A stretch of DNA of 64,000 nt, taken from an uncultured Candidatus Rokubacteria bacterium. GTDB taxonomy: Bacteria; Methylomirabilota; Methylomirabilia; Rokubacteriales; CSP1-6. The position numbers and the translations under genes are program-made. The notes beneath the pieces were generated by a model. The model saw nothing but the letters and a program-made list of their open reading frames with translations, made no database searches and was not told the DNA's origin. This document shows positions 1 to 64,000 of this stretch, one piece after another (the first letter of the stretch is position 1; each line of letters begins with the position of its first letter). The stretch is taken from the NCBI GenBank assembly GCA_963747235.1, contig CAVVEU010000013.1, positions 128,001 to 192,000 on the forward strand, given 5' to 3'.

Positions 1-1317
1 CGGCCGGTAGCCCTTCTGCTTGCGCGCCTCGTAGTTCTCGTCGAACTTGAGGGTCTTCTCCCTGAAGTCGGTTGCGGGCGCTCCGGGAGGGATCGCGGGG
101 GTGGAAACGGCGCGTCCGGTCGACACGTCCGGGGGAGCGTTCACGTGAATGGTGACGGGACCGCTGAAGTTGAATACGTGACCGGCCATGGGTGGGCTTC
201 CTCCCGCAAGGCGCGTCGGGGCCAGGTCGGGTGGGGCGGGAATGAGAGGGCTCTTCTCGGCGACGATGCGCAGCGGGTCCGTGGTGGTCGCCAGAAACCC
301 CTCGAGGATGCGCTGCGCTTCGGGCCGGTCGAGCCGCTGCTCGGAGAGCGACTTGACGAGCGCGCTCACCCGGATGCCCTCGTTGGCGATCCAGATCAGA
401 TCGCCGTCCGCGACCTCCGCGTCGAGCGGCAGCCGTCGCCCATCACGCGTGACGAGCTGGCCGTTCTCGATCTGGGGCACGCCGCAGTGATGCAGGCCGA
501 TCGTCTCCCAGTGCTGGTTGAAGACCGGGGCGCCGCTCGATCCCTCGAGGGTGTCGGTCTCGTACAGCAGGAAGCCGTCGTCCCGCAGATCGAGGAGGCG
601 GTTGTTGACGGTGGCGTATTGCTTCGGGCGACCTTCGGGGTGCTGGATGATGTTGACGGGGTCTCCCTTGGCGATCTTGCCGGTGATGCCGATCAGGGGG
701 AGATACTGAAACTGGGTCAGGGACGCGCCCTCGAGTGCGGTCGCGCCGACCGCCACCAGCGCATAGTCGAGCCCCTTGTCGTTCACGAAGAAGCGGGCGG
801 GCTCGAGCTTGAAGATCAGCCCGGCGCGCAGCCCGCCCTGGGTACGCTCGTACAGGAACTGGGCGCCGACGCCGTCGGCCTCGTCCGGCGTGCGGAAGAC
901 GTGGTGGTTGGTGAGCAGGAGATCCGGGGCCACCAGGAAACCCGTGGCGAACCCTTCGGGGATCGTGCCCGCCGCGCCGATGATGACGAGCCGGGCCACC
1001 GGCCGGCCCGCCTTGAGGGCCTGTTCATCCGGGGGCAGGTCCGCGAAGTCCAGGGTGGCACCGATCTGCCGCTCGGTGGTCCGTCGCAGCTCGCGGTAGG
1101 CCGTGCTCTCGACGAGGGTGCGGAGCTCTTCGCGTTTGGTCTTGGTCGCGAACTGGGCGGCGGTGTTGGCGGCCACGCGCGGCACGGGAATCGAGCCATC
1201 GCGGTCGGGCATGGCGCCCTGGGCCCGCGCCGCGTCGACCTGGAACGCCTTCCAGCGCTCGTGGGCGCGCTCGGAGAGGGCTCGTCGTTCCTGGCGGACA
1301 CGCCGCTCTCGTTCCAT
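1..1317 (-). CDS. Trypsin-like serine protease, probably fused to a C-terminal DNA/RNA non-specific endonuclease (3' end runs off the window)
   Basis: Manual translation (not in the track because there is no stop in the window): MERERRVRQE...FATGFLVAPDLLLTNHHVF...LDYALV...NIIQHPEGRPKQ...YETDTLEGSSGAPVFNQHWETIGLHHCG...WIANEGIRVS, a Pro-rich linker, then FDENYEARKQKGYRP, which resembles the start of EndoG/NucA-type domains. Confidence 0.85.
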   Translation of the reverse strand, partial: MERERRVRQERRALSERAHERWKAFQVDAARAQGAMPDRDGSIPVPRVAANTAAQFATKTKREELRTLVESTAYRELRRTTERQIGATLDFADLPPDEQALKAGRPVARLVIIGAAGTIPEGFATGFLVAPDLLLTNHHVFRTPDEADGVGAQFLYERTQGGLRAGLIFKLEPARFFVNDKGLDYALVAVGATALEGASLTQFQYLPLIGITGKIAKGDPVNIIQHPEGRPKQYATVNNRLLDLRDDGFLLYETDTLEGSSGAPVFNQHWETIGLHHCGVPQIENGQLVTRDGRRLPLDAEVADGDLIWIANEGIRVSALVKSLSEQRLDRPEAQRILEGFLATTTDPLRIVAEKSPLIPAPPDLAPTRLAGGSPPMAGHVFNFSGPVTIHVNAPPDVSTGRAVSTPAIPPGAPATDFREKTLKFDENYEARKQKGYRP

Positions 1318-1329
1318 GGCGCTGGTGCG

Positions 1330-1359
1330 AGTCTAGGAACGAGGACGGAAGCAAGTCAA
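1330..1359 (-). promoter_or_regulatory. Sigma70-type promoter TTGACT-N18-TAGACT upstream of the protease gene
   Basis: Read on the minus strand; the -10 box ends 12 nt before the ATG. Confidence 0.55.
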
Positions 1360-1413
1360 GGGACGTGAACGCAGTAAGGGCAGGTGCGAGGGGTGCCGCG
1401 GCGGCACGCCGGC

Positions 1414-2157
1414 CTACCGCCGCGCGACCAGCCGGCGGAACGCCGCCGCGTACTCGAAGTCGTAAGGGGCGCCCAGCTCGGCCGCGCCCTTCTTCACGCG
1501 CTCGCCGATGGTCACGCCCTCCGGCACGTTGAAGCCCGGCATCTGGCTCTGGTGGCGCACCAGCGCGGCGATCTGCCGCTCGATGCCGGGGGTGACGTCC
1601 ACGATGACGTCCGGCTCGTCGGCGCCCCAGTACCAGAGCTCGCGCACCTTGTGCGGCTCGAGCCCTTCCTGCGTGATGTGCTCGGCGAAGTGCAGGTGGT
1701 CGCGGGCATAGGGGTAGACCGCGTCGGTGGTGGCGATGCCGGCCTTGCGGTGGTCGCGGTGCTGGAAGCCCTTCATGCGATAGGGATCGTGGACGAAGAC
1801 GGTGTGCGGCCGGTGACGGCGGATGGCGCGCACCACGTCGCCCAGGAGCTCGCGCGTGTCCTCCAGCCGCCCGTCGGGATAGCCCAGCATCTCCACGTGG
1901 CGCACGCCCATGAAGTCGGCGGCGGCCCGCTGCTCGTGGGCCCGCTTGCGGGCCAGCTCGGCGGGAGCGAGATCGCGGTCGGCGGTGCCGGCGTCCCCGT
2001 TGGTGCACAGCACGTAGCTCACCTCGCAGCCGGCGGCCACCCAGGTGGCGATGACCCCGCCCGAGCCGATCTCGGCGTCGTCGGGATGGGCGAAGACCAC
2101 CATGGCGGACTCGGGGACCTCGGTGACGATCTCGAGCTTGCGGTCGGAGTTGGGCAT
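1414..2157 (-). CDS. PIG-L/LmbE family deacetylase
   Basis: AHPDDAE and HRDH motifs. Confidence 0.9.
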   Translation of the reverse strand: MPNSDRKLEIVTEVPESAMVVFAHPDDAEIGSGGVIATWVAAGCEVSYVLCTNGDAGTADRDLAPAELARKRAHEQRAAADFMGVRHVEMLGYPDGRLEDTRELLGDVVRAIRRHRPHTVFVHDPYRMKGFQHRDHRKAGIATTDAVYPYARDHLHFAEHITQEGLEPHKVRELWYWGADEPDVIVDVTPGIERQIAALVRHQSQMPGFNVPEGVTIGERVKKGAAELGAPYDFEYAAAFRRLVARR

Positions 2158-2175
2158 GGAGGTGATCTTACCCTG

Positions 2176-3029
2176 TTATGGCTCGTGAACCGTGGCGAGG
2201 ACGGCGGGGAGGGCGGTCATGGCCTCCTGGAGGCAGCGGCGCACGCGGGCGATGTTCGCCTCCGCCTTCTCCGGGACGCCCCCGCGCGAGATCAGGGCGA
2301 TGAACTCCTCGCGACTGGTCGCCATCAGCAGGGACGCGTTGATCTCGAGCTGGAGCGCGTGGATGCGCCGCGTCCAGGGCTGGCCGAAGGTGGCCACGAT
2401 GTTGCCGCCGGTGTAGCCGGTGACGTTCTCGTGGACCTCGAAGCCGTGGCGCGTGAAGATCTCGGCCACCGTGGCCACGATCTGCGGGGCGCAGGTGGCG
2501 TCGTGACGCGTGCCGATGATCACCTGGTGGTCCTTCATCCGGCGCGGGCTGCCGGTGTGGCCGTCCAGCAGCAGGGCGTGGCCGTGCGTGCGGTGCAGCG
2601 CGGTCAGGAGCTCCTGGAGCGTCGCGTAGTAGGGGTCGTACAGCGCGCACAGGCGCGCCTCGAGCGCGGGGAGCCCGAGCGGCCGCGCGAAGATGGCCAC
2701 GTCGCGCATGGTGTGGGTGCGCACCACTCCGCGGCGCGAGCGCACCGGCCCTCGTGGTGCTCGAAGTCGTCGCGGCGGCGATTGACGTCCACGAACATGC
2801 GCGAGAAGGGAGTGGCCAGCACCGTGGCCCCATGCTCGTGCAGATCGCTGTAGACGTCGCCCACGAAGGTGTCGGCGAAGCCGTAGGCGAAGGTCTCGAA
2901 CCAGGGCTCGGAGTAGTCGTCGCGGGTGATGTGCGGCAGCGGCTGCGTGCCGTAGTGGGGCACGCTCACCAGGATCGGCGTGCGCCGGTCGTCCGCCGGG
3001 TGCCGGACGATCGGGAAGGGGTGCTCCAT
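2176..3029 (-). CDS. N-formylglutamate amidohydrolase family (frameshift near 2750)
   Basis: LVSVPHYGT, SRMFVDVNR, LLDGHT and HALQLEIN, joined across two frames. Confidence 0.85.
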
Positions 3030-3934
3030 CAGCTCCGGCCGAGCTGCCGGCCGACGAAGTCGCGGACGAGGGCCACGCACCGCTCGGTATCCGGGCTCGC
3101 CTGCTGCGCGAAGCTGTGCCGCGCGTCCGGGAAGTGCGCGTGCTCGACCGCGCCGCCCGCGCCCTGGTACGCCTTCACGAAGGCCTCGGTGATGGCGGCG
3201 GGCACGTTGTCGTCCAGGTCCGGCTGGGCGACCCAGATCGGCGGCAGCGCGGTGGCCTGGCCGGCGGAGACGATCCGCGTGACGCTCCCGGCCGCCATCG
3301 CCGCCTCGTCCGCGAAGAAGGCGCGATGCGAGGCGATCAGGCGCTTGGCGTCGAAGCCCGAGGGCGGCGGGGGCTCGTGCTCGCGGGACAGCGCGTAGTG
3401 ATAGCGGGCCAGCGGGTCGGCGACCGGATAGAAGGCCACCACGAAGGCCACCGAGGCATCGCCCGCGGCCGGATCGAGCGAGCCGTCCGGCCGCACGATC
3501 GGCGTGCCCGCGGTCTCGGGCGCGGCCGGTCTCACCGCGTGGAGCAGGGCGAGCTGCCCGCCGCTCGAGCTGCCGAGGAGGCCGATGCGCGCCGGGTCCA
3601 CGCCCAGCCGGCCCGCGTGCGCGCGGGCGTAGCGGACTCCGGCCGCGACGTCGGCGCTCGCCACCGGGAACCGGTGGTCCGGGGCCTGGCGGAAGTCGAG
3701 CGCGACGACGACCACCCCGGACGCGGCGAGCGCCCCGCACATGATGGCGTCGGCGGTGCGGTCGAGTCGCGCCCACGCGCCGCCGTGCACGTAGACGACC
3801 GCGCCGAGGGGCCGGTCGGCCGGCCCCCGCGGGCGATAGATCCGGGCCAGCAGCTCCGCGCCCGCGGGCCGCGCGAAGGGCGTGTCGGTCTCGTCCACCT
3901 CGTACGGACCGGTGGGATCGAAGCGAACGGTCAC
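3029..3934 (-). CDS. Alpha/beta hydrolase (HSL-type esterase)
   Basis: HGGAW, GSSSGG, D-DNVP, ARHSF. Confidence 0.85.
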   Translation of the reverse strand: MTVRFDPTGPYEVDETDTPFARPAGAELLARIYRPRGPADRPLGAVVYVHGGAWARLDRTADAIMCGALAASGVVVVALDFRQAPDHRFPVASADVAAGVRYARAHAGRLGVDPARIGLLGSSSGGQLALLHAVRPAAPETAGTPIVRPDGSLDPAAGDASVAFVVAFYPVADPLARYHYALSREHEPPPPSGFDAKRLIASHRAFFADEAAMAAGSVTRIVSAGQATALPPIWVAQPDLDDNVPAAITEAFVKAYQGAGGAVEHAHFPDARHSFAQQASPDTERCVALVRDFVGRQLGRS

Positions 3935-3940
3935 GGGAGG

Positions 3941-4855
3941 TCAGCCGAGCCGGGACAGGTACTGGGCCACGAAGTCGGTACCGACCAGCGCCACGTAGGC
4001 GTCGGTGAGGCGCTTCGTGATGGGGCCGGGCACCCGGCCGTCTCCGATCGGCTGCCCATTGACCGAGCGCACGCCGCAGAGGCACAGGCTGGTCGAGGTC
4101 AGGAACACCTCGTCGGCGGTCACCGCGTCGTAGACGTCGAGGTCGCGCTCCTCACAGGGAATGCCGAGCTGCGCGGCCATCTCCATCGCGGTCCGCCGGC
4201 TCACTCCGGGCAGCACGTACTGCTCGCGCGGCGTGTAGACGCGGCCGCCGCGCACCACGAAGATGTTGCTGCCGACCCCTTCGCAGAGGTTGCCGTGCTC
4301 GTCCAGGAGGACCGACCAGGCGTCGGGGCTGGCGCGCTTGACCTCGCGGTCGGCCAGGATGAGGTTCAGATAGTTGTGGGTCTTGGCCCGCGGGCTCAGG
4401 ATCGACGGCGGCGTGCGGCGGATGGACGGCACCGCCACGTCGATCCCGTCCCGGAAGTGGGCGGCGCGCTTGCGGAGCGGCAGCGGCGTGCAGTCCACGA
4501 TGACCTGGGGGCCGGTGTGCGCCCACCCCTCGTCGCCGATGGCGTCCACGCCCCGGCTGATCCGCTGGGCCACCCACCAGTCGCCCGCGGCCGCGCGCAG
4601 GGGCTCGTTGCGCTCGACCACGTCCTCGGTGATCGCGATCATCTCCTTGGGCTCGAGGCCGACGTCGATCCCCAGGTACTGGAGCGAGCGATAGAGCCGC
4701 TCGACGTGCTCCTCCAGGCGGAAGATGCGTCCGTCGAAGGTGCGCGTCATGTCGAAGCAGCCGTCGCCGCGGTTGAAGCTGCGATCGCGGTAGGGGATCA
4801 TCACCTGCGTCTCGGGGACGAGGCGGCCGTTGAAGTACGCGGTGCGAGTGGTCAT
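3941..4855 (-). CDS. Class IV (branched-chain/D-amino acid) aminotransferase
   Basis: AYFNG, RGDGCFD, IFRLEEHVERL, KTHNYLN, EGVGSNIF, LPGVSR. Confidence 0.9.
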   Translation of the reverse strand: MTTRTAYFNGRLVPETQVMIPYRDRSFNRGDGCFDMTRTFDGRIFRLEEHVERLYRSLQYLGIDVGLEPKEMIAITEDVVERNEPLRAAAGDWWVAQRISRGVDAIGDEGWAHTGPQVIVDCTPLPLRKRAAHFRDGIDVAVPSIRRTPPSILSPRAKTHNYLNLILADREVKRASPDAWSVLLDEHGNLCEGVGSNIFVVRGGRVYTPREQYVLPGVSRRTAMEMAAQLGIPCEERDLDVYDAVTADEVFLTSTSLCLCGVRSVNGQPIGDGRVPGPITKRLTDAYVALVGTDFVAQYLSRLG

Positions 4856-5739
4856 GCGCGGCTCCGCACGAACCGGCCGATCGCGTCCACCGCGGTCTGC
4901 GCCTCGTCGAGCATCGGCAGGAACCAGTGCCAGACGTGGATCATGCGCTCGTAGATCTCGATGCTCGCGTCCACGCCGGCGGCCCGGGCCCGCTCCGCGA
5001 GCTGGACCGCGTCGTCGAGCAGGACCTCGTCGCTGCCCACGTGGATCAGCAGCGGGGGCAGGCCGCGCAGGTCGGCGAAGAGCGGCGACGCGAGCGGCGT
5101 GCGCGGCGGGGTCGCCCCGAGATAGGCCTGCGCCATCTGCTCGACGCCGGCGCGGCGCACGATCGGATCCGCGTCCGCCTTCGTCGCGTAGCTGGCGCCC
5201 CCGCAGGTGAGATCCACCCAGGGCGAGATGCAGACACCGCCCGCGGGCAGCGGCACGCGCGCCTCGCGCAGGGCCAGCAGCGTGGCCACCGTGAGGCCGC
5301 CGCCCGCGGAGTCGCCCGCGATCACGATGCGCTCGGGGGCGATGGCCTGGTCCAGCAGCCAGCGGTACGCCGCGGTCGCGTCCTCCACCGCCGCCGGGTA
5401 GGGGTGCTCGGGCGCCAGGCGGTAGTCGAGCAGGAGCGCGCTGGCTCCCGCGGCGGTCGCGATGGCGGCGGCCAGGTGCCGGTGCGAGCGCGGGGAGCCG
5501 ATGACGTAGCCGCCGCCGTGGAGATAGAGCACCACGCGGCCGGGCTCGGCGGACGGCGGGCGTAGCCACTCCGCGGGCGCGGCGGGGGCGTTCACGCGCT
5601 CCACCTTGACGTCGGGCGGAGTCGGGAAGACCTTCTCGGCCCGCTCGTACTGGGCGCGGCGCTCGGCGGTGGTGAGCGAGTCGGACGGGGGCAGCTTCGC
5701 GAGGTGCGCGCGAACAGCGTCGATGCCGCGGTCAGCCAT
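4852..5739 (-). CDS. Alpha/beta hydrolase (acetyl esterase/lactone hydrolase type)
   Basis: HGGGY, GDSAGG, DEVLLDD, HVWH; SD GGAGGAG before MADRG. Confidence 0.9.
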   Translation of the reverse strand: MADRGIDAVRAHLAKLPPSDSLTTAERRAQYERAEKVFPTPPDVKVERVNAPAAPAEWLRPPSAEPGRVVLYLHGGGYVIGSPRSHRHLAAAIATAAGASALLLDYRLAPEHPYPAAVEDATAAYRWLLDQAIAPERIVIAGDSAGGGLTVATLLALREARVPLPAGGVCISPWVDLTCGGASYATKADADPIVRRAGVEQMAQAYLGATPPRTPLASPLFADLRGLPPLLIHVGSDEVLLDDAVQLAERARAAGVDASIEIYERMIHVWHWFLPMLDEAQTAVDAIGRFVRSRA

Positions 5740-5810
5740 GGGACTCCTCCATGAGGAGGGATTCTGCGCCGGGACGGGGGTGGTTGGCAACCTGGTGTAC
5801 TCTCCCGCCC

Positions 5811-6701
5811 ATGATCCCGCTCGTGGATGCCCACCATCACATCTGGCGCCAGGCCGACCTGGCGTGGCTGCAGGGGCCGCCGCAGCCCCGTATCTTCGGG
5901 GAATACGCGGCGATCCGCCGCGACTACCCGATCGAGGAGTACATGGCCGAGGCGCGCGCCGCCGGCGTGGTCGGGTCGGTGTACGTGCAGACCAACTGGC
6001 CGCCGGGGCGGGAGGAAGAGGAGGTGGCCTGGGTGCAGTCGGTGGCCGACCGCCACGGCTTCCCGCACGCGATCGTGGGCTATGCCGACCTGGCGGCGCC
6101 GGCGGTCGGCGCCGCGCTCGATCGGATGATGAAGCACTCGCGGCTACGCGGCATCCGCCAGCAGCTCCACTGGCACGAGAAGGACCTCTACCGGTTCGCC
6201 GCCCGTCCCGATCTCATGGACGATCCGGCGTGGCGCGCCGGCCTGGCGGAGGTGGCGCGGCGCGGGCTCGTCTTCGAGCTCCAGGTGTTCGCCGGCCAGA
6301 TGGAGGCCAGCGCCCGGCTCGTCCGCGACTTCCCGCAGGCCACCTTCGTGCTGATGCACGCGGGGATGCTCGAGGACCGCTCGCCCGACGGCTGGACCCG
6401 CTGGCGAGCCGGCATGCGCGCCCTGGCCGCGGCGCCCAACGTCCACGTGAAGCTCTCCGGCCTCGGGACGTTCCCGCGGGCGTGCTCGGTCGAGCTCTGG
6501 AGCCCGGTGATCCGGGAGACCGTCGAGCTCTTCGGCCCGGGGCGGTGCATGTTCGGGAGCAACTTTCCGATCGAGAAGCTGTGGACCACGTACGAAGAAG
6601 TGGCGCGTGTCACCACCGAGTGCCTGGCCCGGCTGTCGGCCGACGAGCAGCGCGCGGTGCTCCATGACACCGCCGCCCGCGTGTATCGACTCGGCCGGTG
6701 A
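5811..6701 (+). CDS. Amidohydrolase_2 family (lactonase-like)
   Basis: VDAHHHIW, GIRQQL, VKLSG, MFGSNFP. Confidence 0.88.
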   Translation: MIPLVDAHHHIWRQADLAWLQGPPQPRIFGEYAAIRRDYPIEEYMAEARAAGVVGSVYVQTNWPPGREEEEVAWVQSVADRHGFPHAIVGYADLAAPAVGAALDRMMKHSRLRGIRQQLHWHEKDLYRFAARPDLMDDPAWRAGLAEVARRGLVFELQVFAGQMEASARLVRDFPQATFVLMHAGMLEDRSPDGWTRWRAGMRALAAAPNVHVKLSGLGTFPRACSVELWSPVIRETVELFGPGRCMFGSNFPIEKLWTTYEEVARVTTECLARLSADEQRAVLHDTAARVYRLGR

Positions 6702-6904
6702 ACCTCGATCTGCGAACGCTCCAGCTCTTCGTCGCGGTGGTGGAGGGGCAGACGGTCGCCAAGGCGGCCAAGCGCGCGCACATGGCGGCGTCTGCGGTCG
6801 GCAAGCGGATCGCCGGCCTCGAGAAGGAGGTGAAGGTCGAGCTGTTCCGGCGCCACCGAACCGGGCGCCGGGACTCTCCATCGCGAGGTAGCCGGCCGCG
6901 CTAG
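6698..6904 (+). pseudogene. Truncated LysR-type regulator (HTH only)
   Basis: MNLDLRTLQLFVAVVEGQTVAKAAKRAHMAASAVGKRIAGLEKEVKVELFRR is a LysR N-terminus; no substrate-binding domain follows. Confidence 0.75.
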
Positions 6905-7995
6905 CGGAAGAGGGAGACCACGCGGTCGAGCGTGGCGTCCAGTAGGATCTCCCGCTCGTCCAGCTGGAGCGCGGGGCGCGCGGGGACGAGCGCGCGGTCC
7001 AGCCGCTGCCGGTAGCGGCCGCCGCCGGTGATGTTCAGCAGCACGATCGCCTCGCGGGTGATCGGCCCGTAGCGCGCGGCCTTGAGCAGGGTGGCGAAGG
7101 CCACCGCGCCCGCCGGGTCGATGTCGATGCCCTCCGTCTCCTCGAAGAGGCGGCTCGCGTGCAGGACCTCGAGGTTGTCGGCGGCCAGCATGTCCCCGCC
7201 GCTCTCGGTGAGAATGTCGTAAACGAGCCGGGGCAGCCGCTCCCCGAAGCGGCCGTCGGCCACCAGCCGCCGCGCCATCTCGTGGACCCCGATGCCGCCC
7301 GCCCCGCTACCGATGGCCTGGAGATAGTAATGGGGGAGCCGCCCGATCGCCTCCACCGCGCTCAGGAGGGTGGTGCCGAGGCCTCCACCCGCGCCACATT
7401 CCGGACCCCGCCTTCCGGGACGAAGCTGTCGAGCGCGGCGACGCGGTTGGCGAGGATGATCGCGTCTCGATCTTCACGCAGGGCTTGATGAGCTCGGGGA
7501 ACTGCAGCGCGTTGAGCCCGGCCTCCGGCACCACCACGAGGCAGGGGATGTCGTTCATCGAGCACGCCCGGACGAAGGCGGCCCCGGTGTTGCCGGCGGA
7601 GGCGATCACGAGGACGCGGCTGTTGCCGCTCGGCAGGCGCGACAGCACGGTCCACGCCTCGAGATTCTTGAACGTGGTGGTCTGGAGCTCGGCGCCCTTC
7701 TCCGGCCAGTAGCCGTTGAAGGCGACCAGAGGTTCGGCAGGCCCACCACGCGACTCAACCGCTCGCTCTGGTAGGTGACGGTGCGCCCGGAGCCGTGGAG
7801 CTGCCGCACGACCGGCAGCCAGTGATGATAGCGATAGATGCCGTCGGCGGCGGCGTCGGGCTCGAAGGTCTTCGTCCGGTAGAGCGCGGAGAGGAGTCCC
7901 GGCTCGTGAGATCGCGGACAGTCGAGCAGGAGCCCGTCGTCCTCGAACGCCGTCTCGCAGACGCGACACTGAATCACATGGTGACGATCTCCCAT
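6901..7995 (-). pseudogene. Cysteate synthase (threonine synthase-like PLP enzyme), frameshifted and internally deleted
   Basis: FNGYWPEKGA, TFKNLEA, ASAGNTG, EGGVRNVAR, YYLQAIGSGAGGIG, EGIDIDPA and LLNITGGG over 3 or more frames; about 365 codons in total. Confidence 0.75.
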
Positions 7996-8063
7996 CGCCG
8001 CTTCTCCTCTTCTGGCTGCCCGGACGTTAGGCTTCTGCCTGGCGGGAAGCACGAGGGACCATA

Positions 8064-8092
8064 TACCTACACGGCGGGGTACCTACACGGCG
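8064..8092. repeat. 13-bp direct repeat TACCTACACGGCG x2 (16-bp period) in a divergent intergenic region
   Basis: Copies at 8064-8076 and 8080-8092. Confidence 0.8.
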
Positions 8093-8115
8093 AGCACTCG
8101 TGGCAGAATGGCGCG

Positions 8116-8936
8116 GTGACCGCGCCGGAGTTCCTCTACGGCACCGCGTGGAAGGAAGACCGCACCCCCGCCCTCGTGGAGCTGGCCCTCCGGGCCGGCT
8201 TCCGGGGCATCGACACCGCCAACCAGCGGCGGCACTACTTCGAGGCGGGGGTGGGGCAAGGCGCTGGCGGCTGCCTATCGCGCGGGCATCGTCACCCGGG
8301 CGGAGCTGTTTCTCCAGACGAAGTACACGTATCAGCCCGGGCAGGACCACCGGCTGCCCTACGATCCGGACGCCGATCTCGCCACCCAGGTGGCCCAGTC
8401 CATGGCCAGCTCGCTCGAGCATCTCGGACACCGACCACGTGGACAGCTACGTCCTGCACGGCCCCGCTTCGGGCCACGGCTGGACCGAGTACGACGCGGA
8501 GGTCTGGGGCGCGATGGGGCGCGAGCGCGACGCTGGGCGCACGCGGGTGCTCGGCGTGAGCAATGTCTCGCTCCGGCATCTGCAGCAGATGGTGGCCACC
8601 GGCGCGGAGATGCCCGCGTTCGTGCAGAACCGGTGCTTCGCGGTGCGCGGCTGGGATCGCGACGTGCGGGCCTTCTGCGCGGAGCGCCGAATCGTCTACC
8701 AGGGCTTCTCGCTGCTCACCGCCAACCCGGACGTGCTGCGCCACCCGCTGGTGACCGGGATCGCCGCGCGCAGCCAGGCGACGCCCGCGCAGGTGGTGTT
8801 CCGCTTCGCGCTCGCGGTCGGGATGCTCCCGCTCACCGGCACGTCGAGTCCTCAGCACATGAAGCAGGACCTGGCCGCCCGCGCGCTCGCGCTCTCCGCC
8901 GACGAGGCGCGGGCCATCGAATCGCTCGCCGGGTAG
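8116..8936 (+). CDS. Aldo/keto reductase (2 frameshifts)
   Basis: FLYGTAWKE, GFRGIDTA, LFLQTKYT, DSYVLHGP, LGVSNV. Confidence 0.85.
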
Positions 8937-8946
8937 CCGAGACCCC

Positions 8947-9861
8947 ATGCGCCGCCTCACCGTGCTGATGCCCTTTCACACGCCGTTCTACGCGCCGCTG
9001 CCGGCCGGCGTGGCGCTCGGGCATTTCCGCGACGAGGGTCTTGACGTGACGTGGCTCGCGGCGGCGGCCTTTGGCAAGGGCACGATGCCCGCCCTGCTCG
9101 ACGGGGACATCGAGATCAGCCTGGGCGGGCTGATGCGGAGCTTCGAGCTGGCGGATCGCTCGGGGCCGATCGTGGTGCACTTCGCGGAGGTGTGCAGCCG
9201 GAACGGCTTCTTCCTCGTCGGACGGGCGCCCCGGCCCGCGTTCGCGTGGACGGACCTGATCGGCCGGACGGTCCTGTCGTTCGCGGAGGCCCCGACGCCC
9301 TGGCAGTGCATGCTCACCGTGCTGCGCCGGCACGGCGTGGACGCCGGGCGGGTGCGGATCGAGCGGACGCGCCCGGCTCCCGAGGCGGTCGCCGCGTTCC
9401 TCGCCGGCCACGGCGACTTCCTCGAGCAGCCCCAGCCGGTCGTGGAGCAGCTCCTGGCCGAGGGCGCGGCCCACCTGGTCGCCTCGATGGGTGAGGCCAC
9501 CGGGCCGGTGCCCTTCACGTCGTACATGACCACGCCGGCCTTTCTCGCGCGCGAGCCCGACGTGGTGCGCGCCTTCACCCGCGCGGTGCAGCGGACGCAG
9601 CGCTGGCTCGCCGGCGCCGAGCCGGCCGAGATCGCGGCGGCGATCGGGCCCGCGTTCCCCGAGACCGCCGCGCCGATCCTGGAGCGCGCGGTCGCCCGGT
9701 ACCACCGGCAGGGGACCTGGGCCCGCGATCCGCTGCTGCGCCGCGAGGGCTACGACTATCTCGAGGAGATCCTGCTCGCGGGCGGCCTCATCACGCGGCG
9801 GGCGCGCTACGAGGAGCTGGTGGACACGGAGATCGCCCGGCAGGTGATGGCGGAGGCGTAC
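8947..9861 (+). CDS. NitT/TauT (NMT1/THI5-like) SBP-fold protein without a signal peptide; stop codon apparently lost, end approximate
   Basis: PFYAPL...G.FRDEGL, GFFLVGR, GPVPFTSYMTT, YEELVDTEIA. Confidence 0.75.
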
Positions 9862-9874
9862 GCCCTGCAAAGGA

Positions 9875-9904
9875 TTGACAGGTCCGGAGTCCGCGTGCTA
9901 CTCC
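9875..9904 (+). promoter_or_regulatory. Candidate sigma70 promoter for iorAB (TTGACA-N18-TACTCC, with TG extension)
   Basis: Consensus -35 at 9875-9880; SD AGGAG before ATG 9965. Confidence 0.45.
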
Positions 9905-9964
9905 GCGCAGTGACGCCGGGTACGCGCGACACGGGCTTGTCTCAACGACGAGAGGAGAATCGCG

Positions 9965-10431
<467 letters not shown>

Positions 10432-10435
<4 letters not shown>

Positions 10436-12748
10436 GCGCCCGGCGGGCGGAAGGCGCGACCGATCGCTCCCTCGTGCTGGCCAACCTGAGCCGCCGGGGC
10501 TTCCTCCAGGGGATGACCGCCGCCGGTGGCTTCGTCCTCGCGGCCGGATTCTCGTCCGCGGCGCGGGCGGCCGATCCGCCGAAGTACGGCGCCGACGGCA
10601 TGCCCAATGGGTGGGTGGACGACCCGCTGGTCTTCGTGGCCATCGCCCCCGACGGCACGGTCAGCATCACGTGCCACCGCTCCGAGATGGGGCAGGGCGT
10701 GCGGACCGGCATGCCCATGATCGTGGCCGACGAGCTCGAGGCCGACTGGAAGCGGGTGCGCGTGGTGCAGGCGCCGGGCGACGAGAAGCGCTTCGGCAAC
10801 CAGGACACCGACGGCTCGCGCAGTACGCGGCATTTCTTCGATCCGATGCGGCGTTGCGGCGCGGCGGCTCGTACCATGCTCGAGGCCGCGGCGGCCAAGC
10901 GCTGGGGCGTGCCGGTGAGCGAGGTGGAGGCCCGGAACCACGAGGTCGTGCACGCCAAGAGTGGCCGGCGCATCGGCTACGGCGCGCTCGCCAAGGACGC
11001 GGCCCAGCAGCCGGTCCCGTCCCGGGATACCGTGCGCCTCAAGGATCCCTCCAAGTTCCGCTACATCGGCAAGGGCCAGCTCAAGCTCGTGGACGCCCCG
11101 GCCATGGTGACCGGCAAGGCCCAGTACGGCATCGACACGCGGGTGCCCGGCATGCTCTACGCGGTGGTGGCCCGGCCGCCGGTCTACGGGGGCAAGGTGG
11201 TGAGCGTGGACGCCGCCGAGACGCTCAAGGTGCCGGGGGTGCTGAAGGTGGTGGAGATCGAGCAGAGCCCGGCGCCGGCCCAGTTCAACCCGGTGGGCGG
11301 GCGTGGCGGTGGTCGCGAGCAACACCTGGGCGGCCATCCAGGGCCGCCGGGCGCTCAAGGTGGTCTGGAACGACGGGCCCAATGGCAGCTACGACTCGGT
11401 GGCCTTCAAGGCCGCCATGGAGGAGTCCGCGCGCAAGCCCGGCAAGGTCGTGCGCGACAACGGCAACGTGGACACCGCGATGGCCTCGGCCGCGAAGAAG
11501 ATCGAGGCCGAGTACTACATCCCGCACCTCGCGCACGCGCCGATGGAGCCGCCCGCCGCGACCGTGCGCATCACCGGCAGCAAGGCGGAGGTGTGGGGGT
11601 GCTTCCAGTCGCCCCAGGCCACGAAGGATCTCGTGGCGAAGCGGCTGGGCCTGCAGCCGGCCGACGTGACCGTGCACGTCACGCTGCTGGGCGGGGGGTT
11701 CGGGCGGAAGTCCAAGCCCGACTTCGCCATCGAGGCGGCCGTCGTCTCCAAGGCGATGGAGGGCAAGCCGGTCAAGCTGACGTGGACGCGCGAGGACGAC
11801 CTGATGCACACCTACTTCCACACGGTGTCGGTCGAGCACCTGGAAGCGGGGGTGGACGGGCAGGGCAAGCCGGTGGCCTGGCTGCACCGCAGCGTGGCGC
11901 CGACGCTCTTCTCGACCTTCGTGGACGGGGCCAAGAACGAGCACGCGCTCGAGCTCGGCATGGGCGTCATCAACGTGCCGTTCGACATCGCCAACATCCG
12001 CATCGAGAACCCGGAGGCCGCCGCGCACACGCGCATCGGCTGGTTCCGCGCGGTCTCCAATATCCCGCACGCCTTCGCGGTGCAGTCCTTCGTGGCCGAG
12101 CTGGCCGCGTCGGCCGGCCGCGACCCGAAGGACTATCTGCTCGAAGTCATCGGTCCGGCGCGGCGGATCACGCCGGAAGCCCTGTCGGACACCTGGAACC
12201 ACGGCGAGTCACCGGACAGGTACCCGGTGGACACCGGCCGGCTGCGGCGCGTGGTGGAGACGGCCGCGCGCGAGGCGGGCTGGGGCCGGTCGCTGCCCAA
12301 GGGCCGGGGCCTGGGTATCGCCGCGCACTACAGCTTCACGAGCTACGTGGCGACGGTGGTGGAGGTGGCGGTGGACGACGCGGGGGTCATCACGGTGCCT
12401 CGCATCGACGTCGCGGTGGACTGCGGCGCGACGGTCAACCCGGATCGGGTGCGCGCGCAGATGCAGGGCGCCGCGGTGATGGGGCTGGGCATCGCGACGC
12501 TCGGCGAGATGACCTTCAAGGACGGCCGGGCGCAGCAGGACAACTTCCACACCTACGAGGTCACGCGCATGTCGACCTCCCCCCGGGAGACGCGCGTGCA
12601 CATCATCCCCGGCGACTACGCCCAGCCGATGGGCGGGGTCGGGGAGCCGGGCGTGCCGCCCATCGCCCCGGCCCTCTGCAACGCGATCTTCGCGGCCACC
12701 GGCAAGCGCATCCGGCGCCTGCCCATCCGCGAGCAGCTCAAGGCCTGA
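10432..12748 (+). CDS. iorB: Isoquinoline 1-oxidoreductase beta-like molybdopterin subunit with Tat signal (frameshift near 11300)
   Basis: [40 protein letters not shown]. Confidence 0.88.
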
Positions 12749-12754
12749 TCAAGG

Positions 12755-13561
12755 TCAGATCGGTCGCAAGACCAGGGCGTCCCGGCTCAGGGTGACGGTG
12801 AGCGGGCCGAGCGCGGCCAGACGGTCGCGCCGGCTCGCTCGCCCGGCCCGGTAGGAGCCGGTCATCACATCGTGGATCGCCGCGGCGTCGAGGCGCGCCA
12901 CGTGCCGGAGCCGCTCGTGGCGCTCCAGCGTGAACCGCGACGCGAACGCGGCCACCGCCTGATCCACCCGATCCCGCAGCAGCCCGCGGCCGAGCACCGC
13001 CTCCCGCAGCTCGACGAGGTCGTCGGGGCCCGGGATCACCAGCAGCAGCCGGCCGTCGTCGCCGAGCACGCGGCGGAACTCGGCCGGGTTCCGCCGCGCG
13101 GTGATGGACGCCACCACCCTGAAGGACGCGTCGGCATAGGGCAGGGCGCGGTCGGCGTTGGCCACCACGAGGTGCAGGCCGGCGTGTCGCGCGGCCGCCG
13201 CCTCGATCGCGGGCACCGAGAGATCCACGCCGTGGCCCTCGCAGCCGAAGCGGGCCGTGAACGCGGCCACGTAGTGCCCGTCGCCGCAGCCGACCTCGAG
13301 CAGCGCATCCCCCGGGGCGAGGGTCAGCAGGTCTCCGATCGCGCGGGTGAGCTCCGCCTCGAAGCCGCCCGCCAGGAAGCGCCGGCGCGCCGCGACCGCG
13401 GCGGCGGAGTCGCCCGGCCGGGCGGAGCGGCGGTCCTGGGGCTGGAGCAGGTTGACGTAGCCGCGACGGGCCACGTCGAAGGAATGCGCGCGCGGGCAGG
13501 TCAGGCGTTGCCCCTCCCGCGCGAGCGGAAGGCGGCAGGCGCGGACCGAGCAGAGAAGCGT
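12755..13561 (-). CDS. RlmA-like 23S rRNA m1G methyltransferase with N-terminal Zn finger
   Basis: Frame extends upstream of the track start: [12 protein letters not shown]...[20 protein letters not shown]; [13 protein letters not shown]; the apparent start codon reads ACG. Confidence 0.8.
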
Positions 13562-13573
13562 GACCAGGAGGGG

Positions 13574-14590
13574 TTACCGTGAGGTGATGACGAAGTCGAT
13601 GGCGCCGGCCTCGCGCGTCACCGTCAGGCGGAGCCGCCGGTCGTGGGCGGCCAGCGCGCCGTGCCACAGCTCGGCCCAGGCGTCGAAGGCGGCCGGGTCG
13701 AGGGGCTCGAGGCCGCGCGCGAGGCGCCAGCCCTTCTGGCGCACGCGGGCCCGGCCGGGCTCGCTCGAGACCTCCACCGTTTCGCCCTGGGCGGCGGCCA
13801 GCGCCGCGAGGTAGCGGGCGAACGCGGCCGGCCCCGAGTCGGCGATGCCCAGGAGCCGCGCGGTCTCGTCGTGGTACTGCATGCCGATCAGCCGCGCGGC
13901 GTGGCCGAGGACCCGTCGCGTGTCGGCGGGCCCCAGCAGCGCGAGCAGGACGGGCAGCGCCGTGCGCACGTACTCCATCGCGTAGCGCGAGACCACGAGC
14001 TCGAGCCGCTCGGCGGGCCAGGCCGCGGGATCGAGGCGCGGGGCGCGGGCCGGATCGGCGTCCGGCATGATCTCACCCGGGGCGAAGCGCACGCGCTCGT
14101 GCTCCAGGAGATCGCGGTCGTGCTCGAGGTAGTAGCCCTCGAGGCCCGGGTGGCCGTCCACGGTCTGGCCGGTGCAGACGAAGCCCAGGCGCGGATTGCC
14201 GAGGGTCACCCCGTTGTGGCCGTGCCAGCCGTGCAGCATGGCCGCGTTCACCCGGCTCGGGATGCCGCAGATCGCCGAGCCGTACCAGATCCAGCGCGGC
14301 GGCGGGTACCGGACCCACGCCTTCCGGTCGGATTCGTACGCGTACTCGGTCTTCACGCCGCCCAGTCGATTCGAGAGGTAGTGGTACTGGGCGCAGGCCA
14401 CCGCGGGGGGCAGGCCGTCCAGGCCGAGCTTGGCGAGCCCGGGCAGGAACTTCTCCAGGTGCTGGCGGCGGAAGAGCCGGAAGACGAACTCGGCGGCCTC
14501 GTCCTCGCTCCGGCGGGTGACCAGGGTGAGGACGAGGCCGGTGAGCAGCGCCTGGTAGAGAACCGAGACGGCCCGGTGGCCTTCCGCCAC
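13574..14590 (-). CDS. Conserved hypothetical protein
   Basis: Clean 338-aa ORF with coding-like composition (ACAQYHYLSN, YPPPRWIW, GWHGHNG); function not recognised. Confidence 0.75.
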   Translation of the reverse strand: MAEGHRAVSVLYQALLTGLVLTLVTRRSEDEAAEFVFRLFRRQHLEKFLPGLAKLGLDGLPPAVACAQYHYLSNRLGGVKTEYAYESDRKAWVRYPPPRWIWYGSAICGIPSRVNAAMLHGWHGHNGVTLGNPRLGFVCTGQTVDGHPGLEGYYLEHDRDLLEHERVRFAPGEIMPDADPARAPRLDPAAWPAERLELVVSRYAMEYVRTALPVLLALLGPADTRRVLGHAARLIGMQYHDETARLLGIADSGPAAFARYLAALAAAQGETVEVSSEPGRARVRQKGWRLARGLEPLDPAAFDAWAELWHGALAAHDRRLRLTVTREAGAIDFVITSR

Positions 14591-14597
14591 GCCGTGG

Positions 14598-15866
14598 TCA
14601 GTCGACGATGGCCGCCTGGACGAGCTGGCGGAACAGGTCGCGGTCTTCTCCGCGCCGCGGGCCGGGCTGTCCCTGGCTCATCCACACCACCACCATCTGC
14701 TCCTTCGGGTCCACCCAGAAGGCGGTGCCGCCCGCGCCGCCCCAGCGGTACTCACCCGCCGAGCCGGTGACCCAGTTGAGGCCCGTCTCCCTGCGCACCG
14801 CGAAGCCCAGCCCGAAGCCGTAGCCGCGGGCCAGAACGGGGGAGGCGATCCGGATATCGCCCACGTGGTCCGACGACATCTGCGCGATGGTGGCGCGGCC
14901 GAGCAGGCGCAGGCGATCGAGCTGGCCGCCGTTGAGGAGCATCTGGGAGAAGCGCGCGTAGTCCATCGTGGTACCCGCGGTGCCCGCGCCGCCCGCGTCG
15001 TTCTTCTGCGGCTGGGTGACGTCCAGCAGCTTGACCTCGGCGCCGGTGACCGGATCCTTGGCGAAGGGCTGCGCGAGGCGGACCACCTTGCCGTTCGGCA
15101 CCAGGAACGCGGTATCCGTCATCTTGAGCGGCGCGAAGATCCGCTCCTGGAAGAACTGGCCGAGCGTCATGCCGCTCACCGCCTCGACCACGCGCCCGAG
15201 CACGTCGGTGGAGATGCTGTACTCCCAGGCACTGCCGGGCTGATGCGCGAGCGGCACCCGCGCGATCCGCGCGATCTGCTCGGCCGGGGTGACCCCGTCC
15301 CAGGTCACGCCTTCCTTGGCGTAGGCTTCCTTCACCACGGCGTGGCTCGTATTCGGGCCGTAGACGAGCCCGGAGGTGTGACGGAGCAGGTCCTGGATCG
15401 TCATCTCGCGCTCGACGGGCACCAGCGTGTAGCTCACCTTGCCGGTCTGGGCATCGAGGCGGGGGACGCTCACCTGAAGATCCTTGAGCTTCGGGAGGTG
15501 CCGGGAGACGGGATCGCTCAGCAGGATGCGCCCGTCCTCGACCAGCATCATGGCCGCGACCGAGGTGAACGGCTTGGTCATCGAGTAGAGGCGGAAGATC
15601 GCGTCCTTGGTCATGGGCGCGCCGCTCTGGGGATCGCGCTGGCCGAGCGCCTCGAAATAGGCGATCTTGCCACGCCGCGCCACCAGGGCGACCGCGCCGG
15701 GATAGCGCCCCTTGGCGATCTCGGCCTTGACGGCGTCGGTCACGCGGGCCAGCTTCTGCGAGGAGAGCCCGACGTCCTCCGGGGTCGCGGTGGGCAGGCC
15801 CTGGGAGAAGGCCACGCCGGGGAGCAGCAGGACGAGCAGGGCGACGAGCGCGACGGACCTCTTCAT
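14598..15866 (-). CDS. Exported serine hydrolase, beta-lactamase family
   Basis: Signal peptide; SMTK, LLRHTSG, WEYS, WGGAGGT. Confidence 0.9.
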   Translation of the reverse strand: MKRSVALVALLVLLLPGVAFSQGLPTATPEDVGLSSQKLARVTDAVKAEIAKGRYPGAVALVARRGKIAYFEALGQRDPQSGAPMTKDAIFRLYSMTKPFTSVAAMMLVEDGRILLSDPVSRHLPKLKDLQVSVPRLDAQTGKVSYTLVPVEREMTIQDLLRHTSGLVYGPNTSHAVVKEAYAKEGVTWDGVTPAEQIARIARVPLAHQPGSAWEYSISTDVLGRVVEAVSGMTLGQFFQERIFAPLKMTDTAFLVPNGKVVRLAQPFAKDPVTGAEVKLLDVTQPQKNDAGGAGTAGTTMDYARFSQMLLNGGQLDRLRLLGRATIAQMSSDHVGDIRIASPVLARGYGFGLGFAVRRETGLNWVTGSAGEYRWGGAGGTAFWVDPKEQMVVVWMSQGQPGPRRGEDRDLFRQLVQAAIVD

Positions 15867-15881
15867 GGTGTGGTCTCCTCG

Positions 15882-17439
15882 CTAGGGGTTCTTCAGCCGC
15901 ATGTCTTCGTAGGCCGGGAACGGGTACACCGGGATCGAGTTGACGGTGTGCTCGGCCACCCGCGGGCCCACCCCGATCAGCCCGCGCAGGTCCATCAGCG
16001 GCGCGAACATGACGCGGTCGATCGTCATCTGCTGGATCCGGTGGAGCAGGGCTTCGCGCTTGGCCCGGTCGCGCTCGCGGGCCTGCTGCAGGAAGAGCTC
16101 GTCGAGATCGGGATACCCGCCGTAGGCGGAGGCGCCCTTCGAGTACATGAACGCTTCCACCCGGCTCGCCGCGTTGCCCGAGTTGCCCACCGCGACGAGG
16201 AAGAGCCCCCGCAGCTTCTTCTCCTGCCAGGCCGCGTAGAAGGACGCGCGCTCCATCGGGCGCATCCGCATCCGGATGCCCACCGCGGTCAGGTTGTTGA
16301 GCGCGGCCTCGCCCACGGTGGCGAAGCCGGGGATGGCCACGAACTCGCCGGCGTCGATGCCGCTCGGAAAGCCGGCCTCGGCCAGCAGGCGCTTGGCCCG
16401 CTGCGGGTCGTAGGGATGCGGCGGCACCTGGAGCGCGAAGTCCATCACGCGCGGGACGATGACGCCCGCGGGCGGACAGAAGCCGAGGCAGGCCGCCTCG
16501 CTCGTCGTCTTGCGATCGAGCGCGTAGTTGACCGCCTGCCGCAGCCGCTTGTCGCTCCAGGGCGACTTGGGATCCCACTGGTCGGCGAACTCGATCCAGA
16601 AGATCGAGGCGTGGCGGGTGTCCACGAGCTGCATGCGCGGATCCTTCGTCACCGCCTCCGCCTCGGGCCCGTCCAGGAACAGGGCGAAGTCGGTCTCGCC
16701 GCTCTTCAGCATGGTGAGCCGGGTGGTGCTGTCCGGCACGCTCTTCATGGTGAGCTTCTTGATGTTGGGGACCTTTCCGCCAGTAGCCGGTGAACGCTTC
16801 GAGGGTGATGTCGATGCCCGGCCGCTGGCTCACGAAGCGATAGGGGCCGGCCCCGATCGGCCGCTGGCGGAAGCCGTCCGCGCCGGCCTGCTCGGCGTAC
16901 TTGCGGGGCAGCACGATGCCGGCGGCGGAGGCGGTGGTGCCGTAGAAGGTCATGAAGTCCGGCCAGGGCTCCTTCAAGTGGAAGCGGATCACGAGGGGAT
17001 CCACGATCTCCACCTGCCGCACGCGCGCCCGGAACTCCTTGGCGCCCGCGCCCTGGTAGCGCTCGAAGCTCCACTTCACGTCGTCGGTGGTGAGCGGCGT
17101 CGCCGTTGTGGAACTTGAGGCCGCGGCGCAGCTTGAACTCGTAGACGAGCCCGTCGGCGCTCTCCGTCCACGACTCGGCCAGGCTCGGCCCCATCTTCTG
17201 GCCGGGGAGCGGGCGGACCAGCGCGTCGTGGATCGCGTACAGCACGCCGAAGGGCGTGATCTGGGGCGGGCGCGGTCGAGGGATCGAACCAGCTCGGCGC
17301 GAGCGTCACGTGGAAGGAGACCGCGATTTCTCCGGCCGGCCCGGCCGGGGCGGGCGTCTGGGCCGGACGCGGGCGTCAGCGCGGCCAGGAGCAGGACGGC
17401 GGCGACGGCGACGGTACCGATGATCGGGCGAGGGGACAT
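15882..17439 (-). CDS. Family 5 (peptide/nickel) ABC solute-binding protein (several frameshifts)
   Basis: Signal peptide; LAESW, FHNG, PIGAGPYRF, RLRQAVNYALDR. Confidence 0.85.
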
Positions 17440-17461
17440 CGTTGACCCTCCCTTCCACCCC

Positions 17462-18518
17462 TCAGGCGTAGGCAAAGGCCCGCCGGGGGTTGTCGATCAA
17501 GAGCGTCTGGACGATCTTGTCGTCGGCGCCCTTGGCGCGCAGGCGCGGGATCACGTTGACGAGCAGGTGATGGTAGCCGAAGCCGCCCCACCGGGTCAGG
17601 CAGTGCTTGTAGGCGATGTCGTGCGACATCAGGATCTGGCCCAGGTGGCCGCGCTCGATCAGGAACAGGATCTGGCGCATGCGCTCGCCGTCGTTGGGCA
17701 TGTCGAAGGCGGGATTATAGGGGTAGTACGAGGTCTCGAGGCCGAAGAGGTCGTACTCGAGCCGCACCCCGGTCGCGGCCAGCTCGAGCAGCACCGCCGG
17801 ATCGGCGATGGTGCGCTCGATGTGGCACATGATGGTGCGCCCGAGATCGGCGCCTTCCTTCCTGATGAAGTCGACGATGGCGAGCGGCAGCCGCTCGTGG
17901 CGGCCGGGATGGATCATGAGCGCCGCTCCGGTCTCCCGCTGCGCGGCCACCGCGGCCCGCACCACCTTCTTCTCGTTGTCGGTCCAGGGCCAGGTGGTGC
18001 CGATCTCGCCGATGAAGCCCGCGCGCACCCCGGTGCCGTCCACGCCCTCGGTGAGATCGGTGACCAGCTCGCGCGCGATGTCGTCGGCGGTGCGCCGGTC
18101 CATGTCCGGCGGATGCGCGGCGGCCACGTAGTAGCCCGAGCCCATGATGATGTTGAGGCCGGTGGCGCGGGCCACGCGCGCGAGCGCGAGCGGATCCCGC
18201 GCGAGCCCGCGATTCGTCGGGTCCACGAAGGTCTGGCCGCCCGCGTGCTTGAAGAGCAGCGCCTCGTCGCGGGCGACCGCCTCGTCGAGGAGCTGCAGGT
18301 TGTCGAGGTTCGAGCTGAAGTTGTGGCGGACCCAGCCGAGGTTGGCCAGGCCCACCGGCTGCCGGGCCAGGCCCCGCTCGGCGCCGTTGGCGGGTTCCCG
18401 GAACATCACCTCGAAGTCGATCAGGAGATGCTCGTGGGGCAGCGTGATTCCCATCGCCTCACCGGCGATGGGGCCGAGCACGGTCTGGGCCTGTCCCGAC
18501 GAGGCCGGGGCCTGGCAT
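17462..18518 (-). CDS. Phosphotriesterase-related protein (PHP/PTER type; frameshift just after the start)
   Basis: QTVLGP, TLPHEHL, GFIGEIG (Glu at the bridging-ligand position), IHPG, MCH, MSHD, DNPRR. Confidence 0.88.
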
Positions 18519-18534
18519 GCCTGGCGCCGGGCGC

Positions 18535-19704
18535 CTAGACGTTCTGGTACACGCTGGTCTCGAACTTGCCGAACAGGTCGATCGCGGTGTCGTCGCAGAA
18601 CGGAAGGAGCTGGGACGCGAAGACGCCGCACACGCGCTTGGTGCGATCGATCCAGAAGTAGGTGTTGGCGAGCCCGGCCCAGGCCAGCGAGTTGGCCGAG
18701 CGGCCGCCGGGCACCGCCTTGGTGTTGATCAGGAAGCTCAACCCCCACTTCTTGCTCATGCCCGGGAAGAGCTCGACGTCGTTCGAGAGCGGCGGCATCG
18801 CGGTCTTGAGCACGCCGACCTCGAGATCGCCGATGTGGTTCTGGGCCATGAGGTCCACCGTGCTCTTCTGCAGCACCTGCGCGCCGTTGTGCGTGCCGCC
18901 GTTCACGATCATGCGGCAGAACTGCCAAGATAGTCGGGAACGGTGCCGTAGAGGCCGCCGCCGCCCATGTGGAACTCCGGCTCCTGCGGGAGGCCGAACT
19001 CGATCGGGGCCAGGGCGCCGTCCGGTCCGCGCCCGTGCACCGCGGAGAGCCGCTCGCGCTGCGAGGCCGAGAGCTTGAAGGAGGTGTCCTTCATGCCGAG
19101 CGGCCCGAGGATATTGTCCTGGAGGTAGCGGTCGAGCCGCTGGCCGCTCACCGCTTCGACCATCTTGCCGACCCAGTCGATGTTGATGCCGTAGTCCCAC
19201 TTGTCACCCGGATCGAACAGGAGCGGGGTGCCGAGCGCCGCGTTGGTGCAGGTGGTGATGCCCGGGCGTGCCGGTCACCTGCTGGAACTGGGCGATGGCC
19301 GGGCTCCAGATCTCGTAGGAGAAGCCGGCGGTGTGGGTCAGCAGATGCCGCAGGGTCATCGGCCGCTTCGGCGCCCGCAGCCGCGGCTTGCCCGCGGCGT
19401 CGAAGCCCTCGAGCACGCGGACCGCACCCAGCTCCGGCACCACCTCGGCGGCGGGCCGCTCCAGGGAGAGCTTGCCGCGCTCCACGAGCTGCATGGCGGC
19501 GGCCCCGGTGATCGCCTTGGTCATCGAGGCGATCCACACCACGGTGTCGAGGGTCATCGGGGCCGGCTTGCCGATCTCGCGCTGGCCGAAGGCGCCCTCG
19601 TAGAGGACGCCCTTGTCGGTGGTCGCCATGGCCACGATGCCGGGGATCTTCTTCGCGGCGACGGCCTGGCTGAATGTCGTGTCGAGGCTCTTGAAGTCGG
19701 CCAT
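18535..19704 (-). CDS. Serine hydrolase, beta-lactamase-family esterase (frameshifts)
   Basis: ASMTK, LLTHTAG, WDYG, GGGGLYGT, WAGLANT. Confidence 0.85.
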
Positions 19705-19797
19705 GGTCAGCCTCCTTGCTGATGGTGGCGCGGTTGCGGGTAGGCCCGACTGCGGGCGCCCCCGACGCTACCGCCGGGTCCGCCCGAGATCAAGCGC

Positions 19798-21090
19798 TCA
19801 GGCCGGGGCGGGCACCGGCTCGGGGGCGCCGCCACCACCGCCACCCCCGCGGCCCCGTCCACGCCCCCCGCGCCGACGGCGGCGACGGCGGGACCGGTGC
19901 GGGGCGTCGGGCGTCTCCGGGGAGCCCTCGCTGGCCGGGGCCTCGTTGCCGGGCGTCGCCTCGTCGTCCGCGGCCCCGACTTCCGTCTCCACCGGCTCGA
20001 GCTCGGCGTCCGCCATCGGGCCCGCGTCGGCCGAGGTGGACGCGGCGCCCCCCGCGTCGGCCAGCGTGATGCGGCCGGTCTGGCTCACCACGAGCTGGCG
20101 GATGCGTCGCAGGCGCGTGATCAGCCGGGGCGAGCCCGCCGGCCGGCTGAAGCCGCGCTCCTTGAGGGCGCGGGCGAGCGTGTCGATGAGCACCGCGCCA
20201 TTGGGCGCGTGGTCGGCCAGCTCGCGCACCACCTCCACCAGCTCGTCGTGCGGCGCGGTGTGCGCATCGGGCTCGGCCTGGGCCCGTGCCGGCTCGGCCG
20301 CGCGCGCGGGAGGCGGCGGGCTCGGGGCGGTGCTGCGCGCCGGCATCGGCCCGCGCCCGCCCTGATCGAAGCGGCTCCGGCCCCCGCTCCCGCCCCCGCG
20401 GCCGCCCCGGCGCCGACCGCGTCCGCCGCGCCGGCCGCCGCGGCCCTCGCGGGGCGCCTGCGCCTCGGGCGCGGGCAACTCCTCGGAGGAGGGGACCAGC
20501 CCGGTGAGACCGCGGTGGGACAGGCGGCGATACTCCACGCCCAGCACCGCGGCCACGTCCCCCACCGCGTCGAAGGCGCGATCGTCGGAGATGATCTCGA
20601 TCAGGTCGCCGGGCCGGGCGCTGCCGAGCCAGACGCCCGCGCTCACCGCGATGCGCAGGTCGCTCCAGTCCTTCACGCCGGTGGAGGGCGCGCTGTGGAC
20701 GAGCTGGGCGCCGCGCCGGGCGAGGAGCCGCGCGCTGTCGGCGCCGATGACGCGCCAGTTGCCGACCGCGATCAGGTCCACCCGGCGGTCGGCGCGATCG
20801 ATCGCGAGGTGGTCGAGTACCCGGCCGATGTGGTCGGCGCGGCTCGAGTTCTCCACGTCCACGAAGACGGCGCGCCGCCCGGTCGGCAGCGGCCGCGGCG
20901 GCGCGGGCGGCTGCACTCGGCCGGCGAAGACGCGCTCGGGCGTGGCCGTGCGCACCGCGAGCGCGGTCGTCTCGGGCTCCGGCGGCGCGGCGGGGGGTGG
21001 TGCGGCGACCCGGGTCCGGGTCGGCTTGCTGGGCTTGGTCTTGACGGGTTTTCGGGATCGACTGGGGGTCGCTCGCTTTTTCTTTGCCAT
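19798..21090 (-). CDS. NYN-domain protein with OST-HTH/LOTUS-like domain and low-complexity tracts
   Basis: VFVDVEN, KDWSDLRIA, ISDDRAFD; RG-rich linker; compact C-terminal domain (LIDTLARALKERGF...ITRLRRI). Confidence 0.7.
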   Translation of the reverse strand: MAKKKRATPSRSRKPVKTKPSKPTRTRVAAPPPAAPPEPETTALAVRTATPERVFAGRVQPPAPPRPLPTGRRAVFVDVENSSRADHIGRVLDHLAIDRADRRVDLIAVGNWRVIGADSARLLARRGAQLVHSAPSTGVKDWSDLRIAVSAGVWLGSARPGDLIEIISDDRAFDAVGDVAAVLGVEYRRLSHRGLTGLVPSSEELPAPEAQAPREGRGGRRGGRGRRRGGRGGGSGGRSRFDQGGRGPMPARSTAPSPPPPARAAEPARAQAEPDAHTAPHDELVEVVRELADHAPNGAVLIDTLARALKERGFSRPAGSPRLITRLRRIRQLVVSQTGRITLADAGGAASTSADAGPMADAELEPVETEVGAADDEATPGNEAPASEGSPETPDAPHRSRRRRRRRGGRGRGRGGGGGGGAPEPVPAPA

Positions 21091-21151
21091 GGCTGACGAG
21101 CCTAGCACTTCCGCGCGCGGAGCGGTCGGCCGAAATCCCGGCAGCGATCGT

Positions 21152-22412
21152 CTACGCGAGCATCCGGGCCAGGACGGCCCCCTCGACCGCCTCCATCCGG
21201 AGGCCCAGGACGGTCGCCACGGTCGGCGCCACGTCGCGGCTCTTGATCGCCCCCAGGGCCACGTCGCGCCGGACCCCCGCGCCGGCGGCCAGGAAGAAGG
21301 CCGCGTTGTCGCCGTAGATCGGACGCTGGCCGTGGGTGCCCAGGTACTTCGGCGCGCCGTGCTCGTCCGGGCCCTCCGCCGCGTCGCCGTAGGAGTAGCC
21401 GGGCGCGGCCTCGAACATCACGTCGGCCACCTGGGCATGCTCGCCGGGCGTGGGCAGGCCGAGGGCGCCGTACTCCGTCGCGGGCCACATGCCGCTCACG
21501 CCCTCCATGGCCGCGATCTCCCGCGGCGAGCTGGTGCACGGCGGCGAGATCGCCGTCGAGCCGGTAGAGCGCGCCCGCGCCGTGGTTCATCACGAAGCGC
21601 GCCTCGCGCTCGGCCCCCAGCCTGCGCAGCTTCACGTTGGGGCGAATCTCGCGGTGCGACGGCAGGAAGCCGTGGTCGGACACCACGAACACGGTGGTCT
21701 CGTCGAGGCCGGGGTCGGGGAGCGAGTCGAGGAAGCGGCCGATCAGGCCGTCCACGTACTCGAGCGCCCAGTAGGCCTCCGGCGATCGGGGGCCGTGGAG
21801 ATGCTGGAAGCTGTCCACGCACAGAAAGTGCAGGAGCAGCAGCGCCGGCTCGTGGCGGCGCGCCGCGTGGGCCGCCACGCGGCCGACCATCTCGTCCTTG
21901 AGGAAGCGCTTGGGCAGGAGCGCCCACTCGCCCTGGCGGTGCATCGGGTAGCCGAGCGCGGCCAGCTCTTCCCACACCGCCCGCGCGGTCTGGGTCTCGA
22001 ACACGCGCTGGTCCTTGAAGAAGGGCAGGTTGAAGTCGAGCGTGGTCGCGTTGCGGGTGGCCGGCCAGTCCACGGCGGCGGTGCGCAGGCCCGCGGCGTG
22101 GGCGAGATCGTAGACGGTCGGCGCGCGCAGCAGCGCGGGCGCGTCGTAGATGGGATCGCCGGTGAGATCCTCGGTCGCGCGCGTGTCGCGATTCAGGATG
22201 TGGTTGGCGACCACGCCGTGGGCGCGGGGGCTCACGCCGGTGACCATGCTCACGTGGGTCGGCCACGTGGTGCTGGGGAAGACCGTCTCCATGCCCGAGG
22301 CGAGGGCGCCGCGCTCGGCGAGGCGCCGGAGGCGCGGCAGGCGGGCCTGCGGATCCGCCCAGTAGAACGCCGCGAAGCCGTCGATGCTGATGACGACGAC
22401 GCGGCGCTTCAC
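21152..22412 (-). CDS. Alkaline phosphatase superfamily, nucleotide pyrophosphatase/phosphodiesterase (frameshift near 21530)
   Basis: ISIDG, STTWPTH, DSFQH, VSDHG, GTHG. Confidence 0.88.
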
Positions 22413-22421
22413 GGGCGCGAT

Positions 22422-23404
22422 CTAGGCCGACGCCGCGGCGGCGGTGGCGCGGGCGCGCGCGGTACTTCTCGAGGTTGCCGCCCGACTTGAGCTTGCCGGG
22501 CAGCGGGTGGCCGACCACGCGCTCGGCGAGCTGCCCGGCCTCGATCATCGCGTCGAGGCTCGATGCCGGTGTCCACGCCCAGCTCCTGGCAGAGGAAGAC
22601 CAGGTCCTCGGTGGTGACGTTGCCGGCCGCGCCCTTGTGGGCCGCGAACGGGCAGCCGCCCAGGCCCGCCACCGCGCTGTCGAAGCGGTCCACGCCGATC
22701 TCGAGCGCGGCGACCACGTTGGCGATGGCGAGCGCGCGCGTGTCGTGCAGGTGGAGCTTCACCGGGATCGCGGGCCAGCGCGCCCGGACCGCGCCCACCA
22801 GCCGCTTGATCTGCAGGGGATTCGCCCAGCCCATGGTGTCGGCCAGGCTGATGTTGCCGAGCCGCGAGCCGCAGCCCAGCGCCTGCTCCTCCACCTTCTC
22901 GATGACGCGGATCACCTGCGCGGGCGTCACGTCGCCCTCGTAGTTGCAGCCGAAGGCGGCCATCACGCCCACGTCGATCCAGTCCATGCCGAGGGCCTGG
23001 TAGCGCCGGGCCCAGCCGGGCAGCTCGGCGATCTTCTCGTCGACGCTGCGGTTGGTGTTCTTGCGCGTGAAGGTGTCGGTGGCCGCCACCCCGAACATCG
23101 GCCGCAGCGCGAGCGACTCGCGCAGGCGCGCGGCCCGCTCGAGCCCCGCCTCGTTGAGCCAGATCGCCTCGTAGGCGACGCCGGGCACGCGCTTGATGCC
23201 CGCCACCATCTGGTCGGCGTCGGCCATCTGGGGCACCCACTTCGGGCTCACGAAGGACGTGAACTCGATGGTGGAGACGCCGGTGTCGGAGAGCGCGTCC
23301 ACCAGGGAGATCTTCGCGGCGAGGCTGATGTCGCCCTTCTCGAACTGGAAGCCCTCGCGCGGGCCCACTTCCTTGATGATCACGTGACTCGGCATGTCGC
23401 TCAT
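22422..23404 (-). CDS. HMG-CoA lyase family (frameshifts near the 3' end)
   Basis: EVGPREGFQ, SFVSPKWVPQMAD, LADTMG, HLHDTR, GLGGCPFA, GNVTTED. Confidence 0.88.
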
Positions 23405-24598
23405 GCGATGACCCTCCGTGACGCCAGCGCGTCGATCTCGTCGGTCTCGAGGCCCAGCTCCCGCAGCACCTCGCGGGTGTGCTCCCCCAGCGTGGGCGCC
23501 GGGCGCTGGAGCCCCATGTCGAAGGCGGTGCTGTGGACCGGCAGCTTGGGCAGCTTGGCGATTCCGCCGCCGGGGAGCGGGGTGTCCAGGAGCTGCCCGG
23601 TCGCCTGCAGGTGCGCGTCGTCCAGGAGCTGATCCGGGCGTCGCAGCGGAGCGAACGGCACCCGGCAGCGCTCGAGCCGCTCGGACAGCTCGGCGCTCGA
23701 GTAGCGGAGCATCTCCTCCGCGATGCGGGCGGGCAGCCAGGCGCGCGCGGCCACGCGCTTGGCATTGTCGTCGAGGCGCTCGTCCGCGAGGAGATCCTTC
23801 AACCCGAACTCGTCGCAGAAGCGCTCCCAGTGGCCGTTGGACGTGATGCCGATGAAGACCTGCTCGCCGTCGGCGGCGGTGAAGAGCTGGTACACGCCCC
23901 AGCCCATGCGCGTGCCCTGGCGGATCTCCGGCATCGGCACCGACGGCTGGCCGGTGGCCGCGTGCTGGGCGAGCCACTGGCCCACCCAGAAGACGACGGT
24001 CTCGAAGAGGCCCGAGGTGATCTTCTGCCCGCGGCCGGTCTGCGCCCGCTGATGGAGCGCGGCCAGCACCGCGATCACCCCGTAGGCCGCCGCGCCAACG
24101 TCCACGATCGAGGCGCCCGCGCGCAGGGGCTGGCCGCGCGGCCCGGTCATGAAGGCGAGACCGGCCGACATCTGCGCGAGCTCGTCGAGGAACGGGCCGC
24201 GCCTCCGACGGGCCGGGAAGGAAGCCCTTGAGCGCCAGGTAGATGATGCCCGGATGGACCCGCGCCAGGACGTCGTAGCCCAGGCCCAGGCCCTCGACGG
24301 CGCCGTAGGCGAAGTTGTCGATGACCACGTCCGAGCCCGCGGCCAGGCGCAGGAAGAGGGCCCGGCCATCCGCCGAGCCCTTCAGGTCGATCGCGATCGA
24401 GCGCTTGTTGCGGTTCAGGAAGTGGAAGTTGGCCGAGGTGCCCGCCGGCATGCCCCGCGACTGGTCGCCCTCGCCGGGCCGCTCCACCTTGATCACGTCG
24501 GCGCCCAGGTCGGCCAGCAGCAGTCCCGCCGAGGGCCCCGCGATGATGTGGCCGAGCTCGAGGACGCGCACGCCCTCGAGCGGAAGCGGGGTGGTCAT
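23401..24598 (-). CDS. CaiB/BaiF family III CoA-transferase (frameshift near 24200)
   Basis: LEGVRVLEL, LADLGADVIKVE, NRNKRS, APTLGEHT. Confidence 0.9.
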
Positions 24599-24705
24599 GA
24601 CGCGGGCATTGTATCGTAAACGCGGGGTGTACAGGTTGCGCGGCCTGGATCGCTCTGATACCGTCGGTCGCGCTGGCAGCACGATCACGGAGGAGGAGCA
24701 ACGCG

Positions 24706-25258
24706 ATGCCCATCGAGGCCCGGCGCTGGCTGTGGATTCTGCTGCTGACCGCGGCGAGCGTGTTCGTCACGCTCGGCATGGCGTGCGCCACGCCCTTCGC
24801 CGCGCTCGCGACGCTGGCCGCGCTCCACATGAGCCGGCGCGACGGGCTCGCGCTCATCGGCATCGCCTGGCTCGCCGACCAGGCGGTGGGTTACGGCCTG
24901 CTCGGCTACCCGCGCACCGCGAACAGCTTCGCCTGGGGCGTGATCCTGGGCGCGGGCGCCTTCGTGGCCGCTGGTCGCCGCCCAGTCGCTCGTCGAGCGC
25001 CTGCGCGACCGCGGCGTGGTCCTGGCGGGCGGGGTGGCGTTCGCGGGCGCGTTCATGGCCTACGAGGCAGTGCTCGTGACCGCGACCGCGGTGCTGGCGA
25101 GCGGCTCGGAAGCGTTCTCGCTGCCGATCGTCGGCTGGGTGCTCCGTGTGAACCTGCTCTCGCTCGCCGGCCTGTTGATCCTCTACCGCCTCGCGGTCTG
25201 GATCGGGCTCGTGACGCGGGCGCCCCTCGGGGCGCGAGCCACCGTCACCGCGGGCTGA
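24706..25258 (+). CDS. Hypothetical integral membrane protein (frameshift near 24975)
   Basis: SD GGAGGAG; about 5-6 hydrophobic segments; ACATPFAA, DQAVGY. Confidence 0.7.
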
Positions 25259-25262
25259 GCCC

Positions 25263-26078
25263 GTGAGCGCCACCGGCAAGCTGGACCGGCCGGGCGGGTC
25301 GCTGCACTTCGAGATCATCGACGCGACCGCGCCGTGGGCGGCGGAGGCGCCGCTGATCGTCTTCCACCACGGGATCGGCGCCACCGCCGACGTCTGGGCG
25401 GAATGGCTCCCCGCGCTGCTGGATCGCTACCGCGTCGCCCGCTTCGACATGCTGGGCTTCGGCCGCTCCGGCGTGCCGGGTCCTGGCTTCCCGTGGTCGC
25501 TCGAGGGGCTGATGGCCGACGCGCTCGAGGTCGCGCGGGCCGCCGGCGCCGAGCGCTTTCACTTCGTCGGCGAGTCGGTGGGGGGCACCGTCGGCCTGCT
25601 GCTCGGGAGCCGGCGCCCGACGCGCTGCTGAGCCTGACCGTGTCGAACGCTTCGCACCGCGGCGGCTCGATCCAGCGGGCGCGCGAGTGGCGCGAGTTCA
25701 TCCGCGCCAACGGCATGAGCAAGTGGGGCGAGATGATGACGCCGCTTCGCCTCGATCGCGCGCGCGTGTCGGAGGCGCAGTACCGCTGGTTCGAGCGGGC
25801 GCAGGCCGGGTGTTCCGCGGACTCCGTGCTCGATCTGGCCGACGTGCTCATCGGGAGCGATCTCTCGCCCGAGCTGGAGCCGCATCCCCGTGCCGACCCT
25901 GCTGCTGGCTCCCGGCCGGAGCCCGTTCGTGCCGCTCGCGGTCATGGAGGAGATGCACGCGGGCATCGCGGGCTCGGAGCTCGTCGTCTTCCCGGACGCG
26001 CGCCACGGCCTGCCGTGCTCGCACGGCGCCGCGTGCGGCCGGGCCCTGCGCGCCTTTCTCGACCGCCGCGCCGCGTAG
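25263..26078 (+). CDS. Alpha/beta hydrolase (enol-lactonase-like; 2 frameshifts)
   Basis: FHHGIG, DMLGFGRS, GESVGG, ARHGL. Confidence 0.8.
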
Positions 26079-26082
26079 GCCC

Positions 26083-27190
26083 ATGCCGGTCTCCCCGGCC
26101 GTCGCGGAGACGACGGACGCGCTGCTGGTCGCCCTGCTCGGCGCGCTCGACCGGGTGGAGTGGGCGCAGCGGCACCTCTTCCCGCCGCGCGCGCTCGAGC
26201 TGGCCGACCGCCTGGCGCCCGCACGCCGAGCGCCTGACCGGGCCGCTGGGCGCGCTCGAAGCGGCCGCGTGGCCCGACGACCTGCGCCTGCTGCGCGAGC
26301 GGCTCGCGCAGGTCACCCGGCAGGCCATCGAGCTGATCGGCGCCTTCACGTCCGCCGCGCGATCCGGCGAGCCGATCGAGCTCTACCGCGCCCTGCGCCG
26401 CTTCGCCCCGCTCCAGGAAGCGCTCTACCCGCTCGCCCCGGTGCTGGACCCGGTGAGCCGCTGGTTCCTCGAGCCGGGCCGCCGCGGCGACGAGGTGCTG
26501 GTGCGCCGCCTGCGCGACGCCGCGCTTCGCGACGACGGCGCGCGGGTCGGCGTGCTCCACGCCCGCAACGACCACGGCAGCCGCGGCGGGCTTTCGCTCT
26601 ACGTGCCGGAGACGTGGGAGGCCACCGCGCCGCCGGCGCCGCTGGTCGTCGCGCTGCACGGCGGCAGCGGCCACGGCCGTGACTTCCTGTGGGCCTGGCT
26701 GCGCGAGGCGCGCGCTCGGAGCGTGCTGCTGCTCTCGCCGACCGCGCTCGATCGCACGTGGTCCATCATGGGCGGGGAGGACGTGGACGCGCCGCGGCTC
26801 CAGGCCGCCGTCGAGGATGTCGTCACGCGCTACCACGTGGACCGCTCGCGCGTCCTGCTCACCGGCATGTCCGACGGCGCGACCTACGCGCTGCTCTGCG
26901 GGCTCGTCGAGGGCATGCCCTTCACGCACCTCGCGCCGGCCTGCGGCGTGCTCCATCCGTTCCTGCTGGCGCGCGGCGACATCCAGCACGCGCGCGACCG
27001 GCCGATCTACCTGGTCCACGGCGCGCTCGACTGGATGTTCCCCGTGCAGACCGCGCGCATGAGCCGGGACGCGCTCGAGATGGCGGGGGCGCGGGTCGTC
27101 TACCGCGAGATCGAGGACCTCTCGCACACCTACCCGCGGGACGAGAACCCGCGGATCCTCGACTGGCTGCTCGGCCCGGTCAGCTCGTAG
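26083..27190 (+). CDS. Phospholipase/carboxylesterase family with N-terminal helical domain (frameshift near 26220)
   Basis: ALHGGSG, GMSDG, HGALDWMF, LSHTYP. Confidence 0.82.
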
Positions 27191-28683
27191 GCGTCGGCGC
27201 CGCGAAGCGGTTGATCGGTAGCGGCGTGGTCACCGCGCCCCGGCACGCCGCGGCCACATAGGGCGCCAGGCGCCCGGCCAGGGCCCAGGCGTCCGCGGCC
27301 CGCTCGCGGTGCCGGTCGGCGGCCTCCTGGGCGCGGGCGTAGATCCTGGTCTCGTCCACCGTGGTCACGCGGCCCCCCTCGAGGACGACGCGCCCGTCCA
27401 CCAGCACCGTGTCCACGCTGGCTCCGGTCTCGGCGTAGACCAGCGCCTTCACCGGGTCGGACAGGGGACGGAGGAAGATCGAGTCGGTCCGGAGCAGGAC
27501 GAGATCGGCCTTGCGCCCCGGCGCGAGCGCGCCCAGGTCTCCGGGCTGGCCCATGACCCGCGCGGTGCCGGACGTGGCCAGGCCCCAGACGGTGTCGGCG
27601 TCGAGCCAGCGGGCGGTCTCGTGCGGGAAGCGCACGGTGCTGATGATCGAGGCGATGCGCAGGGCCTCGAAGAGGTTCTGGTTGTCCGCGCAGGTCGAGC
27701 CGTCGGTGCCGAGGCCCACCGCGAGGCCTCGGTCGAGCATCTCGCGTACCGGCGCGATGCCCACGCCCAGCCGCAGGTTGCTGCCGGGATTGTGGGCCAC
27801 CGCGGCGCCCGCGTCGGCCAGCATGCGCAGATCGTCGTCGTCGAGCCAGACGGAGTGCGCGCCCACGAAGCCGGGGCCGAGCACCTGGTGGTCGGCCAGC
27901 CGGGCCACGATGCTCTTGCCCCAGCGCCGCCGGCTCTCGACCACCTGGACCTTGGACTCGGCCAGGTGGGTGTGGATGCCGACGCCGTACTCCCGCGACA
28001 GGGCGGCGCAGCCGTCGAGCAGCTCGTCCGTGGCCTGGTTCGGGATGGTGGGCGCCACCGCCACGCGGATCCGCCCCTCCGCGCTGCCGTGCCAGCGGCG
28101 AATGGCGCGCTCGGTCAGGTCGAGCAGGCCCTTGGTCGGCGCGGGCCGGATGTCCTGGACCGTGCGGCGCAGGTCCGGCGGGCAGGAGGTCGCTGAGGCC
28201 CGGGACGGTCTGGTAGAAGACGACGTCGGCGACCGCCGGCGCCAGGACCACGCGCACCCCGACGTCGGTATAGGCCTGCACCACGGCCGCGAAGGTCTCG
28301 TCGGTGATCGCGGGCACCGCGATGTAGAGATCGTAGGCGCCGGTGCAGCCGGTCTTGAGCATCTCGATGGCGCCGATGGCCGCCGAGAGGTACTCGTCGT
28401 CCGGCGTTCGAAATCCGGAGTTTGCGGGCGAGTAGGTCAGCAGATCCTCGAGCGTGAAGCTCCCGACCCGTCCGCGGGCCAGGTGGCTGGCCGCGTGGGT
28501 GTGGGCATTGCCCATGCCGGGGAGCACGAGGCGGTCCGCGGCCTCGATCACCCGGGCGCCGGGCGGAGGCGCCAGCCCCGGGCCCATCGCGGCGATACGG
28601 TCGCCCTCGATGAGGACATCCGCCCGCTGGAGCCCCGCCGGGGTACCCGCCAGGACCCGCCCGCCGCGAATCAGCATCGCCAT
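27180..28683 (-). CDS. Amidohydrolase (AtzA/MTA-SAH deaminase-like; frameshift near 28180)
   Basis: NAHTH, HTHLAE, AHSVW, LGTDG, GRKADL. Confidence 0.88.
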
Positions 28684-28693
28684 GGCCGCCTCC

Positions 28694-29308
28694 TCAGACC
28701 GCGCCGGAGCTCGACAGGGGCTGGGCGGCCGCGTCGTCGTCGAGATGGGTGACGCAGTTGAGCAGCCGCACGCGCCAGGGAGCCGGATGGTCGATGATCG
28801 TGAGCGCGGTGTTCTCCCAGCGCTCGGGGACGTCCTCGCCGTCGGGCAGGATCAGGTGACGCGCGGCCAGCGAGCGGCAGACGAGGCCGTGGGTGACGAC
28901 GGCCAGGTGCCCGCCGGTCGCGGCGGCGCGCTCCTGGACCAGCGCCCAGGCCCGGTCCACGCGCGCGTGGAAGACCTCCCAGGTCTCGCCGTTCGGCGGG
29001 GCGTAGTCGAGCGCGAACATGTCGAAGCCGAGCCTGGCGTAGGGCGTGCCGCGGATGTCGCCGAAGTTGCGCTCCTGGAGCAGGGGATCGTGCCGGACCG
29101 GGAGGCCGGTGACACGCGCCAGGCGCTCCGCGGTCTGCGCGGCGCGCGCGTAGTCGCTCGCGAGAATGGCCCCGATGCCCTCGCGCTCGAGCCGTCGGGC
29201 CAGGCGCTCGGCCTGGGCGATGCCGCGCGGGGAGAGCGGGTTGTCGGGGAGCTGGACGGTGCGCGAGGCGTTGCCGAGCGTCTCGCCGTGCCGGATCAGG
29301 AAGATCAG
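28694..29308 (-). CDS. Histidine phosphatase (phosphoglycerate mutase family)
   Basis: LIRHGET, SDYARAAQTA, ERNFG, VTHG; the start appears to be CTG overlapping the upstream TGA. Confidence 0.82.
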   Translation of the reverse strand: MIFLIRHGETLGNASRTVQLPDNPLSPRGIAQAERLARRLEREGIGAILASDYARAAQTAERLARVTGLPVRHDPLLQERNFGDIRGTPYARLGFDMFALDYAPPNGETWEVFHARVDRAWALVQERAAATGGHLAVVTHGLVCRSLAARHLILPDGEDVPERWENTALTIIDHPAPWRVRLLNCVTHLDDDAAAQPLSSSGAV

Positions 29309-30502
29309 ATCACGCTCTCGCCGCGCAGGCCCTGGATGTCCGCCGGGGTGTAGCCGAGGCCGGCCAGGATCTCGCCGCGTGTGCTGGCCGAGCTTCGGCG
29401 CGGTCCGCCGCACCGCCACGTCGCTGGCCGAGAGGCGGATCGGGGTGCGGATGTGGGGCACGCGGCCCAGCTCGGCGTCGTCGGCGTGGACCACCATCTC
29501 GCGGTGCTGGACCTGAGGGTCGGAGAAGAGCTGCTCGTAGTTGTACACGGGCCCGCACGGCACGCCCGCGTCGTCGAGCACCTTGGTCCAGTGCGCGGTC
29601 GGCGCGGTCGCCAGCACCGCGGTGATCTCCTTCTCGAGCGCGAAGCGATTCTTCCGCCGCTCCGGGGAGCGGGCGAAGCGCGGGTCCTCGAGCCACTCCG
29701 GGTGGCCGAGCGCGCGGGCGCAGCGCTGCCAGATGGACTGGCCGGCGGCGCCGATCATCATGTAGCCGTCCTTGGTCTCGAAGCGCTGGTAGGGCGCGTT
29801 CTGGCGGTGGCGCGAGCCCATGCGGACGGGCTCCACGTGGTCGGCCAGCCAGCCCGCGCTGGTCCACGAGGAGAAGCCGACCGCGGTCTCCAGCAGCGAG
29901 CACTCGACCTTCTGGCCCTGGCCGGTGCGCTGCCGCTCGTAGAGCGCGGCCAGGACGCCCTGGGCGCCCCACATGCCGGTGCCGAGATCGCAGATCGGTA
30001 GGCCCACCGAGGTGGGCGGGCCGTCGGGCTCGCCGGTGACGTGCATGATGCCGCCCATGCCCTGGGCGATGAGATCGAAGCCGCCCTTCTCGCGATAGGG
30101 GCCGTCGGAGCCGAAGCCGGAGAGCTGGGCGTAGATCAGGCGGGGATTCACCTGCTTGAGCGTGTCCCAGCCGAGGCCCGCGCGGTCCATGACGGTGGGA
30201 CGGTAGTTCTCCACCAGCACGTCCATGGCCGGGATCAGCTTGAGGAAGATCTCGCGGCCGCGCGCGCCCTTGTAGTCGAGCGTCAGGCTCTTCTTGTTGC
30301 GGTTGATGTAGCGGAAGTAGGGATTGCGCTCGCTGCCGTCGCCCATGCCGCGGGAGGAATCGCCCGCGCCGGGCCGCTCGAGCTTGATCACGTCGGCGCC
30401 CATGTCGGCCAGGATCATGGTGCAGAAGGGGCCCGCCATGTGCTCGGTCATGTCGAGCACCTTCACGCCGTCGAGCGGGCCCCGCGGATTCCGATCAGCC
30501 AT
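29305..30502 (-). CDS. CaiB/BaiF family III CoA-transferase (frameshift near 29375)
   Basis: LDGVKVLD, NRNKKS, ENYRP, GFDLIAQ, APKLGQHT; true end GLRGESVI*. Confidence 0.9.
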
Positions 30503-31022
30503 GGTGGGAAGAGCCTCCGATATCTCGCGCGTGGCCCAGCACGTGGGCCACCGCGATCTGGTGGAAGACGGTGGCGAGCGGGCCGACCACGCCCCCCGCG
30601 GAGCGGATGCGGCGCGCGAACAGCTCCTCGTCCGCGGCCTCCACGGCCCGGATGGTCGCGGCGCGATTCGCCTCGAACTCGGCGAGCAGTTGGGCGACGG
30701 TCATGCTCTCGCGCTTGGCCACCTGGCGATCGTTGTAGGCGTCGTTGCCGCCCTTCATCGTCCGCGTGGGCGGCGTTGCCTCGACCGGCGCGGGTGGCGT
30801 GCGGGCGATGTCGATCAGCCGGGGATAGCTCCACTCGATGGAGGCGATGTGGGCCAGGATCTGGCGGCCGTTCCAGCCGTTCTCGTAGCGGCCTTCCTCG
30901 AGCTGGGCGGGGTCCATCGCGCGCACGAGGGTGATGACCTCGTCCCGGCTCGCCGCGAGGGCTGCCAGGAGCTCGCGCTTCGTCGGCGCGGGGGTATCCG
31001 GGATCGTGTGGTAGTCGGCCAC
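30495..31022 (-). CDS. DinB/mycothiol-S-transferase-like family protein
   Basis: WNGRQILAHI, N..QVAKR, HVLGH; GTG start 6 nt after TTGACA-N18-CACTCT. Confidence 0.78.
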   Translation of the reverse strand: MADYHTIPDTPAPTKRELLAALAASRDEVITLVRAMDPAQLEEGRYENGWNGRQILAHIASIEWSYPRLIDIARTPPAPVEATPPTRTMKGGNDAYNDRQVAKRESMTVAQLLAEFEANRAATIRAVEAADEELFARRIRSAGGVVGPLATVFHQIAVAHVLGHARDIGGSSHHG

Positions 31023-31054
31023 GGGGAGAGAGTGAAGCGGGGCCCCGGGCCCTG

Positions 31055-31946
31055 TCAAGTCGCGCGCCCGGCCGCTACTGCCGATGGCCACGCCGCCCAG
31101 GACCAGCACGATCGCGACGACGAGCGTGAGAGTGAGCGGCTCACCCAGCCAGACGGTCGCGGTGATCACGCTGACCACCGGGGTGGCGAGCAGCCCGAGC
31201 GATGTCGTGACCGCAGGGAGGTTGCGGCTGGCGGTCGCGGTGGCCCAGTACGCGATGGCGGTGCCCACGATGCCCAGGTAGAGAAGCAGCGTGATGAACG
31301 ATGGAGTCCACTGAGCGGGCGCCGGCGCGGTGGTCGCGAGCGCGAAGGGGACCAGGAGCAGGGTCGCGAGCAGGGTTTCCCAGGGGATGAGCGCGAACGG
31401 CGTCGAGGCCCAGCGGTGCGCCCGGATGTGCAGGATGCTGAGGGCCCAGAGCAGCGCCCCGGCCAGGATGGCCAGGTTGCCGAGCACGACGTCGCGATCA
31501 CTCCAGTCGAGCGCGAGCGGGTTGAAGAGCGTCACGAGGCCGGCCAGGCCGATGAGCACGCCGACGGCGCGGCGCGGGGTCAGGGGCTCGCGCAGGAAGA
31601 GCGCCGCGCCCGGCGTGACCCAGAGCGGCGTGGTGTAGGCGAGCACCACGGTGCGGCCGGTGGGGACCAGGCCCAGGCCCCAGCTCGCGAGGAGGTTGAA
31701 GCCGACCATGTGCAGCAGCGTGATGCTCAGCAGCACCGGGAGGTCCCGCCGGGGCGGGAGGGTGATCCGACCGCGCCAGGCGGTGAGCGCGAAGAGCGCG
31801 ACGGTGGCGATGGCCGAGCGCAGGGTCACGGCCCAGAGCGGCGAGAGCGTGGCCAGCACCACCTTGTTGACCGGCCACGTGAGGCCCCAGGCCGCGATCA
31901 CGATGACCAGCGCCAGCAGGCCCTGGCGCCGCGCGCTCGAAGGCAC
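31055..31946 (-). CDS. DMT/EamA family transporter (stop position uncertain)
   Basis: About 10 TM helices; WGLTWP, YTTPLWV, LREP, WLGEP. Confidence 0.85.
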
Positions 31947-31953
31947 GGGCCGA

Positions 31954-32860
31954 TCAGCCGCGACGCTGCGGGTGGGCGAGGGCGCGAGGCATCGAGCGCG
32001 ATACTGCAGGATGTTCTCGCTCTTGAACGCGCCGTCCGTGACCTGCTTCGCGAAGCGCGTGTAGAGATTGCCCCACGTGAACGCGATCCCGCCGATCCAC
32101 CCCTTCGGGGCGAACTTCTGGGCCCGAGGGAGTGATAGCCGATGGAGTAGGCGTTGCGCTTCTCGGCCGTCTGCACCACCGTGATCGGCGAGTCGACGAT
32201 GACGCCGAGCACGTCCACGCCCTGATCGAGGAGCGCGTTGGCCGCGGTGGCCTCCTTGGCGGGGTCGAGGAAGGTGCCGGTGAAGACCACGCGCGTCTCC
32301 GCCTTCGGGTTGACGGACCGGGCGCCCAGCTCGAAGGCGTTGACGTTGGCGAGGAAGAAGCTGATGGGCAGCGCCACGACGTAGCCGAGCTTGTTGGTCC
32401 TGGTCGCCCTGCCGGCCGCCATGCCCATCAGGTAGAACGCCTCGGGGGTGCTCGCCCAGTACGTCGTGAGGTTCGGCGCGCGCTTGTAGCCGCCGGGGTG
32501 GAAGAACTTCACGTCGGGGTACTTGGCGGCGACGCGCAGCGCGGGCTCGAGGTAGCCGAAGCTCGCCGCGATGATGAGCTTGGCCCCCTGCTTGACCATG
32601 TTCTCCATCACCCGCTCGGCGTCGGCGCCCTCCGGGACGTTCTCCACCTCGATGACCTCGACCCCCGGCAGGTTCCTCTTCATCGCCTGGATGCCTTCGG
32701 CGTGAGCCTGGTTGTAGCCGCCGTCGGCCATGGAGCCGATGTGCAGGATGCCGACCTTGAGGGCCTGGGCCTCCGCCGAGGGCCCGGCGACCAGGACGAC
32801 CGCGAGGGCGACCAGGACCGCCGGGAGGGTCCGTACCGCGCGGATGAGCGTGAGGATCAT
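31954..32860 (-). CDS. BMP-family (purine nucleoside-type) ABC solute-binding protein, C-terminus apparently truncated
   Basis: DGGYNQAH, IIAASFGY, FYLMGMAAG, NAFELGA; frameshift near 32125; recognisable similarity ends after about 285 aa. Confidence 0.78.
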
Positions 32861-32892
32861 GGCTCTGTCTCCTTGTCCTGGGTGAGTGGATG

Positions 32893-33807
32893 CTATTCGG
32901 TTCCCTGGAACACACGCCCGAGGCTGGCCGGAGCCGCATGGCGCCGGGCGCCTCCCCAGACCGCCAGCACGACCAGGCTGAGGACGTAGGGGAGCATGTC
33001 GAGGAGGAACGCCGAGATCGGCACGCCGAGCGCTTGCATCTGGAGCTGCAGGGAGATCGCGCCGCCGAACAGCAGCGCGCCCGCGATCGCCCGCAGCGGG
33101 TGCCACTTCGAGAAGATCACCAGGGCCACCGCGATGAAGCCGCGCCCCGCCGTCATCCACTCGGCCCACGCCTTGGCCACGCCCACGGAGAGATGAGCCC
33201 CGGCGAGGCCTCCGAGGATGCCCGCGACGATCAGCGCCTGGTACTGGATCCGGTGAGGGTTCCGCCCGGCCGCGAAGGCCGCCACCGGGTTCTCCCCGAC
33301 CGCCCGCAGGCTCAGCCCCCATCGCGTGAAGAAGAGCACCCACCAGAGGAGGGTGGCGACGGGCGCGGCCAGGTAGACGAGCGCGTCGTGCGTGAAGAGC
33401 GCGGGGCCCAGGACGGGGAGCTCGGCGAGACCGGGAACCGGGATATCCGGGAGCCCGCCGATCTGGCTGCCGACATAGGGCGCGCCCAGGAGCGCGCTCA
33501 GCCCGACCCCGCAGAACATCAAGGCCAGCCCGGTCGCGAGCGGGTTGGCCCGGCGCGAGATCACGAGGAACGCGAAGATCATGTTGAAGAGCGCGCCCGC
33601 GAGCGCGGCCGCCGCGACGGCCAGCGTCGCGCTGCCGGTGGACACGCAGGTGACGAAGCCGACCACCGCGCCCACCAGCATCACGCCCTCGAGGCCCAGG
33701 TTCACGATGCCCGCGCGCTCCGAGATCAGCTCGGCCAGCGTGGCGTAGAGCAGGGGCGTGCCCGACACGATCGCGCCCGACAGGAGCCCGCGCGCCAGGC
33801 CGAGCAT
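32893..33807 (-). CDS. Nucleoside/sugar ABC permease
   Basis: ERAGIVNLGLEG, LRAVGENP, GRGFIAVALV. Confidence 0.9.
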   Translation of the reverse strand: MLGLARGLLSGAIVSGTPLLYATLAELISERAGIVNLGLEGVMLVGAVVGFVTCVSTGSATLAVAAAALAGALFNMIFAFLVISRRANPLATGLALMFCGVGLSALLGAPYVGSQIGGLPDIPVPGLAELPVLGPALFTHDALVYLAAPVATLLWWVLFFTRWGLSLRAVGENPVAAFAAGRNPHRIQYQALIVAGILGGLAGAHLSVGVAKAWAEWMTAGRGFIAVALVIFSKWHPLRAIAGALLFGGAISLQLQMQALGVPISAFLLDMLPYVLSLVVLAVWGGARRHAAPASLGRVFQGTE

Positions 33808-34862
33808 CAGCGCGTCCGGGGCGCCGTCCCAGCCCGGGGCGCCGTCCCAGGATGACGAACAGGATGACCGCCATCAGGATGTTCACCACCGACCCCGGGA
33901 TCGCCTGGGTCATCTGGAGGATGTCGCCGCCGGCGGTGACGACGGCGAGCAGGAAGGCCGCGCCCAGGATGCCGAGCGGATGGCCGCCGGCCATCCAGCT
34001 GATGAGGAAGCCGGTGTAGCCGTAGCCGGGCGAGAGGCTCGGCCGGAGCCGCCCCTGGATCGCGGAGACCTCGCACATCCCGGCGAGGCCGGCGAGACCG
34101 CCGCCGATGAACATCAGCCCGATCACGTAGCGGCCGACCGGCAGGCCGTTGCGCCGGGCGGCGTCGGCATTGCCGCCGATGGCGCGCATCTCGAGGCCCC
34201 AGCGCGTGCGGGAGACGAAGAACGCGAACAGCCCGACCGCCAGCAGCCCCAGGGCGAGGCCCAGATGCACGCGGCTCTGCCCGAGCACCGGGAGGATCGC
34301 GGCCGGGGCGAACTCGGCGGTCTGCGGGTAGTTGACCCCTTCGGGGTCCTTCCACGGCCCGAAGACGACGTAGTTCAGCGACAGGATGGCGATGTAGTTC
34401 ATGAGGAGGGTGGAGATCGTCTCGCTGACCCAGCCCCTGGCGCGCAGGAGGCCGGCGATGAGCCCCCAGAGCCCCCCGCCGAGAAAGCCGAGCGCGATCA
34501 TGAGGGGCAGCAGCAGCCACCCCGGGAAATGCCCGAAGGTGAGCGCGCCCCACGTCGCGAAGATCGCGCCGATGTAGAGCTGGCCCTCCCCGCCCACGTT
34601 GATCAGCCAGATCCGGGCCGGGATCGCCACCGCCACCGCGGTGAGGACGAGCGGGAGTCATCTTGACGAGGGTTTCCGAGAATCCGTAGGCGCTCCCGAG
34701 GGTGCTCCCGAAGATGTCGACGTACGCCTTGATCGGGTTCTTGCCGAACACCAGGAGCACGCCCGCGAACACGACGAGCGCGAGCCCCGCCGGCATGGCG
34801 ATGCTCGTCAGCCGGGCGCGCCAGGCGAGACCGAGGGTGGCGGACTCAGGCGGAGCGGTCAT
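33807..34862 (-). CDS. Nucleoside/sugar ABC permease (frameshifts)
   Basis: NVGGEGQ, ETISTLLMNY, EMRAIGGN, GYGYTG. Confidence 0.87.
   Translation of the reverse strand: MTAPPESATLGLAWRARLTSIAMPAGLALVVFAGVLLVFGKNPIKAYVDIFGSTLGSAYGFSETLVKMTPARPHRGGGGDPGPDLADQRGRGGPALHRRDLRDVGRAHLRAFPGVAAAAPHDRARLSRRGALGAHRRPPARQGLGQRDDLHPPHELHRHPVAELRRLRAVEGPRRGQLPADRRVRPGRDPPGARAEPRASGPRPGAAGGRAVRVLRLPHALGPRDARHRRQCRRRPAQRPAGRPLRDRADVHRRRSRRPRRDVRGLRDPGAAPAEPLARLRLHRLPHQLDGRRPSARHPGRGLPARRRHRRRRHPPDDPGDPGVGGEHPDGGHPVRHPGTAPRAGTAPRTR
33816..33850. repeat. 18-bp tandem duplication at the permease 3' end (LGRRPG x2)
   Basis: CCGGGGCGCCGTCCCAG at 33816-33832 and 33834-33850. Confidence 0.8.
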
Positions 34863-36390
34863 GACGCTCCGATCCGCCGGTCATCAGGTAGCCGATCTCC
34901 TCGATGGTGGTGTCGGCGGGGACCCTCGATCCGGCGAGCCGGCCGTGGAAGAGGACCACGAGCCGATCGCTCAGCGCGAAGAGCTCGCCGAGATCCTCGG
35001 AGATGAGCAGGATGCCCGCGCCCTCGTCGCGCGAGGCCACGAGGAGATCACGCGTGGCGATGGCGCTCCGCACGTCGAGGCCGCGGGTCGGATAGAACGC
35101 GACGATCAGCTTCGGCCGCCGCGCCAGCTCCCGGGCCAGGATCACGCGCTGGACCGTCCCGCCCGAGAGCGTTCCCAGCGGCGCCTGCAGCGCCGGGACC
35201 GCGACGCCCAGGCGCGCGAGGGAGCGCGCGAGGTCGCTCCGCGCGCTCTCCCAGTCCATGGCCAGGCCGCCATGACGCGCGTAGCGGCGGGTGTCGCCGA
35301 GGGCCATGTTCTCGAGGACGGTCAGCTGCGCGGCCCCCGCCATCGCGAGGGCGTCCTCGGGGATGAAGGCCACGCCGCTGGCGCGGACCCGGGCCACCGG
35401 CCAGCGCGTCGCGTCGGCGCCGCCCAGGAGCTTGACGCCGCGCGCGCATCGCGCGAGCCCGAGGACGAGGTCGCCCAGCTCACGCTGGCCGTTGCCGGAC
35501 ACGCCCGCCACGCCGACGATCTCGCCGGGCGCGACGGCGAGGTCGATGTCCCGGAGGCCGACCGCGCGCCCGTCGGCTCTCGTGCCGACATGGCGCAGCT
35601 CGAGCCGGGGCGGGCCGGCCGGCCCCGCCGCGCCGCGGCGGCTCGGCGCGACCTCGGCGACGGAGCCGATCCGAACATCAGCGACACGAGCGTCTCCTCG
35701 GTCGCGTCCGATCGCCGCAGCGTGCCCGCGATCCGGCCCCGACGCATGACCGAGATCCGATCGGCGCCCGCGAGCACCTCATCGAGCTTGTGGGTGATGA
35801 AGACGACCGCGTAGCCGTCGCGGCGGAGGTCGGCGAAGACGCGGAAGAGGCCGGCCACCTCCTGGGGGGCGAGGCCGCGCGTCGGCTCGTCGAAGATCAG
35901 GATGCGCGCGTCGGCCAGGAGGAGCTTGACGACCTCCACCTTCTGCCGCTCGCCCACCGAGAGGCGCCAGACCGGGGCGCTCGGCTCGACCTCGAGACCG
36001 TAGCGCTGCGAGAGCGCCTCGATCCGGCGCGCGATCGCCGGCATGTCCGGCACGGGGGGCAGGTTGGCCTGGAACAGGGCGACGTTGTCCGCGACGCTCA
36101 GCGCGGGGATCTGGGCGAAGTCCTGGAAGACCATGCCGATGCGGAGCTCCCGCGCGTCGTGGGGGGAGCGGATCTGGACCGGCCGATCCGCGACCCGGAT
36201 CTCCCCCGCGTCCGGCCGGTAGAAGCCGTAGAGGATCTTCATGAGGGTGCTCTTGCCGGCGCCGTTCTCGCCCACGAGGGCGTGGATCTCGCCGCCGTAC
36301 GCGTCGAAGGACACGGCGTCGTTGGCGACGACGCCGGGGAAGGCCTTGGTGATGCCGCGGACGGAGAGCAGGGGAGCGGTGTCCGTGATC
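34846..36390 (-). CDS. CUT2-type double-domain ABC ATPase (frameshift near 35650; start uncertain)
   Basis: GENGAGKST, LSVGERQK, FDEPT, GVSGNGQ, LSGG, PTRGLD. Confidence 0.87.
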
Positions 36391-36474
36391 GACGGTCAGT
36401 GTCAGATCCTCCCCTCGTGGAATCTCGCGGGAGTATAGCGCAGGCGCCGGGTTCTCACTATAATCGCCGCGGCC

Positions 36475-37725
36475 ATGAGCGTGAGCATCGGGGCGGCGAA
36501 TCGGGAAGCGCTCGAGCGGCTCTGCCGCGCGCGGCCGGCGTGGACGGCGGTGCGGCCGGCGAAGGACGCCATCGGGCTCGTGGGGCGCGCGCTCCTCCAC
36601 GCCGGGCCTCCGATCGCGTGGGAGCGCATGTGCGGGCCGATGCGCGGGGCGGTCACCGCCGCGATCCTCCACGAGGGCTGGGCGACCACCGCGGAGGCGG
36701 CCGGGGCGCTGGCCGCGTCGGGCGAGATCTCGTTCAGCCCGTGCCATTCGCGCGGCGCGGTCGGCCCGATGGCGGGGATCATCTCGCCGAGCATGCCCCT
36801 GCTCGTGGTGGAGGATCAGGCGAACGGGACCGCCGCCTATTCCTTCATCGCGGACGGGCCGTGGGGGCATCAGCTCCGCTTCGGCGGCCACGGGCCGGAG
36901 ACCCTGGCCGGGCTCGCGTGGATCCGCGATGTCGTCGCTCCCGCGCTGGCGTCGGTCCTCGACCGGGAGGGGCCGATCGATCTCGCGAGCCTGATGGCCC
37001 AGGCGTTCACGATGGGCGATGAGATGCACATGCGCAACGCCGCCGCGACCGGGCTCCTCGCCCGGCGGCTGGCGGCGCCGCTGGTCGGCGTCGTGCAGGA
37101 CCGCCGCGACCTCGAGGCGATCATGCGCCTGCTGACGCGCGACAACGACCAGTTCTTCCTCGCGTGGGCGATGTGCGCGGCCAAGGCGGCGAGCCGGGCC
37201 ATCGAGGGGATCGAGGGCGCGACGGTGGTCTCGACGATGGCGCGCAACGGGGTGGAGTTCGGCATCCGCGTCGCGGGGCTGGGCGACCGGTGGTTCACGG
37301 GTCCGGCCAGCGCGGTGGACGGGCTCTACTTCCCCGGCTTCAGCGCCGCCGACGCCAACCTGGACACCGGCGACTCCGCGATCATGGAGACCTACGGGCT
37401 GGGCGGGATGGCGATGGCCGCGTCGCCGTCGGTGCAGAAGATCGTGGGCGCGAAGTCGTTCGCGGACGCCGTCGCGACGACCCGGCGGATGGGCGAGATC
37501 TGTGTCGGGTCGAATCCGCTGTTCCCGGTGGCGGCCCTCGAAGGAGAGGGGACGCCGACCGGGATCGACATCCGCAAGGTCGTGCAGACCCGGATCGTTC
37601 CCGCGATCAACACCGCGATCGCGCACCGCGGAGCGTCCCGGATGATCGGCGCCGGGATCTCGACGCCGCCGCTCGAGCCGTTCGTGGACGCGCTCAAGGC
37701 GTTCGCCGAGCGCTACCGAGCATAG
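36475..37725 (+). CDS. DUF1116/YlbE (AllG-like) oxamate carbamoyltransferase subunit
   Basis: LLHAGPPI, SPCHSRGAVGPMAG, MGDEMHMRN, MARNG, GDSAIMETYGLGG, PTGIDIRKV, INTAIAH. Confidence 0.88.
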   Translation: MSVSIGAANREALERLCRARPAWTAVRPAKDAIGLVGRALLHAGPPIAWERMCGPMRGAVTAAILHEGWATTAEAAGALAASGEISFSPCHSRGAVGPMAGIISPSMPLLVVEDQANGTAAYSFIADGPWGHQLRFGGHGPETLAGLAWIRDVVAPALASVLDREGPIDLASLMAQAFTMGDEMHMRNAAATGLLARRLAAPLVGVVQDRRDLEAIMRLLTRDNDQFFLAWAMCAAKAASRAIEGIEGATVVSTMARNGVEFGIRVAGLGDRWFTGPASAVDGLYFPGFSAADANLDTGDSAIMETYGLGGMAMAASPSVQKIVGAKSFADAVATTRRMGEICVGSNPLFPVAALEGEGTPTGIDIRKVVQTRIVPAINTAIAHRGASRMIGAGISTPPLEPFVDALKAFAERYRA

Positions 37726-37761
37726 GGGCCCGCGCCGGACGGGCGGCGGGATCGGGCGGAC

Positions 37762-39301
37762 GTGGCTCTCCGGGGAACGGTCCGCCGCTCGTTCTACCAG
37801 GACTCGATGGTCCTGATGCGCGTCGCGGGTGAGCTGCGCGGGCGCCCCGGTGTGCGCGAGGCCGCCGCGCTCATGGGGACCGCCGCCAACCACGAGCTGC
37901 TCGCGTCCGCCGGCCTCGCGGCTCCGCCGGTGCGCGACGCGACGCGCCGGCGACCTCATGCTCGTGGTGGACGCCGAGAGCGACGCGGCGGCGGATGCCG
38001 CCATCGAAGCCGCCCACGCGCTGCTCGACACGCGCCGGCGCCTGCGCGAGGAGTCCGGGCGGGTGCTGCCCCGGACGCTCGAGTCGGCGGTGCGCCGCCT
38101 CCCCGACGCGAACCTCGCGACGATCTCCGTCCCCGGCGCCTACGCGAAGCTCGAGGCCATGACGGCGCTGCGGCGCGGGCTTCACGTGTTCCTCTTCAGC
38201 GACAACGTCGCCCTCGCCGACGAGATCGCGCTGAAGCGGGTCGCGACCGAGAAGGGGCTCCTGTGCATGGGCCCCGATTGCGGCACCGGGTACCTGAACG
38301 GGGTCGGCCTCGGATTCGCCAACGTGGTGCCGCGCGGCCGGATCGGGTGCGTCTCCGCCTCGGGCACCGGGCTCCAGGCGGTGGCCTCCCGGCTCGCCTC
38401 GCTCGGCGAGGGGATCTCGCACGGGATCGGAGTCGGCGGCCGTGATCTCTCGGCCGAGGTGGGCGGCGTGATGACCGCGTTCGCGCTGGAGACGCTGGGC
38501 GCGGACCGCTCGACGGAGCTGATCGTCGTGATCTCCAAGCCGCCGGCGCCGGCGGCGCTCGCGCGGCTCGAGGCGGCGATCCGCGTCATCGGCAAGCCGG
38601 TGGTGGTCTGCTGCCTGGGCGCGTCCGCCCCGGCGGGGGCTCCCGGGCGCTGGGTGGCCACGCTCGAGGATGCCGCGGAGGCGGCCGACCGCCGACGTGC
38701 GCGCGACGCCGTGGGTCCCGCGCGCCTTCGGCGATCCCGAGGACGTGCGGATCCGGCTCGCGCGGCTCGGCGCGGATCGACGGCGCGGCGGAACGCTGCT
38801 CGGACTCTTCGTGGGCGGGACGCTCGCGCACGAGGCGCGGCTGGTGCTCGACGCCTGGCTGGCGGCAGCCGAGCGCCCCCGCCGGCGGCCGGCACCGGAT
38901 CCTGGATCTCGGCGCCGACGAGTACACGGTGGGACGGCCCCACCCGATGCTGGATCCGGTCCAGCGCGACGCGATGGTCAGGGAGGCCGGGCGCGATCCG
39001 AGCGTGGGCGTGCTCCTCCTGGACCTCGTGCTGGGCCGGGGGACGCATCCGGATCCGGCGAGGTCGCTGGCGGCCGCGGTGGCGGACGCGCGAGCCGCGC
39101 GCCACCCGCGCGGGCCGCGAGCTGACCGTGGTCGCGTCCGTGATCGGGACGGCGGGTGACCCCCAGGGGCTGCCCGGCCAGGTCGCGGCGCTCGAGGCCG
39201 CGGGCGTCCACGTGCTGCCCGGGAGCGCCCAGGCGGCCCGGTTCGCCGCCCTCGCGCTCGACCCGACGCTCGGGCCGCGGCTCCTGGAGGCCCGCGGATG
39301 A
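37762..39301 (+). CDS. fdrA: FdrA (AllF-like) acyl-CoA synthetase-fold protein (several frameshifts)
   Basis: YQDSMVLM, ISVPG, LFSDNV, MGPDCGT, ASGTGLQ, GGRDLS, ISKPP, GRPHPMLDP. Confidence 0.85.
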
Positions 39302-39468
39302 GCGTCGAGAATCTCCTCGGCCGGCCGCTGCGCGTGATCAACCTCGGCCTCGAGGTCTTCGCTCAGGAGCTCGAGGCCGACGGCGTGACGGTGCTGCACG
39401 TGGACTGGCAGCCGCCGGCCGGCGAGGCCGGCGGGGCCGATCTCCTCGCGCTGCTCGACGACGAGTAG
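39298..39468 (+). CDS. Stand-alone 56-aa FdrA C-terminal-tail-like protein (not in the ORF track)
   Basis: SD GGAGG 39286-39290, ATGA overlap; MSVENLLGRPLRVINLGLEVFAQELEADGVTVLHVDWQPPAGEAGGADLLALLDDE*. Confidence 0.8.
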   Translation: MSVENLLGRPLRVINLGLEVFAQELEADGVTVLHVDWQPPAGEAGGADLLALLDDE

Positions 39469-39471
39469 GTG

Positions 39472-40307
39472 ATGGGCGGCGAGGCGCGGTGGCTCGACGT
39501 GCTGAGGCTCGCTCCGGCCGTCGCGCTGCGGCTCGAGGCGGCGCCCCCCGAGGCGGGCCGCGTCCATTCGGTGTTCGCGCGCGCGGTGAACCTCTCCTGG
39601 CATGACGGGAGACTCCTGACCCTGCAGGCTCCGGGCGCGCTGGGGGCGCCCTTCGCCGCCGCCCTGGCTCGGATGCCCGCCACCGGCGCGATCCATCCCG
39701 GCGCGCGCGTGAGGCGGTGCGGCGACGGGCTCGTCCTCGGCGGCATCGGCGTCCGGTGGCGTGGCGCGACGCTCACGAATACCGCCATGCGCGAGAGCCC
39801 GGGCGCGCCGCCGCCGGCCCTCGCGGGCCTGAGGGACGAATGCCACGGGCAGAGCGGTCGCGCACTGTGGAGCCCGATCGGGCACCGCGCGCGGTCACGC
39901 CTGGCCGAGGGTCTGACGCGGCGGCACGCGGAGACCTTCCTCGACGGGGCCTTCGGGTTGATCGGCCTGGGCGAAGGGCTGACCCCGGCCGGGGACGACT
40001 GCCTCGTGGGCGCGCTCGCGGTGGTTCAGCGGTTCGACCGGTCCTGGCTGGCGGCGCGTCCCGAGATCCGGGCCTCCGTGCGACAGCGGGCGTGGGACGG
40101 CACGACCGCGGTCGCGCGCGAGTTCGTCGTCCACGCCCTGGCCGGCGACTTCTCGGAGAGCGTCGTCGACGTCCTGGAGGCGGATTCGGTCGAGGCGGTG
40201 CGGGGGAGCGCCGCGCGCCTGCTGGGTGTCGGCGCAACCTCCGGGTCCGACACGCTCCTGGGCATCCGGCTGGCCCTCGCGGCGCTGCAGCTCCGGGAGC
40301 GGGGTGA
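39472..40307 (+). CDS. DUF2877/YlbF (AllH-like) protein (end approximate)
   Basis: VHSVFARAVN, GLGEGLTPAGDDCLVG, VGATSGSD. Confidence 0.82.
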
Positions 40308-40327
40308 CCGGGACGCCGGGGCGAGAG

Positions 40328-41443
40328 CTACGCCTCCGTCGCGTGCAGCCTCACGGACCGGCCGGTGGCGGAGGACCGCTCGATCGCGTCGATCAGCTTG
40401 TGGCGCTGGACGGCGAGGGCGAAGTCGATGTCGAAGGATCGACCGGTGCCGCAGGGCGTCGGCCAGGCGCGCGTAGGCCTGGGCGACGTTGTAGGGCGGG
40501 CCACCCGGCGTGCCCTCCGGAGCGAGCCTGTACTTGGCCGGCACCGGCATCGGCGCCATGGGCTCCTTGCCCTTGCCCGCGTGGGCCTGACTCGGTCCGA
40601 TGTTGAGCGAGCCATCCGTCCGGATGACCAGGGCGCCCTCGCGCCCGTAGATCTCCATTCGGTTGCCGCCGGGATTCGAGGGAACGGCGGCCACGTTGAC
40701 CGTCACCTCGGCGCCGCCCACCAGTCGGCCGACCACGTTGATGCTGTCCGGCGCGTCAACCGGAACCGGCTTGCCCTCCAGGGTGTGCCACTCCGGGATT
40801 CGAGTCGACACACGGGCCGAGACCTCGGCAAACTCGCCGAGCACGGCGCACAGGGCGTCGATGGCGTGGCCGCCGGCGATGGTCAGCGTGTTGGCGCCGT
40901 TGGCGCGTACGCCCTGCCAGATGCGGCCGGGGCCCCGCTGCAGCTGGGCCTGGGCCACGGTGGTCAGGTTTGCCGTGAGCACCTCGCCGACGTAGCCCTC
41001 CCTTGACGAGGTCGGCCGCGTACAGAATCGCCGGGTCGCTGCGCCCCTGCAGACCGACGATGGTCTGTCACGGAGCGCTGGCGGGCGAGCCCCGCCATTT
41101 CTTCGGCCTCCGCCAGATTCGCGCCGAGCGGCCACTCGCAGAGCACGGCCTTGCCGGCCTGCAGGCCGGCCATGACGAGGTCTCGGTGACCGGGCACTCG
41201 CACGCAGACGACCAGGAGATCGACGTCCGGGTCCGTCGCCATGTCGCTGAACCGGTGGAATGCCCGCTCGGCCCCGAACGCCGCGGCCGAGGCCCTGGCG
41301 GTGTCCTCGTGCGAGGTGCAGACCGCCTTCAGCTCGTAGCGGGGCAGGGCCTTCAGGGCGGGGACGTGGGCGTTGGCCCCCCAGCCGCTGCCCCCCTGCG
41401 TCACGGTCGCTCCCACGATTCCTACGCGTATCGGGTCTGTCAT
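40328..41443 (-). CDS. Gfo/Idh/MocA oxidoreductase (frameshifts)
   Basis: RVGIVGA, AHVPAL, VLCEWPLG, GGHAID. Confidence 0.85.
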
Positions 41444-41459
41444 CGGAACCTCCGCCGCG

Positions 41460-42068
41460 TCATGTCTCGGCCGGGGCTGCCGGCTCACCGAGCGACAGCA
41501 TCAGCCGATTGGCCCAGTTGAAGAACGCCGCCGCATGGACGACGTCGGCGATCGCCAGATCGTCGAGCCCCGACCGGCGCAGGCGGTCCACGTGCTCCCG
41601 CCCGAACGTGATCGGGGTGGCGGTGAGCGCGACCGAGGCCGCGACGATGGCGTTCCAGCGTTCTCCGAGATCGGCGGCGACCCCGTCGCCGAGCAGGCGC
41701 TCCACATCCGCCTCGCGCTTCGAATAGGTCGCGGCGTGTCGCGCATGCACCGAGGCGCAGTAGATGCACCCGTTGAAGCGAGAGGTGGCCGCGGCGGCGA
41801 GCTCGCGCTCCGCCCGCGGCAGGCCCGCATCGGGGTTGTAGAAGATGTCCTTGTCGGTTCGCGTCCTGGCCTCGAGCGCATCCGGGTCGCGCGCCAGGAG
41901 GCGGAAATACGGCGACTTCACGCGCGCGGCGTCCACGAAGCTCGCCATGTGGCGGTCGGTCAGCGCCTCGACCATCAGCGGCTCGAGCCAGGGGAGCCAG
42001 TCGAGCTGTGCCCGGGTGAAGGCAACGGGAGCCGTGTGGTCGGGGGGAACCAGAACCGTATCGGGCAT
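41460..42068 (-). CDS. AhpD-like alkylhydroperoxidase domain protein (Avi_7169-like)
   Basis: ERELAAA, NGCIYCASVH, FFNWANRLML. Confidence 0.88.
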   Translation of the reverse strand: MPDTVLVPPDHTAPVAFTRAQLDWLPWLEPLMVEALTDRHMASFVDAARVKSPYFRLLARDPDALEARTRTDKDIFYNPDAGLPRAERELAAAATSRFNGCIYCASVHARHAATYSKREADVERLLGDGVAADLGERWNAIVAASVALTATPITFGREHVDRLRRSGLDDLAIADVVHAAAFFNWANRLMLSLGEPAAPAET

Positions 42069-42084
42069 GTCGGGACCTCGGGTA

Positions 42085-42693
42085 TCAGGAGCCGCTGGCA
42101 AGGGTGCGCAGTCCGACCACGACTCGAATCTGGAAGGACAGGAAGGCGGTGATCTGGGAGAGCGTCACGATATCGGTCGCGGACCAGCCGGCGTCCAGCA
42201 GCGCCTGCAGCGCGGCCGGGTCGGCGTCGCGCGGGTGCAGGACGAGCAGGTGCACGTGCTCGAAGGCCGCGACGAGGCGCGGCCCCAGCACGCGGCGGGC
42301 GGGCGGGCTCACGCGGTAGACCGGCCCGGCCGTATTCTCGCGGCTCAGCGGACCCGGGGGGAAGCTGCCGTAGGGGCCCGACGCCCGGGCCTCCGCGATC
42401 GCGGCGTCGACCGCGTCGCGCAGCGACGGCGAGGCCCCGCGAGTGGACAGGCCCTCGGCATAGAACGCCGAGATCGCCGCCTCGCCATGCAGGCCGGTGA
42501 CGAAGGTGCCCACCGCGAAGCGCTCCTGCGGGGTGACGTCGCCGGGGACCTCCGGCGCGAACAGCGCGCGGTAGCTCGCCTGCGCGTGGGTGCGCGCCTC
42601 CGGCCGACGGGCGCGGACCGCATCCAGGGACGATCCCGGCTCGATCCCGACCAGCGCGTCAATCACGTCCGCGTCCGTGCCCGACATGGTCAT
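42085..42693 (-). CDS. CMD-domain protein (Avi_7170-like)
   Basis: DVIDALVGI, HAQASY, HPRDA, IVTLSQITAFLSFQIRV. Confidence 0.82.
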   Translation of the reverse strand: MTMSGTDADVIDALVGIEPGSSLDAVRARRPEARTHAQASYRALFAPEVPGDVTPQERFAVGTFVTGLHGEAAISAFYAEGLSTRGASPSLRDAVDAAIAEARASGPYGSFPPGPLSRENTAGPVYRVSPPARRVLGPRLVAAFEHVHLLVLHPRDADPAALQALLDAGWSATDIVTLSQITAFLSFQIRVVVGLRTLASGS

Positions 42694-42706
42694 CGTCTCC
42701 GTGTGT

Positions 42707-43744
42707 TCACGCGATGCGCCGGATCCCCGCCTCGTCATCGCGCGTCCAGCCGAGCGCGGGGGCCACCACCTCGGCGACCAGCTCGATCGAACGGATGATG
42801 AAGGGATGCGGCGGGTCGATCGAATGCACCTGGACCGTGAAGTCGGTCGAGCGGGCGAGCGCGCTATCCGCCTGGAGCGAGGCGATCACATCGGCCGGTG
42901 TGCCGAGATGAACGTTGAAGGCGCCGATCAGGTCGCCGACCGTTGCGCTCCCGGTCGCGCGGCCCGACCTGGCGAGACGCGCGCGATGACGCTCCAGCCC
43001 GGCTTCGGCGAAGCGCTGCGCGTCGTCGCGGTCATCGGCCACGAACACGGTGCGCGAGGCGAGGATGCGCGGCTCGCGGTCCTCGGGCAGCGCCGCCAGA
43101 TAGGCATCGATCATCGGGTTCTGGATCTCGGCCAGCGACATGTCGGGCGCGTCGGCCGGTCGTGGCTGCGCGCGCGACAGCATCAGGCCGTCCCCCGCCG
43201 CACCGGCCCGCCTGGCCCCGTCCATCGTGAACGTCGCCTGCCAGATGCGCTCGCCCAGGTGCGGAGTCGACGGATACAGCCGGTCGCCGCCGGCAAGCGG
43301 CCGCCCGGCCCAGGCGTCGCGCAGGACCTGGAGGTGCCCGGCGAGCAGCGTCCCGCGCTCGGCGCTGTCCAGGCCGAACGCGGCGAATGCGGACAGGTTG
43401 CCCCCCGGCCCGACGCCCACCTCCAGACGGCCGCCGGACATCAGGTCGAGCACCGCGGCGTCCTCGGCCACCCGGATCGGCAGCTCCAGCGGCAGGGTCA
43501 CGATCGCCGTTCCAAGGCGGATCCGCGATGTCTGCGCCGCGACCTGCGCCAGGAAGACGAACGGCCCGGGCAGGCCGCCTTCGTCTTCGTGGAAATGGTG
43601 CTGCGCGACCCAGGCCGAATCGAACCCAAACCGCTCGGCGTGGATGATCTGCGCGGTCGCCAGGCGGTAACGCTCGGCGGGGTCCGCCTGATCGAGCAGG
43701 CGCGTGAAGAAGCCCAGGCGCTTCGGCAGCTTTGCGGTCGTCAT
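42707..43744 (-). CDS. FMN-dependent luciferase-like monooxygenase (KPN_01858-like)
   Basis: LGFFTRLLD, WVAQHHF, RVAEDAAVLD, QVHSIDPPH. Confidence 0.87.
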   Translation of the reverse strand: MTTAKLPKRLGFFTRLLDQADPAERYRLATAQIIHAERFGFDSAWVAQHHFHEDEGGLPGPFVFLAQVAAQTSRIRLGTAIVTLPLELPIRVAEDAAVLDLMSGGRLEVGVGPGGNLSAFAAFGLDSAERGTLLAGHLQVLRDAWAGRPLAGGDRLYPSTPHLGERIWQATFTMDGARRAGAAGDGLMLSRAQPRPADAPDMSLAEIQNPMIDAYLAALPEDREPRILASRTVFVADDRDDAQRFAEAGLERHRARLARSGRATGSATVGDLIGAFNVHLGTPADVIASLQADSALARSTDFTVQVHSIDPPHPFIIRSIELVAEVVAPALGWTRDDEAGIRRIA

Positions 43745-44011
43745 CGTCGCTTTCCCGCGCACCCCCGAGACAGTGTCCGAGATCCGCCGGGCCACCGCAA
43801 GGGGCGTGGGTGGAGGGCGGGATCGTGGGCGAGCGCGATGCCCCTCGTGCAGCTCGATGCGTAACCACGACAACCCGGCTCACGGAACCGAAACCATCCC
43901 GCCTGCATCATAAGTCGTGCGCCCCAGGGAGGGCGCGGAATGGAATAGCGTTCTTCGCGGTCCGGATCCGCGCGGCCTTCAGGTCACTACGGTAAGAGGG
44001 GGGATGGATTC

Positions 44012-44842
44012 ATGGCGACAACCTCGCAAGGCAGGGCGCTGATAACGGGGGCATCCTCCGGAATCGGCGCGACCTATGCCGATCGGCTGGCCCGGCGCGG
44101 GCACGATCTGATCCTCGTCGCCCGCAATCGGGAGCGGCTCGCCGCGCTGGCGACGCGCCTCGCCGATGACTTCGGTCGCTCGGTCGAGGTCGTCGTCGCC
44201 GACCTGAACGACCGGGCGGATCTCGCCCGGGTGGAGCACGTGCTACGCACCGACGCCGCCATCACCGTTCTCGTCAACAACGCGGGCGTCGCCATGAGCG
44301 GCGACCTGGCCACCGCCGATCCCGGTGAGCTCGAGCGCATGATCCAGCTCAATATCCTGGCGCCGTCCCTGCTGGCGCGGGCGGCGATTCCCGGATTTCT
44401 CGCGCGGAACCGGGGGACCCTGATCAATATCAGCTCGGTCCTGGCCCTCGCGCCGGAGATGTTCAATGGCAGCTACAGCGGCACCAAGGCCTATCTGCTC
44501 AATCTGAGCTTGAGGTTGCAGCAGGAGGTCGGCGGCAAAAAAGGCGTCCGCGTGCAGGTGGTGCTGCCGGGAGCGACCCGGACCGCGATCTGGGAGAAGG
44601 CCGGCACGGCCATCGCGGCCCTGCCGCCGAGCATCCTGATGGGCGTGGACGACATGGTGGATGCGGCGCTCGTCGGACTAGACCGCGGTGAGCGCGTGAC
44701 CATTCCTTCCCTTCCGGACATGGCCGACTGGGAGGCATACGAGGCGGCGCGGCAGAAGATGCTACCGAACCTGTCGCGCAGCGTTCCGGCCGTGCGCTAT
44801 GGCGCCGCCCCGCCGGGGACCCCTGCGCGTGGAGGGAGCTGA
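44012..44842 (+). CDS. SDR family oxidoreductase
   Basis: TGASSGIG, NNAG, YSGTK. Confidence 0.92.
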   Translation: MATTSQGRALITGASSGIGATYADRLARRGHDLILVARNRERLAALATRLADDFGRSVEVVVADLNDRADLARVEHVLRTDAAITVLVNNAGVAMSGDLATADPGELERMIQLNILAPSLLARAAIPGFLARNRGTLINISSVLALAPEMFNGSYSGTKAYLLNLSLRLQQEVGGKKGVRVQVVLPGATRTAIWEKAGTAIAALPPSILMGVDDMVDAALVGLDRGERVTIPSLPDMADWEAYEAARQKMLPNLSRSVPAVRYGAAPPGTPARGGS

Positions 44843-44903
44843 TGAAGTCCGACCGAAGAGATCTACCAGAGATGGCCGTCCACGGCGTATCCATCCGGCC
44901 ACG

Positions 44904-44932
44904 TTGACCGGCCCCCGGCCTCCCGCTATCGT
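44904..44932 (+). promoter_or_regulatory. Sigma70 promoter TTGACC-N17-TATCGT, leaderless start of the Uma2 gene
   Basis: The -10 box ends 6 nt before ATG 44939; no SD. Confidence 0.65.
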
Positions 44933-44938
44933 GGACCC

Positions 44939-45511
44939 ATGCAGGTCCCGCTCACTCCGAGGCGCTGGCGGCGGGCGGAATACGACCGGCTCGTGAGTTT
45001 CGGGGCGTTCCAGGGCGAGCCTCTCGAGCTGATCGGTGGGCAGCTCATCGTCGCCGAGCCTCAGGGCTCGTATCACGCCTCCGCGATCACCCGGGTCGAC
45101 TACGCGCTGCGGGCCATCCTGCCTCCGGGGTGGATCGTGCGCCTCCAGGCGCCCGTGTCGCTTGACGACGAATCGGAGCCCGAGCCTGATGTGGCCGTTG
45201 TGCCGGGATGGCCCGGGGACTATGGCGACGCCCATCCCACGCACCCGGCGCTGCTGGTCGAGGTGGCGGAATCCAGCCTCGAGCTCGATCGTGTCCGCAA
45301 GGGCAGCCTCTACGCGCGCGCCGGCGTGGCCGACTACTGGATCGTGAACCTCGTCGAGGGCGTCGTGGAGGTATACCGGGACCCGGTGCCGGCCGCTTCG
45401 GCCGCCTTCGGTTATCGGTATCGCACGGTCACGCGGCTGGCGGCCCCGGCCGATCTCATCCCGCTCGCGTTCAGCGGCGGGCCCATCCCGGTGGCCGACC
45501 TCCTGCCGTAG
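44939..45511 (+). CDS. Uma2 (DUF820) PD-(D/E)XK endonuclease family
   Basis: ELIGG, EPEPDVAV, LVEVAESS, KGSLYARAGVADYWIVNL. Confidence 0.9.
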   Translation: MQVPLTPRRWRRAEYDRLVSFGAFQGEPLELIGGQLIVAEPQGSYHASAITRVDYALRAILPPGWIVRLQAPVSLDDESEPEPDVAVVPGWPGDYGDAHPTHPALLVEVAESSLELDRVRKGSLYARAGVADYWIVNLVEGVVEVYRDPVPAASAAFGYRYRTVTRLAAPADLIPLAFSGGPIPVADLLP

Positions 45512-45537
45512 CGATCGCGGAGCCGGCCCGCGGGCGG

Positions 45538-45565
45538 TGATAAGATCCCGCCCAGGGAGGCCTGG
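45538..45565 (+). promoter_or_regulatory. Extended -10 (TGaTAAGAT) and SD GGGAGG for the selenoprotein gene
   Basis: TAAGAT 45541-45546; SD 45555-45560 lies inside the CCAGG-gagg-CCTGG hairpin. Confidence 0.5.
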
Positions 45566-45567
45566 CC

Positions 45568-46667
45568 ATGGTGACGCTGCTGACGGAGTCGGGTGAGCAC
45601 GAGGTGACGGGAGCGGAGCCCTCGACCGGGGCGCTCTGGGTTTCCGCGAAGGACGCGCTCCGGGCCACCGGCTGGGAGGCGAAGCCCGAGGGCCTCTGCA
45701 AGGGCGAGATCTGCGTGCCGCTGCCCGCGGGACGCGACCGTGAGTTCGTGGCTGATGGGCGGATCAACCTGGCCACGCTCTGGCGCCATCTCGGCCAGCC
45801 GGCGGTGCGGAGCGAGCGCGGCCACGCCTGGGTGCTGAGCGAGAGCGCGCGGGAGCGGAAAGCGGCCCTGGCCTCGCTCGAGGCGCCCGACTTCGCGCTG
45901 CCCGACCCATCGGGGCGCATGCACCGGCTCTCCGACTACCGCGGCAAGAAGGTCTTCCTCGTCACCTGGGCCTCCTGGTGAGGCTGCCGTCGCGACCTGC
46001 CCGGGTGGCAGGCGCTCCAGGAGGAGCTGGCGGGCCACAACTTCATGGTGATCGCGGTGGCGATGGATAGCCGCGAGGGCGATCCACTGCCGTGGATCGA
46101 CGCGGCGAAGCCGACCTATCCCACGCTGATCGACCGCGAGCACCGGCTGGCCGAGCTCTACGGCATCGTGAACGTGCCGCAGGCGGTGTGGATCGACGAG
46201 GCCGGGCGCATCGTGCGACCGGCCGAGCCCGCCGGCGCCTACGAAGGCTTCCGCCAGATGAACCGCGCCACCCGCGAGATGCCGGAGGAGGTGGCGCGGC
46301 GCACCGCGCAGGCGAAGGCCCTCTACCTGGACGCGATCCGCGACTGGGCGCGAACGGCGAGCGCAGCGCGTACGCGTTCACCCCCGAGCAGGCGCGCGCG
46401 CATCTGCCCGCGGTGACCGAGGACGCGGCGACCGCGCAGGCCCTGTTCCGGCTCGCCCAGTTCCTGATTCGGCACGGCGAGCAAGCGGAGGCGGAGCGCT
46501 GGATCCGCGAAGCCAGCCGGCTCCATCCCGACTCCTGGTGCATCTGGCGCCAGGGCGCCGGCGTGACCGAGCTGGGCCTGGCCGCCCAGCCGGACTTCTG
46601 GCAGCGCGTGGACGGGCTCGGCGCCAAGCGCTACTACGCGCCGGTGGACATGCCGGGCATGCCGTAG
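45568..46667 (+). CDS. Selenocysteine-containing TlpA/ResA-like redoxin (WASW-U-GC) with N-terminal domain and C-terminal helical TPR-like region; one frameshift near 46350
   Basis: Track ORFs 45568-45981 and 46045-46416 are in the same frame; read-through gives APDFALPD...RGKKVFLVTWASW*GCRRDLPGWQALQEEL...VIAVAMD...YGIVNVPQAVWIDEAG; the TGA is codon 138, at the redox-Cys position. Confidence 0.85.
45992..46015 (+). promoter_or_regulatory. Candidate bacterial SECIS hairpin
   Basis: GCG(A)CCTGCC-cgggt-GGCAGG-CGC; the G-containing apical loop begins 21 nt after the UGA. Confidence 0.65.
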
Positions 46668-46674
46668 CGTCGCC

Positions 46675-47733
46675 GTGAAGAGCCCGCTGTTCGGCCTCAA
46701 CCGCTTCGACTCACGCTCGGTGGACGCGTTCGCGGCCGACGTGCGTCGCGCCGAGCAGCTCGGCTGGGACGCGGCGCTCCAGCCCGACTCCCAGCTTCGC
46801 CGCCGCGACACCTACGTGCTGCTCGCCGCGGCCGCGCGGGCCACCGAGCGCATCACGCTGGGCCCGCTGCTCGCCAATCCGGTGAACCGGCATCCGACCG
46901 TGACCGCGTCCTCCATCGCGACGATCGACGAGCTGGCGCCCGGCCGCGTGCTGCTGGGCTGGGGTGTGGGCGACACCGCGGTGCGCCTGGCCGGGCTCAA
47001 GCCGGCGCGGGTGGCCGAGCTGGAGGCGGGCACGCGGCTCATGCGCGCGCTGCTCGCGGGCGAATCCGTCGAGGTCGGCGCGGCGCGCCCGGCGCGGCTG
47101 CCGCATCATCGGCCGGTGCCGGTGTGGATCGCGGCGGGCGGGCCGAAGACCCTGCGGATGGCGGGCGGGGTCGCCGACGGCGTCTTCATCCGGGTCGGGC
47201 ACGCATCCGGCCAACATCGCGACCGCGGTCGAGCGCGATCCGCGCCGGCGCCGCGGCGGCGGGCCGCGATCCGGCGTCCGTGAAGCTCGGCGCCATCTTC
47301 CACACCGTGCTGGTGGACGAGCCGGCCCGCGCGCTGACCATGGCGCGGTCCATGGCGGCCGGCTACTACGAGTACTCGCCCGCCCTCTTCGATCCGCCCG
47401 CGCTCACGTGGACCGGGCCCGATCCCGAGCGGCTCAAGCACGATCGCGGCGTGTGGCCCGATTTCCACCACGCGCCCGATCTCGAGGCCAGCGGCAAGGT
47501 CGTGGACTTCCTCCCGACCGCCGCCGCCGACGCCTTCAGCCTGCGCGGCGGGACCGGCGAAGTGGCCGAGCGCCTGCTCGCCGCGCTGCGCGCCGCGCCC
47601 GCCACCTTCGACCACGTCGTGCTGCACCCGATCCCGGACCCGAAGTGGCCCGCGGACCCGGAGCAGCGACTACACGGCCCGCATCGCCCGCGAGGTCCTG
47701 CCCCGCGTCCGCAAGGAGCTGGAGACGCGCTAG
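46675..47733 (+). CDS. LLM-class flavin/F420-dependent oxidoreductase (Mer-like; frameshifts)
   Basis: PDSQ, NPVNRHPTVTASSIATIDE, GVGD, AAGGPKTLRMAG, ADG. Confidence 0.85.
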
Positions 47734-48590
47734 CCCAGCTGCTTGTGGACGAACTCGATGATCCGCGAGATCGTCCGCCGCGCCGCCTCGGGCTTCTTGC
47801 TGATGTAGCCCTCGGCCTCGCCCTCGATCAGCTCGAGATCCACCTGGCCGCCGATCTTCCGGTACTGCGCCACGAAGCGGTCCAGATCGGGGCGCGGGTG
47901 CGCCATGTCGCGCGAGCCCTGGATGTAGACCACCGGCGGCGTCTCGACGGCCTCACCGCGCTCCAGCGCGAGCGTCGGGTTGCCCTCGGCCATGGCCTCC
48001 TCGGTGCGCCAGTACGCGTCGTGGCCCGGCAGCACGCGATCCACCACGTCCGGATACGGAGCGCCGCCGGCCTTGAGCGCCTTGGCGTAGCGGTAGCGCG
48101 AGAGCGGATCGATGACCGGCCAGCAGAGCACCGCGCAGCGGACGCTGCCGTCGATGGCGGGAGAGCCGGCGGGCAGGGGCAGGGCCGCGTACTTGGGATC
48201 GCGCGGCTTCATGGCCAGCAGCATGGCCTGGTGCGCGCCGCTCGAGGCGCCCATGAGCCCGACCTGGTCCGCGTTCCCGTGGAACTCCGCCGCGTGGCTC
48301 TTGAGCCAGCGGACCGCGTAGCTGATGTCCACCAGCGAGGCGGGATAGGAGGCCTCCGGCGGCTGGCGGAAGTCGAGCGCGGCCACGACCACGCCGCTCC
48401 GGGCCAGCGGCTCGTTCAGGATCGTGTCGTTCGTCCGATCGCCGCGGCTCCAGGCCCCGCCGTGCATCTCGACGATCATGGGGAAGGGGCCGTCTCCCCG
48501 GGGCACGAACATCCGGGCCAGAAGGGGCTGGTCCCCGTGCCGGAGGTACTCCACGTCCCGGACGTCGATCTCGTATCCCATGGTCGCCAT
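47730..48590 (-). CDS. Alpha/beta hydrolase (paralog of 3029-3934)
   Basis: HGGAW, GASSGA, PVIDPLSRY; SD AAGGAG. Confidence 0.83.
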   Translation of the reverse strand: MATMGYEIDVRDVEYLRHGDQPLLARMFVPRGDGPFPMIVEMHGGAWSRGDRTNDTILNEPLARSGVVVAALDFRQPPEASYPASLVDISYAVRWLKSHAAEFHGNADQVGLMGASSGAHQAMLLAMKPRDPKYAALPLPAGSPAIDGSVRCAVLCWPVIDPLSRYRYAKALKAGGAPYPDVVDRVLPGHDAYWRTEEAMAEGNPTLALERGEAVETPPVVYIQGSRDMAHPRPDLDRFVAQYRKIGGQVDLELIEGEAEGYISKKPEAARRTISRIIEFVHKQLG

Positions 48591-48695
48591 GGCAGCACTC
48601 CTTTGTGAGGGAGGGTCGGTGTCGGCGCGTATGATACACCCGGCCGGGGCGGTGCGGGGTTGCCAGCCGGGGCCGCGCGCCCCATACTTTTCGCG

Positions 48696-50550
<1,855 letters not shown>

Positions 50551-50561
<11 letters not shown>

Positions 50562-52367
50562 TCGCGGCGGTCGTCACCACCGGCTCGAGCCCGTACACGG
50601 TCTGCAGGTGCTCGCGGGTCTCGACCAGGGTCGTCGCCACGTAGCTCGCGCCCGCGGCCTCGAGATGGCGCCGCGCGGTGCCATCCTCTTCGCGTAACCC
50701 CCAGCGCCCCACGATGATCCGGAGCTCGGGAAAGCGCGCCCGGAGCCGCTTGCTCAGGTAGCGCGTGCGGGCCGCGAGGCCGCTCGCGGGGAGCGCGCCC
50801 AGGCAGATCACGGCCGGTTGCGTGCTCTCCACGAGCGCGATGACCTCCGAGGCCAGGAGCTGGGGCGAGGTCAGCTCGATCGTCCAGCACGCGGGGTCGA
50901 TGAGATGTCCCAGCATGATCAGCCCCAGCTCGTCTGCCTCGTCGCGCACCGGACTGGCGAGCATGTGAACCTGTCGGGCTCGGGCGCGCGGTCTCGGGCG
51001 GCCCCGCCCCGCCCTCGACATCCGCGGCGAGCTTCGCGGCGTGCCGCCGGGCGTGCAGGCCCAGGACGATCTCCCGGGTGGCGCTCCAGACGTAGCGCTC
51101 TTCCGCCTCCGGGAGCTGCTCGTTCCGCCGATCGCGCCGCGCGCGGCCGAGCGCGGGCAGGATGAGGTCGTCGTACACCGCCTCGAGGGGATGGTCCTTC
51201 GAGTACTCCTCGACGATGCGCGCGGCCTCGTCCGTGTCCTCGGCGAGCAGACGCTGGTAGTAGGCGATGTGCGGGGCGATGGGCGGCGCCTCGGCCACCA
51301 GGATGCCGACGAACTCCATGCCGGGTACGTGCTTGGCGAAGACGATCAGGCACACCGTGAGCGGGACAGCGAGGAGCAGCCCCACCGGGCCCCAGAGCCA
51401 GGCCCAGAAGGCGACCGAGCAGAGCAGCGCGACCTGGGAGATCTTCGTGCTCTGCACGTAGAGCAGGGGCTCCAGGAGCAAGGTGCAGAGCGCCTCGAGG
51501 AGCACGAAGACGCCGACCACGAAGAGCGGCTGGTGCCAGGTCGGGAAGGCGGCCAGCGCGAAGACGATCATGAGCAGCGCGGCCAGCCAGACGCCCACGT
51601 AGGGAATGAAGCGGAGCACCGCGGCCAGAAAACCCCAGAGCAGCGCGTAGGGGACTCCGAGCAGCAGGAAGCCGATCGCGATGCCGAGGCCGAAGCTCGC
51701 GTTGATGATCGACTGCATGAGGAGGTAACGGCTGATGCGATGCCCTGCCTCGTCGAGCGCGTGCGTCGTCGTGGCGAGCCGCCGGTACCCGACGAGCCGG
51801 ATCAGGCGATCCCGTAGCTCGGTCTGCTCGATCAGCATGAAGATGACGAGGACGATGACCGTGAACGCGCTGCCCATCCCCTCGATCAGGGTGGGAAGCT
51901 GCCAGAGACCGCTCGGCTCGGCGCGCACCACCACCGGGGCCGGCGCTCCACGGGCCGGGGCCGGGGCGGTGATGTCCTTCTGGAGCTCCTTGGTGACCTC
52001 GGTCACGGCCTTCTGCGCCTTCTCGAGCGCACCGCCGCGACCCATGCTCCGGACGTGCGCGATCTTGGCAATGAGGTTGTCGCGATAGCCCGGAATTCCG
52101 GTCGAGAGGAGGCCCAGCTCCACGGCGAGCACCCAAGCCGCCCCACCCAGCGTGGCGAAGAGCATCGTGACGACGATACCCACGGAGAGGGCGACGACCC
52201 AGCCCGAGGCGTGCGAGTCGCGCGACCACCGGGTGGACAAGGAACGTCAGCAGGATCGCCAGCGCGATCGGGATCAATACCCCGCGCGCGAGGTAGAGCG
52301 CGGCGATGGCCGCGATCAGGCCGGCCAACACCGCGATCGGTTTGACGGAGCGCGCCGGATCCGGCAC
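50551..52367 (-). CDS. AI-2E family transporter with C-terminal soluble domains (frameshifts)
   Basis: IPIALAILLTFL, LRDRLIRL, RFIPYVG, WLWGPVGLLLAVPLTVC, YYQRLLA. Confidence 0.85.
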
Positions 52368-52382
52368 GAGAACTGAGAATAC

Positions 52383-52397
52383 GCAAGCGTGATGCCA
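52383..52397 (-). promoter_or_regulatory. Sigma54 (-24/-12) promoter TGGCATCACGCTTGC
   Basis: Exact GG-N10-GC with TGGCA and TTGC, 15 nt upstream of the AI-2E start. Confidence 0.65.
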
Positions 52398-52500
52398 CGG
52401 TCCGCACGAGACAACTGCCCAGAAACCTTAGAGGACCGTTCTACGCTCGGTAGTTTGTTCGCGGTAAATCGGACGCGGCTCGGGCGCCCGGGCCGAGCCT

Positions 52501-53556
52501 CTACGCGTGATGGTGGTGGTGCCCGTGCTGGTAGTGCGCGCGGAGGAGGTCGAGCCCGAAGTCGCGCCGGGGATCGTGCCAGACCGAGTGGATGTGGTTG
52601 GCGTTGTTCTGCGTGTTGTCGTACTCGATGAGCAGGGTCGGGCCGTGAAGGCGATAGTAGTGCGCGCGGCCCGCGTCGAGCGGCCCGGCCCAGGCGAAGT
52701 GCACGCGCTCGAGCCCGGCCTCGCGCATGCGCCGCAGCTCCTGCTCGGCCAGCTCGCTGCGCATGTTGCGCGCGTACTCCTCGACGAGCTTGGCGGCGAG
52801 GCTCCGCTGATCGCCCGTCATGTCCGCCAGCGGCAGGCCCGCCGGCGTGGCGAGGCTGTCGGCGCGGCCCGGGCCGGTGACGATGTCGCCGAGCGACTCC
52901 GCCGCGATGACGGTGCGGGCGCGCTGCGCCTCGCTCATGCTCTGGGCGAGCGCGCGGCCCAGATCCTGCTCGGCCGCGAGCGCGCGCTGGCCCTTCTTCG
53001 GCCCCGACGGCACCTCGGCGGGGTTCGCGCCCAGGAAGGCCGGAGTCATCGCCACCGGCTGGCCGGGCACCAGCGTGAAGTTGAGCGAAAGATGATGGCC
53101 CTCGACGCGCCAGCCCCAGGGCGCAGTCGCGCCCGGGTTGCCGAAGACGGTGAAGGCGTAGTTCTCAGGATCGCGCGAGAGGCCGAAGGTCTCGATCTGA
53201 CGAAGCACCGTTTCCAGTTGAATGACGTTGACGGCCTTCGTGTAGCCGACCGCGCTCAGGCTGGCCTTCATCAGCTCGTGGGCCGCGGTGCGGGCGGGCG
53301 CGGGCATCGTCTTGAAGGCCACGCCCTCGCGGCCGCGCGGCACGTAGTGCCAGTTGAGCCGCTCGCGGTCGCCGATGGGGAAGACGGCGCGCTTCCGCGC
53401 CTCCGCGGGGAGCGCGCCCAGGAACGCCAGCGCGGCGCCCGCCATGGCCGCCCGCGCCGCGTCGCTCGACTGGGCGAGCGACGGGCGGGGCAGCGCGCCG
53501 GCGGCCGCGCTCGCCGCCAGCCCGTGGAGCAGCCGGCGGCGGGTCAGGCGGGGCAT
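52501..53556 (-). CDS. DUF3500 family protein, Tat signal, His-rich C-terminus
   Basis: TRRRLL, WHYVP, WGWRVEGHHLSLN, FAWAG, YYRLHGP, NHIHSVW, HYQHGHHHHHA. Confidence 0.85.
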   Translation of the reverse strand: MPRLTRRRLLHGLAASAAAGALPRPSLAQSSDAARAAMAGAALAFLGALPAEARKRAVFPIGDRERLNWHYVPRGREGVAFKTMPAPARTAAHELMKASLSAVGYTKAVNVIQLETVLRQIETFGLSRDPENYAFTVFGNPGATAPWGWRVEGHHLSLNFTLVPGQPVAMTPAFLGANPAEVPSGPKKGQRALAAEQDLGRALAQSMSEAQRARTVIAAESLGDIVTGPGRADSLATPAGLPLADMTGDQRSLAAKLVEEYARNMRSELAEQELRRMREAGLERVHFAWAGPLDAGRAHYYRLHGPTLLIEYDNTQNNANHIHSVWHDPRRDFGLDLLRAHYQHGHHHHHA

Positions 53557-53560
53557 GCGA

Positions 53561-54219
53561 TCAGGAATACTTGACGGTGCATCCGTAGGCGCGCGTGACC
53601 GGCGTCTTCACCGGCTGGCCGGCCGCGACCGCGTCGAGCGCGGCGCGCACGTAGTTGTTCGCGCCCTGCACATCCGCGCGGCGGGACGTCGGCCGGTCGT
53701 CGATGGCCCCGGCGTAGACGAGCAGGCCCGCCTTGTCCACCACGTACATGTGCGGCGTGTTGGTCGCGCCGTACAGCTTGCCGGCCGCGCCCTTGGTGTC
53801 GAGCAGGACCGCGGTCGGCGCCGCCTTGCGGGACGTCGTCAGCTCGTCGGCCTGCGGCGGCGTCACGTAGCCCTGCGTGCCCTCGCACCGAGGAGATCAC
53901 GGTGAGCCACACCACGCCCTGCCCGGTGGCGTCGCGCTGGAGGCCCTGCATGTTGCCGCTGTCGTAGTGCTTCCGCACGTAGGGGCAGTCGTGATTCGTC
54001 CACTCGAGCACCACGACCTTGCCCTTGTACGAGGCGAGGCTCACCGGCGAGCCATTGGTCGCGTTGACCGTGAAGCCGGGAGCGGCCTCGCCGACCTTCG
54101 CGGTGGCGGCCCACGCGGGACGCGGCGAGAACAGGGCGGAGGAGGCGGTGCCCGGCCAGGACGAGGCCGGTGCCGGTGCGGGTGAGGAAGCTGCGGCGGC
54201 CGATCAGCTCTGAGCTCAT
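53561..54219 (-). CDS. Exported redoxin (AhpC/TSA-like, CPYV; 2 frameshifts)
   Basis: RRSFL signal, VVLEWTNHDCPYVRKHY, TPHMYV, YAGAIDD, YGCTVKY. Confidence 0.85.
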
Positions 54220-56352
54220 AGGGTCTCCTTGTCGATGGCTTCGATGATGGTGCCTTCACTCAGGATCTGCGGGAGTACGCACGGGCTCGGGCGCGGCCGT
54301 GCGGCCGGCCCCGCGACGGATAGACGACGTAGAGGGGAACCCCGCTGCGACCGAAGGACCCGAGCACCGAGGCGATCTCCGCGCTGCGGCTGGTCCAGTC
54401 GGCCTTGAGGTACACCACGCCCTTGCGGGCGAAGGCCTCGGCCACCGCGGGCCCACGCAGGGCCACGCGCTCGTTCACGAGACACGTGATGCACCAGGCC
54501 GCGGTGAAGTTCACGAACACGGGCTTGCCCTGCGCGCGCAGCTCGGCGAGCCGGCGCGGCGAGTAGGGCTCCCACGCCGCGCCCACCGGCGCGGCCGTGC
54601 GGTGGACGGTGACGGCGGGCTCGCCGCGGCGAGCGGGGCGAGGGCGATCGCCGCCGCGGCGCTGACGAGGGCGACGCCGGTGGCGGCGCGGCGCCAGCGC
54701 GGGGCGGCGCCGCGGGCGGCGTGATGCAGCCACGCGCCGAACGCGATCAGCAGCAGGCCCACCAGCACGAGGGCCACGCCGTCGGGCCCGGCCTGGCGGC
54801 TCACCACCCAGACCAGCCACGCGACCGAGGCGTAGAGCGGGAACGCGAGCGCCTGCGAGAGCCGCGTCATCCACGGGCCCGGGCGCGGCAGGAGCCGGCG
54901 CCACGCCGGGACCAGGCTCAGCGCGAGGAAGGGCAGGGCCAGGCCGAGGCCCAGCGCCTCGAACACCGCGAGCGCGGCGGCCGGCGGCTGGGTCAGCGCG
55001 TAGCCCACCGCCGCGCCCATGAAGGGCGCCGTGCACGGCGTGGCGGCCACGGTGGCGAGGGCGCCGGTGAAGAAGGAGCCCGTATACCCGGGCCGGGCGG
55101 CGAGCCCGTGGCCCACGCCGGTGAGGCGCCCGCCGATGACCAGGTACCCGGAGAGGCTGAGACCCAGGGCGAAGAGCACATAGGCCAGGGCGGTGACGAC
55201 CAGCGGCGACTGGAGCTGGAAGCCCCAGCCGATCTGGGCGCCGCCCGCGCGCAGGGCGAGGAGCCCGCCTGCCAGCGCCGCGAAGCAGATCAGCACGCCG
55301 GCGGTATAGGCGAGGCCATGCCGGCGCACGGTTCCGGGGGAGTCCTCAGCCTGGCCGACGAGGGCGAGAGCCTTTATGGAAAGGACAGGTAGCACGCACG
55401 GCATGAGGTTCAGGATCAGGCCGCCCGCCAGGGCCAGCCCCATCGCGGCCAGGAGAGACAGCGACGGCCCCGTGGCGCCGTTCGTCGCCACCGCGTTGAT
55501 GGCGAAGGCCTGGCTGACCAGGCCCTGGTCGAGCCTCTCGCGGATCACCAGGACGCCGTCCAGGTCGGAGGCGGGGCCCTCGGGCAGGAGCCCGCGCGCC
55601 GCGCGCAGCGTGATCCCGTCCCGGCCGATGGTCACGTCCTGGACGGCCGCGTGGTCCATCACGCCCCAGCGGCCCGGGAAGAACACGACCTCGGCGATGC
55701 GACTGGGCTCGAGCCCCGGGGCGGCCACCGACACCGTCACCGTCTCGGGCGTCGCGCGCAGCGAGGCGGGCCACGGGCTCGGGCCGGGCACCGCGCGCCG
55801 GGTCTGCTCGATCACGGCGGCCCCGGCGCCCGGGGCGGGCTTGCCCGCGGCCACCGGGAGCGTGAGGGTCACGTCCGCTTCTTCCGGAATGCAGATCTTC
55901 TCGCAGACGAGCCACGCGGCGTGGCCGCGCAGGGTGACCGGTGTGCCCGTGGGCAGCCCGGCGGGCGCGGTCAGGCGCGTGAGGAGCACGACCTCCGTGG
56001 TGTAGCCGAAGCTCATCAGCGGGCCGACCGGCATGCGCTCGGGCTGCGGGAAGACGAGCGGCCCGGCTTCCCAGCCCGCGGGCAGCGCCCAGTCCATGGT
56101 GGGCGGCTCGCCGGAATCGCCCGGGTTGGTCCAGTACGTGTGCCAGCCGGGGGCGATGCGCTGGCGGAGGCCCACCCAGAAGGACGCGCCCGGCTCGATC
56201 GACGCGGTCTCGCTGAGCAGGCTGACCGCGACCCTGGGCGGACCGGGCGGGGCGGGCGTCTTGACCGTCGGCGCGCGCGTCGGCTCGGCGGCGAGGCCGG
56301 AGCCGGCCAGCATCCCAATCAGCAGCGCGGCGGCGAGAACCCGGATCGCCAT
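54216..56352 (-). CDS. dsbD: DsbD-like thiol:disulfide interchange protein (frameshifts near the 3' end)
   Basis: GWHTYW.NPGDSG, CEKICIP, NLMPCVLP, ATPCTAP, WCITC. Confidence 0.85.
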
Positions 56353-56363
56353 CGCGACCGGAC

Positions 56364-56825
56364 CTAGGGGCGAGGCTTCACCTTCTCGAAGAGCGCCAGG
56401 TACTTGCCGTACCCCTCCGCTTCGAGCTTGGCGACGGGGATGAACCGCAGCGCCGCGGAGTTGATGCAGTAGCGCAGGCCGGTCGTGGCCGGGCCGTCGG
56501 GGAAGAGGTGCCCGAGGTGGGAATCGCCCTCCGCGGAGCGGACCTCGACGCGGCGCATGCCGTGAGAATCGTCGCCATGCTCCTTGACGGTCTCGGTCTC
56601 GAGCGGCCGATCGAAGCTCGGCCAGCCGGTACCGGAATCGAACTTGTGCAGCGACGAGAAGAGCGGCTCGCCCGTCACCACGTCCACGTAGATGCCCGCC
56701 TCGTGATGGTTCCAGAACTCGTTCCGGAACGGCGGCTCCGTGGCGCTGCACTGGGTAACGTTGTATTGTTCCGGGGTCAAACGGCTCTTCAGATCGGCGT
56801 CGGTCGGGCGCTTTGTGGTGGCCAT
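56364..56825 (-). CDS. msrB: Methionine-R-sulfoxide reductase
   Basis: [36 protein letters not shown]. Confidence 0.95.
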
Positions 56826-56858
56826 GGCACCAGTGAGTATAACCCCGGGAGGCAAGTC

Positions 56859-57758
56859 ATGAGTGACGAGATCAGCATCCAGTTCACCCGCTTCTCCGCG
56901 TTCTACTCCCCGCTGATCGCGACGATCGCGGGCGGCTTCCTCCAGCAGGAGGGGTTCGCGCCCAGGCATTCCATCGCGCCGCTGGGCAAGTCGGCCATCG
57001 ACGGGGTCGTGGCCGGCACCGTGCACGTGTGCCAGTCCGCCCCGTCCCAGGGTTTCGGGCCGCTCGAGAAGGGCCAGGCCCCGCCCGCGGTGCACTTCGC
57101 CCAGATCAACGAGATGGACGGCTTCTTCCTGACCGGCCGGGCCCCGGACGCCGGGTTCTCCTGGGACAAGTTGAAGGGCAAGCGTGTACTGGTGGACCAC
57201 GGCGGCCAGCCGATGGCCATGTTCAAGTACGCCTGCCACAAGAGCGGGCTCGACTTCGCGAGCATCGTGGCCGTGAACGTGCCGAGCGACCAGATGGACG
57301 CGGCCTTCCGGAAGGGCGAGGGCGACTACATCCACCAGCAGGGGCCCGCGCCCCAGCAGCTCGAGCACGACCGCGTCGGCCACGTCGTCGCCTCGGTCGG
57401 CCGGGCCATCGGGCCGGTGGCCTTCTCGAGCCTGGCCGCGACGCGCGCGTGGCTCGGCACCGACATGGCCCGGCGCTTCATGCGGGCCTACGGCAAGGCG
57501 CGCGCCTGGCTGCTGGCCACGCCGGCGGCCGAGGTCGCGAAGGCGGAGGCCTCGTTCTTCCCCGAGATCGACCCGGCGGTGCTCGCCGCGACGATCGGCT
57601 ACTACCAGAAGCTCGGCTGCTGGACGCCGCACGTCGAGATCACCCGGCCCGCGTTCGAGGTCGCGCTGGACGTGTTCCAGCACTCCAAGCTGATCACGCA
57701 GGCGGCATCGCTACGAGGACGTGATCGCGGCCCCGCCCATTGCGGGCTGACCGGTTGA
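56859..57758 (+). CDS. NitT/TauT SBP-fold protein without a signal peptide (paralog of 8947; probable frameshift at the 3' end)
   Basis: [32 protein letters not shown]; SD GGAGG. Confidence 0.8.
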
Positions 57759-58741
57759 TCTCGCGCCGGGCCTTCCTCGCGGCGTCGGCGGGAGGCCTGC
57801 TCTCGGCGCCGCTCGCGGCGGGGGCGCAGCCGGCCGGGAAGCTTCACCGGATCGGGTTCCTCGGCAACTCCACCGCGGCGCTCGAGGTCAATCTCGTGGG
57901 GCCGTTTCGCGACGGGCTGCGCGAGCTCGGCTACGTCGAGGGCCGTGATGTGGCGATCGAGTATCGCTGGGCGGAAGGCCAGTACGAGCGGTTCCCCGCG
58001 CTGGTCGCGGAGCTGATCGCGGCCAAGGTGGACGTGCTCGTCACCGCGGGCACGCCCGCCGCGCTGGCGGTGAAGCGCGCGACCACGACCATCCCGCTGG
58101 TCATGGTGGCGGTCGGCGATCCGATCGGGACCGGTCTGGTCAAGAGCCTGGCCCGGCCCGGAGGCAACCTCACCGGGCTGGTGTCGATCGCGCCGGACCT
58201 GGAAGGGAAGCGTCTGGAGCTGCTCACGGAGATCGTGCCGAAGCTCTCCTCCGTGGCGTTCCTCTCCAATCCCGCCAACCCGTTCCACGCGACCTCGGAG
58301 AAGCAGGCGCGCGCGGCGGCCAGGACCCTCCATCTGAAGGTGGAGTTCTTTCCGGTGCGGGCGGAGTCGGAGTTCGACCGCGCGTTCCTGGCGATGGGCG
58401 GCCAGCGGCCGGGCGCGCTCGTGATGCTCGCCGACCGCCTCTTCCTGCATCACCGGACGCGGATCGTGGAGTTCGCCGCGCAGCACCGGCTTCCGACGGT
58501 GTACGCGTACACGGAGCTGGTCGAGGCCGGGGGGTTGATGTCCTTCGGGCCGAGCTATCCCGGCATGCACCGGCGGGCCGCCTACTTCGTGGACCGGATC
58601 CTCAAGGGCGACAAGCCCGCCGACCTCCCCATGGAGCAGCCCTCGAAGTTCGAGCTGCTCATCAATCTCAAGACCGCGCGGGCGCTCGGCCTGGTGATTC
58701 CGCAGCCGGTCCTGCTGCGGGCGGACGACCTGATCCAGTGA
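57755..58741 (+). CDS. ABC_sub_bind family (putative Trp/Tyr-type) solute-binding protein
   Basis: SRRAFL signal, GLRELGYVEG, SLARPGGNLTG, GGLMSFG, PADLPMEQP, INLKTA. Confidence 0.9.
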   Translation: MISRRAFLAASAGGLLSAPLAAGAQPAGKLHRIGFLGNSTAALEVNLVGPFRDGLRELGYVEGRDVAIEYRWAEGQYERFPALVAELIAAKVDVLVTAGTPAALAVKRATTTIPLVMVAVGDPIGTGLVKSLARPGGNLTGLVSIAPDLEGKRLELLTEIVPKLSSVAFLSNPANPFHATSEKQARAAARTLHLKVEFFPVRAESEFDRAFLAMGGQRPGALVMLADRLFLHHRTRIVEFAAQHRLPTVYAYTELVEAGGLMSFGPSYPGMHRRAAYFVDRILKGDKPADLPMEQPSKFELLINLKTARALGLVIPQPVLLRADDLIQ

Positions 58742-58748
58742 TGCCGGG

Positions 58749-59990
58749 TTACCGTGACCCGGTCGGGAGCTGATCGAAGGGCAGATCGCGGTCCACGCGC
58801 ACGTCCTGGGGCAGGCCGAGCACGCGCTCCGCGATGATGTTGCGCAGGATCTCGTCGGTGCCCGCCGCGATGCGGCCGCCCGGCGTCGAGAGCAGCGATT
58901 CCTGGAAGGCCGCGCGCAGCGGCGCCACGTCCTTGTCCATGATCACGCCGCCCATGTCCAGGAGATCCATCGCGAACGAGGCGATCTCCTGCGCCTTGGG
59001 CGCGTTGACGAGCTTGCCGATGGAGTTCTCGGGCCCCGGCGTCTCCCCGCGCGAGAGCGCGGTCATGGTGCGGAAGCGGGTGAGGCGCACGCCCTGCGTC
59101 TTCACGTAGAGATCGGCCAGCCGCTCGCGCACCGCCGCGTTGGCGATGGCGGGGCCGTCCTCGAGCTGGGTCGCGCGGGCGAGGCCGAAGATCTCCTCGA
59201 AGTCGGGGCCGCGCAGGTCGCCGGAGGTGAGCCGCTCGTTCATGAGCGTGGTGATGGCCACGCCCCAGCCCGCGCCGACCGCGCCGAGGCGCTGGGTGTC
59301 GGGGATGCGCACGTCGGTGAAGTAGACCTCGTTGAAGTGCGACGCGCCCGAGATCTGCTTGATCCGGCGGGTCTCGATGCCCGGCGACTTCATGGACAGG
59401 AAGAAGAAGCTGAGGCCCTTGTGCTTGGCCGTCTTGGGATCGCTGCGCGCGACCAGGATCGCCCAGTCGGCCCAGTGCGCGCCCGAGGTCCAGATCTTCT
59501 GGCCGTTGATCACCCAGTCGTCGCCGTCGCGCTGGGCGCGGGTGCGGAGGCCGGCCAGGTCGGAGCCGGCGCCCGGCTCGGAGAAGAGCTGGCACCAGAC
59601 TTCGTCGCCGCGGAGCGCGGCGGGCGCATAACGACGCTTCTGATCATCATTGGCGTAGGCGAAGAGGGTCGGCATGCACATGCCGAGGCCGATCTCGAAG
59701 TAGCCGCGCGGGACCAGGAAGCGCGATTCCTCCTGCGAATAGATCACCTGGTAGATCGGGGGCAGGGCGCGCCCGCCCCACTCGGCGGGCCAGTGCAGCG
59801 CCGCGAACCCGGCCTCCGCCTTGCTGCGCTGGAAGGCCTGCGCGCGCTCGAGCCCGTCCCAGCCCTCGCGACCCGGGTAGCGGCTCTGCCAGGTCTCGAA
59901 GGCGCCGCGCTTGGGCTCGGCGTGGGCGCCGAGCCACTGCCGCACCTCCGCGCGAAACGCCGCTTCTTCCCGCGTGTCGTCGAAGTCCAC
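58749..59990 (-). CDS. Acyl-CoA dehydrogenase
   Basis: WCQLFSEPGAGSDLA, NGQKIWTS, FNEVYF, AGTDEILRN. Confidence 0.92.
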   Translation of the reverse strand: MDFDDTREEAAFRAEVRQWLGAHAEPKRGAFETWQSRYPGREGWDGLERAQAFQRSKAEAGFAALHWPAEWGGRALPPIYQVIYSQEESRFLVPRGYFEIGLGMCMPTLFAYANDDQKRRYAPAALRGDEVWCQLFSEPGAGSDLAGLRTRAQRDGDDWVINGQKIWTSGAHWADWAILVARSDPKTAKHKGLSFFFLSMKSPGIETRRIKQISGASHFNEVYFTDVRIPDTQRLGAVGAGWGVAITTLMNERLTSGDLRGPDFEEIFGLARATQLEDGPAIANAAVRERLADLYVKTQGVRLTRFRTMTALSRGETPGPENSIGKLVNAPKAQEIASFAMDLLDMGGVIMDKDVAPLRAAFQESLLSTPGGRIAAGTDEILRNIIAERVLGLPQDVRVDRDLPFDQLPTGSR

Positions 59991-59999
59991 GGTGCGCTC

Positions 60000-61112
60000 C
60001 TACGCCGCCCCGGCTTCGAGCCGGGTGACGAGCAGATCCTTCCAGCGACGGGCGCTGCCCAGCATGAGGCCGGTGAGCTTGGCGCGCCGGTAGTGGAGGT
60101 GGCAGTCGAACTCCCAGGTGAAGCCCATGCCGCCGTGGACCTGGATGTTCTCCTTGGCCGCCTGGTAGTAGGCCTCGCTCGCGGCCACCCGCGCCGTCGC
60201 CGCCGCGACGCCCAGCTCGGGCGCGTCCTTCGAGAGCGCCCAGGCGCCGTAGTAGGCGTTCGACCGCGCGAGCTCGATGCCCACGTACATGTCGGCCAGC
60301 TTGTGCTTGATGGCCTGGAACGAGGCGATCTGCCGCCCGAAGGCGAAGCGGCCGAGCGCGTACTCGCGCGCCATGTCGAGCGCGGCCTGCGCGCCGCCGA
60401 TCTGCTCGAAGGCCACGAGCACCGCCGCGCGGTCCAGCAGCCGCTCCACCAGCGGCCAGCCCTGGCCGGGCGCGCCCAGGGGCTCGGCCGCCGCGCTCTC
60501 GAGCACGAGGCGCGCGTGCGAGCGGGTCGGGTCCACGGTGGCGAGGCTCGTGCGCGTGACGCCGGGGCCGGTGAGGTCCACCAGATAGAGGCTGGCGCTG
60601 TTAGCGCCCTGCGCGGCGAGGACGATCGCGAAGTCGGCCACGTCGCCGTCCATCACCGGGACCTTCGCGCCGGTGAGGCGGGCGCCGTCGGCGCGCGTCG
60701 CCAGGTTGGCCGGCGTCGTCACCCGCGGGCCCTCCGAGAGCGCGAGGCAGCCGATCGCCTCGCCCTGCGCGATGCGGGGCAGCCAGCGCTTCTTCTGCGC
60801 GTCGCTGCCCGCGATGCGCAGGGCCTCGGCGGCCAGGTAGATCGTGGAGGCGAACGGGGTGGGGGCCAGGCTCCGGCCCAGCTCCTCCGCGATCACGCAG
60901 AGCTCGAGATAGCCGAAGCCGGCGCCGCCGTGCGTCTCGGGAATGGCGGTGCCCATCCAGCCCATCTCGCCCATGCCCTTCCAGAGGTCGGCATCATAGG
61001 GCGCGGCGCCCTCCAGGATGCGGCGGACGCGGGTCGAGGAGGCGTGCTCGCCGAGGAACTTGCGCGCCTGCTCCCGGAGCGATTTCTGGTCGGCCGAGAA
61101 GTCGAAGTTCAT
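60000..61112 (-). CDS. Acyl-CoA dehydrogenase (partner-subunit type)
   Basis: MNFDFS, EELGR, FGRQIASFQAIKH, QVHGGMGFTWE. Confidence 0.9.
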   Translation of the reverse strand: MNFDFSADQKSLREQARKFLGEHASSTRVRRILEGAAPYDADLWKGMGEMGWMGTAIPETHGGAGFGYLELCVIAEELGRSLAPTPFASTIYLAAEALRIAGSDAQKKRWLPRIAQGEAIGCLALSEGPRVTTPANLATRADGARLTGAKVPVMDGDVADFAIVLAAQGANSASLYLVDLTGPGVTRTSLATVDPTRSHARLVLESAAAEPLGAPGQGWPLVERLLDRAAVLVAFEQIGGAQAALDMAREYALGRFAFGRQIASFQAIKHKLADMYVGIELARSNAYYGAWALSKDAPELGVAAATARVAASEAYYQAAKENIQVHGGMGFTWEFDCHLHYRRAKLTGLMLGSARRWKDLLVTRLEAGAA

Positions 61113-61182
61113 GGCGGGAGGATCATACCAAAGGCGCTTGCGTTCAGTACTGCGTCTCTTACAGAATCGCCCCTCACCTGAA

Positions 61183-61217
61183 CCCCTCACCCTGCCCTCT
61201 CCCCTGAGGGGAGAGGG
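61183..61217. repeat. REP-like palindromic element CCCCTCACCCTGCCCTCTCCCC-TGA-GGGGAGAGGG
   Basis: Perfect 10-bp stem 61195-61204/61208-61217, preceded by CCCTCACC (also present at 61171). Confidence 0.7.
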
Positions 61218-61237
61218 AGATGCCAACGGAGGCGGAC

Positions 61238-62332
61238 ATGCGGGCGACGGCGGCGGTGCTCTACGAGGTCCGGAAGCCGGTGGTGGTGGAGGACGTGGAG
61301 GTGATGGACCCGGGACCGCACGAGGTGCTCGTGCGCTGGGCGGCCAACGGCGTCTGCCACAGCGACCTGCACGTGATCACCGGGGACTATCCCCATCCGC
61401 TGCCGGTGGTGCTGGGCCACGAGGCGGCCGGAGTGGTGGAGAAGATCGGGCCGGGGGTCGAGACGGTGAAGGCGGGCGATCACGTCTGCTCGAGCTATAT
61501 CCCGTCGTGCGGGCGGTGCGCGTACTGCATCGGCGGGCAGCCCACGATGTGCGCGCTGCGCGACAAGCCGCGCTGGTTCATGCACGACGGCACCTCCCGC
61601 ATTCACCGCAACGGCCAGCCCCTCCATCATTTCCTGCAGGTCGCGGGCTACGCGACCCACGCGGTGCTGCCCGAGCCGAGCGTGATCCCGATCCGCGCCG
61701 ACGCGCCGCTGGACGTCGTGTGCCTGGTGAGCTGCGGTGTGCTCGCGGGCGCGGGGCCCGTGTTCAACCGGGCCAAGGTGCCGCCGGGCGCCAGCGTGGC
61801 GGTGTGGGGCTGCGGCGGGGTCGGGCTGAACACGATCCAGGCCGCGCGCATGCTGGGCGCGGGCAAGATCATCGCGGTGGACGTGATGCGCCAGAAGCTG
61901 GCCTGGGCCGAGGAGTTCGGCGCCACGCACGTGGTGGACGCCTCCAGGGAGGATCCGGTGGCCGCGGTCCAGAAGCTCTCCGGCACCGGCGGCGTGGACT
62001 TCACCTTCGAGGTGGTGGGCACCCAGAAGACCATCGAGCAGGCGGTGCTGGCCACCCATCGCGGCGGCACGTGCGTGATCGTGGGCGTCTCGCCCGCGGG
62101 CACGCGCCTCTCGCTCGACCCGGGGCTCTTCGTGCAGCAGCGGGTGCTCACCGGCTCGTCCTTCGGGGGCGGGCACCAGCGCACCGACGTGCCGATGCTC
62201 ATCGACCTCTACATGTCGGGCAAGTACAAGCTCGACGAGCTGATCAGCCGCCGCTTGCCGCTCTCCGAGCTCAACGAAGGCTTCGACCTCATGCTGCAGG
62301 GCGAGGTCAAGCGCAGTGTGATCGTCTACTAG
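61238..62332 (+). CDS. Zn-dependent alcohol dehydrogenase (class III-like)
   Basis: CHSD, GHE, CGRCAYC...C, GCGGVG; SD GGAGG. Confidence 0.93.
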   Translation: MRATAAVLYEVRKPVVVEDVEVMDPGPHEVLVRWAANGVCHSDLHVITGDYPHPLPVVLGHEAAGVVEKIGPGVETVKAGDHVCSSYIPSCGRCAYCIGGQPTMCALRDKPRWFMHDGTSRIHRNGQPLHHFLQVAGYATHAVLPEPSVIPIRADAPLDVVCLVSCGVLAGAGPVFNRAKVPPGASVAVWGCGGVGLNTIQAARMLGAGKIIAVDVMRQKLAWAEEFGATHVVDASREDPVAAVQKLSGTGGVDFTFEVVGTQKTIEQAVLATHRGGTCVIVGVSPAGTRLSLDPGLFVQQRVLTGSSFGGGHQRTDVPMLIDLYMSGKYKLDELISRRLPLSELNEGFDLMLQGEVKRSVIVY

Positions 62333-63738
62333 CGGGGATCGATCGGGGTCGCCATCGGGGCGCGGGCCTCGATGGCGGCCGCGGCTTCGAGGCAGAGGTC
62401 TTCGCGGAAGCGGCCGGCGGTGATCTGCACGCCGGTCGGGAGGCCGTCCGCGACGCCGGTGGGCACCGACACCGCGGGCAGCCCCAGCACCGGCACCACG
62501 AGCTGCATGATCTGGGCGCTCATGATCCGCCGCGTGGTGTCCGCGTCCACCAGATCCAGGTTGACCGGGAACGCGGGCTCGTTGGAGGTCGGGGTCACCA
62601 CGAGCGGGCGGTCCTCCAGGAAGAGCTCCCAGAGGCGTAGCAGCCGATCGCGCTGCGCCAGGCCGTCGAGCACCTGGCGCACGTCGCGGGGCGGGTGTAC
62701 CGCGCGCCAGAGGCCGAGCGCCCGCTTGATCCCGTCGTCGCCGTAGGTCGCCGCGGCCGGCTCCAGCGCCGCGATCGTGTCCTCCATGGCGATGGCGGCC
62801 CAGAGATCGGCCACCGCGCCGAGCTCGGGCGGCTCGACTTCCTCGACCGCGTAGCCCGCGTCCTCGAGCCAGCGCCCGGCCTGTCGCACGGCGGCGGCCA
62901 CCGCGGGCGCGACGCCGCCGCGGCCGGCCGGATCCGCCACCAGCGCCACGCGCAGGGGCCGCTTCACCGGCGGGCCTTCGAGCGGCACGTCGGCGCAGCG
63001 CGGATCATTGGGATCGGGCACCGCCATCGCGGCAAAGGCCACCCGCGCGTCGCGCACGCGCCGGGTGAGCGGGCCCTGCACGGCCATGAGCTGGGCCGAG
63101 ATCGGCCGCGGCACGGAGGCGGTGAAGTTGTACGAGGGAATGCGGCCGTAGCTCACGCGCAGGCCGATCAGCCCGCAACAGTAGGCCGGGTAGCGCACCG
63201 AGCCCGCGATGTCGTTGCCGTGGCCGATCGCCCCGATGCCGCTCGCGGTGGCCGCGGCGGCGCCCCCGCTCGAGCCGCCCGGCGTGCGCGCGCGATCCCA
63301 CGGGTTCAGGGTCGCGCCGTGCAGCGCGTTGTCGGTGAACCAGCGCATCGAGAAGGCGGGCGCGTTGGTGCGGCCGATCACGATGGCGCCGGCCCGGCGC
63401 AGGTTGGCCACCACCGGGTTGTCGCGCGTGGCGACCAGATCCTTGAAGGCGACCACGCCGTTGTCGGTGGGGCAGCCGGCCTGGTCCACGTTGACCTTGG
63501 TGGTGATCGGCACGCCGTGGAGCGGCCCGACCGCCGCGCCGCGAACCAGGGCCTCGTCGGCGGCCGCCGCCTCGGCAAGCGCGGTCTCATGGAGCGGGCG
63601 CACCACCGCGTTGATCCGCGGGTTCACCGCGTCGAGCCGGGCGAGCGCGGCGGTCACCACCTCACGGCAGGAGACGTCCCGGCGACGGAGCATCTCCGCC
63701 AGCTCGACGGCGTCGAGGCGCCAGAGCTCGGCGGCTAT
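62329..63738 (-). CDS. Amidase signature family protein (start uncertain)
   Basis: GPLHGVPITTK, GGSSGG, DIAGSVRYPA. Confidence 0.9.
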   Translation of the reverse strand: MAAELWRLDAVELAEMLRRRDVSCREVVTAALARLDAVNPRINAVVRPLHETALAEAAAADEALVRGAAVGPLHGVPITTKVNVDQAGCPTDNGVVAFKDLVATRDNPVVANLRRAGAIVIGRTNAPAFSMRWFTDNALHGATLNPWDRARTPGGSSGGAAAATASGIGAIGHGNDIAGSVRYPAYCCGLIGLRVSYGRIPSYNFTASVPRPISAQLMAVQGPLTRRVRDARVAFAAMAVPDPNDPRCADVPLEGPPVKRPLRVALVADPAGRGGVAPAVAAAVRQAGRWLEDAGYAVEEVEPPELGAVADLWAAIAMEDTIAALEPAAATYGDDGIKRALGLWRAVHPPRDVRQVLDGLAQRDRLLRLWELFLEDRPLVVTPTSNEPAFPVNLDLVDADTTRRIMSAQIMQLVVPVLGLPAVSVPTGVADGLPTGVQITAGRFREDLCLEAAAAIEARAPMATPIDPR

Positions 63739-63803
63739 GGGGCGTGCGCACCAGAGCACCTGGAAGCGCCGGAGAGTCGCTCGGCCCGATGCGGCGCGGC
63801 GCG

Positions 63804-64000
63804 TCAGCGATGACCGGCCCGAAGGCGCGCCCAGCGCCGTCGGCTGGCGGCCCCCTCACGATGGCCCGGGTGCTCACGCGGCGCCTCCGGGCAGACCTCG
63901 GGAATGGTCTGGTCCAGCACCGAGACGATGCGGTCGATCTCGGGGCGGGTGAGGACGAGCGGCGGGGCCAGCACGAGGGTGTTGCCGAGGTGCGCGCCGC
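63804..64000 (-). CDS. 3' end of a class III aminotransferase (partial)
   Basis: GNTLVLAPPLVLTRPEIDRIVSVL on the minus strand. Confidence 0.7.
   Translation of the reverse strand, partial: GAHLGNTLVLAPPLVLTRPEIDRIVSVLDQTIPEVCPEAPREHPGHREGAASRRRWARLRAGHR

Follow-up and report, generated by a model that had tools for sequence, protein, structure and literature searches.

The window, the whole 64,000-nucleotide stretch of DNA analyzed here, carries on its forward strand an open reading frame that starts with ATG at 45568 and meets an in-frame TGA at 45979 to 45981, its codon 138. Past this TGA the same frame reads GCRRDLPGWQ...VIAVAMD...VNVPQAVWIDE, and it closes at another TGA, at 46414 to 46416. 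The interval from 45568 to 46667 measures 1,100 nt, which is no multiple of three, and it contains more than one frame. The following features were assigned to the locus.

45554 to 45560, + strand: Shine-Dalgarno-like AGGGAGG, 7 nt 5' of the start codon, read off the sequence.
45568 to 46352, + strand: coding sequence (CDS) part 1, consisting of ATG, 261 full codons, and the two first bases of codon 262.
45697 to 45714, + strand: C-K-G-E-I-C (Cys44 and Cys49), a CxxxxC motif with both Cys present in every one of the 38 family members aligned.
45967 to 45987, + strand: W-A-S-W-TGA-G-C motif, read from the sequence and its translation.
45979 to 45981, + strand: TGA as the codon of selenocysteine (Sec), residue 138, assigned from homolog codons, public-run contigs, and the alignment to the structure 3gl3.
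45985 to 45987, + strand: TGC, Cys140 of the U-G-C motif, invariant in 38 of 38 sequences.
45992 to 46015, + strand: extended hairpin with a bulged A and a lower GCG/CGC stem, lineage specific, from fold energy and homolog alignment.
45996 to 46012, + strand: putative core SECIS hairpin CCUGCC-CGGGU-GGCAGG, from pairing, covariation, and RNAalifold.
46352 to 46353, + strand: frameshift site, where a single C is absent and GGCGCG directly adjoins AACGG, versus GGCGCGCAACGG.
46353 to 46667, + strand: CDS part 2 in the shifted frame, residues 263 to 366 of the intact protein, helical and TPR-like.

CDS part 1 spans the N-terminal domain, the thioredoxin fold, and the beginning of the helical domain, and part 2 comprises 104 codons (46353 to 46664) followed by the stop codon TAG at 46665 to 46667. 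The initial annotation had placed the TGA at the first Cys of a WASW-U-GC motif, with the same frame completing a thioredoxin fold, and the translation confirms this. It had also taken the locus for one gene of about 366 amino acids, which is true of the gene, since the intact orthologs encode 365 to 367 amino acids, but not of the window as assembled. We hold with high confidence that the locus is a single gene with a recoded UGA and that its product, soluble and made of three domains with about 366 residues in all, is a selenoprotein of the UGC ResA/TlpA-like redoxin family. The matter is mainly one of annotation: gene callers cut the gene at the UGA and the one-base gap cuts it again, so that two or three fragments would be entered in its place.

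A search of 61 genomes (60 relatives and the window's own) returned a homolog (E ≤ 1e-20) in 48, among them each of the 20 from the same genus, and every match except four short partial ones contained exactly one internal TGA. CDS part 1 is 76 to 91% identical to the same-genus homologs over 262 residues (215 and 250 residues in two partial cases), and the best match in one further same-genus genome is just 52% identical. The TGA stands at codon 138 (137 in one) in all 28 complete homologs of relatives, with frames of 365 to 367 amino acids; a homolog cut by a contig end (L046) and a frameshifted one (L045) were left out of this count. The true stop codon of the 28 complete homologs is TAG in 19 and TGA in 9, and since TGA serves as a normal stop in these 9, the genetic code is standard.

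An alternation between TGA and TGC at this codon, which had been proposed as a check, was indeed seen in public genomes. When one genome per species was scanned, 479 loci were confirmed, and the best 80 of these comprise 78 with TGA and 2 with TGC (L105 and L142). As one of the two search patterns matches only Cys forms, Cys forms are, if anything, over-sampled. The 80 loci carry labels of Methylomirabilota/Rokubacteria, Alpha-, Beta-, and Gammaproteobacteria, SAR324, and others, and relatives with solved structures carry Cys where the window has TGA. Four soil-metagenome runs from four studies, with contigs 95 to 99% alike, list no difference at 45979 to 45981, and contigs span the TGA in at least three of the four (X1, X2, and X4). 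The proposal of Sec at codon 138 is thus in agreement with both the complete homologs and the public-run contigs, and the TGA at 45979 to 45981 is strongly supported as a genuine selenocysteine codon.

That the organism uses Sec, as the initial annotation had predicted, was borne out by the genome, in which tRNA-Sec, selA, selB, and selD were all found. The tRNA-Sec scores 69.3 bits and is called by ARAGORN as SeC with anticodon tca. The scores in bits are 578 for selA, 365 for selB, and 228 for selD, and all four genes exceed their cut-offs. The genes for tRNA-Sec, SelA, and SelB are grouped on another contig, and selD lies elsewhere. Matches to selD (G000:C27:46033-46945) fall in two frames, and those to another selD-like gene (G000:C8:303114-303868) in three. 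These frame breaks, in genes that the Sec pathway needs, are likely indel errors. Two further candidate selenoproteins were noted in the genome, each with one in-frame TGA at the active site. One (L058, G000:C27:76002-76343) is a TlpA-like redoxin with the motif F-W-A-T-W-U-T-T-C and a hydrophobic N terminus; the other (L063, G000:C9:13648-13950, with a similar match at C33:382755-383057) is a PrxQ/BCP-like peroxiredoxin with the motif T-P-G-U.

Downstream of the UGA, positions 45992 to 46015 can form the hairpin GCG(A)CCUGCC-CGGGU-GGCAGGCGC, whose core consists of a 6-bp stem (45996 to 46001 paired with 46007 to 46012) and a 5-nt loop that begins 20 nt past the UGA. The extended hairpin has a fold energy of -14.7 kcal/mol, which 3 of 200 shuffles equalled, and the core (45996 to 46012) one of -9.3 kcal/mol. 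The fold of the 55-nt context is unexceptional compared with shuffles (z = 0.21), so that it is the comparison of homologs, not the energy, that speaks for the hairpin. In an alignment of the window with the 78 TGA forms (72 columns), the stem is paired in 97.9% of 468 cells (78 distinct sequences), and two-sided changes occur in 22 cells, at 2 of the 6 pairs. None of 500 shuffles attained either figure, and slid controls reached at most 66%, although kinship among the sequences inflates such shuffle tests. RNAalifold recovered the same stem unaided. At pair 25-39, formed by base one of the Leu144 codon and base three of the Gln148 codon, the counts are CG 63, UG 9, UA 6, and C-A 0, and pair 24-40 shows 16 double changes to UA. 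The loop reads CGUGU in 68 sequences, GGUCU in 5, CGGGU in 3, and AGUUU in 2.

Because the stem lies in conserved codons, a control of Leu codon usage was made. Leu144, within the stem, is encoded by CTG or TTG only (0.65 bit, 73 sequences), whereas ten other conserved Leu columns in the same 73 sequences use 5 to 6 codons each (1.40 to 1.98 bit). CAA at Gln148 was seen only together with TTG at Leu144 (6 UA pairs and no C-A, n = 78). The hairpin is gone from one of the two Cys forms, L105 (0 kcal/mol), and retained in the other, L142 (-7.4 kcal/mol); its loss in L105 is what relaxed constraint would give, although two cases prove nothing.

The bacterial SECIS model of Zhang and Gladyshev, as outlined in PMC13188914, has a loop of 3 to 9 nt, a stem of 4 to 16 bp, a G at loop position 1 or 2, a distance of 16 to 37 nt from the UGA, and a minimum free energy of at most -7.5. 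The hairpin of the window lies within the ranges of that outline, with a 5-nt loop, a 6-bp stem, a spacing of 20 nt between UGA and loop, a minimum free energy of -9.3 to -14.7 kcal/mol, and a G at loop position 2 that is followed by G or U. A search of Rfam at a permissive threshold over 45900 to 46120 gave chance-level rows only (e.g., mir-3155, 23.9 bits versus 70) and no SECIS family. The SECIS-like hairpin described initially stands in its upper 6 bp, which are conserved and covarying, but the lower GCG/CGC stem was rejected as a family-wide feature, its pairs being kept in close kin only. Judged from pairing and covariation among homologs, a putative SelB-type recoding hairpin 3' of the UGA is strongly supported.

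The assembled gene lacks one C after position 46352 that is present in all six of the closest homologs. Contigs of all four public soil runs are listed with a C put in behind 46352 and none without it; run X3 has two contigs with the inserted C, at a depth of 22.9 of 46.8. The source sample need not be among the four runs (0.62 is the highest word share of any of them), so that the deletion could be real in the strain, and in six RNA runs the word share of the stretch is 0.09 to 0.15. Since the adjacent gene and selD are broken in frame in the same way, the gap is read as an assembly error, and we consider a consensus error very likely. The statement in the initial annotation that the lesion keeps the frame accordingly holds for the TGA but fails for the gene, which has its own frame-breaking one-base deletion.

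Frame breaks were also observed around and outside this gene. The adjacent gene, which is luciferase-like (PF00296, 46675 to 47724) and begins 8 nt past the stop codon of the selenoprotein gene, lies in three frames (46675 to 47199, 47268 to 47666, and 47662 to 47724), versus an intact 351-residue ortholog in L064; this implies at least two more frame breaks in about 1 kb, which fits assembly indel errors. In another genome, assembled in few contigs, the ortholog L045 (G013:C19:140881-141667) contains one extra base at about nucleotide 640, which likewise divides the gene between two frames.

Were the TGA an ordinary stop, the locus would encode an N-terminal protein of 137 residues and, separately, a redoxin fragment downstream of it, or else be a pseudogene. 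Standard ORF calling does divide the gene at this point, and the N-terminal part resembles short unannotated clusters of a protein atlas, although these may themselves be split calls. Termination here is nevertheless extremely improbable: TGA occupies the same codon in nearly all of the 80 loci across phyla, with Cys in the other two, the residues that directly follow it belong to the best conserved of the protein, no start codon lies near the motif (the first ATG downstream is at 46045), and the thioredoxin fold would break inside its active-site turn. Even less credible is a miscalled TGC or TGG. The assembly does have many errors, but all those that were traced break the frame, and the only one pinned down to the nucleotide is the loss of a single base, not a substitution; moreover, homologs from independent assemblies carry the TGA without exception, and public-run contigs that span it agree with the window. 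With selenocysteine kept as the preferred reading of the codon, it is conceivable that Sec insertion uses another signal and that the hairpin is a by-product of the conserved peptide D-L-P-V-W-Q. The stem does lie in the D-L-P-x-W-Q codons, so that constraint on the protein would by itself account for much of its conservation; four of its six pairs are without any two-sided change, the amino acids are near-invariant, and one Cys form retains the hairpin. We regard this as very unlikely, given that synonymous choice is narrowed right at Leu144, that its codon is coupled to the third base of Gln148, and that the 72-nt alignment has no other conserved structure with two-sided changes.

A selenoprotein by descent could still be dead in this strain, if the deletion is real and removes the C-terminal helical domain. 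In favor of this are the assembled sequence itself, in which the deletion stands, and the source sample, which is not established for any run examined. The C is carried, however, by near-identical contigs in all four public runs as well as by the closest homologs, and the gap site is a GC-dinucleotide run. The shifted frame is open and 100% family-like up to the normal stop, which argues against decay, and the frame breaks in selD, the selD-like gene, and the luciferase-like gene form the pattern of uncorrected indel errors. A dead gene is therefore unlikely, and the consensus error remains the preferred explanation of the gap.

Clustering of neighboring ORFs within 2.5 kb across the 80 loci gave no cluster in more than 17 loci and no conserved neighbor. 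An MFS transporter lies upstream in 15 of the 80, and the luciferase-like gene is directly downstream in close kin only. An operon partner for the selenoprotein gene was considered and rejected, as no neighbor is conserved across the family. In the window, a putative restriction endonuclease of the Uma2 family (PF05685, 91 bits) lies upstream at 44939 to 45511, and it adjoins the selenoprotein gene in 1 of the 80 loci. Most close loci are labeled Methylomirabilota/Rokubacteria. Five others, L064 (the same record as L027), L066, L068, L071, and L073, are 77 to 100% identical to the lead sequence of the alignment and about 79 to 90% identical to the window, and are labeled Acidoferrum, Limnocylindria, Deferrimicrobiaceae, Verrucomicrobiia, and Nitrosotalea; these odd labels look like taxonomic mislabels or mis-binned contigs.

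The name of a ResA-like WAxxUGC family, brought up in the initial annotation, exists and matches the protein: it is NCBIfam NF041054 (WAxxUGC_long, "ResA-like WAxxUGC motif-containing protein"), an equivalog model of 354 positions with a curated cut-off of 300 bits. The N-terminal piece of the window scores 249.1 bits over profile positions 8 to 254 and the C-terminal piece, in the shifted frame, 51 bits over positions 248 to 353; each is below the cut-off because of the frameshift, and together they cover positions 8 to 353. The ortholog L064, which is intact and shares 90% identity with the window across residues 1 to 262, scores 300.8 bits, and two more NF041054-like members score 301.2 and 282.4 bits (the latter L116, 282), which places the clade at the edge of the model. 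The protein shares with NF041054 the W-A-S-W-U-G-C form of the WAxxUGC motif with its TGA-encoded Sec, the length, and the three-part "long" layout, matched end to end; the window copy differs in being broken by the one-base gap.

Pfam matches are AhpC-TSA (PF00578) and Redoxin. A family "Prx-like (UGC-containing)" is tabulated among the selenoproteins of the 2008 GOS survey (PMC2398784), and a "UGC-containing Prx-like protein" is named in PMC9312934. With the tabulated family the window's protein has in common the AhpC-TSA assignment, the UGC motif, and the single Sec, and going by these published descriptions, it is very probable that the two families are the same UGC-motif Prx-like/TlpA-like family. 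The suspicion that the family might not be new was well founded, for it has a curated entry and has appeared in the literature since 2008; the selenoprotein family is already known and the find is an ordinary one. The consulted text of the published surveys gives no function for the UGC Prx-like family, and that of the reviews and the 2008 survey offers no protein-level evidence of Sec insertion in it. In a literature search the term "WAxxUGC" was not found, and "selenoprotein" together with "Rokubacteria" returned nothing relevant by title or abstract. The family is widespread, as the number of confirmed loci in one genome per species indicates, and many homologs are labeled as marine or freshwater proteobacteria. 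The locus adds a selenoprotein to a soil bacterium whose nearest relatives carry Methylomirabilota/Rokubacteria labels, the phylum to which a 2026 review assigns the largest predicted bacterial selenoproteome.

An AlphaFold model of the 90%-identical intact ortholog, built with 38 aligned sequences (pLDDT 94, pTM 0.91), consists of a beta-rich N-terminal part (residues 1 to about 100), a thioredoxin fold (about 104 to 222), and a helical C-terminal part (240 to 349), with TPR-like matches to consensus TPR repeats at residues 285 to 328. An extra N-terminal CxxxxC domain and a helical C terminus had both been anticipated; the CxxxxC is present throughout the 38 sequences and the helices appear in the model. 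Besides Cys44 and Cys49, residues Sec138, Gly139, and Cys140 are invariant in all 38. The N-terminal domain modeled alone has a pLDDT of 86.5. It has no Pfam or NCBIfam domain, Foldseek against the PDB returned nothing at E ≤ 0.001, the best VIA-align hit (Z 5.6) is inside the common/chance range of that tool, and the protein atlas gave unannotated short clusters only; a missing solved match does not make the fold new. The highest 19-residue hydropathy is 0.96, so that no membrane segment is predicted, and having neither this nor a signal peptide, the protein is probably soluble and cytoplasmic, unlike ResA and TlpA.

In the mechanism that we propose, the UGA would be read as selenocysteine in translation, the mRNA hairpin 3' of it recruiting SelB with its Sec-tRNA(Sec). 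Sec138 would then occupy the place of the nucleophilic Cys of ResA/TlpA/DsbE proteins, and this placement of Sec within a TlpA-like fold is strongly supported. Cys140 is likely the resolving Cys of the U-G-C motif, and the two residues may form a Sec-Gly-Cys redox center that cycles between selenol/thiol and selenenylsulfide, with the flanking N- and C-terminal domains presumably providing a partner or substrate site. What role such a center plays alongside two extra domains is not a new question. One answer, which we consider speculative and rather unlikely, is that the UGC family is a distinct cytoplasmic redox enzyme and not a Sec-swapped ResA-like reductase, in which Sec-Gly-Cys and the CxxxxC would act as a relay or as a metal/metalloid site and the TPR-like domain would hold a partner.

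The best PDB matches of the model are the thioredoxin domains of DsbE-like proteins, ResA, and TlpA (rmsd 1.4 to 1.8 Å over 112 to 118 columns). The profile alignment to the DsbE-like 3gl3 sets WASWCG-CR against WASWCGPCR, with the TGA opposite the first Cys of CGPC; given this one-residue gap, the motif is U-G-C, one residue shorter than CxxC, in keeping with the original description of a UxC and not a UxxC redoxin. Membership in the extracytoplasmic ResA/TlpA/DsbE proteins was rejected, the protein having no CxxC and no anchor and scoring far under the respective cut-offs (66 versus 170 for ResA and 60 versus 230 for TlpA). In common with ResA, TlpA, and DsbE/CcmG (1st9, 1jfu, and 3gl3), it has the thioredoxin fold, the WxxWC...C turn, and the V-P (cis-Pro) loop. 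In contrast to them, it has Sec in place of the first Cys and U-G-C in place of C-x-x-C, is without a signal peptide or membrane anchor, and adds an N-terminal CxxxxC domain and a TPR-like C-terminal domain to the shared fold.
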